The position numbers were made by a program, and so were the translations under genes. This document shows positions 1 to 39,142 of a stretch of 39,142 bases of DNA, piece by piece (position 1 is the first letter of the stretch; each line of letters begins with the position of its first letter). The DNA comes from a virus. The notes below the pieces were generated by a model. It was not told the origin of the DNA. It did not search any database and worked only from the letters and a program-made list of their open reading frames with translations. The stretch is taken from positions 1-39,142 of IMG/VR virus record IMGVR_UViG_3300045988_157503; one strand, 5' to 3'.

Positions 1-96
1 AAGCAAGGTGTCACAATTTCTTGTAACCCTTGCTTTTTTCTATATTACATAATTTAAATTAAGCAATAATTTCAGATACAACACCTGAACCTACTG
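1..96. repeat. Terminal direct repeat, copy 1 (identical to 39047-39142)
   Basis: Read directly: aagcaaggtgtcacaatttcttgtaaccc...cctgaacctactg occurs at both window ends. nt 1-40 carry the same hairpin plus T-run that terminates the integrase gene at 39047-39086. Confidence 0.95.
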
Positions 97-196
97 TACT
101 AAAAGTATGTAATTTGATTGTTCTTAAAGTTTATAAAAGTATTGATAATTAAGTATTTTGTTTTCATGTTTTTTATAAAGTTTTATAATTATTCAA

Positions 197-224
197 AACT
201 CAGTCGGGAAAAAGTCGGGAAAAT
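197..224 (+). repeat. 28-nt direct repeat, copy B (AACTcAGTCGGGAAAAAGTCGGGAAAAT); candidate integrase arm-type site
   Basis: Matches 39002-39029 with one mismatch (c201 vs g39006). Internally it is a tandem GTCGGGAAAA(A/T) with an 11-nt period. CG-rich words are rare in this AT-rich genome. Confidence 0.5.
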
Positions 225-243
225 CGCTGTAAAAAACTTACAT

Positions 244-381
244 TTATTTTTTATCAAGCAATCCTAATAAATAAATTCTAGAAAATACCTCAATATTATC
301 TAAAATCATTTTTGTTTCTTCCTCACTAAATAATTTTTCATTTAATTTTACTCTGTTTTTTACTATTTCTATTATTTCCAT
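244..381 (-). CDS. Hypothetical 45-aa protein (below the ORF-track cutoff)
   Basis: ATG at 381 is preceded by AAAAGGAGAAAAAT, with TAA at 246-244. Translation is MEIIEIVKNRVKLNEKLFSEEETKMILDNIEVFSRIYLLGLLDKK. A near-consensus promoter lies upstream. Confidence 0.5.
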   Translation of the reverse strand: MEIIEIVKNRVKLNEKLFSEEETKMILDNIEVFSRIYLLGLLDKK

Positions 382-429
382 ATTTTTCTCCTTTTACAGA
401 GAAACGCGTTTCTTTTTTTATTTGATTAA

Positions 430-457
430 ATTATATAATATATTTTAGTATTGTCAA
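430..457 (-). promoter_or_regulatory. Sigma-A-type promoter driving the 45-aa ORF
   Basis: Minus strand: TTGACA (457-452), 16-nt spacer, TATAAT (435-430). Confidence 0.55.
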
Positions 458-466
458 CAAAAATCG

Positions 467-513
467 TTCGACAAAACTTAGACATTTCAGCATTTTTAGC
501 AAATTCGACAAAT
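467..513. promoter_or_regulatory. Two TTCGACAAA boxes (467-475, 504-512); candidate regulator-binding sites
   Basis: The exact 9-mer occurs twice, 37 nt apart. The 13-mer AAATTCGACAAAT (501-513) recurs at 24617-24629. A related tandem is at 1174-1193. Confidence 0.4.
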
Positions 514-547
514 AAGAATTGAGTGTTTTCAATGCTTTTGTGTTTTC

Positions 548-572
548 AATATGGAACTGGGAGTTCCATATT
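548..572 (+). terminator. Stem-loop plus T-tract in the leader of the XRE-Spo0E-like gene (terminator/attenuator-like, or a palindromic operator)
   Basis: AATATGGAACT-GGG-AGTTCCATATT gives an 11-bp perfect stem followed by TTCTTTTAT. It is preceded by the direct repeat GTGTTTTCAAT at 523-533 and 540-550. Confidence 0.4.
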
Positions 573-626
573 TTCTTTTATGAATAAACATATTAAAATA
601 CATACATACTAACTTTAGGAGTAATT

Positions 627-950
627 ATGTATATATTTGTGATAAAACCTTTGCGAGAAAAAAGAAATATAAGTTTATATAGTTTGAGTAAATTTACTGG
701 CATTTCTAGAACCTATCTAAGAAGTCTTGAGAATAATCAAGTATTTAACCCTACAATGCAAATTTTATATAAGATTGCTAATGCATTAAATGTTAGCATA
801 AAAGATTTGTTTTACTATGGAAATGATATCGAGAAGCTACGTGCAGAGATGCACAGCAGAATTGAAATTTTCGGACTAGATTCAAAAGAAGTTCTTGAAG
901 TTAGTCAAATTATAGATCTACTTATAAACGTCAAAATGAAAGAGAGCTAA
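627..950 (+). CDS. XRE-family HTH protein with a C-terminal Spo0E-like segment
   Basis: The N-terminus LREKRNISLYSLSKFTGISRTYLRSLENNQ..PTMQILYKIANALNVSIKDLF is a classic HTH_XRE. The C-terminus IEKLRAEMHSRIEIFGLDSKEVLEVSQIIDLLIN fits the Spo0E-family pattern (..LR....gL....vlevSQ.lD.LI). RBS is TAGGAG. Confidence 0.7.
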   Translation: MYIFVIKPLREKRNISLYSLSKFTGISRTYLRSLENNQVFNPTMQILYKIANALNVSIKDLFYYGNDIEKLRAEMHSRIEIFGLDSKEVLEVSQIIDLLINVKMKES

Positions 951-966
951 CTAAATATTAGCTCTC
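942..966. terminator. Bidirectional hairpin formed by the 3' ends of two convergent genes
   Basis: GAGAGCTA (942-949) pairs with TAGCTCTC (959-966) around a 9-nt loop. It spans both stop codons (948-950 and 951-953). Confidence 0.45.
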
Positions 967-1127
967 ACTTCTTTGCAGAGTTCGTTAAAACTTTTATTGC
1001 TTATATATCGTAAACTTTCAGCAGTTAGCACATTATTTTGTATGGCATACTTGTCCCATTCTTTTTTGCTTAATATCTTTGGTAATTCTCTCATCTTTCG
1101 TAGTGATTTTTGATACATCTTTTTCAT
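951..1127 (-). CDS. Hypothetical 58-aa protein
   Basis: ORF-track ORF 951..1160. The internal ATG at 1127 has RBS AAGGAGAG at 8-nt spacing. The upstream part of the ORF overlaps a TGgTATAAT promoter element. Product is MKKMYQKSLRKMRELPKILSKKEWDKYAIQNNVL... Confidence 0.5.
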   Translation of the reverse strand: MKKMYQKSLRKMRELPKILSKKEWDKYAIQNNVLTAESLRYISNKSFNELCKEVRANI

Positions 1128-1148
1128 CTTAATCACTCTCCTTAATTC

Positions 1149-1193
1149 ATTATACCACATTTAGCAAAATATTTGTGTCGAACTGTGTCGACC
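1149..1193 (-). promoter_or_regulatory. Extended -10 promoter (TGgTATAAT, 1157-1149) with a tandem 10-nt repeat at the -35 region
   Basis: Plus strand reads TGTGTCGAAC TGTGTCGACC (1174-1183, 1184-1193). The minus strand reads GGTCGACACA GTTCGACACA, which is related to the TTCGACAAA boxes. Confidence 0.4.
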
Positions 1194-1283
1194 AGAAAAT
1201 TGCGTAAAATCAAGGAAAAATCGACGTTCTAAAATCGATTTTAAGGCGTTTTTATTTTTGAGACAACAAGTTATATGGCTCAA

Positions 1284-1307
1284 AAAAAGACTATTGCTAG
1301 TCTTTTT
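1284..1307. terminator. Bidirectional rho-independent terminator closing the PanA-like operon
   Basis: AAAAAGACTA-TTGC-TAGTCTTTTT: an A-run, an 8-10 bp stem and a T-run. It lies 11 nt past the stop of the 135-aa gene. Confidence 0.7.
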
Positions 1308-1317
1308 CTTCTTATTA

Positions 1318-1725
1318 TTAATTTCCGTGATTGTATGCACTAAAATCCCAATCATATCCTATTATATATAATATAGAATTACATTCTTGTGAACGAACAC
1401 CTAATATTCTTGATTTTTGATTATTAAATCTAAAAACTATAATTTTACTATCCTCTGACAAACTCAATGGTCTTTTAATATTATCAAAACTAATATTAAA
1501 ATTGCTTATAGGTATCATTTCATATCCTGTTTCTTTTGGTTTGTTTTGTAAATCTAACCATGTTAGATTTGATATTTCTTCTAATCTCTCAAATAAATTC
1601 TGAATTGATTTATTACATTTTTCTTTTGATTTAGTAACTTTCTCCGTAGTATATTTTTTATTTTTTATTGAATATTTAAAAGATAATATTATATGATTAC
1701 CGTTGGCTGTACAACAATTATTCAT
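1318..1725 (-). CDS. Hypothetical 135-aa protein, putative toxin partner of the Panacea-domain protein
   Basis: The start codon overlaps the upstream stop (TAATG at 1727-1723), indicating translational coupling. The protein is soluble and Lys-rich. The C-terminus IIVFRFNNQKSRILGVRSQECNSILYIIGYDWDFSAYNHGN is only vaguely RelE-fold-like, and I cannot assign a family. Confidence 0.45.
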   Translation of the reverse strand: MNNCCTANGNHIILSFKYSIKNKKYTTEKVTKSKEKCNKSIQNLFERLEEISNLTWLDLQNKPKETGYEMIPISNFNISFDNIKRPLSLSEDSKIIVFRFNNQKSRILGVRSQECNSILYIIGYDWDFSAYNHGN

Positions 1726-2165
1726 TAAGCAATTTGAGTTTTAAAATAGTCTTTGATTTTTTGTTTTGGAATAACTGAATTTCTTGGAGTAGTTTGCCAC
1801 GGACTAGTCTCATGAGTCATATTTCTTAATTTCCATGCTGAATATTGTCCAAACTCATTATATACTTCTTCTAATATTCTTATTGTTTCTCCATCTATAT
1901 TTACTTTGAAATCTTCATCATATTTTATTCCACTTGAACCATTTGATTTGTATCTATCATATATTTTTCTAATTACAGGTCCATGCTCCCATGCTAAAAA
2001 CTCATCATCAAATAAAGGAGTGTCTTTCTTAGCTAAAACATATCCTTGAGCATAATATAATAATTTTTGTAATTTCAAGTTTGTAATATATTCTGAATCT
2101 TCAAAATTCATTTGTACTCTGTTTCTGTTTAAAAACCATTCTGCTATATCTTTTGCTTTATACAT
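1725..2165 (-). CDS. Panacea / DUF4065 (SocA/GepA-like) domain protein, putative PanA-type antitoxin
   Basis: DIAEWFLNR...ITNLKLQKLLYYAQGYVLAKKDTPLFDDEFLAWEHGPVIRKIYDRYK matches the DUF4065 signature (KLqKLlYyaqg...g.pLf...f.AW.hGPV...iY..yk). RBS is AAGGGGGAG. Confidence 0.75.
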   Translation of the reverse strand: MYKAKDIAEWFLNRNRVQMNFEDSEYITNLKLQKLLYYAQGYVLAKKDTPLFDDEFLAWEHGPVIRKIYDRYKSNGSSGIKYDEDFKVNIDGETIRILEEVYNEFGQYSAWKLRNMTHETSPWQTTPRNSVIPKQKIKDYFKTQIA

Positions 2166-2212
2166 GTTTACTCCCCCTTTTTACTATTATATACACTTCA
2201 AAGAAATATATT

Positions 2213-2280
2213 TATTGAATGTCACATACTTACTATTATGTGACATTCAATATTATATAATATAATAAAATTACTGTCAA
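2213..2280 (-). promoter_or_regulatory. Consensus promoter plus palindromic operator of the PanA-like operon
   Basis: Minus strand: TTGACA (2280-2275), 17 nt, TATAAT (2257-2252). This is followed immediately by a perfect 15-bp inverted repeat, TATTGAATGTCACAT (2213-2227) and ATGTGACATTCAATA (2238-2252), with a 10-nt spacer covering the predicted +1. Confidence 0.65.
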
Positions 2281-2290
2281 TGTTTAGGCA

Positions 2291-2316
2291 AAAAAATAAG
2301 CTAGGCAGTGCCTAGC
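2291..2316 (-). terminator. Rho-independent terminator (minus strand)
   Basis: GCTAGGC-AGT-GCCTAGC stem-loop (2300-2316) preceded on the plus strand by AAAAAATAA, which is a T-run on the minus strand. It shares the 17-nt AAAAAATAAGCTAGGCA with the terminator at 9353-9381. Confidence 0.55.
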
Positions 2317-2450
2317 AAGTAAATATATAAGTATTTTACTATTCTTACATTTATTGGCGCACAAAAACCCATAATTTTCCAAAAAGTTCTTGATAATATT
2401 ATATAAAGTATGTTATTATATAATATATAGCTTAAAAAGGAGATAATTGT

Positions 2451-2795
2451 ATGCTTAGTATTATAGAATTTGTATTTTCACTTATCGGAATTATTGGATA
2501 TTTTAATGATAATATTGTTTGTATGATAATAGGCTTAGTAGGAATAATTATTGGCGATTTTATAGATACGTTTATATTCGGTAATAACCCATTTACAATA
2601 CTCTTAGCAATAATTATAGCAATCGGTGCAACAATTGCCAACAAAAATCCATTATATAATTTTACAGTTTTGATGTGCGGAGAAAGTTTTCTAACATTTG
2701 GCGTTGGTCTATTGATAATTTTAATAAATTATTTAATTTCTCTTATTAAAAAAGAAAATATAAATAATAAAGAAGAGCCTAGACTAAATAAATAG
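2451..2795 (+). CDS. Small multi-pass membrane protein (114 aa), plus-strand accessory gene
   Basis: RBS is AAAGGAGA, 8 nt before the ATG. There are about four hydrophobic segments (IIEFVFSLIGIIGYF, MIIGLVGIIIGDFI, ILLAIIIAIGATI, FGVGLLIILINYLISL). No family recognised. Confidence 0.6.
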   Translation: MLSIIEFVFSLIGIIGYFNDNIVCMIIGLVGIIIGDFIDTFIFGNNPFTILLAIIIAIGATIANKNPLYNFTVLMCGESFLTFGVGLLIILINYLISLIKKENINNKEEPRLNK

Positions 2796-2801
2796 TCTAG
2801 G
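2778..2801. terminator. Bidirectional terminator between convergent genes
   Basis: CCTAGACTA-AATAAA-TAGTCTAGG (9-bp stem) followed by TTTCTTCTTTTTTT. It overlaps the TAG stop of 2451..2795. Confidence 0.65.
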
Positions 2802-2813
2802 TTTCTTCTTTTT

Positions 2814-5800
2814 TTAATAAGTATATGAATTATTTTTGTAAACAGTTACCCCTGCAAATTTACTCATAATTTCTAGTTTTTCTTTTACTGTCCTGTTTGG
2901 CATATTTCTTACATAATTTTCTACTATTTCTCTATCTGAAGAACTACTTGGTTTGTATTCTAATGCATATAAAATAAGTTTTTGAGTGTATGTAGCTCCT
3001 TTTATTGAGTCAATATAATCAAATACTTTGTCTTTCTTGCTTCCTGTTATCGACTTTCCATTAACTGTTCCATCGTCTTTCTTATCTGCTTTAAATTCTT
3101 GTGCTTTATATTGCAAGTACTTACTCATATTTAAGCCCGAGCCTGTAAAAGATTCTTTAACTATATCATATTTTGTATCCTTTTTTCCTAGTGAATTTTC
3201 ATATATTGCCTTTTTAGTTTTTTCATTGCATTTACTATTGGCAAGAACCTCTAATTTTTCTGAATCTTTGTCTAATCCTTGAGTGTTAGCTAAAAATTCA
3301 AAATAATTGCTAGTATTGCCACCGGCTTTTTTAATAGCATTTGTTACTTGTGATAATGTACTCTGTTCATTCTTCAAGCAATTTTGTCTAGCATAATCAA
3401 TTTTTATTTGTTCTGTACTATAACTATATACCTTTTCTATTGCTAATTGCTTTTGAGAATCGGACAATTTTTTATATCCATCAGAATTTATTAAATTCTT
3501 TAATAATTCATATGAAGTTTCTCCAAATTGTTTTTTATATTTAGCAAATTCTTTTGATGTCATAACATATTTCTTTTTATCTATTGTCAGATTCTTGTTT
3601 ATAGTATCAGGGAATACTGAACTTTCTCCAGTGTTCTCATACACCTTAGTAATCTCTTTGTCTACATTGTTTGAATTTAATTCTTTTCTTGCCCATGGGA
3701 ATACTGCATTTTCCAATGCTCTTAAAGCAATGTTATCTGATTGTTTCTGTTCTTGTCCCCATATATCAGTTTTTATTGGAAGTTTTTGTCTTAATCCAGG
3801 GATTTTATTCATTATTTGAGTTCTTGTTGTATCTATTGCTTTTGGTAATACACCTGTTTTTGTCGAAGTAGTATTTCTTTCATATTCATCAGTTGTTTTA
3901 GCAATTTGACCTAAAGCTGTTGGTATAAATTGATTTACGTATGATTTAATTGAATTTGTTCCTATACCAGCCAACATTTTTGAACTTCCTTGATTATAGC
4001 TTTTAAGTGCAGATGTCAAACCACTAAGCATAGACATTTCAGTCATTGGGTTCATTGCATTAGTAAATGAATCTAGAATATTCATTGATGCATTAATTAC
4101 TTTGTTATAGTATTCATCCTCATCACTAGAAGATGTTTTCTTTTCTTTTTGTGCTTTCATCAATTCATAACATTCTGCTCCTATAAATAATGGAATACCT
4201 GATGGAGCAAGCCAGTCTAATGAATATGTATTGTTTCCAATTGTTATTGCATAGTTTTGACTGCCTCTTCCTTCTTCAAATTTTTCCTTGTCTTCATCAT
4301 CGCTTCCAGTTGCCTTTAAGACTCCACAGTTTGCAAGAGCATATCCCACTAATGCTATTCCTGTTCCTGTTAATCCTTTAGAAATGTTGTCTATATATTT
4401 ATTAGCTGTAATATTACCTTTTCTTAACTGAGCTGTATCATATACTGCACTCTTTACTAGACCAACTGGACTATATTCTAGCCCAGCTTTTGCGACATTT
4501 ATAGGTGTCTTCTTGAATGGCAATGTAGCATCTAATACGAACTTTGAGAATTTATTCTTATTAGATAATTGATTTATCAATGAAGCTAATTGGCTGTCTT
4601 GATGAAATGTAGCTTCCTTTGCCTGTTCAATAGCAAAATTTCTTGCTTTTCCTAGCTGTTGGTCTGTTATAGTGTCTGGAGTTAATTTGTTTGCAGTCAT
4701 GTATTCTGATAGAGCTTTTACATAACCTGCTTTTAATCCCCAACCATCTTCTGCTTCTAGTGCTTTATTATTTAAGTCAAACGCTTTTCCAATTGTATTT
4801 TCCATTGCATCGCTTTTGAATGTACGCATATTATTTTCTAGTCTAGTTTTGGGATTATATTTATTTTCATTTAAGCCTAGTCTGTCAACAACATTTTCTA
4901 TATCTGCCTTAGCAAATGCTTTTACTTCTTTGCTAGCTGGAATTACGGTATGATTTCTTTCCATGTATGGATTTATTTTGCTTACCGCACTTTCTATTCC
5001 TCCTGCAACTTTATTCTTTATTCCTTGTACTCCCCCCATTGCTGTATTTCCTACAATGTTTCTTATATGGGTTCTAGGATTAGCCAACATTGAGAAATAT
5101 CTCCAGGCATCAATTTTTTGTGCCGTTGTTTTTGTTACTTGTTGTCCTAACTCTTTATATACTTCATTTAAGTTTTGTTCTAGTACTTTAGCGTTATCAG
5201 AGTTAGTAATTTTGTTTAACATTTCTGGTGTCAATTTAAATTGTTCCGCATCTTCTCCTCTTGTTCTTTTTAAGTCTTTGTTCATTTTGTCTACTGACCT
5301 TTGCAACCACACTACTTGACCTTCTGGAGTTTGATGATTTAACAAAGACATTGCTTGTACTGTTTGACCAGCTGTTGTTCCTGCCATTGCTGTTGCTTGA
5401 ATGGCGTCCTGCAATTTTGTTTTATTACCAGTTTTGGAATAATATTGTATTAACCTTTCTCCTATTGCTATATCTTCAGCTTTTATAGTACCTCCAGTAG
5501 TTGCTCTTGATAGTAAAGACGCTAATTCGCTATCAGCTCCAGTTGTTGATATTCTGTCATCAGCTAATTCTAATTGTTTTGAGTTGGATTCTGGAACATA
5601 AGTATCAGTTCCCATTAAACTTTTAGCAATTGCCTTTGCTTCATCAGTTGTATAGTTACTTTTTATTATTGACTCATAATGCTTTCTTCTTTTTTCGCCC
5701 TCTTTCTTCTGTTTAGTCCACTCGCCAGTTTCTAATTCATTAGAGGTATCTTGTGTTTTTGAACTTTCATTCATATTAAAAGAAGTAGAATTATCTACTC

Positions 5801-8195
5801 CTTGTTTTCTATTATTTCCTTCGTTTTTAATATTACTTGTCTGTTGGTTGCTGTTGGGCGTTCCTTCAGAAATTCCAACATTTTTTTCTGCTGTTCTTCC
5901 GTTTTTAAATTTGTCATTGATGTCATACACGCTTCTTCTTCCAGTCCCGCTTTCCTCATCATTTTCAATATTTGCTTCACTAATTCTGTTACTTGTATCA
6001 CTTCTATCAATCCCTTCATTTAAAATATTAGTTTCAGTTTTATCTTTAACTAATCCTAGGTTTTCCCAGCTTTCAACTAACTTTACCGGAACTTGTTCTA
6101 TTCCTAATTCACTTGCAATCTTTAGTCTGTGATTTCCATTTTCAATAGCAAATGTTCCGTCATTTTTTCTGTATATTTCAATTGGCTCTACAATCCCTTT
6201 CTGTCTTATACTTTCTCTTAAACTTTCTATTTGTTCGGTTGTTCTATGTCCTCCATCTTTAGCCAATTGGCTCAAATCATTAGTATTTATATTTTTAGTT
6301 TCGCCTAATTGTAAATTATTATACTCTTTAATATTATTTTTTTCAATACTATTTGGGACATTTTGACTACTTCTAGTTTTATTTACAGCATTATTTATTG
6401 TATTTACCCACTCGTCTGATGTAAATTTCTGAAAAGCCACTGATGTTTTTGATTGACTATCATATTGTGTTATACTTTTACTTGGCTCTATATCAAACCA
6501 ACTTTTATATGCAATTTGCTCTATCTCTGCATTGCTTTTGTTAGCTATTCTCTTGCCAATCTCGTCTGCAACAGTCAACCATTGCTTTACAGTTCTTCTT
6601 CCATTTCTGTTAGTAGGTGTCATATCTAATACTTCATTTACCTCTGTTGAATCATAGGTATTAGTATCATTCTTATACTGCATATACTTCTTTCTTCTTG
6701 TTTGATCATTTTTAGAATCTATTTTTGTGTCTAATCTATTTGCATCTTCTAAAGAGTTAATATTTTGCCTTATTGAACTAACATCCGCATCTGATACTTC
6801 ATTCATATTGTTTAATACATCTAACATCATACTTTTATAATCTTCTGATATATTACTATTTGTTATTTCTTTACTTGCCATTTGTTTCAATTGATTTGAA
6901 TATGTGTTTTCTGTGTTTACTGTTGGCAAAGAATTTTGTTCTACATTTGTATTGCTACTTGTTTGTTGCTCTTGTGTTATATATCCATCTCCATTTATTA
7001 CTTTTTGAGCCTCATCTATTCTTGAATTTACTTCATTTGTCTTGTTTTGTTGTTGTACTTCTTTATATGTACTTCCGCCTAAACCTAAAGCATTTAATGC
7101 CAACGTTGTTAATACTGTTATTTTTGCAGTTTCTTTTAATTTGTCAAAGTCCACTACTTTACCATCATCTTGATACATAAATTTGTCAACTATATTTTGA
7201 CCTATATCCGTTAATACTTCTTCTAATACTTCACCACCTACTTCATATCCCTTACTTGCTATTTTTTGACCAACTTCTGATTTAATATTTTTTGAAATGA
7301 AGTTAACTGCTGTATTATCCAAGGTTCCCTTTGGTAGGAACTTAATTCCTCCTGTTAGCTTTTCTGCACCTACTTCAATAGCTCCTTTTAAATCTCCGGC
7401 AAGTTTTGCTTTTTGGATGTTATTTTCCTTTAATAGTCCTTCTCCCGAAGCATCTCCTGAAGAAGACATAAACATTGCTACATTTCCTGTTCCTGGCATT
7501 AGTGCATTCAATGCCATAGTTGGGGCCATATTACCTAAATTTCGACTAATATTCCCTAATGTCTGCATTGTTGGAGAAAGTTCTTGAGTTGCTATTGCAT
7601 CAGCATTTTTATCAGCTTGAGTCTTTCTTATCTGTTCTACTAAATTCTTGTTAGTTTCTTCCAATCTTTTTCTTCCATTTTCATCTGTAAATTTAGCTAA
7701 AATCTTGTTATCTAATACCCTTTGATTATCGTCTGCAACTGATGTTTGCAGATATTGTCCAATAGATTTTCCCCAACCAGTTATCGCTCCTTTAGCAGTA
7801 TCTATTAAATATCTGGTTTTTGCTGGAAAACTTACTTTAGGATCATTTGACTTCATATCTTCGTAGGTTTGAGAGGATATTGAAGATTCTCCAAGTGGTT
7901 GCAAATCCTCTTTTGCAGTTTTTAATGTTTCGTTTTCTTTTTTTAATGTATTTATCAATCTTGAATCACTAAAAGGATTGCTTATCTCTCCTGTTCTTCT
8001 TGAATTTGCAATAAAACCTGCTTTTGGTAATTCATATATTTTTTGATCATCTTTTCTTTTCATTTTAGAACTTGCTGTCGGTAACTCTTGAGAGCTTGAT
8101 GTATCTCTTGTTGTTTGTTTTTCTTCTTCCATTGCAGTTGCTATTTTATTTATTTTTTTCTTTTCTTCATCTGACAATTTAAATTTTATTGCCAT
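2814..8195 (-). CDS. 1793-aa polyvalent-type protein with an internal ParB/sulfiredoxin-like nuclease domain (probable virion-delivered protein)
   Basis: Single uninterrupted ORF with a GGAGG RBS. Around aa 640-710 (nt about 6070-6275), GGHRTTEQIESLRESIRQKGIVEPIEIYRKNDGTFAIENGNHRLKIASELGIEQVPV fits a ParB-like domain (xGxHR motif). Gly/Ala-rich hydrophobic stretches and a long unassigned C-terminal half follow. Confidence 0.7.
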   Translation of the reverse strand: MAIKFKLSDEEKKKINKIATAMEEEKQTTRDTSSSQELPTASSKMKRKDDQKIYELPKAGFIANSRRTGEISNPFSDSRLINTLKKENETLKTAKEDLQPLGESSISSQTYEDMKSNDPKVSFPAKTRYLIDTAKGAITGWGKSIGQYLQTSVADDNQRVLDNKILAKFTDENGRKRLEETNKNLVEQIRKTQADKNADAIATQELSPTMQTLGNISRNLGNMAPTMALNALMPGTGNVAMFMSSSGDASGEGLLKENNIQKAKLAGDLKGAIEVGAEKLTGGIKFLPKGTLDNTAVNFISKNIKSEVGQKIASKGYEVGGEVLEEVLTDIGQNIVDKFMYQDDGKVVDFDKLKETAKITVLTTLALNALGLGGSTYKEVQQQNKTNEVNSRIDEAQKVINGDGYITQEQQTSSNTNVEQNSLPTVNTENTYSNQLKQMASKEITNSNISEDYKSMMLDVLNNMNEVSDADVSSIRQNINSLEDANRLDTKIDSKNDQTRRKKYMQYKNDTNTYDSTEVNEVLDMTPTNRNGRRTVKQWLTVADEIGKRIANKSNAEIEQIAYKSWFDIEPSKSITQYDSQSKTSVAFQKFTSDEWVNTINNAVNKTRSSQNVPNSIEKNNIKEYNNLQLGETKNINTNDLSQLAKDGGHRTTEQIESLRESIRQKGIVEPIEIYRKNDGTFAIENGNHRLKIASELGIEQVPVKLVESWENLGLVKDKTETNILNEGIDRSDTSNRISEANIENDEESGTGRRSVYDINDKFKNGRTAEKNVGISEGTPNSNQQTSNIKNEGNNRKQGVDNSTSFNMNESSKTQDTSNELETGEWTKQKKEGEKRRKHYESIIKSNYTTDEAKAIAKSLMGTDTYVPESNSKQLELADDRISTTGADSELASLLSRATTGGTIKAEDIAIGERLIQYYSKTGNKTKLQDAIQATAMAGTTAGQTVQAMSLLNHQTPEGQVVWLQRSVDKMNKDLKRTRGEDAEQFKLTPEMLNKITNSDNAKVLEQNLNEVYKELGQQVTKTTAQKIDAWRYFSMLANPRTHIRNIVGNTAMGGVQGIKNKVAGGIESAVSKINPYMERNHTVIPASKEVKAFAKADIENVVDRLGLNENKYNPKTRLENNMRTFKSDAMENTIGKAFDLNNKALEAEDGWGLKAGYVKALSEYMTANKLTPDTITDQQLGKARNFAIEQAKEATFHQDSQLASLINQLSNKNKFSKFVLDATLPFKKTPINVAKAGLEYSPVGLVKSAVYDTAQLRKGNITANKYIDNISKGLTGTGIALVGYALANCGVLKATGSDDEDKEKFEEGRGSQNYAITIGNNTYSLDWLAPSGIPLFIGAECYELMKAQKEKKTSSSDEDEYYNKVINASMNILDSFTNAMNPMTEMSMLSGLTSALKSYNQGSSKMLAGIGTNSIKSYVNQFIPTALGQIAKTTDEYERNTTSTKTGVLPKAIDTTRTQIMNKIPGLRQKLPIKTDIWGQEQKQSDNIALRALENAVFPWARKELNSNNVDKEITKVYENTGESSVFPDTINKNLTIDKKKYVMTSKEFAKYKKQFGETSYELLKNLINSDGYKKLSDSQKQLAIEKVYSYSTEQIKIDYARQNCLKNEQSTLSQVTNAIKKAGGNTSNYFEFLANTQGLDKDSEKLEVLANSKCNEKTKKAIYENSLGKKDTKYDIVKESFTGSGLNMSKYLQYKAQEFKADKKDDGTVNGKSITGSKKDKVFDYIDSIKGATYTQKLILYALEYKPSSSSDREIVENYVRNMPNRTVKEKLEIMSKFAGVTVYKNNSYTY

Positions 8196-8204
8196 AACTT
8201 CCTC

Positions 8205-9341
8205 CTATTGTTTACTCCAGTATTGAATTACTTCTTCTGGAGAACTGAAATATTTTCCGGAATACTTATCATAAATATTTTTACTGATGCCAGGACCCGA
8301 AAGTGTTTTTAGTCCTTTAATAATATCTTGTAATGTTATATTTTGGGTAGTTTCAGCATTCGCTTTAGCACTATCTCCAAAAGTTTTAGTATTAGAGCTA
8401 CTACTTTTTTTCGAACTGCTTGAGCTTCTTGAACTACCCGAGCTACTAGATTTTTTTTTTGAAAGCTCATATTGTTTTAGTGCTAAATCAAATTCCTTTT
8501 GCCATTGACTGTCTGAAACTTTGTCCCTACCTACTTTGTAGTTATAATCTCTATCGTTCATTGCTTTTGTGTAATCATAATTTGCAAAATTCATGTAATT
8601 CTTTAGCGCATCTTGATATCTGTTATAAGATAATTCATTGTTATATTTTTGTAACTCTAACCTAGCATTTTCTATGTCAGCTAATAATTCATTTTCTTTT
8701 GCCATGTATTGTAATTGTGTATTATTTAATTCTTGATTTATATTTTGAATTGATTTATCTCTATTGGCTTGCAATGAAGCTAAATTATTGCCATAAGCAT
8801 TCTCAATGTTTGCATATGCACTTCCCACAGTTCCTGTTTTATCTAAACCTGCTTGCGACAATTGTTGTTCCATTGATTTTTTTGCTAGCATAGAATTAAT
8901 GTATGCTTGTCTAGCATTATCATTGTATGATTGCATCACATCGTCTTTTTGTGCATTTATTTGATTTGTTGCTATTTGTTGTTGGTTTGTTAATGCATTT
9001 TTTCTACTTTCTGCTATTTTTTCGTATTGTGCTAGTAATGTTTGTGAATCATTTCCAACATTTGATGTAGCTTTATTTGCATAAGCTTCTGCTAACTGTT
9101 GTGTTGTTTTTGTAGGTTGATTGGGCTGAGCCTGAGTTGTTTGTGTCGGTTGTGTAGCAACTGTAGTTCCAGTAGTTTTAACTGTATTTGTTTGTCCTGG
9201 CAATTTTAACGTATTTCCCGTATATATCAAGTTAGCATTTTTAATATATGGGTTTAGTCCCATAAGAGTACTTACACTTGTATTATATCTTTTTGCTATT
9301 CCGCTTAATGTATCTCCACTTTTTATTTTATATGTTGACAT
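8205..9341 (-). CDS. LysM-domain protein with coiled-coil and poly-Ser regions (378 aa)
   Basis: The N-terminus [46 protein letters not shown] is a canonical LysM. A Gln/Asn-rich coiled coil follows, then [22 protein letters not shown] is AGGAGGGA. Confidence 0.75.
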
Positions 9342-9352
9342 CTTTCCCTCCT

Positions 9353-9381
9353 AAAAAATAAGCTAGGCATATAGCCTAGCT
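9353..9381 (-). terminator. Rho-independent terminator after the endolysin gene
   Basis: AGCTAGGC-ATATA-GCCTAGCT (9361-9381) preceded on the plus strand by AAAAAATA. It starts 2 nt past the endolysin stop. Confidence 0.6.
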
Positions 9382-9382
9382 A

Positions 9383-10363
9383 TTATTTCATTTGAATACC
9401 GATAATTGTATGTCCGTAAATTCCAGCATAGCTCTCAGTTCCTTGCTCAGTTCTACTATCTACATAAGGCAACCAACCATCTTCAGCAGTTTTAACACGA
9501 TATGTTACATGACCTTTTGTTGATTTAATTTTAATGCAATCAATGGGCTGTCCATATATACCTGCGTAAGAGTTTGGATTGCTCTTATCGTTTTTCTTAT
9601 AGTTCTTTGAGCTAATTTTATCTAACCAACTTCCATTTTTAATATGTGCTTGAACTGTTATTTCTCCAAATTCAGGCTTACAACGAAGTCCACTTATTGC
9701 TTTTCCATACAAACCTGCATATCCTTCGTCTGAGCTATCACATTTATTTACTTCTGGTAGCCATTGGTCTGTGTATGCCTGATAAGTGATTACTCCCGTA
9801 TAATCAGGTTCTGACGTTGGTTCTGGTGTTGGTGGTGTTGGTCCATCTACATCAAATTTTGGTCTACCATATCCTACTATTTCAGGAAGATTTAGTGGAT
9901 ATGAATGTTTTGCTACTTCACTATTGTTTGTATTTCCTTCTACTGTATAAACTCCGCCATTTTCTATTTTATAAACTAACCCTGTATGATATATGTCATC
10001 TCCATTACCAAAGAAAATTTGGTCGCCTACTTGTGGGCTGTTAAACAATCTTCCTTTTGATTTATAGAAGTTCATTGAAAAACTGCAACCAGCTCCTGTT
10101 GATTTCTTTGGTTGACACAATAATTCCAATGCTTTATCTACTCCAAAAGCTTGTACAAAGCACCAGTCCACAAAGATATCGCACCAATCATAACCGTTCT
10201 TTTTGCCATTATAAAAGCCCGCAATATTATCTAGATCGCGAGCATATTTATTATATTTTCCACTTATATTTGCTGTTTTGCTATCAAGTTGTGAATTACT
10301 CTTTTTTCCTTTATAGCCCACTTCATTTAAGGCTATTTCTATTACTTTATTAGCTTGTCCCAT
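9383..10363 (-). CDS. Endolysin: N-terminal CHAP domain plus three C-terminal ChW-like cell-wall-binding repeats
   Basis: CHAP Cys context GYDWCDIFVDWCF, and His/EGN context GDQIFFGNGDDIYHTGLVY...YTVEGNTNN. Three repeats of about 45 aa each contain GW/SW...YAG(I/L)YG..I.G/C(I/L)..K. Confidence 0.8.
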   Translation of the reverse strand: MGQANKVIEIALNEVGYKGKKSNSQLDSKTANISGKYNKYARDLDNIAGFYNGKKNGYDWCDIFVDWCFVQAFGVDKALELLCQPKKSTGAGCSFSMNFYKSKGRLFNSPQVGDQIFFGNGDDIYHTGLVYKIENGGVYTVEGNTNNSEVAKHSYPLNLPEIVGYGRPKFDVDGPTPPTPEPTSEPDYTGVITYQAYTDQWLPEVNKCDSSDEGYAGLYGKAISGLRCKPEFGEITVQAHIKNGSWLDKISSKNYKKNDKSNPNSYAGIYGQPIDCIKIKSTKGHVTYRVKTAEDGWLPYVDSRTEQGTESYAGIYGHTIIGIQMK

Positions 10364-10537
10364 TTATTTTTCCTCCTTATTTTCTTTAAGTTGTGTTCCA
10401 AAGTAAAATGCAATTATCATTAAATAAATCTCTTTAATATCAAAACTATTTGCAATTGCCAAGTAACATACTACTAATGTTAATAAAATTGTAACTATAC
10501 TTTTCACATTAATTAGTTTTGTTAACTTTTCCAACAT
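10364..10537 (-). CDS. Holin (57 aa, two hydrophobic segments; below the ORF-track cutoff)
   Basis: ATG at 10537 with RBS AAAGGTGGA, and the TAA abuts the endolysin ATG. Translation is MLEKLTKLINVKSIVTILLTLVVCYLAIANSFDIKEIYLMIIAFYFGTQLKENKEEK. Confidence 0.65.
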   Translation of the reverse strand: MLEKLTKLINVKSIVTILLTLVVCYLAIANSFDIKEIYLMIIAFYFGTQLKENKEEK

Positions 10538-10538
10538 A

Positions 10539-10853
10539 TTAATCCACCTTTCTTTCTTTCATAATTTTTCCCCATTTAGAATGTATGTAACTGTTGCCAC
10601 CTAAATCTTTAGTATAGTGGTCATACAACTCATATGCTCTTTCAATTTGGCATTCGTCTTTTTTAACTCCAGCCTCTATATCTGCTAAAAAATCAACTAA
10701 ATAATTTCTTGCTTGTCCTAAATCAATATTGTCAATTTTCTTATTTATCGGTTCAAAGGTCTTTTTTAATATTTTTTGTATTGCTACAATAATTGTTGTT
10801 ACAGCAGTTATTATTGATGCTATTAGAATTATTACATTGCTTATTTCTCCCAT
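10539..10853 (-). CDS. N-terminally membrane-anchored protein of the lysis cassette (104 aa)
   Basis: TM segment VIILIASIITAVTTIIVAI followed by a soluble domain. It sits immediately upstream of the holin. Function is not assignable. Confidence 0.5.
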   Translation of the reverse strand: MGEISNVIILIASIITAVTTIIVAIQKILKKTFEPINKKIDNIDLGQARNYLVDFLADIEAGVKKDECQIERAYELYDHYTKDLGGNSYIHSKWGKIMKERKVD

Positions 10854-11141
10854 CTATATATCCTCCGAATCCTTAAACTTATCAATTGTCTTTAAGTAGG
10901 CATATGCTTGTTCTATTTTGAAATTTTCTTCATATTCTTTATTGATGTAATCTGTGTCTATGTATATATTCATAGGTTCTGCATTTTCAATAGCTGTTTT
11001 TTCTTCTTGTCTTTTTTCCTCTGATGTATAAGATGCTACTTCAATTATAGTAGATACATTAGTTATATTATTTATACTAACTATTCTGTGATAATTTACA
11101 CTTACTCCATTATCTAATGTTATTTCTTTTTTTAATCCCAT
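10854..11141 (-). CDS. Hypothetical protein (95 aa) between tail fibre and lysis genes
   Basis: Tightly packed ORF with a GGAGG RBS. No motif recognised. Confidence 0.55.
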   Translation of the reverse strand: MGLKKEITLDNGVSVNYHRIVSINNITNVSTIIEVASYTSEEKRQEEKTAIENAEPMNIYIDTDYINKEYEENFKIEQAYAYLKTIDKFKDSEDI

Positions 11142-11153
11142 ATATTTTCCTCC

Positions 11154-13580
11154 TTAACTCCATACTTCTACTTTTGTTATATATAATTTGTTTGGGTCAG
11201 TAGTATTTGCACTACCAAATTTAATATTTGCCTGTGTATTTCTTGATATTGTTATTGTTGTGCTATTTACTACAAACAAGGCAGAATTTAGCATTATCCA
11301 TGAATCACTACTATTTTTTCTGACAATAGTTCCATAGGTAGTACAATTAGCATTAGAAACACCCGAAAAAGTAGTTGAACCATATTGCCCATCATCATTT
11401 TTATAAGATATTCTTATATTTTTATAGTTTGCTGCACTTGCTAACAATGTTACTGTTCCAGAAGTTCCAGATGCATTTGAATAAGCAACTGTGTGTTTAA
11501 TCTTATTTCCATCTTCATCATTATAGGCTCTATTAGCAATTCCCTGAAAAGTCTTACCCATGTCTGAATTACTTGATACTGAAAATACAAGACCAAAAGC
11601 TTTATCATATATACCTCTTCCACTACTATTTGCAAACATATACATTCTATTTGCCCAACTTGTACCTACACCACATACAGCTTCTGCTCCAGGTCTTATA
11701 ACATTTATAACTTCTGGGGATTGTATATTGGCTTGAATTGTAGAATAAGATATAAGCTGAAGGTTTGGAAGTGTTGACTGTGGTGCAACAGTTTCTCCCT
11801 TAAATGTAACGCTAGAAGTATATATGGTCCAAGTTTCATCATAATCAGTCCAAATATAATATTGTCCTCCACCTCTACACCAAAATACGGGTCTGCTACT
11901 ATTTCCTAATTGTTGATAACTTACAGGCATAGTATTAGTGAATTTAAAATTATTTTCTAATATAATCCCCTGTCCGTTTGTCGTTCCCCAACCTGCTGGT
12001 TCATTTAATAAATCTAAATTACAGCTAAATCCTTCACTATGTGTACTCCAAGATGGTTTTGTTCTAGAATTTAATTCTACTGCAAGTCTTAAATGACTCA
12101 TACCACCTTTAGGTAAACCATATCCAACAACAGGGTAATAAGTATTCTGGTCTAAATTACTTAAATTAACTGTATATTTATATATAAGAGGGATTTTTTG
12201 TCCCCTACATAAAATATCTCCATTTATATTTACATCATTTTCACCTATATCAATAATTGGTAAACCTCTTGTAACAGTAGTGCTATATGTGTTACTCATA
12301 AAGTAATCGCTTAACACAAATTCAAAATTAAATGCTTCTGTATAGCTGAAATCTGTTCCTAGTTCTCCTGAAAAAGTAAAGTTGTTGCCAGTTCTTGTTG
12401 CTGTTACTACCGTATAGGAACTCCAAGTTGTTTCAGTCGACTTCTTATATCGCCATTTTAATTCGAAACTATTGGTTTTCACACCAAAACTTCCATTGTA
12501 GCATAAACCTTGGACGCTTGCATTTATCGTATTCGATGTAGTGCTTGGTCTAGTCAATGTCACACCTGTTATGACAGGCTTAATATATTCTACTAATGTT
12601 TTAGCTACTGTTGCACTTGCTGTTAATCCCCTACTATCAATACAACTTAGACTAAATGTGCCACTATCAACCGAGTTTATTGTTGACGTTGTTGTTGTTT
12701 TGGTTTGACTACCATTTACAACTTTTACTGAAGAAATTGTCGCACTATTCTTAGCTGTTGCCGTTATAACTACTTTTGCATTTGATATATATCTAATTAG
12801 TTTATTTTTATCTCCTGTTGCAGTTATTGCTGAAGTATTTGTATCTTCTACTGTACCAGTAATCGTCGGATTACTATTTACAACAAAGGCATTGAAAGTA
12901 CAAGTTGATGTGCCAATTAGTGTATTTCCTGAATATGTGCTACAAGTTATTGTTCCTTTTCCTGAATTTGCATTTGGTATTTTTGCATAAAAAGATGTTG
13001 GAATTGTCCATCCTATGCTTGTGTTAGCTGTTTTAGTAGCAATTGTTCCTGTTAATCCTAGAAAATTATATTCAAGTGTATGAGTAAATGTTGAACTTGC
13101 TCTGTTAATATTTATTGTAGTTGCACTTCCTATATTGCCATCTGCGCAAGTTACAGAACTTTTTCGTGCTATTGTTGGCAATTCTACTGTCTTGCTTATT
13201 GTTCCATTTGGATAATAACTACTCAATTTTCCATCGAAAGAAAATGTTATAACAATTGTTTTTTTGCCATCTGCTGAATGCGAAATTTCTGCATTTGGAC
13301 TTATATTCAATACTGATTTATACCCATTGGAGCCTAAATCATACTTAGGATTTTTAGTTATTGAATATAAATGACTTCCACTTGTTTCCTTAATTGAAAA
13401 GACAGCACTTGAGGTACTGTTATATGGATAATATGAGCTGTTATTTCTTTTTACATAACCTTGGACACTAGTAATAGTTGTTTTATTTGTTGCTATGTCC
13501 TGTGAATAGGTTACATCTATTTTTAAATTAAATCCCTTTGACGGAGTTCCTATATCTCTATTGAAACTAATTGTTGCCAT
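11154..13580 (-). CDS. Tail fibre / receptor-binding protein (808 aa, Ser/Thr/Asn-rich beta-type repeats)
   Basis: Position downstream of structural genes. N-terminal segments (...FNLKIDVTYSQDIATNKTTITSV..., ...GWTIPTSFYAKIPNANSGKGTITCSTYSGNTLIG...) resemble DUF859-type phage fibre modules. This is recalled from memory and not verified. Confidence 0.6.
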   Translation of the reverse strand: MATISFNRDIGTPSKGFNLKIDVTYSQDIATNKTTITSVQGYVKRNNSSYYPYNSTSSAVFSIKETSGSHLYSITKNPKYDLGSNGYKSVLNISPNAEISHSADGKKTIVITFSFDGKLSSYYPNGTISKTVELPTIARKSSVTCADGNIGSATTININRASSTFTHTLEYNFLGLTGTIATKTANTSIGWTIPTSFYAKIPNANSGKGTITCSTYSGNTLIGTSTCTFNAFVVNSNPTITGTVEDTNTSAITATGDKNKLIRYISNAKVVITATAKNSATISSVKVVNGSQTKTTTTSTINSVDSGTFSLSCIDSRGLTASATVAKTLVEYIKPVITGVTLTRPSTTSNTINASVQGLCYNGSFGVKTNSFELKWRYKKSTETTWSSYTVVTATRTGNNFTFSGELGTDFSYTEAFNFEFVLSDYFMSNTYSTTVTRGLPIIDIGENDVNINGDILCRGQKIPLIYKYTVNLSNLDQNTYYPVVGYGLPKGGMSHLRLAVELNSRTKPSWSTHSEGFSCNLDLLNEPAGWGTTNGQGIILENNFKFTNTMPVSYQQLGNSSRPVFWCRGGGQYYIWTDYDETWTIYTSSVTFKGETVAPQSTLPNLQLISYSTIQANIQSPEVINVIRPGAEAVCGVGTSWANRMYMFANSSGRGIYDKAFGLVFSVSSNSDMGKTFQGIANRAYNDEDGNKIKHTVAYSNASGTSGTVTLLASAANYKNIRISYKNDDGQYGSTTFSGVSNANCTTYGTIVRKNSSDSWIMLNSALFVVNSTTITISRNTQANIKFGSANTTDPNKLYITKVEVWS

Positions 13581-13581
13581 C

Positions 13582-14553
13582 CTATCCTCCTATCCAGTGA
13601 ATATGAGTTCTTTTCTCACTATTTACAGTTGTTTTCATAAGTTTTAAATACCCCATTTCCACTTCACCTGTTGCTTTTAAGTCCGCTGTTTCCATACCAT
13701 CTTTGTCGTATTTCGCTATCTGTTTTCCGTATGCATACATATAAGTACCAGCATTGTTCATAGTTGTGCTAAATTCACTATCAGACTTTCCTACGCTAAC
13801 ACCAGCCTCGTTTATATCAACAGTTGTGTTTTTTACAGACTTTACGCCTTCATTGTTTATTTGGTCTATTTGCACTTGCAAACCTTGTGCAGTAGTTGTT
13901 ACAGTCGTTTGTTGCTGTTTTATAATATCTATATCGTCTTTTAGTGTCTGGTTTTCGGCTTCGATTTGTTCGGCCGTTAGATAGTCATTGTTTAGTCTAG
14001 TTGTCGTTTCAGTTACTTGTGAAGATATTTGTCCTAAATTTGTGGATATTTCAACCGTCCTCTCCGTTATATCATTGAAATTATTGTCTATTTCTTCTTT
14101 CATAGAATCTACATAATCAATAGTGCTATATGATACTTTCTTCTTCCAGTCGCTTTCTTCGTAGCCCTTTCTTCCAACAGTAGTAACTAATATCTCTCCT
14201 CTCTTTCCTTCCGGGTGGTCTGTATCAGATTGTAAAATCCACATATCTCCTGCATTATAGTTTTCTGGCTTTGTTAGATAAGTTTTATTCTTAGTTTTTG
14301 CTTCTTCTTTTGCTCCACTTTCTGTTGTCCAATCTTCGTCATTATATAATCCTATTGTTCTTGTATTTATACAGGTATATACTATTTTTCCATCTATCCA
14401 AGTATCGCCCTTATAATAAGGTGGATTTGGTTTTGAGCCATAATTTCTGCTAACATTTTCATATTGAGAACTAATTTCCTTTTCGGCACTTGATAGTCTT
14501 TTATTTAGATACCCTAGATTAACTGAATCTTCATCGTATTTAGGCTCTCCCAT
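13582..14553 (-). CDS. Tail fibre protein (323 aa)
   Basis: N-terminal DEDSVNLGYLNKRL is a typical fibre N-terminal motif. It also has PPYYKGDTWIDG..Y.C and a coiled-coil region. Confidence 0.55.
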   Translation of the reverse strand: MGEPKYDEDSVNLGYLNKRLSSAEKEISSQYENVSRNYGSKPNPPYYKGDTWIDGKIVYTCINTRTIGLYNDEDWTTESGAKEEAKTKNKTYLTKPENYNAGDMWILQSDTDHPEGKRGEILVTTVGRKGYEESDWKKKVSYSTIDYVDSMKEEIDNNFNDITERTVEISTNLGQISSQVTETTTRLNNDYLTAEQIEAENQTLKDDIDIIKQQQTTVTTTAQGLQVQIDQINNEGVKSVKNTTVDINEAGVSVGKSDSEFSTTMNNAGTYMYAYGKQIAKYDKDGMETADLKATGEVEMGYLKLMKTTVNSEKRTHIHWIGG

Positions 14554-14554
14554 C

Positions 14555-16393
14555 TTAATCTCCTTTATAATAACTTCCTATCATATAAACAACACATATA
14601 GAATTAAAGTTCATATTACTATTTTCTTTGTTTTCAACATATAAAGAAAAGAAAGATAGCTTTTTGGCTTTCTTTCTTATAATTGTTGTTTTAGGATATG
14701 TTGAATTGGTATAAACTTTAGACAAAACTTGTTTATCTCCATTTTTTAATCTATATCCTATATCTAATTGTGAATTTGTAGGGTTACTTGATATAGCAAC
14801 CCTTTTTATATTCTTCTTGTTGGCTATATTATTTAAATCTAATATAACAGAGTTCCATTCCGCTTCTACATTATCTGTATTATCTTTAAACCTATTTTCA
14901 TCATTATTATCTCTAAACTTGCATATATTTCCATATTTATCTCCAAAATACAACTCATTATTCCATACAAACCATATCTTCACTGGTAAATTAGTCCAAT
15001 AAAACCACTCATACTGATAATTACTATATTTTGAATTACTATTAGTTGTTTTGAATCTACTATCTGCTACATAAACATGATCGTTAATTGCTAAGTAATA
15101 TTTTCCATCATTTGATATTCCTACTGCGTTCTTTAAATTAGGTTCTTGCTTCAATTTTGTATCAATGTAGTAACTCTTATGATATACATATATTTCATCT
15201 GTTAAAGTTGCTGTATTTAATGCAAATACCCCATTAGATGTTAGTATCAAAGGTTCATTTATTAATGTATCATGTGCGTAATTGCTTATATTTCCCTCAC
15301 CTTTTACACTGCCTTCAATGTTAAACTTTTCTTCACTATTAAATGTTGCGTATCCTATTCTAAACAATGTCGCATCTGTATCTGATACATCTTTTAATGC
15401 TGCCATTTTCCCATCGTTCAATCTAACTAATCCTGTTAGTGGTACAACTTCTAAACCTGCTACAATTGTATTGTCTGCTGGTATATAAGTAATGTTATTA
15501 ATATGCGAATAACTTATTATATTTGGCAAATCTGGGTTTCCTGCCATAAATACCCTATTGTTGGCTCCTGCATATCCATAGACACACATCATATTGCATT
15601 TGTTAATTTGAGCTTTATTGCTCTCAATTATTTTTTTATATTTAATTCTTACATTATCTTTATTATCTATTACTGGTTTTCCAACTGCTGAACTAAATAT
15701 AACTTGTCCTTTACTTAAATCTACCCTATAATCTCCATCATTTACTTTTTTTATAACCCATTCAGCATTTTCATTCAAAACTTCTACTAATTCTACAGAT
15801 GTTATATCTGTATCGTCTAATTGATATGTTGTATCAGTTTCTGTACTTGTAAATAAATTGATTCTACTGTCTGACATTAAATTTACTTGCTCATAAATTT
15901 GACTTGCTAATCCATTAGGAGCTCTTGCTATTCGTGTTGTAGGAATATATCCCATTTCATCTAAATATTTAACTTTATTAGTACTTTCTAATAAATCATA
16001 TACTACTGCTCTATTCCCATCTAAAATAAGCAATTTTGAGTTAATTATAACTCCTTGCGATATAGTATTCGCTAATCCTGTTAATATTTCTGTATAGCTA
16101 CTGAAGTCTGTTTTCATTTCATATAGTTTAGTACCACAATGCACAATAAAAAATTCTCCCGACACAGTATCTACATTCCATATTCCATTAATGTTAGCTT
16201 TTTGTCCCAAGTAAGCTAACACTTTATATCCGTTTCTCTTTTCTATTGTTCCATTGTTATTTATAAAATTATATCCTCTAGGACTTCTTCTTTTATCTAT
16301 ATCTGATATTGAAGAGCTGAAATCTACACCCAAAAATCCTGTTAAATTTGCTTCGTATGTTGTTGGACTTGAAGGAACGTTAAAGTTTGCCAT
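14555..16393 (-). CDS. Virion structural protein (612 aa; putative tail/nozzle component)
   Basis: A large ORF in the structural block, 1 nt from its neighbours. No family assigned. Confidence 0.5.
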   Translation of the reverse strand: MANFNVPSSPTTYEANLTGFLGVDFSSSISDIDKRRSPRGYNFINNNGTIEKRNGYKVLAYLGQKANINGIWNVDTVSGEFFIVHCGTKLYEMKTDFSSYTEILTGLANTISQGVIINSKLLILDGNRAVVYDLLESTNKVKYLDEMGYIPTTRIARAPNGLASQIYEQVNLMSDSRINLFTSTETDTTYQLDDTDITSVELVEVLNENAEWVIKKVNDGDYRVDLSKGQVIFSSAVGKPVIDNKDNVRIKYKKIIESNKAQINKCNMMCVYGYAGANNRVFMAGNPDLPNIISYSHINNITYIPADNTIVAGLEVVPLTGLVRLNDGKMAALKDVSDTDATLFRIGYATFNSEEKFNIEGSVKGEGNISNYAHDTLINEPLILTSNGVFALNTATLTDEIYVYHKSYYIDTKLKQEPNLKNAVGISNDGKYYLAINDHVYVADSRFKTTNSNSKYSNYQYEWFYWTNLPVKIWFVWNNELYFGDKYGNICKFRDNNDENRFKDNTDNVEAEWNSVILDLNNIANKKNIKRVAISSNPTNSQLDIGYRLKNGDKQVLSKVYTNSTYPKTTIIRKKAKKLSFFSLYVENKENSNMNFNSICVVYMIGSYYKGD

Positions 16394-16394
16394 A

Positions 16395-16826
16395 CTAATA
16401 TACCTCTTCTATACTTTCTTGATTTTCTACATTGATATATAAATCTTGTAATCCTACTTCAAATTCATTTCTATATGCGGTCGCCTGTGATATATCATCA
16501 TCTTTATATAATTGACTAGCAATATATAAAGGAATTAGCACACAAGCTTCTTCTGGTAGTTCTATTTCGTAAGCATCTTTCGTTGTATTATCTATTTTAG
16601 TAATACTCGTTTTATTATATTTTTTATTTTCCTCATCATACTTATATAAGTTCATTACATATGGTTTAATTCTCTGTATAGCTTCATTTGTGACTGCTGG
16701 CATAGCACTCAAGTACCATTTACAGTCATCATCATTTCTTAATTCTGTCAAATTGTTTACAGTTATAGGCTCATCTTTTGCGAACATCTTTTGTAGTGAT
16801 ATTATTTGTATTTCTCCCCAAGTCAT
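16395..16826 (-). CDS. Hypothetical virion protein (143 aa; position suggests a head-tail adaptor)
   Basis: The ORF-track ORF starts at GTG 16838. The ATG at 16826 has GGAGG at 5-nt spacing. Confidence 0.5.
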   Translation of the reverse strand: MTWGEIQIISLQKMFAKDEPITVNNLTELRNDDDCKWYLSAMPAVTNEAIQRIKPYVMNLYKYDEENKKYNKTSITKIDNTTKDAYEIELPEEACVLIPLYIASQLYKDDDISQATAYRNEFEVGLQDLYINVENQESIEEVY

Positions 16827-16891
16827 ATTTTCCTCCACTTCTGCTAGAATCGAACTAGCTTATTCCTTTTAAAGTGATATATTAGGCTAGA

Positions 16892-17110
16892 TTATACTAG
16901 CCCTGCATTTCTTAATTGCTCAAAAACTGGTCTTGTTACATCAGTTTCTTCGCCTCTTACTATTTTTGCATATTTTTCATTAATACCTACAATGATTTCT
17001 TTATCCTGTGGGTTTAATTTATCTATCGGAATCAATATTTTAATTGTTTCTTCGTTCTTATTCTCTTTTTCTGTTTTCTTTATTTCTTGTTCAATTTTTT
17101 TAGTAGCCAT
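16892..17110 (-). CDS. Hypothetical 72-aa protein downstream of the capsid gene
   Basis: RBS is AGGTGGAG. The N-terminal coding sequence duplicates 25 nt of its own leader. Confidence 0.55.
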   Translation of the reverse strand: MATKKIEQEIKKTEKENKNEETIKILIPIDKLNPQDKEIIVGINEKYAKIVRGEETDVTRPVFEQLRNAGLV

Positions 17111-17148
17111 TTTTTCTCCACCTTTCTTATTCTCTTTTTCTGTTTTCT
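17055..17148. repeat. 25-nt perfect direct repeat pair (17055-17079 and 17124-17148)
   Basis: TTCTTATTCTCTTTTTCTGTTTTCT appears twice. One copy is inside codons 11-19 of the 72-aa ORF and the other is in its 5' leader. Confidence 0.9.
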
Positions 17149-17149
17149 A

Positions 17150-17173
17150 AAAATGAAGGGGCTTTTACGCCCC
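17150..17173 (-). terminator. Putative terminator after the major capsid gene
   Basis: GGGGC-TTTTAC-GCCCC stem (17158-17173) with an upstream A-rich run on the plus strand. The stem is short (5 bp, all GC). Confidence 0.4.
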
Positions 17174-17178
17174 CTGTG

Positions 17179-18141
17179 TTAGGCTTTTACACCTGTTTCA
17201 ACTCTTACTAAAGCAAGAGGTTGAGTAATAACAGCTGTAAAACAGTTTTTCCAACCAACACTTGCTCTTTGGTTTAATGGATCTGAAGTACCTGCAGAAC
17301 CGTTAGGTTTTACTATAATTTCAGGCTTTCCTGCTCCACCTTCTAGGTCAACACATGCATAAGCATCTTTTCCATATGCGTACGCAATATGTACAGCTAT
17401 CTTTGTGCTCTCTGCTGAACTATTAACAACAGATAAGTTAGTTGTCTCAAAGAATTTCATACCATGCATTTTTCCAAGTTCGCCTTTAACCATTTGTTCT
17501 GGTTTTGCATATTTAGAAACATCAACCCATGAACTATCACTCATTAAATCATAAGCGATGTCTGGGTCAACTTGCATGTGATAGAAGCCATCTGCAAATC
17601 TTTTAGCATTTGCATTTTTTAATTTTCTTACAATTTTTTTGATGTCTTCTGCAGTTAAATTTTTAGTTGTAGCAGATTCTAATCCTGCTCTTGTTGTTGC
17701 ACTTCCAGCAAAATACACATTTGTGCCTCCAGCAATCGCTGTTTGAATACGAGTATCGACAACATTTCCTGCTTCTTCTCCAAGTAATTCTGAGGTTTCA
17801 GTAATAACAGGGTCAATACCTGTCATTTGAATTAAGTCAGAAAATTCTACGAAGTCGCCTTCTTGTGCAACAGTTGCTGTTACTGTTGTAATATTTAAGT
17901 TGTTTCCGTCTGGTGTTTTACCTTCTGTTAAAGAAGATGTTGGTGCAGTTAATGAATTAAATTTTCTAAAATTCATTGTTCTGCCTGAATTTTTAGGTAA
18001 TTTTTTCTTCATTGCATCCTTATAAAAGTTTAGTTGTGGTAATAATCTTGTTAATAGTGTTTTCTCATAAAAAGTCTTATCCTCTGCTGATAATTGATTT
18101 TGGTTTGTTACATTTGTTATAACTTGTGTTTTTGTAGCCAT
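17179..18141 (-). CDS. Major capsid protein (HK97 fold, N4-gp56-like family)
   Basis: Position after the scaffold gene. FYEKTLLTRLLPQLNFYKDAMKKKLPKNSGRTMNFRKFNSL...LTEGKTP...FVEFSDL fits the pattern I recall for N4-gp56-family capsid proteins. Confidence 0.8.
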   Translation of the reverse strand: MATKTQVITNVTNQNQLSAEDKTFYEKTLLTRLLPQLNFYKDAMKKKLPKNSGRTMNFRKFNSLTAPTSSLTEGKTPDGNNLNITTVTATVAQEGDFVEFSDLIQMTGIDPVITETSELLGEEAGNVVDTRIQTAIAGGTNVYFAGSATTRAGLESATTKNLTAEDIKKIVRKLKNANAKRFADGFYHMQVDPDIAYDLMSDSSWVDVSKYAKPEQMVKGELGKMHGMKFFETTNLSVVNSSAESTKIAVHIAYAYGKDAYACVDLEGGAGKPEIIVKPNGSAGTSDPLNQRASVGWKNCFTAVITQPLALVRVETGVKA

Positions 18142-18205
18142 TTTAATTTCCTCCCTTATTTTTAATTTTTTGGCATTAAAAAATAGCTACTTATCTTGTA
18201 AGTAA

Positions 18206-19018
18206 CTATTTTAACTCGCCGTCTTTGGCTTTTTGAATATATTTCTCAAATTGTTCATTCGACATACTGTTCCAGTCTAGGTCTTGAACTTCTGTATCTT
18301 CAATTGCACCTGGTGTAGTCGAATTATTAGCTACAATTTGCTTTGCTGTATCAACTGATTTCTTTTCAAACTTGCTTATGAATTTTTGATAGTCTTCATA
18401 TATTTGTGCTAGTGGCACAGTACCTATCTTTCCATTTGCAAAACTATTAAAGTCCTCGTCTTTAGTAAGCTCTTGTAGCTTCTCAACTGAATATTTATCA
18501 ACAAAATCTTTAGTATCATTTTGATACCAAATCTCTTGTTTGCTTTGTTCTTCAGCTTTTATTTTTGCTTCAGCTTCTTTTCTAGCTTTGTCCTTTTGAA
18601 GTTCTCTATAGCCTGTTATAGGGTCTTCTCCTTTTGAATCTAATTCATACATATCTAGGTATTCTTGTACATCGTATTCGTCTTTAATGGTTTGACCTGT
18701 ATAAGGATTATTTCTTCCTATATACGATTGTACCTTACCTTGATTCAAGCCTTGCTCATACGCTTCTTTTCTTGCTTGCTCAATCTGCTTTTTAGCATCT
18801 TCTTGAACTTTTCTACGAATACTTGCATATTTTGCATTTTCTTCATTAGATTGCTTTTCTGTCTCTTGTTCTTCTTGCTCTTCTACCTCTTCTACTTGCT
18901 CTGTAACTTGTTCAGAAACTTGCTCAGTAGTTTCAGTTTCATTAGCAGTATTTTCAACCACTTCTTCTTGTTCAGCGACTTCAAGATTGTTTACGCTTTC
19001 ATTTACTTCTTCTTTCAT
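18206..19018 (-). CDS. Capsid scaffolding protein (270 aa, acidic coiled-coil)
   Basis: Sits between portal and capsid genes. It has a Glu-rich N-terminus and a long helical Lys/Glu region, like DUF4355. Confidence 0.7.
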   Translation of the reverse strand: MKEEVNESVNNLEVAEQEEVVENTANETETTEQVSEQVTEQVEEVEEQEEQETEKQSNEENAKYASIRRKVQEDAKKQIEQARKEAYEQGLNQGKVQSYIGRNNPYTGQTIKDEYDVQEYLDMYELDSKGEDPITGYRELQKDKARKEAEAKIKAEEQSKQEIWYQNDTKDFVDKYSVEKLQELTKDEDFNSFANGKIGTVPLAQIYEDYQKFISKFEKKSVDTAKQIVANNSTTPGAIEDTEVQDLDWNSMSNEQFEKYIQKAKDGELK

Positions 19019-19070
19019 AAGTATCCTTTCTATTATGAGATTTTTACGCTATTCACTGCGAATTTATATA

Positions 19071-19094
19071 AAAAAATAACTCTATAGAGAGTTA
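19071..19094 (-). terminator. Rho-independent terminator after the portal gene
   Basis: TAACTCT-ATAG-AGAGTTA (19077-19094) preceded on the plus strand by AAAAAA, which gives T7 after the hairpin on the minus strand. Confidence 0.5.
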
Positions 19095-19110
19095 CTGTTT
19101 ATATCATTGT

Positions 19111-20856
19111 TTATTGCCCTGCATTTGCAGATACTGGTGTTTCTGCTTGTTGAATTATTTGCATCACGTATTGTAATATTTGTGGATTTTGTGCTATCTT
19201 CTGACTTATCTCAGGTGGCAATAATTGTTTCTTTCTTATTTCCTTTAGTTTAGCCTTAAATGGCATTGCAGTATCTGGATATAAGTCAATATAATCATCA
19301 AATGTTATATCTCCTCTTTGTAACGCTTGTTCCAATAAATTAATTGACAGACTCTCACTATATGCACTTCCTGGTCCAACGTCTACAGTTGTTTCAAAGT
19401 CTATATCTCTATACATCGCTCCATTAAACACATTGATTTCTGCATTGTTATCTTCTTCTACCATATACTCCGTATCAAAATTATAATAAGCCTTAAAGAA
19501 TTGTTCCCACACTCTTGCTATCTTTTCGTGCACTCTCCAAAATCTCTTTTGAATATCTTCAATAGGTACTTTAGCTTGTGTTTGTAGTGCTACTATAGCA
19601 CTACCACTCATATTCTTGCCTAACACTTCTCCATTTGCAACTTCTGTTGCTCCTGTAACAACTCTTGTTACTTCCAATAGCTTGTCTGATATGGTTATAG
19701 GCATACTACTAAACGCTGGTGGATTTAAGTACTTAATTCCATTAAACATTGGGCTATAATCTGTTATTACTTCTCCTGGTTTATTTGTTATCGTTTTGCC
19801 TTGTAACGCTCTTGGATGTAATATAACTTTCGGAAATCCCATATTTTGAGATGCCATTTGCATCATTGCATAGTTAAAGTTAATAGCTTTTTGCGTAGGG
19901 ATAAGTTGTTCTACTTCTCCTATACCATAAATGCTTTTTTCTCTTTCCTCGTGGTTTCCTACCACAATAGGATATAATGACATCTTATATTGAGAATGTT
20001 CTGGTTTATCTATATCAACTGCCTCGTTGTCTTCGTTCGTCTTATCTTCTTCATCTATATCTAACTTAACTTTTGTCGCATCTGGCGTTAATGGTGTTTC
20101 AGGTTGTACTATCATATTTTTACAACTTTTAATATAATATACTTCCCCATTTTTTCTGAAATATCGTGTAAGCACTGTCGCATATTCTTCTCCGTCTTGC
20201 TCTTCATAATCGTAATTTCTCTCGCTGTCGTCATCAGATGTTATTAGTTCTATTTCTGTTTCGCTTATTCCATTTTTCTCTGCTATCTTTTTAAGTGTTT
20301 GTACATTCTCTCGACTTTGAATAATAATCCACTTTTGTTTTTGCTCGTCTTTTTGCTTTGGATTAGCAAATACAATATTTAGACAGTCTATTATTTGACC
20401 ATTTAGCCCACCATTAAATTTTGCCATTCCAGTTGTGCTTTCTCTATCCCAAAAATAATGAAACACATAAGTTCCTTTTTTAAGTCCATCTAATATTGCT
20501 CTATCGTCTAAATCTTCTTGTTTGATTTCCTTTCTAATATGATTAGCAAAACTAGTAAAAGCACTAGCTCCCTTAGTTGCTATGTCTGACTGATCTTGAC
20601 TATATACTAATGGTTTATATATTGTTGATATTTTACTCGATAGGATATTTGCTTTTTTACCATTTACTATATATTTTATAATGTTGATTACCGGCCTTGG
20701 CATATTTTTTGTTTTCTCAGTTGCTTGTGGCCATTGCCTTCCTTCAAAGAAATCTACGTTTTGTTCACAAGTTTCTTTTAATCTCAATTTCTTTTGATAA
20801 GCTAAACCTTGTTCCCAGTCGTTCCAAATTTTACTTGCTAATTCTTCTCTAGTCAT
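19111..20856 (-). CDS. Portal protein (581 aa)
   Basis: Size and position immediately downstream of the terminase large subunit. RBS is AAAGGAGAG. Confidence 0.75.
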   Translation of the reverse strand: MTREELASKIWNDWEQGLAYQKKLRLKETCEQNVDFFEGRQWPQATEKTKNMPRPVINIIKYIVNGKKANILSSKISTIYKPLVYSQDQSDIATKGASAFTSFANHIRKEIKQEDLDDRAILDGLKKGTYVFHYFWDRESTTGMAKFNGGLNGQIIDCLNIVFANPKQKDEQKQKWIIIQSRENVQTLKKIAEKNGISETEIELITSDDDSERNYDYEEQDGEEYATVLTRYFRKNGEVYYIKSCKNMIVQPETPLTPDATKVKLDIDEEDKTNEDNEAVDIDKPEHSQYKMSLYPIVVGNHEEREKSIYGIGEVEQLIPTQKAINFNYAMMQMASQNMGFPKVILHPRALQGKTITNKPGEVITDYSPMFNGIKYLNPPAFSSMPITISDKLLEVTRVVTGATEVANGEVLGKNMSGSAIVALQTQAKVPIEDIQKRFWRVHEKIARVWEQFFKAYYNFDTEYMVEEDNNAEINVFNGAMYRDIDFETTVDVGPGSAYSESLSINLLEQALQRGDITFDDYIDLYPDTAMPFKAKLKEIRKKQLLPPEISQKIAQNPQILQYVMQIIQQAETPVSANAGQ

Positions 20857-20858
20857 CG

Positions 20859-21071
20859 TTACTCTCCTTTCACTTCTCCAGTCATATACTCGTCATATAT
20901 ATTTGTTTCTTGATTTGTTTTTTCTGGACCGTTTAGCCATTCATTAAAAATTTGTTCTGCTGATGTTTGTTTTTCTGTTGCTTCTTTCTTGTCTGTTTTT
21001 TCAACAATTGTTTTGTATATAAATGGTGCTATTCCTAATACATAACCTACTACTACTGCTATTAATACCAT
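20859..21071 (-). CDS. Small N-terminally membrane-anchored protein (70 aa)
   Basis: RBS is GAGGAGGA. TM segment is VLIAVVVGYVLGIAPFIY. It overlaps the TerL 3' end by 10 nt. Confidence 0.5.
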   Translation of the reverse strand: MVLIAVVVGYVLGIAPFIYKTIVEKTDKKEATEKQTSAEQIFNEWLNGPEKTNQETNIYDEYMTGEVKGE

Positions 21072-22399
21072 ATATCTTCATCCTCCTCTTCTGTTTGTAA
21101 TTCAAAAGGTAACTCTTGTTTTTTTGGCATAAAAATAGGCTCTTGTGTCCAATAAACACAAAAACCTCTTATTGCATCCACCGAATGTGTTAACTCATGT
21201 GGTTCGTTTGCTATATCTCCAACTCTTTTCTCATCATGTTGTACTCGTGGCAAACATCTTATTAAGTTCTTACAAGTATTAAATATTTTTAATCTAGCTG
21301 TCATACAACCTTGCTCGTCTTTATATGGCTTTAGCCATTCTTTCATTTGTAGCCAACCTTGTATTCTGTCATTGTTAGTCTTATACAAGGTTATGTCTCC
21401 TTCTTCAAATATATCTGCTGTACTCTTACCTGTTTCTTTGTGCCTATTCCACAAATCTGGTGGCGCTAAATACAAATATATCTGTTCGTTTGTCATTTCT
21501 TTTATTTTATCTCTAGCTTGTGATACTAATAAATTACTTTCGTAGACCTCTCTAAACACATAAGCATTATTATTATAGTCTACTGCTATCCAGTAACCAG
21601 CCAGTTTGTCTAGTCCATAGTCCATAACAAAATAGATATACCAGTCTTTTGGTATTTCAAATGGTTCTATTACATGTATATCTCTTTTAAATTCTGTAAA
21701 AAACTGACCGTCAAAAATGTCCCAGTCACCATACTTTAAAGCTCTTCTTTCCTTTTCCGGTAAAGCATCTAATCTTTTTATATAATCTGGGTCATATGTT
21801 AGCATAAATTTATTATCTTGTACCAAACTAGGAATAAATATTCTTGTTGTGGTTTCTCCTGTTTCTAATTTACAAGTATGTATAACATTTGGTGCTCCTA
21901 TATCTATAAATCTTTCTTTTACCCAATTATGTCCAACTCCACCTGGATTTGTAGAGCTTTTTATACATTTAGGATATGGATTAGCTCCACGACATCTAGA
22001 TATCATATATGTGTACATAAATTCTGTAAAATGAGTCAATTCGTCAAAACGTATTACATCATATTCTGCTGATTGATACTGATATACATCTTTTTCATAT
22101 TGTATATAGCCAAAGTCTACAATACTCCCATTTTTAAATTTCCAAGTATGTTTAGAGCTGTTATAATCTGCTATAGATAATGGATACAAATCCATACTTG
22201 TTCTAATCAATGACTTTTCTAGATCTGCAAATGTACTTCTAAAAATAATTTGTTTACTTTTAGGATATTTTAATGCATATAATAGTCCATCAACTAGCTG
22301 TCCATAGCTTTTTCCTCCTCCTGCAGCTCCACCAAATAAAGTTTCAAAAGCTTGACTATCTATAAAAGCTTGCTGTTTTTTTGTTATTGAAACTTCCAT
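21062..22399 (-). CDS. terL: Terminase large subunit
   Basis: Walker A is FGGAAGGGKSYG, and a nuclease half follows. The ORF-track start is TTG at 22411. The first ATG (22399) lies 2 nt past the TerS stop. Confidence 0.85.
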   Translation of the reverse strand: MEVSITKKQQAFIDSQAFETLFGGAAGGGKSYGQLVDGLLYALKYPKSKQIIFRSTFADLEKSLIRTSMDLYPLSIADYNSSKHTWKFKNGSIVDFGYIQYEKDVYQYQSAEYDVIRFDELTHFTEFMYTYMISRCRGANPYPKCIKSSTNPGGVGHNWVKERFIDIGAPNVIHTCKLETGETTTRIFIPSLVQDNKFMLTYDPDYIKRLDALPEKERRALKYGDWDIFDGQFFTEFKRDIHVIEPFEIPKDWYIYFVMDYGLDKLAGYWIAVDYNNNAYVFREVYESNLLVSQARDKIKEMTNEQIYLYLAPPDLWNRHKETGKSTADIFEEGDITLYKTNNDRIQGWLQMKEWLKPYKDEQGCMTARLKIFNTCKNLIRCLPRVQHDEKRVGDIANEPHELTHSVDAIRGFCVYWTQEPIFMPKKQELPFELQTEEEDEDIWY

Positions 22400-22400
22400 A

Positions 22401-22781
22401 CTACTCAACAACCTTTATATCTACTTCAAATTTATTATTTACTGTGCTTTCTCCTTTTGCTAATGCTCGTTTATCATATAATGTTCCTATCACTGTCGAT
22501 AAATTATTAACTGGTATTTTCTCCTCTTCATCATCTAAAGCTTTTTCTAATCTTTTTAATGCTTTGTCTATTATTATATTTGCTTTATCTACAAATTCTT
22601 CTTTCTTTTCATTACATAGTTTTACAAATTCTGGTTTATCTTTGTTATCTTTGTATATTTTTTCCACTGTAGTAGTAGCAATACCCAACTGTCTTCCAGT
22701 TTCACTAAAATTGTTCGTACTAAACATACTTATCATTATCTTATATATAGTTTCGTTGTCTGTTTTCTTCCCTTTTGCCAT
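22401..22781 (-). CDS. terS: Terminase small subunit (126 aa, HTH-type)
   Basis: The ATG at 22781 is preceded by GGAGGGGAAAA. Product is MAKGKKTDNETIYKIM...TGRQLGIATTTVEKIY. It lies directly upstream of terL. Confidence 0.6.
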   Translation of the reverse strand: MAKGKKTDNETIYKIMISMFSTNNFSETGRQLGIATTTVEKIYKDNKDKPEFVKLCNEKKEEFVDKANIIIDKALKRLEKALDDEEEKIPVNNLSTVIGTLYDKRALAKGESTVNNKFEVDIKVVE

Positions 22782-22935
22782 TTTTCCCCTCCATATCTGC
22801 ACAAATTTCAAGATACGCACACTTCTCGCATTGCTTTTCTCCTTCAACGACGCACTTTTGTCTCTTTTTATTTGTATATGCTTTTCTTATTTTGTATTCC
22901 TCATCAATATATGACGCTATTATACTACCTTTCAT
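22741..22935 (-). CDS. Hypothetical Cys-rich 64-aa protein (CX8CX2CX5C)
   Basis: RBS AGAGG lies 7 nt upstream of the ATG at 22935. It overlaps the terS start by 41 nt in another frame, so its true 3' end is uncertain. Confidence 0.35.
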   Translation of the reverse strand: MKGSIIASYIDEEYKIRKAYTNKKRQKCVVEGEKQCEKCAYLEICADMEGKNGKREENRQRNYI

Positions 22936-22961
22936 CTAAATACCTCTTTTGTGTTTTTATT

Positions 22962-23049
22962 TGGCGGAGAGAGTAGGATTCGAACCTACGAAGGTTTTAC
23001 CCTTGCTAATTTTCAAGACTAGTACATTAAGCCACTCTGCCATCTCTCC
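22962..23049 (-). tRNA. tRNA-Ser (anticodon UGA), type II with long variable arm, CCA encoded
   Basis: Folded by hand from GGAGAGA-TG-GCA..TGT-A-CTAGT-CTTGAAA-ATTAG-[CAAGGGTAAAACCTTCG]-GTAGG-TTCGAAT-CCTAC-TCTCTCC-G-CCA. The acceptor stem is 7 bp, the loop has U33 and A37, the anticodon is TGA, and the discriminator is G. Confidence 0.85.
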
Positions 23050-23050
23050 A

Positions 23051-23084
23051 TTTTTGCATAAATAAAAGAGCCTATTACGGCTCT
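23051..23084 (-). terminator. Rho-independent terminator closing the two-gene cassette
   Basis: AGAGCC-TATTAC-GGCTCT (23067-23084) is followed on the minus strand by TTTATTTAT. It lies 13 nt past the stop of the 4-TM gene. Confidence 0.55.
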
Positions 23085-23097
23085 CTTTCTTGTATAT

Positions 23098-23616
23098 CTA
23101 ATCTATACTTTTAGGTGTTATTATGTTATCCTTATTTATTTCATTTACTCCATTTTTGGGTATTTCCTCTTTCATTACCGAATTTGCAATTCCAAAAAAA
23201 TATAATAGTGAAAAAATTAAATAAATCAGAAATAATATTGCTAGGCATATAAATATATTTAATGGTGTTTTTGATATAGTCATAGTATCATTATTATATA
23301 TTCCTGACACATAAAGTAGTGCTATTGCACTTGCGATTCCTGCAAATATTGTCATAAACCAATTCAAAAATAATACCTTCTCTTTTTTTTCTTTTACTAT
23401 TACTTTAATAATTTTTTTATCAAAAAAACCTATTACTATACTGATAGTTGTAATTAAAAAACCTACTAATATGCTAATAAAATTAATGCAGTTATTACTT
23501 ATCATATCAAAGTTATTTATTTTTATCTCATTTTTTAAAATATTATTAAATATAAAAAAGCATACCAAACTAATAATTAGAGGTACTAAAAATATCTTCC
23601 ATTCTTTTTTGTCCAT
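23098..23616 (-). CDS. Four-TM membrane protein (172 aa), second gene of the accessory cassette
   Basis: RBS AAGGAG is 5 nt before the ATG. Hydrophobic segments are at about aa 8-27, 44-65, 81-105 and 119-144, followed by a short polar C-tail. No family recognised. Confidence 0.7.
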   Translation of the reverse strand: MDKKEWKIFLVPLIISLVCFFIFNNILKNEIKINNFDMISNNCINFISILVGFLITTISIVIGFFDKKIIKVIVKEKKEKVLFLNWFMTIFAGIASAIALLYVSGIYNNDTMTISKTPLNIFICLAILFLIYLIFSLLYFFGIANSVMKEEIPKNGVNEINKDNIITPKSID

Positions 23617-23638
23617 AATTTCTCCTTATTAGATTTTA

Positions 23639-24544
23639 TTATATCATATTATTTTTTATTCTATCCAAATATTTTTGCTTTATTTTTTCAAAAATATCCT
23701 TATGTATAATTGGTTTATTTTTGTCTACATCAACTACGATTATATCATGCACTCTTTCCTTTATAAGACTCACTTTATCTAGTAGTGCTCCTTCTTCACT
23801 CCTATAATCTATTTCCAAATCTTCTACGCCAGGAACTTTTTCCACTCCGTCTATTACTTCTTTTATTTCCTCAATATTCAGAGTATTTTTCTTTTTTAAT
23901 TTTCTTCCAAACCCTATTTCGATTTTACATTGCGTTCCTTTAAATCTTTTAGCAGCACCAAACAGCATCTTGAATAATGTATCATCTTTATCTTTCTCTT
24001 CTGTCGATTCTGGTCTTAGTGTAACACTTAGTCTAGTACAAAATTTAGCATTTTTAATTTTGTTTTTACTATCTTTTATTATAATTGGTCTTAATGATAT
24101 TACATTGCTTAAATTCTTTTGAAATTTTTCAAATATTTTTTCTAGTAATGGTCTTGTAATGTAATTATGATTAATTTGCATTGCAAGTATAAATCTTTTT
24201 TCATCATACAATAGAGTTACCGATTCTGCATAATATTTATTTCCATCTAGAGTAACAATAACATACTCCCCCGAGTCATCGTCTACTATCCCTGGCATCA
24301 CATACTTTCTAGCTCTTAATAATTGTATTTCCCATATAGCCTCATCTTTATGATACTGTATTTCTTGTACTCTAACCTTTTCTTCGTTATATTCAAATGT
24401 TCTATCATTTATATCTGCATTTTGAAGATGCAATAATATTGGAGATATATCGCACTTTCCTTCTTTATATCCATCCTTTTCCTTTGCTTTACAATATGAC
24501 CATACTTCATAATAATCTACATTTATGCCTCTTTTTTTTGACAT
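23639..24544 (-). CDS. Soluble 301-aa protein of unknown function, first gene of the accessory cassette
   Basis: ORF-track ORF 23639..24583. The internal ATG at 24544 has RBS AAGGGG at 7-nt spacing, while the ATG at 24583 has none. I see no Walker, HxH, HNH or HEPN motif. Confidence 0.7.
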   Translation of the reverse strand: MSKKRGINVDYYEVWSYCKAKEKDGYKEGKCDISPILLHLQNADINDRTFEYNEEKVRVQEIQYHKDEAIWEIQLLRARKYVMPGIVDDDSGEYVIVTLDGNKYYAESVTLLYDEKRFILAMQINHNYITRPLLEKIFEKFQKNLSNVISLRPIIIKDSKNKIKNAKFCTRLSVTLRPESTEEKDKDDTLFKMLFGAAKRFKGTQCKIEIGFGRKLKKKNTLNIEEIKEVIDGVEKVPGVEDLEIDYRSEEGALLDKVSLIKERVHDIIVVDVDKNKPIIHKDIFEKIKQKYLDRIKNNMI

Positions 24545-24584
24545 ATAATCGCCCCTTAATAAGAATACATTAAAAATATGCATT

Positions 24585-24816
24585 TTTCAACTTATTTCGA
24601 TATACATATTTCTACAAAATTCGACAAATTGAATTATTCTTTATTTTTTTGACTATACTAAAAAAGTTTCGGCATCTAATAGTATTAACATTCTCTCCAT
24701 ATAATAAAGGAGCTAGATTTTTCTAACTCCTTCTTTTACAATTATAATTATAGCACCTCAAAAGCGAAATTAAAAGGAAGTTTTTGCGAAATTTTAGCGA
24801 AGTTTTTGCGAAGTTC
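24585..24816 (-). promoter_or_regulatory. Regulatory region of the cassette / late region: phased TTCGC repeats, extended -10 promoter, hairpin, second candidate promoter
   Basis: Minus-strand elements, in order. TTCGC boxes (plus strand GCGAA) lie at 24808-12, 24797-801 and 24786-90 with an 11-nt period, plus one at 24764-68. TGcTATAAT is at 24755-24747. A hairpin spans 24707-24732. TTGTCG (24627-22), 17 nt, TATATC (24604-24599) overlaps the AAATTCGACAAAT motif. Confidence 0.45.
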
Positions 24817-25368
24817 TCATCCTTCTCCCACATTTATTACTTCTAACATGCTATCTAGTGCACTATCTCTGTATACTTGTAATTGCTTTATTGATTTATG
24901 TATTTCAAAGTTATCAAAATATGCTTTCTCTACATAATTCCATTTTGATTTTTTCATATAGTATTTTCTAATAACAAATTCTTCGTCTTCTGATAATTGA
25001 TTTAGCATATTTTCGACTCGTACTATTTTTTGATCTAGTTCTAGTTTAATATCTTGATATTCCCTTACTTTTCTTTCTAAAAAAGCTCTATCTTCTTTGT
25101 TTATATGGTATTCTTCTTTGTGATAATTCATTGCTGTGTTGGCAACTTTATCTGATACTTTATTTGTATTGCTATGAAATGTATCATAGTCATTTCCTGA
25201 TAATTGCATAGCTTCTATTATCTCTTCTGGTGTATCTTCATATACAGTTCCTGCATAGTCTAATCTTTTATTATATTGTTCTAATTTTAATTTTACTTCT
25301 GTTAATTTTGCTTCATTTTTAGGATGCTCTATTAACATATTTTCAATATCTTCTTTAATATATTGCAT
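24817..25368 (-). CDS. Putative late-gene transcriptional regulator (sigma-70 region-4-like / ArpU-RinA-type)
   Basis: It is the last gene before the packaging region. The C-terminus LSEDEEFVIRKYYMKKSKWNYVEKAYFDNFEIHKSIKQLQVYRDSALDSM resembles a sigma region-4 HTH. Assignment is by pattern only. Confidence 0.45.
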   Translation of the reverse strand: MQYIKEDIENMLIEHPKNEAKLTEVKLKLEQYNKRLDYAGTVYEDTPEEIIEAMQLSGNDYDTFHSNTNKVSDKVANTAMNYHKEEYHINKEDRAFLERKVREYQDIKLELDQKIVRVENMLNQLSEDEEFVIRKYYMKKSKWNYVEKAYFDNFEIHKSIKQLQVYRDSALDSMLEVINVGEG

Positions 25369-25380
25369 CTTCTGTACCTC

Positions 25381-25527
25381 CTACAAATATTTTTTTAGAT
25401 CTTCTTTTCTGACTGCTAATGTTAACTTGCCTAACTCAAAACTTATAACTCCATCTTTATCTAATATCTCAAACTGCTTTTTTACTATTGTATCTCCATT
25501 TATCATAACCATTTCTATTTTATCCAT
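25381..25527 (-). CDS. Hypothetical 48-aa protein
   Basis: The ATG at 25527 is preceded by GGAGGT at 7 nt. The longer ORF-track start (25572) would overlap the upstream gene. Confidence 0.5.
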   Translation of the reverse strand: MDKIEMVMINGDTIVKKQFEILDKDGVISFELGKLTLAVRKEDLKKYL

Positions 25528-25543
25528 TACGTGTACCTCCAGA

Positions 25544-25873
25544 TTATCTGATTTCTTTTGCTTTATTCTCAAAATATTGTTTTATACAATTTAAGCACTT
25601 TTCACAATGCCCATCTATATAATTATCTGCATAGCAACCTTCTTTTGTGCAAAATTCATCTACTGTTAATTCATCTTCAATGTATTCTGCCATTAAATCT
25701 ATTATTTTATCTTTTTGATCCAGCTCTTGCTTTTGCCATTCCATATATTCAGCTAATGCCTTTTCGTTCTCTTTTTGTAGTTTTTCTATATTTTCTACTA
25801 GTGACCTTTTGCCACATTGAGTTGATCTATCTTGATATAATAAACTTATTAACTCTTCTAATTTTTCACTCAT
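25544..25873 (-). CDS. Hypothetical coiled-coil protein with a Cys-rich C-terminus (109 aa)
   Basis: ATG with a GGAG RBS. C-terminus is CTKEGCYADNYIDGHCEKCLNC. Confidence 0.6.
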   Translation of the reverse strand: MSEKLEELISLLYQDRSTQCGKRSLVENIEKLQKENEKALAEYMEWQKQELDQKDKIIDLMAEYIEDELTVDEFCTKEGCYADNYIDGHCEKCLNCIKQYFENKAKEIR

Positions 25874-25877
25874 ATTA

Positions 25878-26378
25878 TTACTCCTTTTCTAGTAATTCTT
25901 GTAAAACATCTATTTTTGCTTCTCTTTGAAATTCATGTAATGCTATACAATCTTTTCCCATTTTTGCTTTTATCTCTTCTATCTTGTCTTTTACTTTTTG
26001 AATTGAAATGAAATTATTTTCTGTTCTCTTTTGCTCTACATTATCATTAATTATTTCTAATGTATTCCAATTATCATGAGTATTTATTACTCTTGGTTTA
26101 ATATTTTCTAATACTGCAATACTTCCACTTTCCCATTGATGTAATATTATTCCTATTTTTCCATCTCTTTTATTTTTTACTGGTAGCCCCACCAATTCTC
26201 TTTCCTGTCTCAATTCCTCATTCTCTTTTAATACTCTTTTATAATCTGATAAAATATGTTCTAGTGCTTTTATTTCTTTTTGATTTATTGTTTGATTTTC
26301 TATACCTTTTAAATAATCATTATTTATTTTTATTATACTTTCTAATATTTTTATATCTTCTTCTATACTATTTTCCAC
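25878..26378 (-). CDS. Hypothetical protein (166 aa)
   Basis: GTG start with GGAGG at 7 nt. Tightly packed in the early operon. Confidence 0.6.
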   Translation of the reverse strand: MENSIEEDIKILESIIKINNDYLKGIENQTINQKEIKALEHILSDYKRVLKENEELRQERELVGLPVKNKRDGKIGIILHQWESGSIAVLENIKPRVINTHDNWNTLEIINDNVEQKRTENNFISIQKVKDKIEEIKAKMGKDCIALHEFQREAKIDVLQELLEKE

Positions 26379-26563
26379 TACTCGTCCTCCTTAATATCTT
26401 CAATTTCAATATTCAATAAATATTTCCATATCTTCTTTTGTAACCAATTAAATTTTGTAGAAACCTCTATTTTTACCTCTGTTCCACCTAATTCCATTTT
26501 TCCTATTTTTATAATCGATTTTCCTCGTTTTCTCAAAGATAATGCTTCATCATTTTCTTTCAC
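26378..26563 (-). CDS. Hypothetical protein (61 aa)
   Basis: GTG start with GGAGG at 8 nt. It overlaps the next gene by 1 nt. Confidence 0.5.
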   Translation of the reverse strand: MKENDEALSLRKRGKSIIKIGKMELGGTEVKIEVSTKFNWLQKKIWKYLLNIEIEDIKEDE

Positions 26564-26575
26564 TTAAAACGCCTC

Positions 26576-26833
26576 CTAAATGTTATTTAATTCCAATTTA
26601 TAGTTTTTCCAATTAAGCCATCCTAATTCATATTCTTGAAGTAATATTGCTTCAAACTCTTTATTTCCGTATCCTCTTTGCTCTGCTGTGTCATAATCAT
26701 AAACTGACCATTCTTTGTTTTTAAGATTAAATAATATTGTTTTATTATTCTTTGCTTTGTAGTAAAAAAATCCATCTTCACAATATATTTTTGTATATCC
26801 TAATTCTCCAAACATCTCATTTGCTGTTTTCAC
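26576..26833 (-). CDS. Hypothetical protein (85 aa)
   Basis: GTG start with GGAGGAG at 9 nt. Confidence 0.55.
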   Translation of the reverse strand: MKTANEMFGELGYTKIYCEDGFFYYKAKNNKTILFNLKNKEWSVYDYDTAEQRGYGNKEFEAILLQEYELGWLNWKNYKLELNNI

Positions 26834-26852
26834 TATATATCACTCCTCCTTT

Positions 26853-27119
26853 TTAATTTATAGGAAATAGCACTATACACTTTTGTGCTATGTCTTTGTT
26901 ATTTTCATATGTTTCTCCTTCAAGTTCATTTTCGTCATCTATATATTCTTGATTTAAAAATTGTCCACTCCAAGTATTGTTTGGGATATAATATCCTTTT
27001 CCAAATCCTAATGTTCCTTCAAGTGGACTATAATAATTCCCCTCTTCATCTGCACTCAATATAACTTCCGCATTCTCATCTTCTAATTTCAATTTTTCTA
27101 TCAATTCTTTAACTTTCAT
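26853..27119 (-). CDS. Hypothetical acidic protein (88 aa)
   Basis: ATG start. It has a 4-nt overlap (ATGA) with the upstream gene. Confidence 0.6.
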   Translation of the reverse strand: MKVKELIEKLKLEDENAEVILSADEEGNYYSPLEGTLGFGKGYYIPNNTWSGQFLNQEYIDDENELEGETYENNKDIAQKCIVLFPIN

Positions 27120-27439
27120 TTTATATTATTCCTTTCTAACTTTTCTATATCACAATCTTCCATAGTTGCATAATAAACGTTATCATCTAATATCCTTCTT
27201 AAAAGAATATCTAAATCATCAACTATTAAACCTTTTCTATTACCTATTACTTTTTTTCTCAATTCTGTTGCCAATATGGGTTCTGGCATTATCCTTTTTA
27301 CGTCTATTTCTCTAGCTGTTTGTTCTATTTGCTTTTTATGTTCATAACTCCAGCATATTATTGGCATTTGTTTTTCTACTGACAATTGAATTGCTTTCAT
27401 AGTCTTTCCGTTTGCTCTACCACCACAATATATTTTCAT
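27116..27439 (-). CDS. Minimal P-loop NTPase-like protein (107 aa)
   Basis: Walker A-like GGRANGKT (aa 6-13) and Walker B-like LIVDDLD (aa 71-77). Confidence 0.5.
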   Translation of the reverse strand: MKIYCGGRANGKTMKAIQLSVEKQMPIICWSYEHKKQIEQTAREIDVKRIMPEPILATELRKKVIGNRKGLIVDDLDILLRRILDDNVYYATMEDCDIEKLERNNIK

Positions 27440-27446
27440 ATCTTAT

Positions 27447-27695
27447 TTACTCCTTTACTATTAGACCTGCTTTCGTTAAATCATATAATTTATCTAGTAT
27501 TTTTTCTGGAATAGAATTACTATAAGTTTCTACTTTTATTTCATTATTATTGTTATGACATGGCAACAAATCTATATATATTCTTGATTCAATTCCATGC
27601 TGCTTTGTTTTATATTCAAATTTTTCTCTTGTTCCATATTTAAATCCAAACTTTTCTAATTCACTTAATTCTACAGTATCACTTTTTCTTAACAT
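27447..27695 (-). CDS. Hypothetical protein (82 aa)
   Basis: ATG with RBS AGGAGGAG. Confidence 0.6.
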   Translation of the reverse strand: MLRKSDTVELSELEKFGFKYGTREKFEYKTKQHGIESRIYIDLLPCHNNNNEIKVETYSNSIPEKILDKLYDLTKAGLIVKE

Positions 27696-27697
27696 AT

Positions 27698-28213
27698 CTA
27701 TTCTCCTCCTAATAACTCTGGATTATCGTATATATTATCTTTGTATTTCCACTCATATCCTCCACAAAATTTTCTCTTTCCATTCAAACAACTAGATATA
27801 TTTCCTTGTGATAATCCTGTTTTAATTACTGCTTCTCTTTGAGAGTCAAACTCCTCAATAATCATATTGTTTTTTATCATCACAATTTTTCTTGCTCTAA
27901 TTCTTTTGAGCTCCATTCTTTGTTTGTATCTATTTTCCTTCCAGCTTAACCAATGTATATTATCAAAGCTGTAATCTTTAAAACAATTTATTCTATCTAT
28001 TGTTGGCTTATATTGTATGTTACAATTGTGTTCTATCCACTCATTGTATAATCTAGTAAAAATAATATTATTTATATACTTTTCTTGGAATTGTTCTAAT
28101 GAGAAATCAACATTTCTTCTATCTTTACAATGATTATATATATTAGTTAATACACCTTTCTTTGTTTTTCTATATTTTTTAGTATTATTCAAAATATTCT
28201 CCTGTGATTTCAT
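27698..28213 (-). CDS. HNH-type homing endonuclease with a C-terminal NUMOD-like DNA-binding motif
   Basis: DRINCFKDYSFDNIHWLSWKENRYKQ is an HNH-like core. EEFDSQREAVIKTGLSQGNISSCLNGKRKFCGGYEWKY is a NUMOD/IENR-type motif. The start is taken at ATG 28213 (AAAGGAA RBS). It overlaps the YopX 3' end. Confidence 0.65.
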   Translation of the reverse strand: MKSQENILNNTKKYRKTKKGVLTNIYNHCKDRRNVDFSLEQFQEKYINNIIFTRLYNEWIEHNCNIQYKPTIDRINCFKDYSFDNIHWLSWKENRYKQRMELKRIRARKIVMIKNNMIIEEFDSQREAVIKTGLSQGNISSCLNGKRKFCGGYEWKYKDNIYDNPELLGGE

Positions 28214-28556
28214 AATTTTTATTCCTTTCAAAATCAATTATATTTCCATTATTCTTATTCTTTAATGCAAATTTGGAGAAATTATAAACTACTATATATT
28301 CATTATTTATAATCATACTTTCATATATTTCTTTTCCTTTTATGTCATGTATTCCTGTATATTGCATTAGTTCTAATGCTGTTATATCGCATTTTTCTGA
28401 ATTGTGATTTTTGTTATAAGCTGTACACATACCATTTTTATGTCCAACTGCTATTATTCTTATTTCTTGTGAAAAAATATCATAATCTATACTACTTATT
28501 GGATACATTTGTTTTTCATATTTATCCCAAACTCTAAACTTTATTTCTCTATTCAT
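28185..28556 (-). CDS. YopX-family protein (123 aa)
   Basis: The N-terminus MNREIKFRVWDKYEKQMY is the YopX hallmark. Confidence 0.65.
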   Translation of the reverse strand: MNREIKFRVWDKYEKQMYPISSIDYDIFSQEIRIIAVGHKNGMCTAYNKNHNSEKCDITALELMQYTGIHDIKGKEIYESMIINNEYIVVYNFSKFALKNKNNGNIIDFERNKNYEITGEYFE

Positions 28557-28815
28557 CTTCTCCTCCTACTTTATAGCAATTAGCCATGTATTGCTCTTTT
28601 GTTAGTATTGTTTCTATGTTTTTATTTTTTAGAAAGCCTGTAAATTCTTCAAAATCGTTATCCCATTCTACATACAATTTGTTATCTTCTATATGCAAAA
28701 TTTCCATTTCATTTACATAATCTCCGACTTCTATTAAATCTATTAGTTGTTTGCTGTGGTTTATAATCTCATCTTTTAATTGATATTCTTCTAAAATGCA
28801 AGTAAACTCCCCCAT
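28549..28815 (-). CDS. Hypothetical acidic protein (88 aa)
   Basis: ORF in the early operon with an ATG start. Confidence 0.55.
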   Translation of the reverse strand: MGEFTCILEEYQLKDEIINHSKQLIDLIEVGDYVNEMEILHIEDNKLYVEWDNDFEEFTGFLKNKNIETILTKEQYMANCYKVGGEDE

Positions 28816-28928
28816 TCATTTGCTATATCAGTTTCTAATTCATATTTTTTATCATAAATATCTATAATTTTATTTATTCCTTGATTTCTTGCTAATCTCA
28901 CATATTCGTTTACTTTTATCTCTTTCAT
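28791..28928 (-). CDS. Possible 45-aa ORF filling the gap (below the ORF-track cutoff)
   Basis: The ATG at 28928 overlaps the upstream TGA (ATGA), with GGGAGG 4 nt upstream. Product is MKEIKVNEYVRLARNQGINKIIDIYDKKYELETDIANEWGSLLAF. It overlaps the next gene by 25 nt. Confidence 0.35.
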   Translation of the reverse strand: MKEIKVNEYVRLARNQGINKIIDIYDKKYELETDIANEWGSLLAF

Positions 28929-29266
28929 ATTTCCTCCCTTGTAATAATTTTTATACTTAGCTCTGGATACTTATACTCAAATAATTTCTGCTTAATCTTA
29001 AATGTCTCTGTTTTCATTCCTTTTGTGTCTTCTACAATTGTTTGTCCATTTTCCTCGTAAACAAAATCTGCTATGTACTCTATTTTTCTATGTGTCTTGC
29101 CATTTTTCTTGAATCCTTCTTGTAATAGAAATGGTACTTGCAGTCTCAATTTACTTATCTGTTTTGCTCTCTGCAACAGCTTTAATTCTTTATATCTTGT
29201 TGCTTCTAGATTACTTTCAAACTTTATATTGTCTACTACTGTTTTTTTATTTCTGTATTTGCTCAT
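28925..29266 (-). CDS. DUF1064-family protein (putative Holliday-junction resolvase-type nuclease)
   Basis: KYRNKKTVVDNIKFESNLEATRYKELKLLQRAKQISKLRLQVPF...IEYIADFVYEENGQTIVEDTKG matches the DUF1064 pattern. Confidence 0.65.
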   Translation of the reverse strand: MSKYRNKKTVVDNIKFESNLEATRYKELKLLQRAKQISKLRLQVPFLLQEGFKKNGKTHRKIEYIADFVYEENGQTIVEDTKGMKTETFKIKQKLFEYKYPELSIKIITREEI

Positions 29267-29648
29267 CTTTTATCTCCAGTTCCTCAGTTAAATACTGATA
29301 AGTGTATTTAGGGTTATTTTTTCTGTTTTCTAACTCTTTTAAATTCTTTAATGCTTGCATTAAATCTTTCTCTATAAACTTATTTTTATATTTATCTACA
29401 AAAGTATCTTTTAGAGAACGAATAACATCTATTTCATCTTTTACTTGTCTTCGCTCTGTTCTTACATATTTTAATTGTTTTACTATTTTACAAGACTTAA
29501 CTGCATCTAAATTATGATTTTCTATGTAATGTAATAGTTCATCTTGCTTAATGTCCCATACGCTTTGTTTACTGTACAATTCAGCTAATCTTTTATCTAT
29601 ATCTTGAAAAAAAGTAAGTGTATATTTTAAAATATCTTCTATTCCCAT
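29247..29648 (-). CDS. Hypothetical coiled-coil protein (133 aa)
   Basis: ORF with an ATG and GGAGAAAAA upstream. Confidence 0.55.
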   Translation of the reverse strand: MGIEDILKYTLTFFQDIDKRLAELYSKQSVWDIKQDELLHYIENHNLDAVKSCKIVKQLKYVRTERRQVKDEIDVIRSLKDTFVDKYKNKFIEKDLMQALKNLKELENRKNNPKYTYQYLTEELEIKDEQIQK

Positions 29649-29818
29649 TTTTTCTCCTGTATCCCTAAATTTAATTTAATTTGCTTTATGCTATCTTCTG
29701 CTGTTGGCAAATATGGACATTTTTTGGGTTCTTTCCACTCTGTTTCTGCTAATCCCACACAGCCTAAACATTTTTTATTTTCTATTGCACTTTTGCAAGG
29801 TTCTTTTAGTTCTCTCAT
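29639..29818 (-). CDS. Hypothetical Cys-containing 59-aa protein (below the ORF-track cutoff)
   Basis: The ATG at 29818 has GAGGAG 6 nt upstream. Product is MRELKEPCKSAIENKKCLGCVGLAETEWKEPKKCPYLPTAEDSIKQIKLNLGIQEKKWE. It fills an otherwise empty 173-nt gap. Confidence 0.5.
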   Translation of the reverse strand: MRELKEPCKSAIENKKCLGCVGLAETEWKEPKKCPYLPTAEDSIKQIKLNLGIQEKKWE

Positions 29819-29821
29819 AGA

Positions 29822-30040
29822 CTACTCCTCTGGCATATTGTATCTTCTTGCTCCTATATCATACCAATGTATGATATCTCTTAATACTTCTTCTGCTCTC
29901 TCTACTGTTTTATATTTTCCTAACAACGCGCAATCATTAACTCCAAGTCTTACCTTAATTTCTCCGTCCGCGTTTGCTCCAACTAAATTTACGTTTTCAA
30001 AATTTATGATATTCATCTTCTTTTGACTTACTATTATCAT
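29822..30040 (-). CDS. Hypothetical protein (72 aa)
   Basis: ATG with GGAGGT upstream. Confidence 0.55.
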   Translation of the reverse strand: MIIVSQKKMNIINFENVNLVGANADGEIKVRLGVNDCALLGKYKTVERAEEVLRDIIHWYDIGARRYNMPEE

Positions 30041-30049
30041 AACTACCTC

Positions 30050-30370
30050 CTAATCTATTCTTGGAATATGTTCGTAATTCAATGCCTCAAATCCTGACTG
30101 TGTTCTCTCATATACTGCTACTGTCTTACCTGTATAATCGCATTTCTTTTTACCTATTGTTTTTACATATCCCATTTTCTCTAATTCTGTTAATCTTGGT
30201 GCTGTATAATTCCTCTCTGTTGTATTTGTAAAACCTAAATCAAATAGTTCTACTGCTAATTCCTTTGCTGTTTTAGGTTTCTCCAATCTATTTAAAATTT
30301 GTATATATCTTATTTTTGCTTTATCTTGTATGTCATTAAAACTCATTTGTCTTGTTTCTGCTGTAATCAT
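30050..30370 (-). CDS. Winged-helix DNA-binding protein (106 aa)
   Basis: KTAKELAVELFDLGFTNTTERNYTAPRLTELEKMGYVKTIGKK is MarR/wHTH-like. Confidence 0.5.
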   Translation of the reverse strand: MITAETRQMSFNDIQDKAKIRYIQILNRLEKPKTAKELAVELFDLGFTNTTERNYTAPRLTELEKMGYVKTIGKKKCDYTGKTVAVYERTQSGFEALNYEHIPRID

Positions 30371-30377
30371 TTGTTAA

Positions 30378-30926
30378 TCACACTCCTATCTGTTTTACAC
30401 TTATTTTATCCGCAATTTGTTCTATAAAATTTTGCATTTGTTGTGGTAATAGTTTTTGCTCTTTTTCTCTATTTACTATAACCTCATATTGTTTTAAGAA
30501 TTGCCCCTTTGTTACACTATTTACTGTTGCTATATCTGTTTGCGCTAGTTCTTTTACTTGTCTAACATCTCCGAAAAATCTTTTGACCTCTGGACTTGCC
30601 ATATCAAACTGCTCTTGTGTCATATATGAGCCAGAACAAATCATTTTATATGCTTCGTTCCATGCTTCAATAGCTGTTCTTGATGTGCTTGGATTTATCA
30701 TTTCTACTGCATTTTTTCTAATTTCATGAATTGTAGGAGGATATGGGCTTTCAATTATCGTTTTCTTTACTGCTTGTAAAACTAAGTTATAATCTAAATC
30801 CCCTAAACACTCTTGCCATGTATCTACCATTATTTTTACTTGTTCATCTGTTTCGGTTCTTTTAGCAAAACTCTCATAGTTTCCAGCAAGTAGAGTTAAT
30901 ATTACTACTGTTTCTTGTCTTGTCAT
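30378..30926 (-). CDS. Replicative helicase loader/inhibitor, G39P-like
   Basis: ETVVILTLLAGNYESF...VDTWQECLGDLDYNLVLQAVKKTIIESPYPPTIHEIRKNA fits the SPP1 G39P-family pattern. Confidence 0.6.
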   Translation of the reverse strand: MTRQETVVILTLLAGNYESFAKRTETDEQVKIMVDTWQECLGDLDYNLVLQAVKKTIIESPYPPTIHEIRKNAVEMINPSTSRTAIEAWNEAYKMICSGSYMTQEQFDMASPEVKRFFGDVRQVKELAQTDIATVNSVTKGQFLKQYEVIVNREKEQKLLPQQMQNFIEQIADKISVKQIGV

Positions 30927-30927
30927 T

Positions 30928-31659
30928 TTATCTCCCTTCTTCGAAAGCTCTCTGTAGTGCTGACATTGGTCTCATTTGTTCTATACCTTCGTCTTCCCAC
31001 CTTTTTTGATTTAACCAGGTAGAAGGATATGGAATAAATTGTCCACCATCTTTTTGCCATTCTTTACTGGCCCTAAATTGTTCCAAACTATATAACATAG
31101 AACTAAACAATTCATTCGATGGTTTATTTTTTTGAAACCATTTCTTCACATCTTGCTTTTTTACCTTTTTAGGATATAGGCTATAAAAGTCATTAAATTG
31201 TGTCTCCCACATGTCTAAGATTTTTGTCTCTTCCTCTTCTTCCCCTATAACCCCTTTATCTCTATCTTTATTTTTAATTATATTTTTATTTATATTTATA
31301 TTTTCATTTTCCATATGTTCTTCATATGAATTACATATGTTTTTCATATCTTCTTCATATGTTGTTTTCTCTTCTTTTTTCTTTCTGTTATTTCTTCTAC
31401 TTTCTGAATATGCTTTGCGTTTATTAATTTCTGTTTCTAGTCTTTCATTATAGTAATTGCCTTCTTCATCAATTTTAAATTTGGAGAAAATTTCTTCATT
31501 ATGTGTTTTACATATGTTTAATATATCTTTCTCTTTCAAATGACCTTTTTGATGTTGTAAACATATTAATTTTATATATTGCCCTATTTCTTCATCTGTC
31601 ATTAACATCGTTCCAGAAAGAAAATCGCTACTATAAAATAGAAATGCTGGGTCTTTCAT
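30928..31659 (-). CDS. DUF1376-type replication initiation / replisome organiser protein
   Basis: The N-terminus MKDPAFLFYSSDFLSGTMLMTDEEIGQYIKLICLQH is the DUF1376 (YdaU-like) signature. A basic C-terminal half follows. Confidence 0.65.
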   Translation of the reverse strand: MKDPAFLFYSSDFLSGTMLMTDEEIGQYIKLICLQHQKGHLKEKDILNICKTHNEEIFSKFKIDEEGNYYNERLETEINKRKAYSESRRNNRKKKEEKTTYEEDMKNICNSYEEHMENENININKNIIKNKDRDKGVIGEEEEETKILDMWETQFNDFYSLYPKKVKKQDVKKWFQKNKPSNELFSSMLYSLEQFRASKEWQKDGGQFIPYPSTWLNQKRWEDEGIEQMRPMSALQRAFEEGR

Positions 31660-31681
31660 TGTTTTCTCCTTTCGTAAAATA

Positions 31682-31709
31682 AAGGGCTAGTTTTTGTTGT
31701 CTAGCCCTT
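31682..31709 (-). terminator. Intra-operon hairpin (terminator/attenuator)
   Basis: AAGGGCTAG-10 nt-CTAGCCCTT (9-bp stem) is followed on the minus strand by TATTTTAC. Confidence 0.45.
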
Positions 31710-31713
31710 GTTG

Positions 31714-32310
31714 TTATATTCCTAATTTTTCTAATGTGTATCGTTTACCTGTTTGCATTTCTTTGTACATTGTTCCTTTTTTAAAGTATGGTAAAGTAAA
31801 ATTCTCATCTCTCAGTTGTATATTTATAAATTCTTTATTGCTACAAATAGGAGCCATCTTATAAACAGATCTAACTTTACTCCTAAAAGGTCTAACAACA
31901 TCTGCTAAATACTTCTTCTCTACCTCGTCTAATATCTCTTCTTTTCTTTCAAACATTGTTTCATATTTTACTGGTCTTTCTACCTTGGCGATACTTACAT
32001 CATCGTTAAAATATTTTAATTGTTCATTAATGTTGCTAAAACCATAATCTGAAGTCTTGTCAACAAATATAACTTGTCCATTTTTTAATGTACATTTATC
32101 TCCGTCCTTTAAATCTGCTTTTGTAAATTTGTTTACTAGTTCTAGCTCATTATCTCCGAAAAATTCTGGTGTTCCATATAATTCGTAAGGAAAGCTGTTG
32201 CCATTTTTGTCAGTTGATTTTATTGTAAAAATCTTTCCTAAATTTTCGCATTCTCTTCCTTCAATTTCACAATTAATTACTTTTACTCTATCTCCAACTT
32301 TAAATTTCAT
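31714..32310 (-). CDS. Hypothetical protein (198 aa)
   Basis: ATG with AGGAGGA upstream. Confidence 0.6.
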   Translation of the reverse strand: MKFKVGDRVKVINCEIEGRECENLGKIFTIKSTDKNGNSFPYELYGTPEFFGDNELELVNKFTKADLKDGDKCTLKNGQVIFVDKTSDYGFSNINEQLKYFNDDVSIAKVERPVKYETMFERKEEILDEVEKKYLADVVRPFRSKVRSVYKMAPICSNKEFINIQLRDENFTLPYFKKGTMYKEMQTGKRYTLEKLGI

Positions 32311-32321
32311 TTTAAATCCTC

Positions 32322-32606
32322 CTATAAATAATTTTTACCTATTAAACTTATAAATTCTTCTTTTGTATGTCCCAGATTTATATACTTTTTTTCACAAGTT
32401 TCTTTTAACTTTAAATCTAAACTATGTCCTAGTTTGCCGTGAACACCAATAGTTCCTCTGTGATGCTCAGCACATAACCAAACTTTAAATCCATTTTCTT
32501 CTGATATTCTTCTGTTCGGATTTCCAAAATATATATGATGTTCTTCTACTGGACTATATAGTCCACATATATAACATCTTTTTTCTTCTTGTAATATCGA
32601 TTTCAT
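32322..32606 (-). CDS. Zinc-binding Cys/His protein, HNH/NinG-like motif arrangement (94 aa)
   Basis: RCYICG...EEHHIYFG...LCAEHHRG..GVHG gives a CxxC...HH...C..HH arrangement. The family is not certain. Confidence 0.4.
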   Translation of the reverse strand: MKSILQEEKRCYICGLYSPVEEHHIYFGNPNRRISEENGFKVWLCAEHHRGTIGVHGKLGHSLDLKLKETCEKKYINLGHTKEEFISLIGKNYL

Positions 32607-32667
32607 ATTGCCTCCTTATTTTAAAGGGCGCGTGGCACTAACAATAACAATAAAAAGGGGGTTTTGT

Positions 32668-33216
32668 TCATCTATTAGTGCCACTCCAACTGTCTAACAA
32701 ACTCTTTATTTCAGCTGGTGTTTTAGTTTCTATTCCTACCGCTTTACAATCCTGTACTAAATTATCTATTAACCTACTCATTTGTTTTGTATTATAGGAA
32801 CTCGAACCATAATATGCATTGATAATTTTAAATTCTGTATCTCCTATATATGTTGTATCTGCTGTTTCACAAAACCAAGCTATTCCTCTGTCTGTCCATA
32901 TTTTTTCAAATATTTTTACATCTTGTGTCATTATTTTAAATTGCTTAAATATACCTAATTCCTTTACTCTTCGCTTGTAATCTTCTATTGTGTCTATGTC
33001 TTTATAATCGCAAACCTCTTGAAGTAGTTTCCAAAAGTATTTATTTGCATCAATACTTCGTGATTTGCGGTATTTTTTTATTTCAATAGACAACTTGCTG
33101 TCTTTTATTTCTTCTAAGCTAAAAATTGATTCTCGTCGTTCTAAAAGTATTGTTATTTTCGGTTTGTTTGTTTTATAGTCTATCGATATATCTTGTAATG
33201 TTCCTATACTATTCAT
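32668..33216 (-). CDS. NinB/Orf-like recombination mediator
   Basis: KKYRKSRSIDANKYFWKLLQEV parallels lambda Orf ERNRSLDQNRKLWACLGDV. YGSSSYNTKQMSRLIDNLVQDCKAVGIE parallels IGQSTSRMRVGEFAELLELIQAFGTEHGV. Confidence 0.6.
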   Translation of the reverse strand: MNSIGTLQDISIDYKTNKPKITILLERRESIFSLEEIKDSKLSIEIKKYRKSRSIDANKYFWKLLQEVCDYKDIDTIEDYKRRVKELGIFKQFKIMTQDVKIFEKIWTDRGIAWFCETADTTYIGDTEFKIINAYYGSSSYNTKQMSRLIDNLVQDCKAVGIETKTPAEIKSLLDSWSGTNR

Positions 33217-34108
33217 CTACTACATCACTGCCTATAAAAGGGTCTTGATATTCTTGTTCTTCTTTTATTTCGTTCTCTGTTTTATCTTGTTCCTTTAATT
33301 CTTCAAAAACTTCATTTGATTTCTTTTCTTTCGTCTTTTGTATTTCTGTTGCTATAATTCCTAAAGCTTTTTTAATTACTGGATCTGTTTTTTCATTTTT
33401 GCTATATAACCAATCACAATATTGTGGATCTTGCTTTGTTAATTCTCCTAATGTTAAACCTTTGTATTTGCCAAAATTTATTTTAATAGCTGTTGCTTGT
33501 TCTAATGTCATTGTGCTATTTTCATTTTCTTGTTGTATTAAGTCGCCCATATCTTCTAAGTCTTGTGTAAATACTTCACTTAAGCTAGCTACTTGTAATA
33601 CTGCATCTATAAACGCTCTTTTTTTTGCCATTTTTAGTATTGTATTTACCAAACTGCAGATATCAGGATTATTAATTTTGTATTTTGTTCTTCCATACTT
33701 GTCTGCAAAACTTTCACTTGCTCCCATATAACTATCTGGAATTGTATCTACATTTATAAATCTGTATTTTTTTTCTTTACTGTTACAACTTCCTACTCCT
33801 TGAGCTACAGGTTGTCCATTTCTAAATAATGTACATCTAATGTTGTAACTAAAAAATTCTTTGTCATAATCTTCTGTTGATTGTAAAAATTCATATTCAG
33901 GATTTAACCCAAATAACATACAAATTTTTTCTCCACCTGGTTTTAATAATGTTGGTTTACTTGTTCCTGGCACTTCTCCAAAATCATGACCTTGTTTTAA
34001 TGTTTTCTGCACTACTGCTTGCATTTGTGCTATCTTGTTCATTGTTGTTGAAATATTATCTATATCAACAGTTTCTATAATACTTAAAGCATTTACTTCA
34101 TTATTCAT
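33209..34108 (-). CDS. Single-strand annealing protein (ERF/Rad52-like) with a C-terminal KYKG-type tail domain
   Basis: SKPTLLKPGGEKICMLFGL and NTILKMAKKRAFIDAVLQVASLSEVFTQDLED are annealase-like. The C-terminal FGKYKGLTLGEL..DPQYCDWLY motif is also present. It is adjacent to the Gp157-like gene. Confidence 0.55.
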   Translation of the reverse strand: MNNEVNALSIIETVDIDNISTTMNKIAQMQAVVQKTLKQGHDFGEVPGTSKPTLLKPGGEKICMLFGLNPEYEFLQSTEDYDKEFFSYNIRCTLFRNGQPVAQGVGSCNSKEKKYRFINVDTIPDSYMGASESFADKYGRTKYKINNPDICSLVNTILKMAKKRAFIDAVLQVASLSEVFTQDLEDMGDLIQQENENSTMTLEQATAIKINFGKYKGLTLGELTKQDPQYCDWLYSKNEKTDPVIKKALGIIATEIQKTKEKKSNEVFEELKEQDKTENEIKEEQEYQDPFIGSDVVDE

Positions 34109-34120
34109 TTAAAATTCCTC

Positions 34121-34621
34121 CTATTTAATTTTTAAATATGTATTTCCTGATGATAATTGAGCACCATCAATATCATTTCCTGCTTCTATATCTTTTTTTA
34201 TTGCTACTTTATCTATTTTTATTGTTTGTATTATTTTTTTATATTTTTCTGGTATTCTATCTTCGTCTGTTATTTCTACACTAATTGGACTTTTATTAAC
34301 ACTTAATATTCCTAATTCAGTTTCTATTTTTGGAATTTCAAGCTTATTCATATTGTCCTTTGTATATTCTTTAAATTTATCTAGTTTATTTTGTTTAGAT
34401 TTCTTTAAGTCTTGTAATCTTTTAATTTGATTATCTATTGCATCTATTAAAGCTTCTTCATTTTGTATATAACCTATAATTCCTGCACTTTTATTTTGTA
34501 ATTCTATTGCCAGTTCTTCTCCTAAAGTATTGTATTCTTCCTCTGTAAGTTCTCCTTCTTCTGCTTTTGACATTAATTCTGTAAATTTGTTTGTTATATT
34601 ATATAAACTTAAATTACTCAT
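34121..34621 (-). CDS. Siphovirus Gp157-like protein
   Basis: MSNLSLYNITNKFTELMSKAEEGELTEEEYNTLGEELAIELQNKSAGIIGYIQNEEALIDAIDNQIKRLQDLKK fits the Gp157 family. The start is taken at ATG 34621 (GGAGG upstream). Confidence 0.65.
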   Translation of the reverse strand: MSNLSLYNITNKFTELMSKAEEGELTEEEYNTLGEELAIELQNKSAGIIGYIQNEEALIDAIDNQIKRLQDLKKSKQNKLDKFKEYTKDNMNKLEIPKIETELGILSVNKSPISVEITDEDRIPEKYKKIIQTIKIDKVAIKKDIEAGNDIDGAQLSSGNTYLKIK

Positions 34622-34733
34622 TATATTTGTCCTCCAAATCTTCATAATACTTGTCCCAATCTCTTGGTTTCTTGTAATACTCGTTATAGCACTCATCATT
34701 ATATAAATCTGTTACATTATATTCTGTTACCAT
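34614..34733 (-). CDS. Possible 39-aa acidic/aromatic ORF (below the ORF-track cutoff)
   Basis: The ATG at 34733 has AAGGAGGAG upstream, and the TAA overlaps the Gp157-like start (ATGAGTAA). Product is MVTEYNVTDLYNDECYNEYYKKPRDWDKYYEDLEDKYNE. Confidence 0.4.
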   Translation of the reverse strand: MVTEYNVTDLYNDECYNEYYKKPRDWDKYYEDLEDKYNE

Positions 34734-34806
34734 AACTCCTCCTTGACTTTTTATTTCTTATGTAGTAAAATATTAAAAGTAAAAATATTTACTAATAAGT
34801 TTTGAG

Positions 34807-35136
34807 TTAGTTTTTTGATTGGTAGTCGCGAACTAGCTCTTTTATTTTGTTTAGAACTATTTTCTCGCTGTCTACTGGACAAGCAATAGTTCTATCTGCT
34901 ACATCTTTTAATAAATCTTGTAGCTTCATATTTTCTTTAACTAAAATTGTGTTATTATGTACTTCTTGTTTTCTTAGATCTTTAAGCTGTTTGTTTTCAA
35001 AACTTAAATCTCTAACTTGTCTTGCTAATTCAACATTTCTTGAGTTTGACTCGTCTATTTCTATTGCTGTTGTTTCTTTATAGTACATAAAAGCTATTAA
35101 AACAATTAGTATTACTAATGCTAAAAACAATGCCAT
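34807..35136 (-). CDS. N-terminally membrane-anchored coiled-coil protein (109 aa)
   Basis: TM segment ALFLALVILIVLIAFMYY. RBS is GGAGG. Confidence 0.6.
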   Translation of the reverse strand: MALFLALVILIVLIAFMYYKETTAIEIDESNSRNVELARQVRDLSFENKQLKDLRKQEVHNNTILVKENMKLQDLLKDVADRTIACPVDSEKIVLNKIKELVRDYQSKN

Positions 35137-35153
35137 ATTCTTGTCCTCCTTTC

Positions 35154-35182
35154 TTGTATCTTTTATTTAAATAATGTATAAT
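35154..35182 (+). promoter_or_regulatory. Promoter of the plus-strand wHTH-TM gene
   Basis: TTGTAT (35154-59), 17 nt, extended -10 TGTATAAT (35175-82). RBS GTGAGGT follows before the ATG at 35206. Confidence 0.55.
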
Positions 35183-35205
35183 ATCCTCAAAGTGAGGTTA
35201 TTATT

Positions 35206-35520
35206 ATGGATAAAAATAGTTATAAAGTTTTAAAATTTTTCAATGCTCATCCTAATGAAATGTATTCGGCTAGTACTGTTAGCAAAATGTTTCCTGAATT
35301 ATCTCCAAAAGATATATTAGAAATACTTCATATTTTACGTTCTAATGGACATTTGAGAATAATTAGTAGTAACCTTTATCAAGCTACCAATAAAGGAAAA
35401 ACATATCATCATGTAAGGATCTCTATATGGCTTTCTGAACATATCATTGAAACATTGGCTTTAATTGTTGCCTTTATTGCCTTAATCGTTTCTATTGTTG
35501 CTCTTGTAAGAACTTTCTAG
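35206..35520 (+). CDS. Winged-helix-like N-domain fused to a C-terminal TM anchor (104 aa); likely lysogeny-expressed accessory gene
   Basis: It has the opposite orientation to all flanking early genes and its own promoter. C-terminal TM is IIETLALIVAFIALIVSIVALV. The 3' end overlaps convergent gene 35482..35772 by 39 nt. Confidence 0.6.
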   Translation: MDKNSYKVLKFFNAHPNEMYSASTVSKMFPELSPKDILEILHILRSNGHLRIISSNLYQATNKGKTYHHVRISIWLSEHIIETLALIVAFIALIVSIVALVRTF

Positions 35521-35772
35521 GTTTCTAATAAGATATAACTTCTCTAGTTCTTCAATATTGCTATAAACTATTTCAGATAGAATTTCATTCGAATATCTAT
35601 TTCCTTTTGAATCGACTCCAGTTAATCTTGTAAGTATTTCATCAATTAGTTGGTTAATGCTTTTTATTCTAAAATTAGGGTCTAAACTGTTATCTTTTAC
35701 TTGTTCTTTAAAAAACATATCTTCTTTTTCTTGTTCTTTCATCAATTTTTTCAATGCTTCTCTATCTTTCAT
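35482..35772 (-). CDS. Hypothetical protein (96 aa)
   Basis: ATG with GGAGGA upstream. Confidence 0.6.
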   Translation of the reverse strand: MKDREALKKLMKEQEKEDMFFKEQVKDNSLDPNFRIKSINQLIDEILTRLTGVDSKGNRYSNEILSEIVYSNIEELEKLYLIRNLESSYKSNNRND

Positions 35773-35788
35773 TTCATCCTCCTAAAAT

Positions 35789-35893
35789 CTAAAAACCTAT
35801 TATAAAAAATGCTGCCCAAAACAATCCAAATATTGCACAATAAATATATTCTTTAATTCTTTGTTTTGTCTTTTTATTTACTTTCTTTTTCAT
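35789..35893 (-). CDS. Possible 34-aa membrane peptide (below the ORF-track cutoff)
   Basis: The ATG at 35893 has AAAGGAGG at 8-nt spacing. Product is MKKKVNKKTKQRIKEYIYCAIFGLFWAAFFIIGF. Confidence 0.4.
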   Translation of the reverse strand: MKKKVNKKTKQRIKEYIYCAIFGLFWAAFFIIGF

Positions 35894-35909
35894 TCGTTTT
35901 TCCTCCTTT

Positions 35910-36152
35910 CTAAACTAATATTGATTTTGCTTTTTCTAATTTTGTTTCTGCTTCAATTGCTCTTTTTAATACTGCTTCATATTGTTGATAAGAAACTCCA
36001 CCATTTTTATAAACTTTTACTTTATATTGATTATTAGTTTTAAGTCCTTCGAGTTCTCCTTTTAGCAACTGTTTTTTTACTTCTGCTTCTCCTATTCCTG
36101 TTTGCTTTGCATAAGCTCTTGCAGATAAATAATAGAATGGTACTTCTGGCAT
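35910..36152 (-). CDS. Small HTH DNA-binding protein (80 aa; excisionase/MerR-like fold suspected)
   Basis: The ORF-track start is TTG at 36173. The ATG at 36152 has AAAGGAGG at 7 nt. Product is MPEVPFYYLSARAYAKQTGIGEAEVKKQLLKGELEG... Confidence 0.5.
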   Translation of the reverse strand: MPEVPFYYLSARAYAKQTGIGEAEVKKQLLKGELEGLKTNNQYKVKVYKNGGVSYQQYEAVLKRAIEAETKLEKAKSILV

Positions 36153-36181
36153 TACTTCGCCTCCTTTACTCAAACTTCTTC

Positions 36182-36409
36182 TTATTTTATTTCACAAGTA
36201 TTGCTTGTATTTTCATCTAAAAAAATTTGTGGAAATATATAATTTATAGGTTTGTTGTAAAATTGTGACAACTTTATGCAAATCCCTATCTTGGGTGGTT
36301 TGTTAGAATTTTCAATGTTCGAATATTGCTGTTGTGTAATTCCTAAAAACCTTGCTATGACTACTTGTGGTCTATTTCCTCTTAATTCTTTACATTTATT
36401 GTTTTTCAT
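36182..36409 (-). CDS. Cro-like XRE HTH protein (75 aa)
   Basis: It diverges from the repressor gene. HTH is RPQVVIARFLGITQQQYSNIENSNKPP. The ATG at 36409 has AGAGGTGA upstream (the ORF-track start is GTG 36418). Confidence 0.65.
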   Translation of the reverse strand: MKNNKCKELRGNRPQVVIARFLGITQQQYSNIENSNKPPKIGICIKLSQFYNKPINYIFPQIFLDENTSNTCEIK

Positions 36410-36426
36410 ACTATTCACCTCTTTTT

Positions 36427-36539
36427 ACAAGTTTTTCTTGTTGTTGCGATTATATTATCACAAGCAAAACTTGTTGTCAATAGTTTTTTACAATTTTTTC
36501 TTGTTTTTTATTTACTTATACAAATTTAGCTTGTATAAT
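36427..36539. promoter_or_regulatory. Genetic-switch region: four 15-bp operators plus divergent promoters
   Basis: Operators are ACAAGtttttCTTGT (36427-41), ACAAGcaaaaCTTGT (36460-74), ACAATtttttCTTGT (36490-504) and ACAAAtttagCTTGT (36520-34), spaced 33/30/30 nt. The leftward promoter is TTGACA (36480-75), 17 nt, TAATAT (36457-52), with operator 2 in its spacer. The rightward extended -10 is TGTATAAT (36532-39). Confidence 0.7.
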
Positions 36540-36557
36540 ATTGTTAGAGGTGTTGAT

Positions 36558-36896
36558 ATGAATAGGATTAGACAATTAAGAGAAGAATTTAAAATTTCTC
36601 AAACTGAATTGGGAAAAAAATTAAATAAGACACAACAACAAATAAGTTTATATGAAAATGGAACAAATGAATTAGATTTAGATGGTTATATAATTTTATC
36701 AGAGTTATTTGGTTGCTGTATTGAATATATAGCCGGTAAATCCGACATACGAAATCCACAGCAATCTGACCCACTTGGACTTGCTAAAGTAGGCTTTAGC
36801 ATGGACAAGTATGTTCCTCCAACAGACGCACAAAGAGAGCAGATAAAAGGGTTGCTTGAGGTAATATTAAAAGATAATAAGAAGGAGGAAAAATAA
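36558..36896 (+). CDS. CI-like XRE-family repressor (112 aa)
   Basis: The ATG at 36558 is preceded by AGAGGTG. HTH is IRQLREEFKISQTELGKKLNKTQQQISLYENG. The 5' part of the 206-aa ORF-track ORF covers the operator region and is not coding. Confidence 0.75.
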   Translation: MNRIRQLREEFKISQTELGKKLNKTQQQISLYENGTNELDLDGYIILSELFGCCIEYIAGKSDIRNPQQSDPLGLAKVGFSMDKYVPPTDAQREQIKGLLEVILKDNKKEEK

Positions 36897-36898
36897 AT

Positions 36899-37279
36899 AT
36901 GCTAACAGAAAGGCGTAGTTTTACAGATGACAATGGAAACATTACAACCATAACTGTAGATGAAATTTTAGAAGCTTATGAAATAAAAGACTTAAAATTA
37001 GAAGAATTGCAAGAAAAATATGTAAATATTGTTGACGAGTATGAGGAAAAAATAGACAAATATGAAGAAAAGATAAATGAATTAAACAATATCAATGAAC
37101 AGTTTTTATCTTTGACAGAAACTTTAGAAGAATTAAAAACAGAAAACAACGCACTTAATCAAGACAACACAACATCTTTTCTCTCTTTCTGTATAGTTTT
37201 TATTATAGGTGTATTTATTGCATTTTTGATTGGAAAGTTTTTTCAAAAAAATAATACAGCAATAGATAACAAAGGATAG
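36899..37279 (+). CDS. Coiled-coil protein with a C-terminal TM anchor (126 aa)
   Basis: The ATG is 2 nt past the repressor stop, and the RBS AAGGAGGA lies within the repressor 3' end. C-terminal TM is FLSFCIVFIIGVFIAFLIGKFF. Confidence 0.6.
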   Translation: MLTERRSFTDDNGNITTITVDEILEAYEIKDLKLEELQEKYVNIVDEYEEKIDKYEEKINELNNINEQFLSLTETLEELKTENNALNQDNTTSFLSFCIVFIIGVFIAFLIGKFFQKNNTAIDNKG

Positions 37280-37419
37280 AACAATATGGATTTATTAAAA
37301 GCATTGACTTTACAACTTTTTCACAATTTTGTGAAAAATCTCAAGTTGGTGGACAAACAACAGAGTATGCACTTACATTAAAATATCAATGATGGTAAAT
37401 AATAAATAAGGAAAAGAAA

Positions 37420-37857
37420 ATGAATTTAGATAATTTATATAGTTTAACTGAAAAAGAAAAAATAAAAGTATATAACTGGCATATTGAAGATGCTGACGGT
37501 GCTTATATCAATATAGATAAGATAAATGCTATCGCTCTTAACTATGATAACATCGGTACTTATGTAGAAGAAAAGTGTGTATTAGCAGAAGAACTTGGAC
37601 ATTATTATTATGAAGCTACTTATTCTCTATACTGTCAAAATTTGCAGGTTATATCAAAGCAGGAACGAAAAGCTAAGAAGTGGGCATACAATGTTCTTGT
37701 TCCTTACGAGGATTTACGCAGAGCAATTAAAAATGGTTTGACAACAGTTTATAGCTTGGCAAATTATTTCGAGGTTACTGAGGCTTTTATAAGCAAATGT
37801 GTTGCATTTTATATAGAAAAATATGGAGATTTTACAGAAGAAGCATTAAGTTATTAG
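37420..37857 (+). CDS. ImmA/IrrE-like (DUF955) metallopeptidase-domain protein
   Basis: [12 protein letters not shown] is a degenerate HExxH region. Position between the XRE repressor and integrase is typical for ImmA-type anti-repressor proteases. Confidence 0.55.
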
Positions 37858-37885
37858 TGTTTCTTTTTTTAGAAAGGATTTGAAT

Positions 37886-39007
37886 ATGGCAAAGAAAACT
37901 AATTATTCTAAAAATGGCAAAAATTATTATAGAATCACAAAAACTATAAGTAAAAAACCTGACGGCACTTCAATAAAAAAAGAATTTTACGGTTCCTGCA
38001 AAGCGGAAGCTGAAGAAAAAGCAACTAAATATATTAATGATTTAAAGTTAGGATTAATCGAAAAAGATAAAAAGTATACTATAAATATATTGTTGCCACT
38101 ATGGTTATATGGGACCAAGAGAAACACAGTTAAAGCATCTACTTTAGACAGCTATGATGGTATATACAAAAAATATATTAAGCCTAATGTAATCTCAAAT
38201 ATTCCAATTAATGATATAAAAACTTTAAAAATACAAGAATATTATAATAATTTAGATACAACTGCTAGTAATGTTAAAAAGGTTCATAAACTACTTTACC
38301 AATTTTTCAATTATTCTGAAAAAGAAGGCTATATAGTTAAAAATCCTTGCAATAACGTTTCTCTTCCCAAAGAGAAAAAAACAACATTAGAAGTTTTAAA
38401 AAATAAATCTAAATTTCAATATTATAGTGAAGATGAAATAAAAAGGTTAAAGGAAGTTTTTAAAGATAATAAATTCAAAAATGTAGTTTTATTCGCTCTT
38501 GGAACAGGTATGCGAAGAGGAGAAATATTTGGACTGCAATGGTCTGACATTGACTTTGAAAAAAAAGAAATACATGTTATACACAATTTAACATATATTG
38601 CAACAAACATCACCGAGACTTCTAAAACTTATCATTTAACACTACAAACTCCAAAAACTGAAAACTCAATCAGGACTATACCTATGTCAGACAGTATTTA
38701 TAAACTATTAAAATCAATTTATGACATAAATTCAACTTATGTGTTTTCTCCTAACGACGGGCATTTTGATATAAAATATTTTGAAAAAGTTTATAAGAAA
38801 AAATTAAAAGAAGCGCATATCGAAAATAAGAACTTTCACGACTTAAGACACACATTTGCAACTATGTTATTGGCAAATGGAGCAGATCTTATAACGGTTA
38901 AAGAGTTGCTTGGTCATAGTTCAATAAAAACAACAGAAATATATTTAGAAGCATTACCTAAAACCAAAGAAGATGTTGTCAATAAAATCAATTTTATTTG
39001 TAACTGA
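37886..39007 (+). CDS. int: Tyrosine integrase
   Basis: The catalytic region contains [24 protein letters not shown] and [14 protein letters not shown] (R..HxxR..H..Y). The ATG at 37886 has GAAAGGA upstream (the ORF-track start is TTG 37880). Confidence 0.9.
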
Positions 39008-39029
39008 GTCGGGAAAAAGTCGGGAAAAT
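39002..39029 (+). repeat. 28-nt direct repeat, copy A (AACTgAGTCGGGAAAAAGTCGGGAAAAT), overlapping the int stop codon
   Basis: Pairs with 197-224. On the circular map the two copies sit 241 nt apart (start to start) and bracket the int terminator and an AT-rich stretch. Confidence 0.5.
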
Positions 39030-39046
39030 TTTAAGAAGTACAAAAA

Positions 39047-39086
39047 AAGCAAGGTGTCACAATTTCTTGTAACCCTTGCTTTTTTC
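39047..39086 (+). terminator. Rho-independent terminator of the integrase gene
   Basis: AAGCAAGG...CCTTGCTT outer stem plus an inner ACAA/TTGT stem with loop TTTC, followed by TTTTTT. Confidence 0.7.
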
Positions 39087-39142
39087 TATATTACATAATT
39101 TAAATTAAGCAATAATTTCAGATACAACACCTGAACCTACTG
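39047..39142. repeat. Terminal direct repeat, copy 2 (identical to 1-96)
   Basis: Read directly from the sequence. The repeat runs exactly to the window end. Confidence 0.95.

What the first reader, a model, noticed from the sequence alone, without database searches (positions are those of the whole stretch)
1284..2280. Panacea/DUF4065 antitoxin-like gene translationally coupled to an unassignable 135-aa partner, with textbook autoregulation architecture: candidate new PanAT-type toxin-antitoxin pair
- **Antitoxin candidate:** The 146-aa protein carries the DUF4065/Panacea signature (KLQKLLYYAQG...AWEHGPV..IYDRYK).
- **Background:** Panacea-domain proteins are known as promiscuous antitoxins (PanA) that pair with many unrelated toxin folds.
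- **Coupling:** The downstream 135-aa ORF overlaps it by 1 nt (TAATG).
- **Boundaries:** The unit has a perfect TTGACA-17-TATAAT promoter. A perfect 15-bp inverted repeat (2213-2227 / 2238-2252) sits over the predicted +1. A bidirectional terminator lies at 1284-1307.
- **Toxin candidate:** The 135-aa protein matches nothing I can name. Its C-terminal beta-strand-like pattern (IIVFRF...RILG...ILYIIGYD...AYNH) is only loosely RelE-like. It could therefore be an undescribed toxin family carried next to the phage attachment region.
Basis: partly seen in the sequence, partly recalled or inferred. Interest (0 to 1): 0.7.

Follow-up and report, generated by a model that had tools for sequence, protein, structure and literature searches.

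The report
Prophage PanA–PanT (T1) gene cassette
A temperate Clostridia phage carries a self-contained two-gene cassette, a Panacea-domain antitoxin plus a small partner protein; the partner belongs to a family already catalogued in 2022 as the largest predicted partner of such antitoxins, so this is a new member of a known, still unproven, toxin-antitoxin type.

Summary
On the minus strand, a 146-aa Panacea/DUF4065 protein (Pfam 86.8 bits) overlaps a 135-aa ORF by one base (TAATG). The unit has the window's only perfect TTGACA-17-TATAAT promoter, a 16-bp perfect inverted repeat, and a terminator hairpin on each side.

The partner is not an undescribed family:
- It matches phrog_8366.
- Its family profile matches Salmonella phage Emek orf161 (hhalign 98.6%). 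Kurata et al. 2022 list that protein in PanT cluster T1 as a predicted "mRNase".
- Of three T1 members they tested in E. coli, two were not toxic. One was toxic but was not rescued by its PanA.

The pairing itself is solid. PanA lay directly upstream in all 28 relatives examined, from Clostridia to Pseudomonas and enterobacterial phages. The two proteins co-diverge (r = 0.96) and both are under purifying selection.

Two AlphaFold models (pLDDT 89 and 91) weakly resemble HigB/RelE, but no sequence-level homology was found.

Autoregulation is not supported. PanA has no detectable DNA-binding domain. The same promoter and repeat drive unrelated PanA/partner cargos in sister phages.

Verdict: a new member of a known kind, of modest interest.

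The parts
2290..2316 (-). Upstream insulating terminator (GCTAGGC-ACT-GCCTAGC followed by TTATTTTTTT). It marks the 5' edge of the conserved cassette frame.
   Evidence: Called by the terminator scan. RNA fold -11.4 kcal/mol, z = -3.9. Homology with sister phages and MAGs begins exactly here.
2252..2280 (-). Sigma-70-type promoter TTGACA-17 nt-TATAAT.
   Evidence: 12 of 12 matches. Unique in the window, 0.05 expected by chance. Identical in six related contigs.
2213..2252 (-). Perfect inverted repeat (16-nt arms, 8-nt loop) covering the predicted +1. The core GAATGTCACATA-N8-TATGTGACATTC is conserved in sister phages. Its role is unresolved: an operator for an unknown factor, or a 5'-terminal mRNA hairpin.
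   Evidence: RNA fold -21.5 kcal/mol, z = -8.1; a 9-bp 5' hairpin of -10.4 kcal/mol remains if transcription starts near 2245. No other copy in the window. The same repeat sits upstream of different cargos.
2171..2177 (-). Shine-Dalgarno sequence GGGGGAG, 5 nt before the panA ATG.
   Evidence: Read directly from the sequence.
1725..2165 (-). panA: a 146-aa stand-alone Panacea (DUF4065) protein with no extra N-terminal domain.
   Evidence: Pfam PF13274, E = 2.5e-24, 86.8 bits. phrog_1281, E = 2.5e-47. NCBIfam SocA equivalog 77 bits, below its cut-off of 190. 45.7% identical to the PanA of Salmonella phage Emek. dN/dS 0.15-0.37.
1318..1725 (-). Partner (PanT, cluster T1 / phrog_8366): 135 aa, start codon overlapping the panA stop (TAATG), no Shine-Dalgarno sequence of its own. 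It is a predicted small alpha/beta protein with near-invariant E69, R99, R106, D125, Y131 and H133.
   Evidence: AlphaFold2 pLDDT 88.7 and 90.6. Foldseek top hit is HigB 6kml_A, probability 0.90-0.94, E about 0.06. hhalign to Emek orf161 98.6%. dN/dS 0.14-0.37.
1282..1309 (.). Downstream terminator hairpin (12-bp stem, GCAA loop, flanked by A and T runs, so it is plausible in both directions). It marks the 3' edge of the variable cargo.
   Evidence: Homology with sister contigs that carry other cargos resumes at 1307 or 1316.

Best explanation
This is a lysogen-expressed accessory cassette (a "moron") of a temperate Clostridia siphophage. It encodes a PanA-PanT pair of the type that Kurata et al. 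2022 numbered T1.

**Transcription (inferred from sequence).** The cassette is its own transcription unit. An upstream terminator shields it from late-gene read-through. A consensus promoter drives it. A second terminator ends it.

**Translation (inferred).** panA is translated from a strong ribosome-binding site. The partner has none, and its ATG overlaps the panA stop codon. It is therefore probably made by termination-reinitiation, in amounts tied to and not exceeding PanA.

**The two proteins (inferred, with precedent).** PanA is a bare Panacea domain. By analogy with the stand-alone PanAs tested by Ernits et al. 2023, it most likely binds and neutralises the partner directly.

**The effector (inferred, weakest step).** The partner is a 135-aa alpha/beta protein. 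Its predicted fold most resembles the HigB/RelE microbial-RNase family. Its near-invariant residues (E69, R99, R106, D125 and the C-terminal Y131-x-H133) recall the acid/base sets of YoeB (Glu46/His83) and HigB (His54/Asp90/Tyr91/His92). The most likely activity is RNA cleavage that arrests translation when PanA is lost or is triggered.

**Biological role (inferred).** Prophage addiction, exclusion of superinfecting phages, or both. This fits the cassette's position at the accessory end of the prophage and the fact that the slot carries alternative PanA/partner alleles in sister phages.

**Shown here.** Panacea identity, operon anatomy, strict gene linkage, co-divergence, purifying selection, and membership of phrog_8366 / T1.
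For: - **Panacea domain:** 86.8 bits.
- **Operon anatomy:**
- **Gene linkage:** PanA lay directly upstream on the same strand in all 28 loci examined. These came from Clostridia MAGs, IMG/VR contigs, and Pseudomonas, Salmonella and E. coli phages; a few of them are duplicate or near-identical contigs.
- **Co-divergence:** PanA and partner distances correlate at r = 0.96; 0 of 2000 Mantel permutations reached that value.
- **Purifying selection:** dN/dS 0.14-0.37 for both genes.
- **Family size:** 462 clusters at 50% identity with E <= 1e-3.
- **Conserved residues across 210 members:** Y131 and H133 100%; E69, R106 and D125 98%.
- **Link to T1:** hhalign to Emek orf161 98.6% and to the EC.P3 partner 99.0%. 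phrog_8366 holds Emek orf161 and the Pseudomonas partner at about 1e-62 to 1e-66, and the window protein hits it at 9.4e-10. T1 is listed and labelled "mRNase" in PMC8832971.
- **Fold:** two AlphaFold2 models, pLDDT 88.7 and 90.6. E. coli HigB is the top Foldseek hit in both, and other HigB and RelE chains fill much of the top 16.
- **Catalytic precedent:** the critical residues of HigB include the last three, Asp90-Tyr91-His92 (PMC5027501).
- **Moron position and cargo swapping:**
Against: - No toxicity or neutralisation data exist for this protein.
- In E. coli, two T1 members (Emek and E. coli MOD1) were not toxic. The C. cadaveris member was toxic but was not rescued by its PanA.
- No sequence-level link to RelE/ParE was found. 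Pfam, NCBIfam and PDB HMM searches found nothing.
- hhalign gave under 2% probability against YoeB, HigB and RelE, and 9.9% against a HigB family alignment.
- The Foldseek matches are weak: E about 0.06, TM 0.40-0.51, and none at E <= 0.001.
- The model coordinates could not be inspected, so it is not shown that the conserved residues cluster in space.
- PADLOC found no defence-system match.
Confidence: 0.6

Rival explanations
1. This is a conserved two-protein module, but not a toxin-antitoxin pair. The partner is not growth-inhibitory on its own. It could be a regulator, an adaptor, or an effector that acts only on an invading phage or needs a trigger. PanA would then be its sensor or chaperone rather than a constantly required antidote.
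For: - Two of three T1 representatives were not toxic in E. coli, and the third was not neutralised by its PanA.
- Ernits et al. favour a sensor role for Panacea.
- The slot shows allele swapping typical of defence hot spots.
- No known toxin family was detected by sequence.
Against: - The non-toxic representatives are enterobacterial. Two sequences of that kind that I could read (Emek, which was one of those tested, and E. coli phage EC.P3) lack the otherwise 98%-conserved R106. They may therefore be poor proxies; the E. coli MOD1 sequence itself was not examined.
- One Clostridium member was toxic.
- Tight translational coupling with the antitoxin first, near-invariant polar residues, and a HigB-like top fold hit all fit an enzyme toxin.
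Confidence: 0.25
2. One reading: a classical autoregulated type II module. PanA, or the PanA-partner complex, binds the 2213-2252 palindrome and represses its own promoter.
For: - A perfect 16-bp inverted repeat directly abuts the -10 box and covers +1.
- It is unique in the window.
- Every cargo found behind this repeat starts with a Panacea protein.
Against: - PanA is a bare Panacea domain with no HTH, RHH or AbrB domain.
- The identical repeat precedes cassettes whose PanA is only 28% identical.
- More distant panAT loci have no comparable repeat.
Confidence: 0.1
3. The inverted repeat works at the RNA level or as a cassette boundary, not as an operator. It could be a 5'-terminal stem-loop that stabilises the mRNA in a Firmicute host. 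It could also simply be the last conserved element at which recombination exchanges cargos.
For: - A 9-bp hairpin of -10.4 kcal/mol remains at the very 5' end if transcription starts about 7 nt after the -10 box.
- Homology between sister contigs with different cargos ends exactly at the distal arm, window 2217.
Against: - The transcription start is only predicted. If +1 lies further downstream, the hairpin is lost.
- No compensatory changes are available to test pairing, because the sequences are nearly identical.
Confidence: 0.3

Closest known systems
PanAT systems, PanT cluster T1 (Kurata et al. 2022, PNAS, PMC8832971), e.g. Salmonella phage vB_SemP_Emek YP_006560565.1/YP_006560566.1 and Clostridium cadaveris WP_074844973.1/WP_074844970.1
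   Same: - The PanA is a stand-alone Panacea protein ("noNTD").
- The gene order is antitoxin then partner, with a -1 overlap (identical to the C. cadaveris entry).
- The partner is homologous to Emek orf161: hhalign 98.6%, and both fall in phrog_8366.
- The location is a phage or prophage.
   Different: - This is a Clostridia-phage member only about 25% identical to the enterobacterial proteins.
- It keeps R106, which the Emek, EC.P3 and Pseudomonas phage proteins lack.
- It has not been tested experimentally.
- T1 itself has never been validated as a toxin-antitoxin pair.
HigB / RelE / YoeB ribosome-dependent mRNA endonuclease toxins (RelE/ParE superfamily)
   Same: - It is a small alpha/beta protein with an N-terminal strand and helices followed by a three-strand antiparallel meander.
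- HigB is the top Foldseek hit for both models.
- Invariant Tyr and His lie at the extreme C-terminus, together with conserved Glu, Asp and Arg. This recalls HigB D90/Y91/H92 and YoeB E46/H83.
   Different: - No sequence or profile similarity was found (hhalign at most 9.9%).
- It is 30-40 residues longer, with an extra helix and strand.
- It pairs with Panacea rather than with HigA, RelB or YefM.
- Its activity is unknown.
SocAB type VI toxin-antitoxin system of Caulobacter crescentus
   Same: The antitoxin carries the same Panacea/DUF4065 domain.
   Different: - PanA scores 77 bits against the SocA equivalog model, whose cut-off is 190.
- The partner is unrelated to SocB.
- Kurata et al. found that PanAs generally neutralise by direct binding, not as ClpXP adaptors.
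Phage morons: autonomous promoter-gene-terminator units at prophage ends
   Same: - It has its own consensus promoter, with a terminator on each side.
- It lies between the lysis genes and the attachment/integrase region.
- It is present, absent or replaced among closely related phages.
   Different: Every cargo seen so far in this slot is a Panacea-led gene pair, which suggests allele exchange within one functional class.

Membership tests
PanAT (Panacea-antitoxin two-gene systems, Kurata 2022 criteria) | The antitoxin candidate carries the DUF4065/Panacea domain above Pfam's gathering score. | tested here: met
   PF13274, 86.8 bits against a cut-off of 25.7, E = 2.5e-24.
PanAT (Panacea-antitoxin two-gene systems, Kurata 2022 criteria) | [quoted passage not shown] | tested here: met
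   The overlap is -1 nt. PanA lay directly upstream in all 28 loci examined, across Firmicutes and Proteobacteria. Only about 870 bp, the two genes, is conserved between relatives, and the flanks differ.
PanAT (Panacea-antitoxin two-gene systems, Kurata 2022 criteria) | Reciprocity: relatives of the partner are themselves found next to PanA. | tested here: met
   Every partner homologue whose neighbourhood was fetched has PanA upstream. Co-divergence r = 0.96.
PanAT (Panacea-antitoxin two-gene systems, Kurata 2022 criteria) | The partner is toxic when expressed, and co-expressed PanA rescues growth. | not testable with these tools
   This needs expression assays. Published tests of three T1 relatives in E. 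coli gave two not toxic and one toxic but not rescued.
PanAT (Panacea-antitoxin two-gene systems, Kurata 2022 criteria) | PanA and the partner form a physical complex. | not testable with these tools
PanT cluster T1 / phrog_8366 | Homology to a listed T1 member. | tested here: met
   The family profile A2 matches Emek orf161 (YP_006560566.1): hhalign 98.6%, E = 1.3e-15; hmmsearch E = 2.3e-18. The window protein hits phrog_8366 at 9.4e-10 and Emek orf161 hits it at 9.1e-66. The T1 listing is in Dataset S1.
RelE/ParE superfamily (HigB-like mRNA endonuclease) | Sequence or profile similarity to a RelE/ParE/HigB/YoeB family. | tested here: not met
   No Pfam or NCBIfam hit for the window protein or for any of 54 members. 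PDB HMM searches were negative. hhalign gave 0.3-1.9% against YoeB, HigB and RelE, and 9.9% against a HigB alignment.
RelE/ParE superfamily (HigB-like mRNA endonuclease) | The microbial-RNase alpha/beta fold. | tested here: inconclusive
   E. coli HigB 6kml_A is the top Foldseek hit for two independent models (probability 0.94 and 0.90, E 0.061 and 0.067, TM 0.40-0.51). Other HigB and RelE chains rank high, but nothing reaches E <= 0.001.
RelE/ParE superfamily (HigB-like mRNA endonuclease) | Acid/base catalytic residues around a concave RNA-binding face. | tested here: inconclusive
   Near-invariant E69, R99, R106, D125, Y131 and H133 resemble the HigB and YoeB sets (PMC5027501).
SocAB (type VI toxin-antitoxin system) | A SocA equivalog antitoxin with a SocB-like partner. 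| tested here: not met
   NF047745 scored 77 bits, below its cut-off of 190. The partner has no SocB similarity in any library searched.
Classical autoregulated type II toxin-antitoxin operon | The antitoxin has a DNA-binding domain, and the operator co-occurs with it. | tested here: not met
   Only the Panacea domain was found in PanA. The repeat is not conserved in distant relatives. It is shared with cassettes that encode a PanA only 28% identical.

The most novel reading that the evidence does not exclude
T1 partners are PanA-gated RNases of a divergent HigB/RelE-like fold that phages carry as superinfection-exclusion weapons. The cassette seen here is one allele of a hot-swappable "PanAT slot": a constant terminator-promoter-hairpin frame and a constant downstream terminator, between which related Clostridia phages exchange whole PanA/effector pairs. 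Activity depends on the host or on a trigger. Together with the loss of R106 in the Emek-type enterobacterial proteins, that would explain why the largest PanT cluster failed validation in E. coli.
Probability: 0.25. Interest if true: 0.55.

Novelty: new member of a known kind. Interest (0 to 1): 0.33.

Why it matters
T1 appears to be the largest predicted PanA partner cluster: it fills the first parts of Dataset S1, and 462 clusters at 50% identity were found here. Yet it has no Pfam family, no validated activity, and ambiguous published tests. In RefSeq the partner gene is sometimes not even called, as in E. coli UMNK88.

This report contributes:
- a well-conserved Clostridia-phage member that retains all near-invariant residues;
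- a list of catalytic candidates for mutagenesis (E69, R99, R106, D125, Y131, H133);
- the observation that sister phages exchange different PanA/partner pairs within one fixed regulatory frame.

These give concrete handles for testing whether T1 pairs are toxins, defence modules, or something else. Nothing here overturns current views. The finding mainly extends a known catalogue.

Tried and rejected
- **Sequence searches of the partner** against Pfam, NCBIfam, PADLOC and PDB, as a single sequence and as two profiles, gave no meaningful hit. The PADLOC NsnC hit (E = 0.021) and the Pfam TgMIC1 hit (E = 0.053) were dismissed as noise.
- **hhalign of the family profile** against E. coli YoeB, HigB and RelE gave probabilities under 2%. 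Against a 22-sequence HigB alignment it gave 9.9%. The local register D92-K94...R106 against HigB D-K...R68 is suggestive but not significant, so it was not used as evidence.
- **Foldseek against BFVD** returned only uncharacterised proteins with weak scores.
- **blastn of the locus against GenBank phages** found no match.
It was redone with A1.
- **The T1 HHpred annotation** in Dataset S1 was sought. T1 rows read "NoTest", and no RNase, RelE or HigB terms occur in that part of the file. The basis of the authors' "mRNase" label could therefore not be verified.
- **The NetFlax supplements (PMC10440598)** contain none of the T1 accessions I searched for.
- **Conservation of the inverted repeat** upstream of panA was checked in 24 loci. 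It is found only in near-identical relatives. Other copies of the half-site in the window were sought and none was found beyond chance, so this is not part of a CI-type operator set.
- **An AlphaFold run on a PanA-linker-partner fusion** was considered and not attempted.
- **The C. cadaveris T1 protein sequence** could not be retrieved, so its homology to the window protein rests on the authors' clustering and on the Emek link.
Full report
**1. What is in the sequence**

The window is a complete, circularly assembled genome of a temperate phage with low G+C.
- Bases 1-96 repeat at 39047-39142.
- It has an integrase (37880-39007), an HTH repressor and an ImmA-like protease at one end.
- Portal, tail and lysis genes lie on the minus strand.
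- Identical proteins occur in "Caudoviricetes sp." records and in uncultured Clostridia MAGs from gut samples.

The finding lies on the minus strand.
- The 146-aa ORF is at 1725-2165. It is preceded by GGGGGAG 5 nt upstream of its ATG.
- The 135-aa ORF is at 1318-1725. Its ATG overlaps the stop codon of the first gene (TAATG), and it has no ribosome-binding site of its own.

Upstream regulatory features:
- TTGACA-17-TATAAT lies at 2280-2252, with 12 of 12 matches.
- It is the only perfect match in 39 kb, where 0.05 are expected.
- A perfect inverted repeat follows it directly. Its arms are 16 nt (2213-2228 and 2237-2252), one base longer than reported, with an 8-nt loop.
- This is the longest perfect hairpin-type repeat in the window.

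Two terminator hairpins flank the unit:
- Downstream of the operon, a hairpin at 1282-1309 folds at -11.8 kcal/mol (z = -4.3).
- Upstream of the promoter, a G+C-richer hairpin with a T-run lies at 2290-2316.

It describes a fully insulated two-gene transcription unit.

**2. The first gene**

- Pfam gives SocA_Panacea (PF13274) at 86.8 bits, E = 2.5e-24, covering the whole profile.
- PHROGs gives phrog_1281 at E = 2.5e-47.
- It is not a SocA equivalog: NCBIfam gives 77 bits against a cut-off of 190.
- No other domain is present. In the terms of Kurata et al. it is a "noNTD", stand-alone Panacea protein.

**3. The second gene is a real and widespread family, but not an undescribed one**

No curated library names it, and sequence searches of the PDB are empty. 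However:
- It has 69 close clusters in the 5.8-billion-protein set.
- A profile finds 462 representative clusters at 50% identity with E <= 1e-3, and 255 at E <= 1e-10. Members are 130-170 aa and show no fusions.
- Across 210 members, Y131 and H133 are invariant. E69, R106 and D125 are 98% conserved, G67 97% and R99 95%.
- dN/dS against relatives is 0.14-0.37, the same range as panA.

The window protein hits phrog_8366 at E = 9.4e-10. That PHROG holds two other proteins:
- the gene downstream of a Panacea gene in Pseudomonas phage vB_Pae_CF60a (E = 4e-62);
- orf161 of Salmonella phage vB_SemP_Emek (E = 9e-66).

The family profile matches Emek orf161 by hhalign at 98.6% (E = 1.3e-15). It matches the equivalent gene of E. 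coli phage EC.P3 at 99.0%.

Emek YP_006560565.1/YP_006560566.1 is listed in Dataset S1 of Kurata et al. 2022 (PMC8832971) as a predicted PanAT pair of toxin cluster T1. T1 is the first and apparently largest cluster, with antitoxin-then-partner order. The same cluster lists Clostridium cadaveris (gap -1, as here) and E. coli MOD1.

Their Table S1 labels these partners "mRNase" and reports the following:
- Emek: not toxic.
- E. coli MOD1: not toxic.
- C. cadaveris: toxic, but its PanA failed to neutralise it.

So the family was catalogued in 2022, and its status as a toxin remains open. I could not find the HHpred evidence behind the "mRNase" label in the held part of the dataset. I found no later paper that characterises it.

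**4. The pairing**

I fetched 28 loci that encode relatives of the partner:
- 13 from species-representative genomes, 12 of them Clostridia MAGs and one Riflebacteria;
- 12 IMG/VR contigs;
- three GenBank phages.

A few of these are duplicate or near-identical contigs.

In all 28, a PanA-family ORF lies immediately upstream on the same strand, overlapping or abutting the partner. Pairwise divergence of PanA and of the partner across 23 non-redundant loci correlates at r = 0.96, and 0 of 2000 Mantel permutations reached that value. At the nucleotide level only the two genes (about 870 bp) are shared between moderately related elements, and the flanks differ.

**5. What the partner might do**

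Two AlphaFold2 models were built from alignments of 30 and 54 sequences. Both are confident (pLDDT 88.7 and 90.6, pTM 0.85) and agree on the layout:
- a short N-terminal strand (13-15);
- helices (about 27-31, 34-52 and 56-61);
- a strand at 68-72 that carries G67 and E69;
- a short helix (81-84);
- a three-strand meander (94-100, 105-111, 118-125) that carries R99, R106 and D125;
- a C-terminal tail with Y131 and H133.

Foldseek against the PDB puts E. coli HigB (6kml_A) first for both models:
- Probability is 0.94 and 0.90, E is 0.061 and 0.067, and TM is 0.40-0.51.
- Further HigB chains and P. horikoshii RelE fall within the top 16.
- Nothing reaches E <= 0.001.
- BFVD gives nothing useful.

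Profile comparisons with YoeB, HigB, RelE and a HigB family alignment are not significant, at 9.9% or below.

The conserved residue set is nonetheless reminiscent of this RNase class. It comprises a Glu on an inner strand, two Arg on the hairpin, an Asp, and Tyr-x-His at the extreme C-terminus. For comparison:
- HigB depends on His54 plus its last three residues, Asp90-Tyr91-His92.
- YoeB depends on Glu46 and His83 (PMC5027501).

I therefore rate "divergent HigB/RelE-like RNase" as the best mechanistic guess, at roughly even odds. It is not a demonstrated membership.

One detail may bear on the published negatives. The Emek, EC.P3 and Pseudomonas phage proteins replace the 98%-conserved R106 with Ala or Pro, whereas the window protein keeps it. 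I did not examine the E. coli MOD1 sequence itself.

**6. Regulation: the autoregulation reading does not hold up**

- PanA has no DNA-binding domain.
- Ernits et al. [quoted passage not shown]
- Upstream regions of 24 panAT loci show no conserved palindrome beyond near-identical relatives.
- The half-site occurs nowhere else in the phage.

The most telling result came from an exact-pattern scan of IMG/VR for the repeat core, which returned five contigs.
- In all of them, and in MAG L002, one block is about 99% identical to the window. This block runs from the upstream terminator through the -35 box, the spacer and the -10 box to the repeat core GAATGTCACATA-N8-TATGTGACATTC.
- Identity ends exactly at the distal arm (window 2217) and resumes at the downstream terminator (window 1307 or 1316).

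Between these fixed points the cargo differs:
- The window, L002 and L036 carry PanA146 plus the T1 partner.
- L033 and L035 carry a 165-aa Panacea-like protein plus an unrelated 174-aa protein. The Panacea-like protein is 28% identical to the window PanA and scores 25.3 bits on PF13274, just under the cut-off. It hits phrog_1281 at 1.6e-24.
- L032 carries a 174-aa Panacea protein (30.4 bits) plus a 211-aa protein. These two proteins are 48% and 31% identical to the L033 pair.

The promoter and repeat are thus a constant frame shared by different PanA/partner alleles. They are not an operator matched to one antitoxin.

What the repeat does is unresolved. It could be an operator for another factor; the neighbouring HTH-Spo0E-like gene at 627-950 belongs to the constant frame. 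It could also be a 5'-terminal mRNA hairpin, since 9 bp (-10.4 kcal/mol) would remain if +1 is near 2245.

**7. Context**

In MAG L002 the cassette directly follows a homologue of the window's endolysin gene (9383-10363). In the window, about 7 kb of extra genes intervene. On the circular map the cassette lies about 1.3 kb beyond the end of the integrase gene. In a prophage it would therefore sit in the accessory region at the end opposite the integrase, the usual place for morons. Together with the cargo swapping, this fits a lysogen-expressed function such as addiction or exclusion of other phages. PADLOC does not recognise it, and no experiment supports any particular role.

**8. Verdict**

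It is a PanA-led, tightly coupled, strongly conserved gene pair of toxin-antitoxin type.
The partner family is already catalogued as PanT T1 / phrog_8366, and the "textbook autoregulation" is not supported.
- It is a new member of a known kind.
- Two things are of modest extra interest. T1 remains experimentally unvalidated despite its size. This phage lineage also exchanges whole PanA/partner pairs within a fixed promoter-hairpin-terminator frame.

Noticed in passing
window 1282-2316; loci L002, L032-L036: This is a swappable PanAT slot. The upstream terminator, the perfect promoter, the inverted-repeat core and the downstream terminator are about 99% identical in six related contigs. Between them sit three different cargos: PanA146 plus the T1 partner; a PanA-like 165-aa protein plus a 174-aa protein; and a PanA-like 174-aa protein plus a 211-aa protein. 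The 174-aa and 211-aa partners have no Pfam or PHROG hit and no similarity to the T1 profile.
   Followed up: partly
window 2814-8195 (-): A 1793-aa ORF sits between the lysis genes and the cassette. Its only recognisable domain is a ParB N-terminal / ParB-like nuclease domain at about residues 615-709. The whole stretch 2317-9352, which holds this gene, a 114-aa predicted membrane protein (2451-2795, +) and a 378-aa LysM protein (8205-9341), is absent from the related prophage L002. There the cassette directly follows the endolysin homologue.
   Followed up: partly
window 627-950 (+): A 107-aa protein fuses an HTH_3 (Cro/C1-type) domain (residues 9-61) to a Spo0E-like sporulation-regulator domain (residues 66-102; PF09388, E = 1.1e-9). 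It lies in the constant frame next to the cassette, convergent with a conserved 69-aa ORF (951-1160, -), and is separated from that ORF by a bidirectional terminator at 942-966. A phage-borne Spo0E-like phosphatase motif could influence host sporulation.
   Followed up: no
window 1-96 and 39047-39142: A 96-bp exact direct terminal repeat shows that the window is a circularly assembled, complete phage genome of 39,046 bp. The repeat itself contains a G+C-rich hairpin (AAGCAAGG...CCTTGCTTTTTT) just downstream of the integrase gene, in the probable attP region.
   Followed up: partly
L037 (E. coli UMNK88, NC_017641.1) 1950-2372 of the locus; L016: In RefSeq E. coli genomes that carry the EC.P3-type pair (34 of 5426 genomes), the Panacea gene is annotated. 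For most of the listed hits the only feature under the match is the Panacea gene. In UMNK88 no CDS is called at the partner's position (only a short ORF that clips its end), so the T1 family is under-annotated.
   Followed up: partly
family alignment, position 106 of the window protein: R106 is conserved in 98% of 210 family members. It is replaced by Ala or Pro in the Salmonella phage Emek, E. coli phage EC.P3 and Pseudomonas phage CF60a proteins. Emek is one of the T1 representatives reported as non-toxic in E. coli.
   Followed up: partly
window 22962-23049 (-): A phage-encoded tRNA-Ser (anticodon TGA) lies among the packaging and head genes.
   Followed up: no

Follow-up and report, generated by a model that had tools for sequence, protein, structure and literature searches.

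A probable RexAB-type phage-exclusion cassette in a variable slot of a temperate gut Clostridia siphophage

A two-gene accessory cassette (a 'moron') in a temperate gut Clostridia siphophage is probably a two-component phage-exclusion (abortive-infection) module of the RexAB type, an assignment made by analogy with the rex genes of phage lambda. The window, the whole stretch of DNA analysed (39,142 nt, IMG/VR record IMGVR_UViG_3300045988_157503), encodes an integrase and an Xre-like regulator and carries the cassette between its late regulator and terS, ~12 kb from the integrase/Xre module. The fold predicted for protein A, together with remote profile similarities, suggests that A/B is a very distant relative of lambda RexA/RexB and that proteins of family DUF6731, with their membrane partners, form a widespread branch of defence systems; we infer that the cassette functions in phage defence. 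No abortive-infection system has been known for longer than Rex, and the Rex-like systems counted in the literature number five, all in Proteobacteria or Actinobacteria. Rex would gain relatives, and the range of the RexAB type would come to include phages of gut Clostridia as well as defence islands in chromosomes.

The cassette and its slot

Both open reading frames, on the minus strand, with their ribosome-binding sites and the 22 nt that separate the gene A stop from gene B, were recovered as the first-pass annotation had given them (Table 1). Gene A could also be read as 314 aa from an ATG at 24583; in all homologues the start position is that of the 301-aa form. The pair is flanked by two strong terminator-like hairpins. 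T2, whose core had been proposed as the terminator of the pair, proved to be a real stem-loop (dG -13.5 kcal/mol, z -4.3), and T1 corresponds to inverted repeat I7, with 11-nt arms that are 91% complementary (dG -16.3 kcal/mol, z -6.3).

Table 1. Features of the cassette and its borders, in window coordinates
Feature	Position	Strand	Description and evidence
Accessory segment	23116..24706	.	1.59 kb, present in window, precisely missing from relative L109 (blastn boundaries, junction sequence)
Gene A	23639..24544	-	301-aa soluble DUF6731 protein, predicted RexA-like fold (ORF list, Pfam, AlphaFold)
Gene B	23098..23616	-	172-aa four-TM protein, possibly RexB-like (ORF list, AlphaFold, hydropathy)
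Gene A ribosome-binding site AAGGGG	24552..24557	-	7 nt before ATG (read from sequence)
Gene B ribosome-binding site AAGGAG	23622..23627	-	5 nt before ATG (read from sequence)
Hairpin T2	23064..23087 (core 23067-23084)	-	Terminator-like stem-loop and T-run, 10 nt after gene B stop
Hairpin T1	24707..24732	-	Terminator-like stem-loop, left edge of accessory slot; phage backbone
Cassette-specific upstream region	24545..24706	-	Without counterpart in cassette-less relative L109
Candidate promoter TTGAAA-17-TATTCT	24590..24562	-	Weak match, 9/12
TGTCGA motif	24626..24621	-	Within cassette-specific upstream region
Candidate internal promoter TGGATA-18-TGATATAAT	23638..23667	-	Extended -10; overlaps gene A stop; 10/12 with TG
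tRNA-Ser(tga)	22962-23049	-	Beyond gene B; followed by terS-like and TerL genes

The limits of the insertion are given by relatives of the phage that do not carry it. In L109, whose flanks are 95-98% identical to the window, the segment is cleanly absent; homology with every other cassette-less relative also stops at 24707, apart from L112, where the point is 24701, and the more diverged L113, where it is 24739. Among the 22 phages having the same regulator only 4 carry the cassette, and in sister phages the slot is filled by Tad2-like, HicB and other cargo. This clean presence or absence among near-identical relatives bears out the earlier proposal that the pair is an accessory cassette, autonomous and placed in a slot of variable content. 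In this group of phages the site next to the late regulator is a hotspot at which defence, anti-defence (Tad2-like) and toxin-antitoxin cargo are swapped. A conserved third gene was looked for, and the neighbours of the pair differ in every context; the upstream 183-aa regulator is common to related phages only.

The pair had also been credited with a regulatory region of its own at 24585-24816. The part up to 24706 stands, as belonging to the cassette-specific region, and the remainder, 24707-24816, is phage backbone: its phased repeats, its promoter-like TGCTATAAT and hairpin T1 are also present in cassette-less relatives. Because the region has no more sigma-70-type promoter matches than chance would give (21 found, 21.2 expected), a promoter belonging to the cassette is plausible rather than established, and because the candidate is weak by consensus, expression in the lysogen is presumed. 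At the same position L001, L005, L011 and L026 have clearer promoters than the window. The hexamer TCGACA/TGTCGA is enriched upstream of A genes, being present in 10 of 25 such regions vs 3.4% of background windows. The candidate internal promoter, which recalls P_LIT of lambda, could drive gene B alone. Its TGnTATAAT element at the A-B junction is kept in the window and in L001, L005, L011 and L016 despite differing C-terminal residues, and is missing from distant lineages. An Rfam scan of the region returned the tRNA as sole match; ahead of gene A it detected neither a riboswitch nor a small RNA.

Resemblance of the two proteins to RexA and RexB

Protein A matches Pfam family DUF6731 (PF20505) over residues 3-295 of its 301 (E 1.7e-52; 179 bits, gathering threshold 27), and in Pfam, PHROGs, NCBIfam and PADLOC scans it matches families of unknown function only. 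No mention of DUF6731 was found in the literature searched. The protein is soluble (maximum 19-residue hydropathy 0.88) and basic, with a pI of 8.57 vs 8.61 for RexA, and the Pfam scan finds no enzymatic domain, in agreement with the earlier reading that it has no catalytic motif. The cassette had been described as uncharacterised; by fold and by profile-profile comparison, no known system is closer to it than lambda RexA/RexB. An AlphaFold model of protein A made without templates (pLDDT 79, pTM 0.73) was compared with the PDB by Foldseek, and the top matches are chains B and A of lambda RexA, 8TWQ (E 4.8e-7 and 4.7e-6, respectively; probability 1.00), followed by chains of the kinetochore protein CENP-N and by RdgC. 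The RdgC matches (2OWL, E 4.7e-3; phage RdgC, E 1.1e-3) are weaker than those to RexA, of which RdgC is a published structural relative (PMC11077077). The global fit of the model to 8TWQ is poor (TM-score 0.38-0.40, rmsd ~17 A), as would be expected if A is a hinged two-domain protein. The order of secondary structure in the model, a beta-rich N-terminal region, four strands and three helices at 148-248 and a long C-terminal helix at 281-297, agrees with the architecture published for RexA, in which a split globular domain is combined with a dimerisation domain of four strands and with helix alpha8. By its predicted fold, gene A thus appears to encode a member of the RexA-like superfamily.

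Profile-profile comparison points to remote homology with RexA over the full length. A broad DUF6731 profile aligned by hhalign with a 14-sequence RexA profile gave E 4.3e-4 and a score of 33.7 over 263 co-linear columns, compared with 14.4 +/- 1.9 (at most 17.4) for column shuffles and 13.9 for the reversed template; a deeper, merged DUF6731 profile raised this to a probability of 83%, E 8.4e-6 and a score of 44.5 over 263-264 columns. The comparison became informative only once family profiles of RexA and RexB and a deep DUF6731 profile had been built: profiles limited to the window's own subfamily do not reach significance against RexA (E 0.17-0.33), and hhalign comparisons with the single lambda RexA and RexB sequences are not significant (E 0.27 to 0.013). 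The existing RexA models (Pfam PF15969 and PADLOC) match neither gene A at E <= 1 nor any of 148 DUF6731 representatives, lambda RexA itself scoring 1e-97 in Pfam and 9e-110 in PADLOC; none of the 148 provides a bridge to RexA or RdgC via Pfam. Nothing was found by a PDB sequence search with the gene A profile, and tblastn of gene A against 50,697 deposited phage genomes gave no match.

Protein B has hydrophobic segments at residues 5-28, 41-67, 80-108 and 114-148, and its AlphaFold model (pLDDT 81) consists of four long helices (3-26, 36-64, 79-106 and 116-150), close to the four TM helices of the first-pass annotation. These segments occupy nearly the same positions as in RexB, with a basic loop after TM2 in both proteins. 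Against the RexB family profile hhalign gave E 7.9e-4 and a score of 28.0, ~4-5 sd above shuffles (12.4 +/- 3.1, or 14.2 +/- 3.5 with a maximum of 20.8 when blocks were shuffled so as to preserve the TM segments), and cross-controls scored 13.6 and 14.2. This profile similarity is suggestive only; as a small four-TM protein encoded directly downstream of a RexA-like gene, B fits a RexB-like partner, and the case is weaker than that for A and RexA, four-helix membrane bundles being generic. The RexB models (Pfam PF15968 and PADLOC) match neither gene B nor its homologues. A fold search of BFVD returned no significant named match for B, with a 165-aa Sbash protein at rank 13 (E 2.4, not significant) among the weak ones. 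B also matches phrog_17119, a PHROG of unknown function (E 1.7e-8), and in Pfam it has sub-threshold, weak matches to transporter and holin families (phage holin family, E 0.19).

Distribution of the pair and described Rex-like systems

DUF6731 comprises 541 clusters at 50% identity. Metagenomes were scanned for its loci with a 21-sequence subset of the alignment. A multi-TM ORF of 160-195 aa is located directly after A in all but one (L065) of ~45 scorable loci, which include GC-richer contigs (upstream-region GC up to 0.47 vs 0.30 in the window), and the A-then-B pairing holds down to ~20% identity. The two proteins diverge in parallel, with identities in the same two loci of 55% and 49% for A and of 58% and 55% for B. 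The pair is also mobile: it precedes terS in phages whose terminases belong to different families, lies within a structural module in L005, and occupies a chromosomal island next to a DNA methylase/DUF4420, with BREX, Cas9, Fic or AAA_21 as variable neighbours. The co-occurrence of A and B in unrelated prophages and chromosomes, posed by the first-pass annotation as a check, is therefore kept over deep divergence and extends to defence-rich islands outside phages. The combination of a cytoplasmic protein with a small four-TM protein likewise matches, as had been suggested, the logic of abortive-infection systems.

As in lambda, a gene for a soluble protein (~280-300 aa) is followed by one for a four-TM protein (~145-170 aa), with a gap of 15 nt in lambda and 22 nt here, and both pairs are carried by temperate phages. 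They differ in sequence (~12% identity, and no match to the RexA/RexB models), in an extra cytoplasmic tail of ~25 residues in B relative to RexB, in their hosts (Clostridia vs Enterobacteria) and in location, as lambda rex is co-transcribed with the repressor whereas the cassette, flanked by terminators between the late regulator and terS, is away from it. A repressor-adjacent, co-transcribed location is also not universal among accepted Rex-like systems, as Sbash, Butters and Rubeelu show. The RexABpp system of P. putida prophage P1 (PP_5643/PP_5644), for which phage defence and RexB-dependent membrane damage have been shown experimentally, was assigned despite a lack of BLAST similarity on the basis of remote HHpred and structural likeness of its A protein to 8TWQ and the presence of a four-TM partner (PMC12894663). 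These are the same criteria as used here, and RexABpp is also prophage-borne; unlike the cassette, it lies near a CI-like repressor (PMC12894663). In the actinobacteriophages, whose hosts belong to another phylum, Sbash gp30/gp31, CarolAnn gp44/gp43 and Butters gp30/gp31 each combine a soluble RexA-like protein with a membrane partner, are expressed from the prophage and exclude heterotypic phages; gene orientation and position vary among them, and in Butters the roles are reversed. RdgC has a fold in common with RexA and, unlike protein A, stands on its own, a membrane partner being absent.

A wider reading, which we hold more tentatively but regard as a serious possibility, is that DUF6731 and its four-TM partner form a large, unrecognised branch of RexAB, a mobile, membrane-depolarising abortive-infection module with a conserved regulatory grammar of its own. 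Such a branch would extend from phages of Clostridia to other phyla and to defence islands in chromosomes, and its grammar would combine a TCGACA-type operator in front of A with an internal B promoter paralleling P_LIT. If this is true, RexAB is among the more widespread two-gene defence architectures, not a lambdoid curiosity, and current defence finders overlook most of the RexAB superfamily. Through the link to RexA/RexB, DUF6731 and its obligate membrane partner receive a testable functional hypothesis, and the deep DUF6731 alignment could help to locate the residues used for sensing and for A-B coupling.

Proposed action, alternatives and defence catalogues

On the model of RexAB in lambda and RexABpp in P. 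putida, the pair would be transcribed in the lysogen from its own promoter, insulated by hairpins T1 and T2. Protein A, soluble and basic, with a predicted RexA/RdgC fold and probably a DNA-binding dimer, would sense a product of a superinfecting phage, either a DNA-protein intermediate of replication or recombination or a specific phage protein. Activated A would then engage B, predicted to be a four-TM membrane protein with both termini inside; oligomerisation of B would leave the membrane leaky or depolarised, ATP levels and growth would collapse, and the cycle of the incoming phage would remain incomplete. Expression in the lysogen, DNA binding and dimerisation by A, A-B interaction, membrane damage by B and protection from phage are all steps that we infer from these analogies.

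Because the roles in Butters gp30/gp31 are reversed, those of A and B may be reversed as well. The structural and synteny evidence would apply equally to a Rex-like module in which A is the toxic effector and B sequesters it until infection, and both polarities are documented among Rex-like systems in the literature. At L016, L060-L062 and L064 a frameshift or stop interrupts gene A and leaves B whole, a state that would be tolerable if A is the dangerous partner. The membrane protein is, however, the effector in four of the five Rex-like systems described, no toxic or enzymatic domain can be recognised in A, and B is conserved as much as A, so that we consider this arrangement unlikely.

Slightly less likely again is a role in the service of the phage itself, in which A, binding DNA in the manner of RexA/RdgC, would bias the lysis-lysogeny switch or modulate recombination, B would act as a modulator and defence would not be the primary function. 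Lambda RexA does bind DNA non-specifically and stabilises the lytic state without RexB being needed; RdgC appears among the structural matches of A, and the cassette is carried by a phage and adjoins its late regulator. The pair is, however, also found outside phages, in chromosomal islands that carry BREX, Cas9 and methylase genes next to it. Near-identical phages do without the cassette, which lies far from the immunity region, and a role in a switch or in recombination would leave the strict coupling to a membrane partner unexplained.

A membrane-toxin addiction or lysis-type module, with B a holin-like protein or small toxin and A its antitoxin or regulator, would agree with the size and logic of a two-gene toxin-antitoxin operon, with the HicB antitoxin in the same slot of a sister phage and with the very weak Pfam holin match of B. 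We regard it as improbable: that match is far under threshold, the large-soluble-first order and the RexA-like fold predicted for A are unlike known antitoxins, and near-identical phages without the cassette must still lyse.

Kiwa (KwaA membrane sensor and KwaB effector), which the first-pass annotation had named as the nearest system, agrees with the cassette in general architecture only, a soluble with a multi-pass membrane protein, and has a negligible likelihood: gene order is opposite, there is no sequence or structural similarity, the best structural match of A is RexA, and at E <= 1 neither protein has a Kiwa match in PADLOC, whose library of known defence systems we take to include it. 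Pfam detects no DUF4868 (KwaB) in either protein, and Kiwa is also without a match among the 148 family members; this identity was dropped.

For the RexAB-type reading, the PADLOC results indicate a detection gap, in that standard defence finders miss these systems: no named system matches either protein at E <= 1, and the sole match of gene B is to the weak candidate PDC-M53B (E 2e-4). PDC systems are predictions, to which no mechanism is assigned, made from genes that lie within the loci of other defence systems; for PDC-M67 these were BREX, DISARM or type I RM loci. Neither A nor B of the window matches the PDC-M67 models. PDC-M67A is matched by 7 of the 148 DUF6731 members (best E 1.3e-7), and the partner of A in L066 matches PDC-M67B (E 9.5e-7). 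As distant DUF6731 members and this partner match it, PDC-M67 is a subfamily of the same two-gene family, and the candidate would be accounted for by the DUF6731 pair.

Gene organization and pairing of gene A with gene B

The window phage is a temperate, AT-rich (29.6% GC) siphophage with nearly all its genes on the minus strand. The ORFs, ribosome binding sites (RBS) and 22-nt spacing read from the sequence in the first-pass annotation stand, as do the four transmembrane (TM) helices assigned to gene B, with hydrophobic segments at residues 5-28, 41-67, 80-108 and 114-148, and the lack of a catalytic motif in gene A, the protein being soluble with no enzymatic domain found in a Pfam scan. The N-terminus of protein B and the loop following TM2 contain basic residues, which points to an N-in/C-in topology. 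A near-identical protein in the public databases, A0A8S5S8L2 (Siphoviridae sp. ctylc9), has 314 aa, which places its start at the upstream ATG 24583, but the RBS and the alignment of homologues speak for a start at 24544, giving 301 aa.

Features of the window around the gene A-gene B cassette and at its right end
Feature	Position	Strand	Remarks
Tyrosine integrase	37880-39007	plus	right end of window
Xre-like regulator	36276-36896	plus	right end of window
Regulator upstream of gene A			183-aa product; weak RinA/sigma-like matches
Phased 11-bp repeats TTCGC[A/T]AAAA[C/T], n=5	within 24744-24816	minus	directly past stop of 183-aa regulator gene
Extended -10-like TGCTATAAT	24755..24747	minus	after phased repeats; T1 ~15 nt further on
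Hairpin T1	24707-24732	coding strand of pair	dG -16.3 kcal/mol, z -6.3; followed by T-run
Hexamer TCGACA/TGTCGA	24621-24626		also upstream of gene A in L005, L006, L011, L017, L051, L053, L057
Gene A	23639-24544	minus	301 aa; RBS AAGGGG
Extended -10 element TGnTATAAT	23638-23667	minus	overlaps gene A stop codon
Gene B	23098-23616	minus	172 aa; RBS AAGGAG; starts 22 nt past gene A stop
Hairpin T2	23064-23087	coding strand of pair	dG -13.5 kcal/mol, z -4.3; followed by T-run
tRNA-Ser(tga)	22962-23049		next after gene B; terS-like gene and TerL beyond

Gene A encodes a full-length Pfam DUF6731 protein (E 1.7e-52). An exhaustive HMMER search identified 541 DUF6731 cluster representatives (E <= 1e-3); among the best 150, almost all are single-domain proteins of ~300 aa. 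In every locus with enough downstream sequence to be scored, drawn from several collections, a multi-TM ORF of 160-195 aa, in most cases recognisably homologous to gene B, directly follows gene A on the same strand; the sole exception is locus L065. This co-occurrence in unrelated contexts, which the first-pass annotation had proposed as a check, is maintained down to ~20% identity of protein A and in contigs of higher GC content (up to 0.47 in the upstream region versus 0.30 for the window), with A and B diverging in step. No conserved third gene was found at these loci, and the neighbours vary by context. The pair is located directly upstream of terS, with differing terminase families, in the window, L001, L011-L014 and L125, inside the structural module in L005, and in L006-L010 in a non-phage chromosomal block beside DUF6339-DUF4420-DNA methylase, where the genes downstream vary among BREX, Cas9, Fic and AAA_21. 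In L005 (7122-9444), the pair comes after a 249-aa SHOCT-domain protein, possibly itself accessory, and just before an 894-aa protein, possibly a tape measure. A frameshift, stop or assembly error divides gene A into two ORFs in L016:1939-2833, L060-L062:3745-4663 and L064:337-1251, with gene B left intact.

The accessory slot upstream of the packaging genes

Only four of the 22 IMG/VR phage contigs chosen for having the same upstream regulator (66-99% identity) contain gene A and gene B. L109, in which the flanks share 95-98% identity with the window, is missing precisely 24706..23116 and retains T1, the final ~15 nt of the gene B frame with its stop codon, T2 and the tRNA, so that the tail of gene B is joined straight to T1 (L109:5150-5215 versus window 23098-23115). 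This fused remnant suggests that a cassette once present in the L109 lineage was removed, or replaced, through recombination. In every one of the closer relatives without the cassette (regulator >=97% identical), homology with the window ends at 24707 (24701 in L112), the edge of T1, and thus of the upstream regulatory region initially delimited as 24585-24816, 24707-24816 belongs to the phage backbone and the cassette's own region is 24545-24706. The terminator-like hairpin predicted past gene B is present as T2 and, like T1, is a strong one.

In sister phages (among L103-L124), the slot is empty or filled with unrelated cargo, being hypervariable between T1 and the packaging genes. The cargo (L122:5197-5745, L124:5607-5954, L112:1096-1389) includes a Tad2-like Thoeris anti-defence protein (Pfam E 7e-28), a HicB antitoxin, a DUF4406 protein and several proteins with no family match; none matched PADLOC models. 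Presence or absence among relatives and the swapping of cargo support the accessory-gene slot proposed earlier and mark it as a site at which conflict genes are exchanged. L104 and L108 have cassettes 96-100% identical to that of the window, lose homology downstream of ~22781 (window 20500-22780) and differ in their packaging genes; L110 and L112, by contrast, have the TerL of the window and no cassette. Judged from these alignments, module boundaries are strongly mosaic.

Probable relationship to lambda RexA and RexB

An AlphaFold2 model of protein A (21-sequence alignment, no templates; pLDDT 79, pTM 0.73) has as its top PDB match the lambda abortive infection protein RexA (8TWQ; E 4.8e-7 and 4.7e-6, probability 1.00), followed by kinetochore CENP-N chains and RdgC. 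RdgC is a structural relative of RexA (PMC11077077), and RdgC-like phage proteins are also among the BFVD matches. The order of secondary structures in the model is consistent with the published RexA architecture, in which a split globular domain is combined with a four-strand dimerisation domain and a long C-terminal helix (PMC11077077). The global TM-score against 8TWQ is low (0.38-0.40), which we attribute to a presumed hinge between two domains.

RexA family models did not match protein A or DUF6731 representatives, and profile comparison with the single lambda sequence gave a weak signal. With family alignments built from lambdoid phages and IMG/VR loci (14 RexA and 10 RexB sequences), narrow DUF6731 subfamily profiles (A1, A3, A8) were not significant against RexA (E 0.17-0.33, scores 15.2-17.6), the broad profile A7 (148 sequences) scored 33.7 (E 4.3e-4) over 263 co-linear columns, and a merged profile (169 sequences) scored 44.5 (E 8.4e-6, probability 83%). 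Twelve column shuffles of the RexA alignment scored 14.4 +/- 1.9 (maximum 17.4), and the reversed alignment 13.9. This rise of the signal with profile depth is as would be expected of true remote homology. Common motifs include L-x-DDE-Y-I-G-E in the DUF6731 consensus and LADDESLGF in RexA and, just before the hinge, I-x-L-x-P-I and IEPL, respectively.

The B family profile scored 28.0 (E 7.9e-4) against the RexB family, over the N-terminus, TM1, first loop, TM2 and basic loop, with shuffles at 12.4 +/- 3.1, TM-preserving block shuffles at 14.2 +/- 3.5 (maximum 20.8) and cross-controls at 13.6 and 14.2. TM positions in RexB are nearly those of protein B but, unlike RexB, protein B has an additional C-terminal tail. 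A fold search with protein B returned no significant named match.

The cassette is thus, with high probability, a remote RexAB-type module by both evolutionary and structural assignment. The annotation was largely right in describing a defence-type pair, but the cassette does not represent a novel type of system, and Kiwa, which the annotation named as nearest by architecture, is rejected as the comparison given the top match to RexA. Only five RexAB-like systems are known (PMC12894663). P. putida PP_5643/5644 was assigned to the RexAB type in 2026 from comparable evidence, remote A similarity to 8TWQ and a four-TM partner, and was subsequently shown to provide phage defence with RexB-dependent membrane damage (PMC12894663). 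We found no mention of DUF6731 in the literature searched. The assignment would connect this sizeable domain family of unknown function with Rex and extend the Rex family to phages of Clostridia.

PADLOC models for lambda-type RexA and RexB did not detect the cassette. PDC-M67A, in PADLOC, is matched by 7 of 148 distant DUF6731 representatives (best E 1.3e-7) and PDC-M67B by the L066 partner (E 9.5e-7); PDC systems are candidates nominated for being embedded in BREX, DISARM or type I RM loci. Gene B and the L066 and L068 partners weakly match the membrane components PDC-M53B, PDC-M67B and PDC-M18B, and one family of four-TM effectors may be common to several 'different' candidate systems.

From homology and architecture, we infer that the cassette's own promoter would drive expression of both genes from the prophage; protein A, which is probably a dimer that binds DNA, would sense an infection-specific DNA-protein intermediate or a phage protein and activate B, which would compromise the membrane, stopping growth and aborting superinfection. 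This full defence mechanism is fairly likely, the main alternative being a reversed polarity, as in the Rex-like pair of Butters. Less likely are a function in lysis-lysogeny switching or recombination of the phage itself and a toxin-antitoxin or lysis function, since near-identical phages can do without the pair, which occurs also in chromosomal defence islands and always has a coupled membrane partner.

Promoter-like and operator-like elements

The element comprising the phased repeats, -10-like sequence and T1 is conserved in the cassette-less L109, and analogous repeats are present in L011 and L026. A promoter followed by a terminator beside a late regulator recalls the lambda PR'-tR' antitermination arrangement, which would account for tolerance of terminator-flanked cargo immediately downstream. 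The TCGACA/TGTCGA hexamer, a candidate operator that may be autoregulatory, is present in 10 of 25 non-redundant DUF6731 loci, 35-83 nt upstream of gene A, versus 3.4% of background windows, and is palindromic in L017 and L053 (TTGTCGAAATTT...AAATTTCGACAA). TGnTATAAT at the A-B junction is absent from distant lineages; its DNA sequence is conserved within the closer subfamily (window, L001, L005, L011, L016) despite differing C-terminal residues, and it could be a promoter for gene B alone, in the manner of lambda P_LIT.
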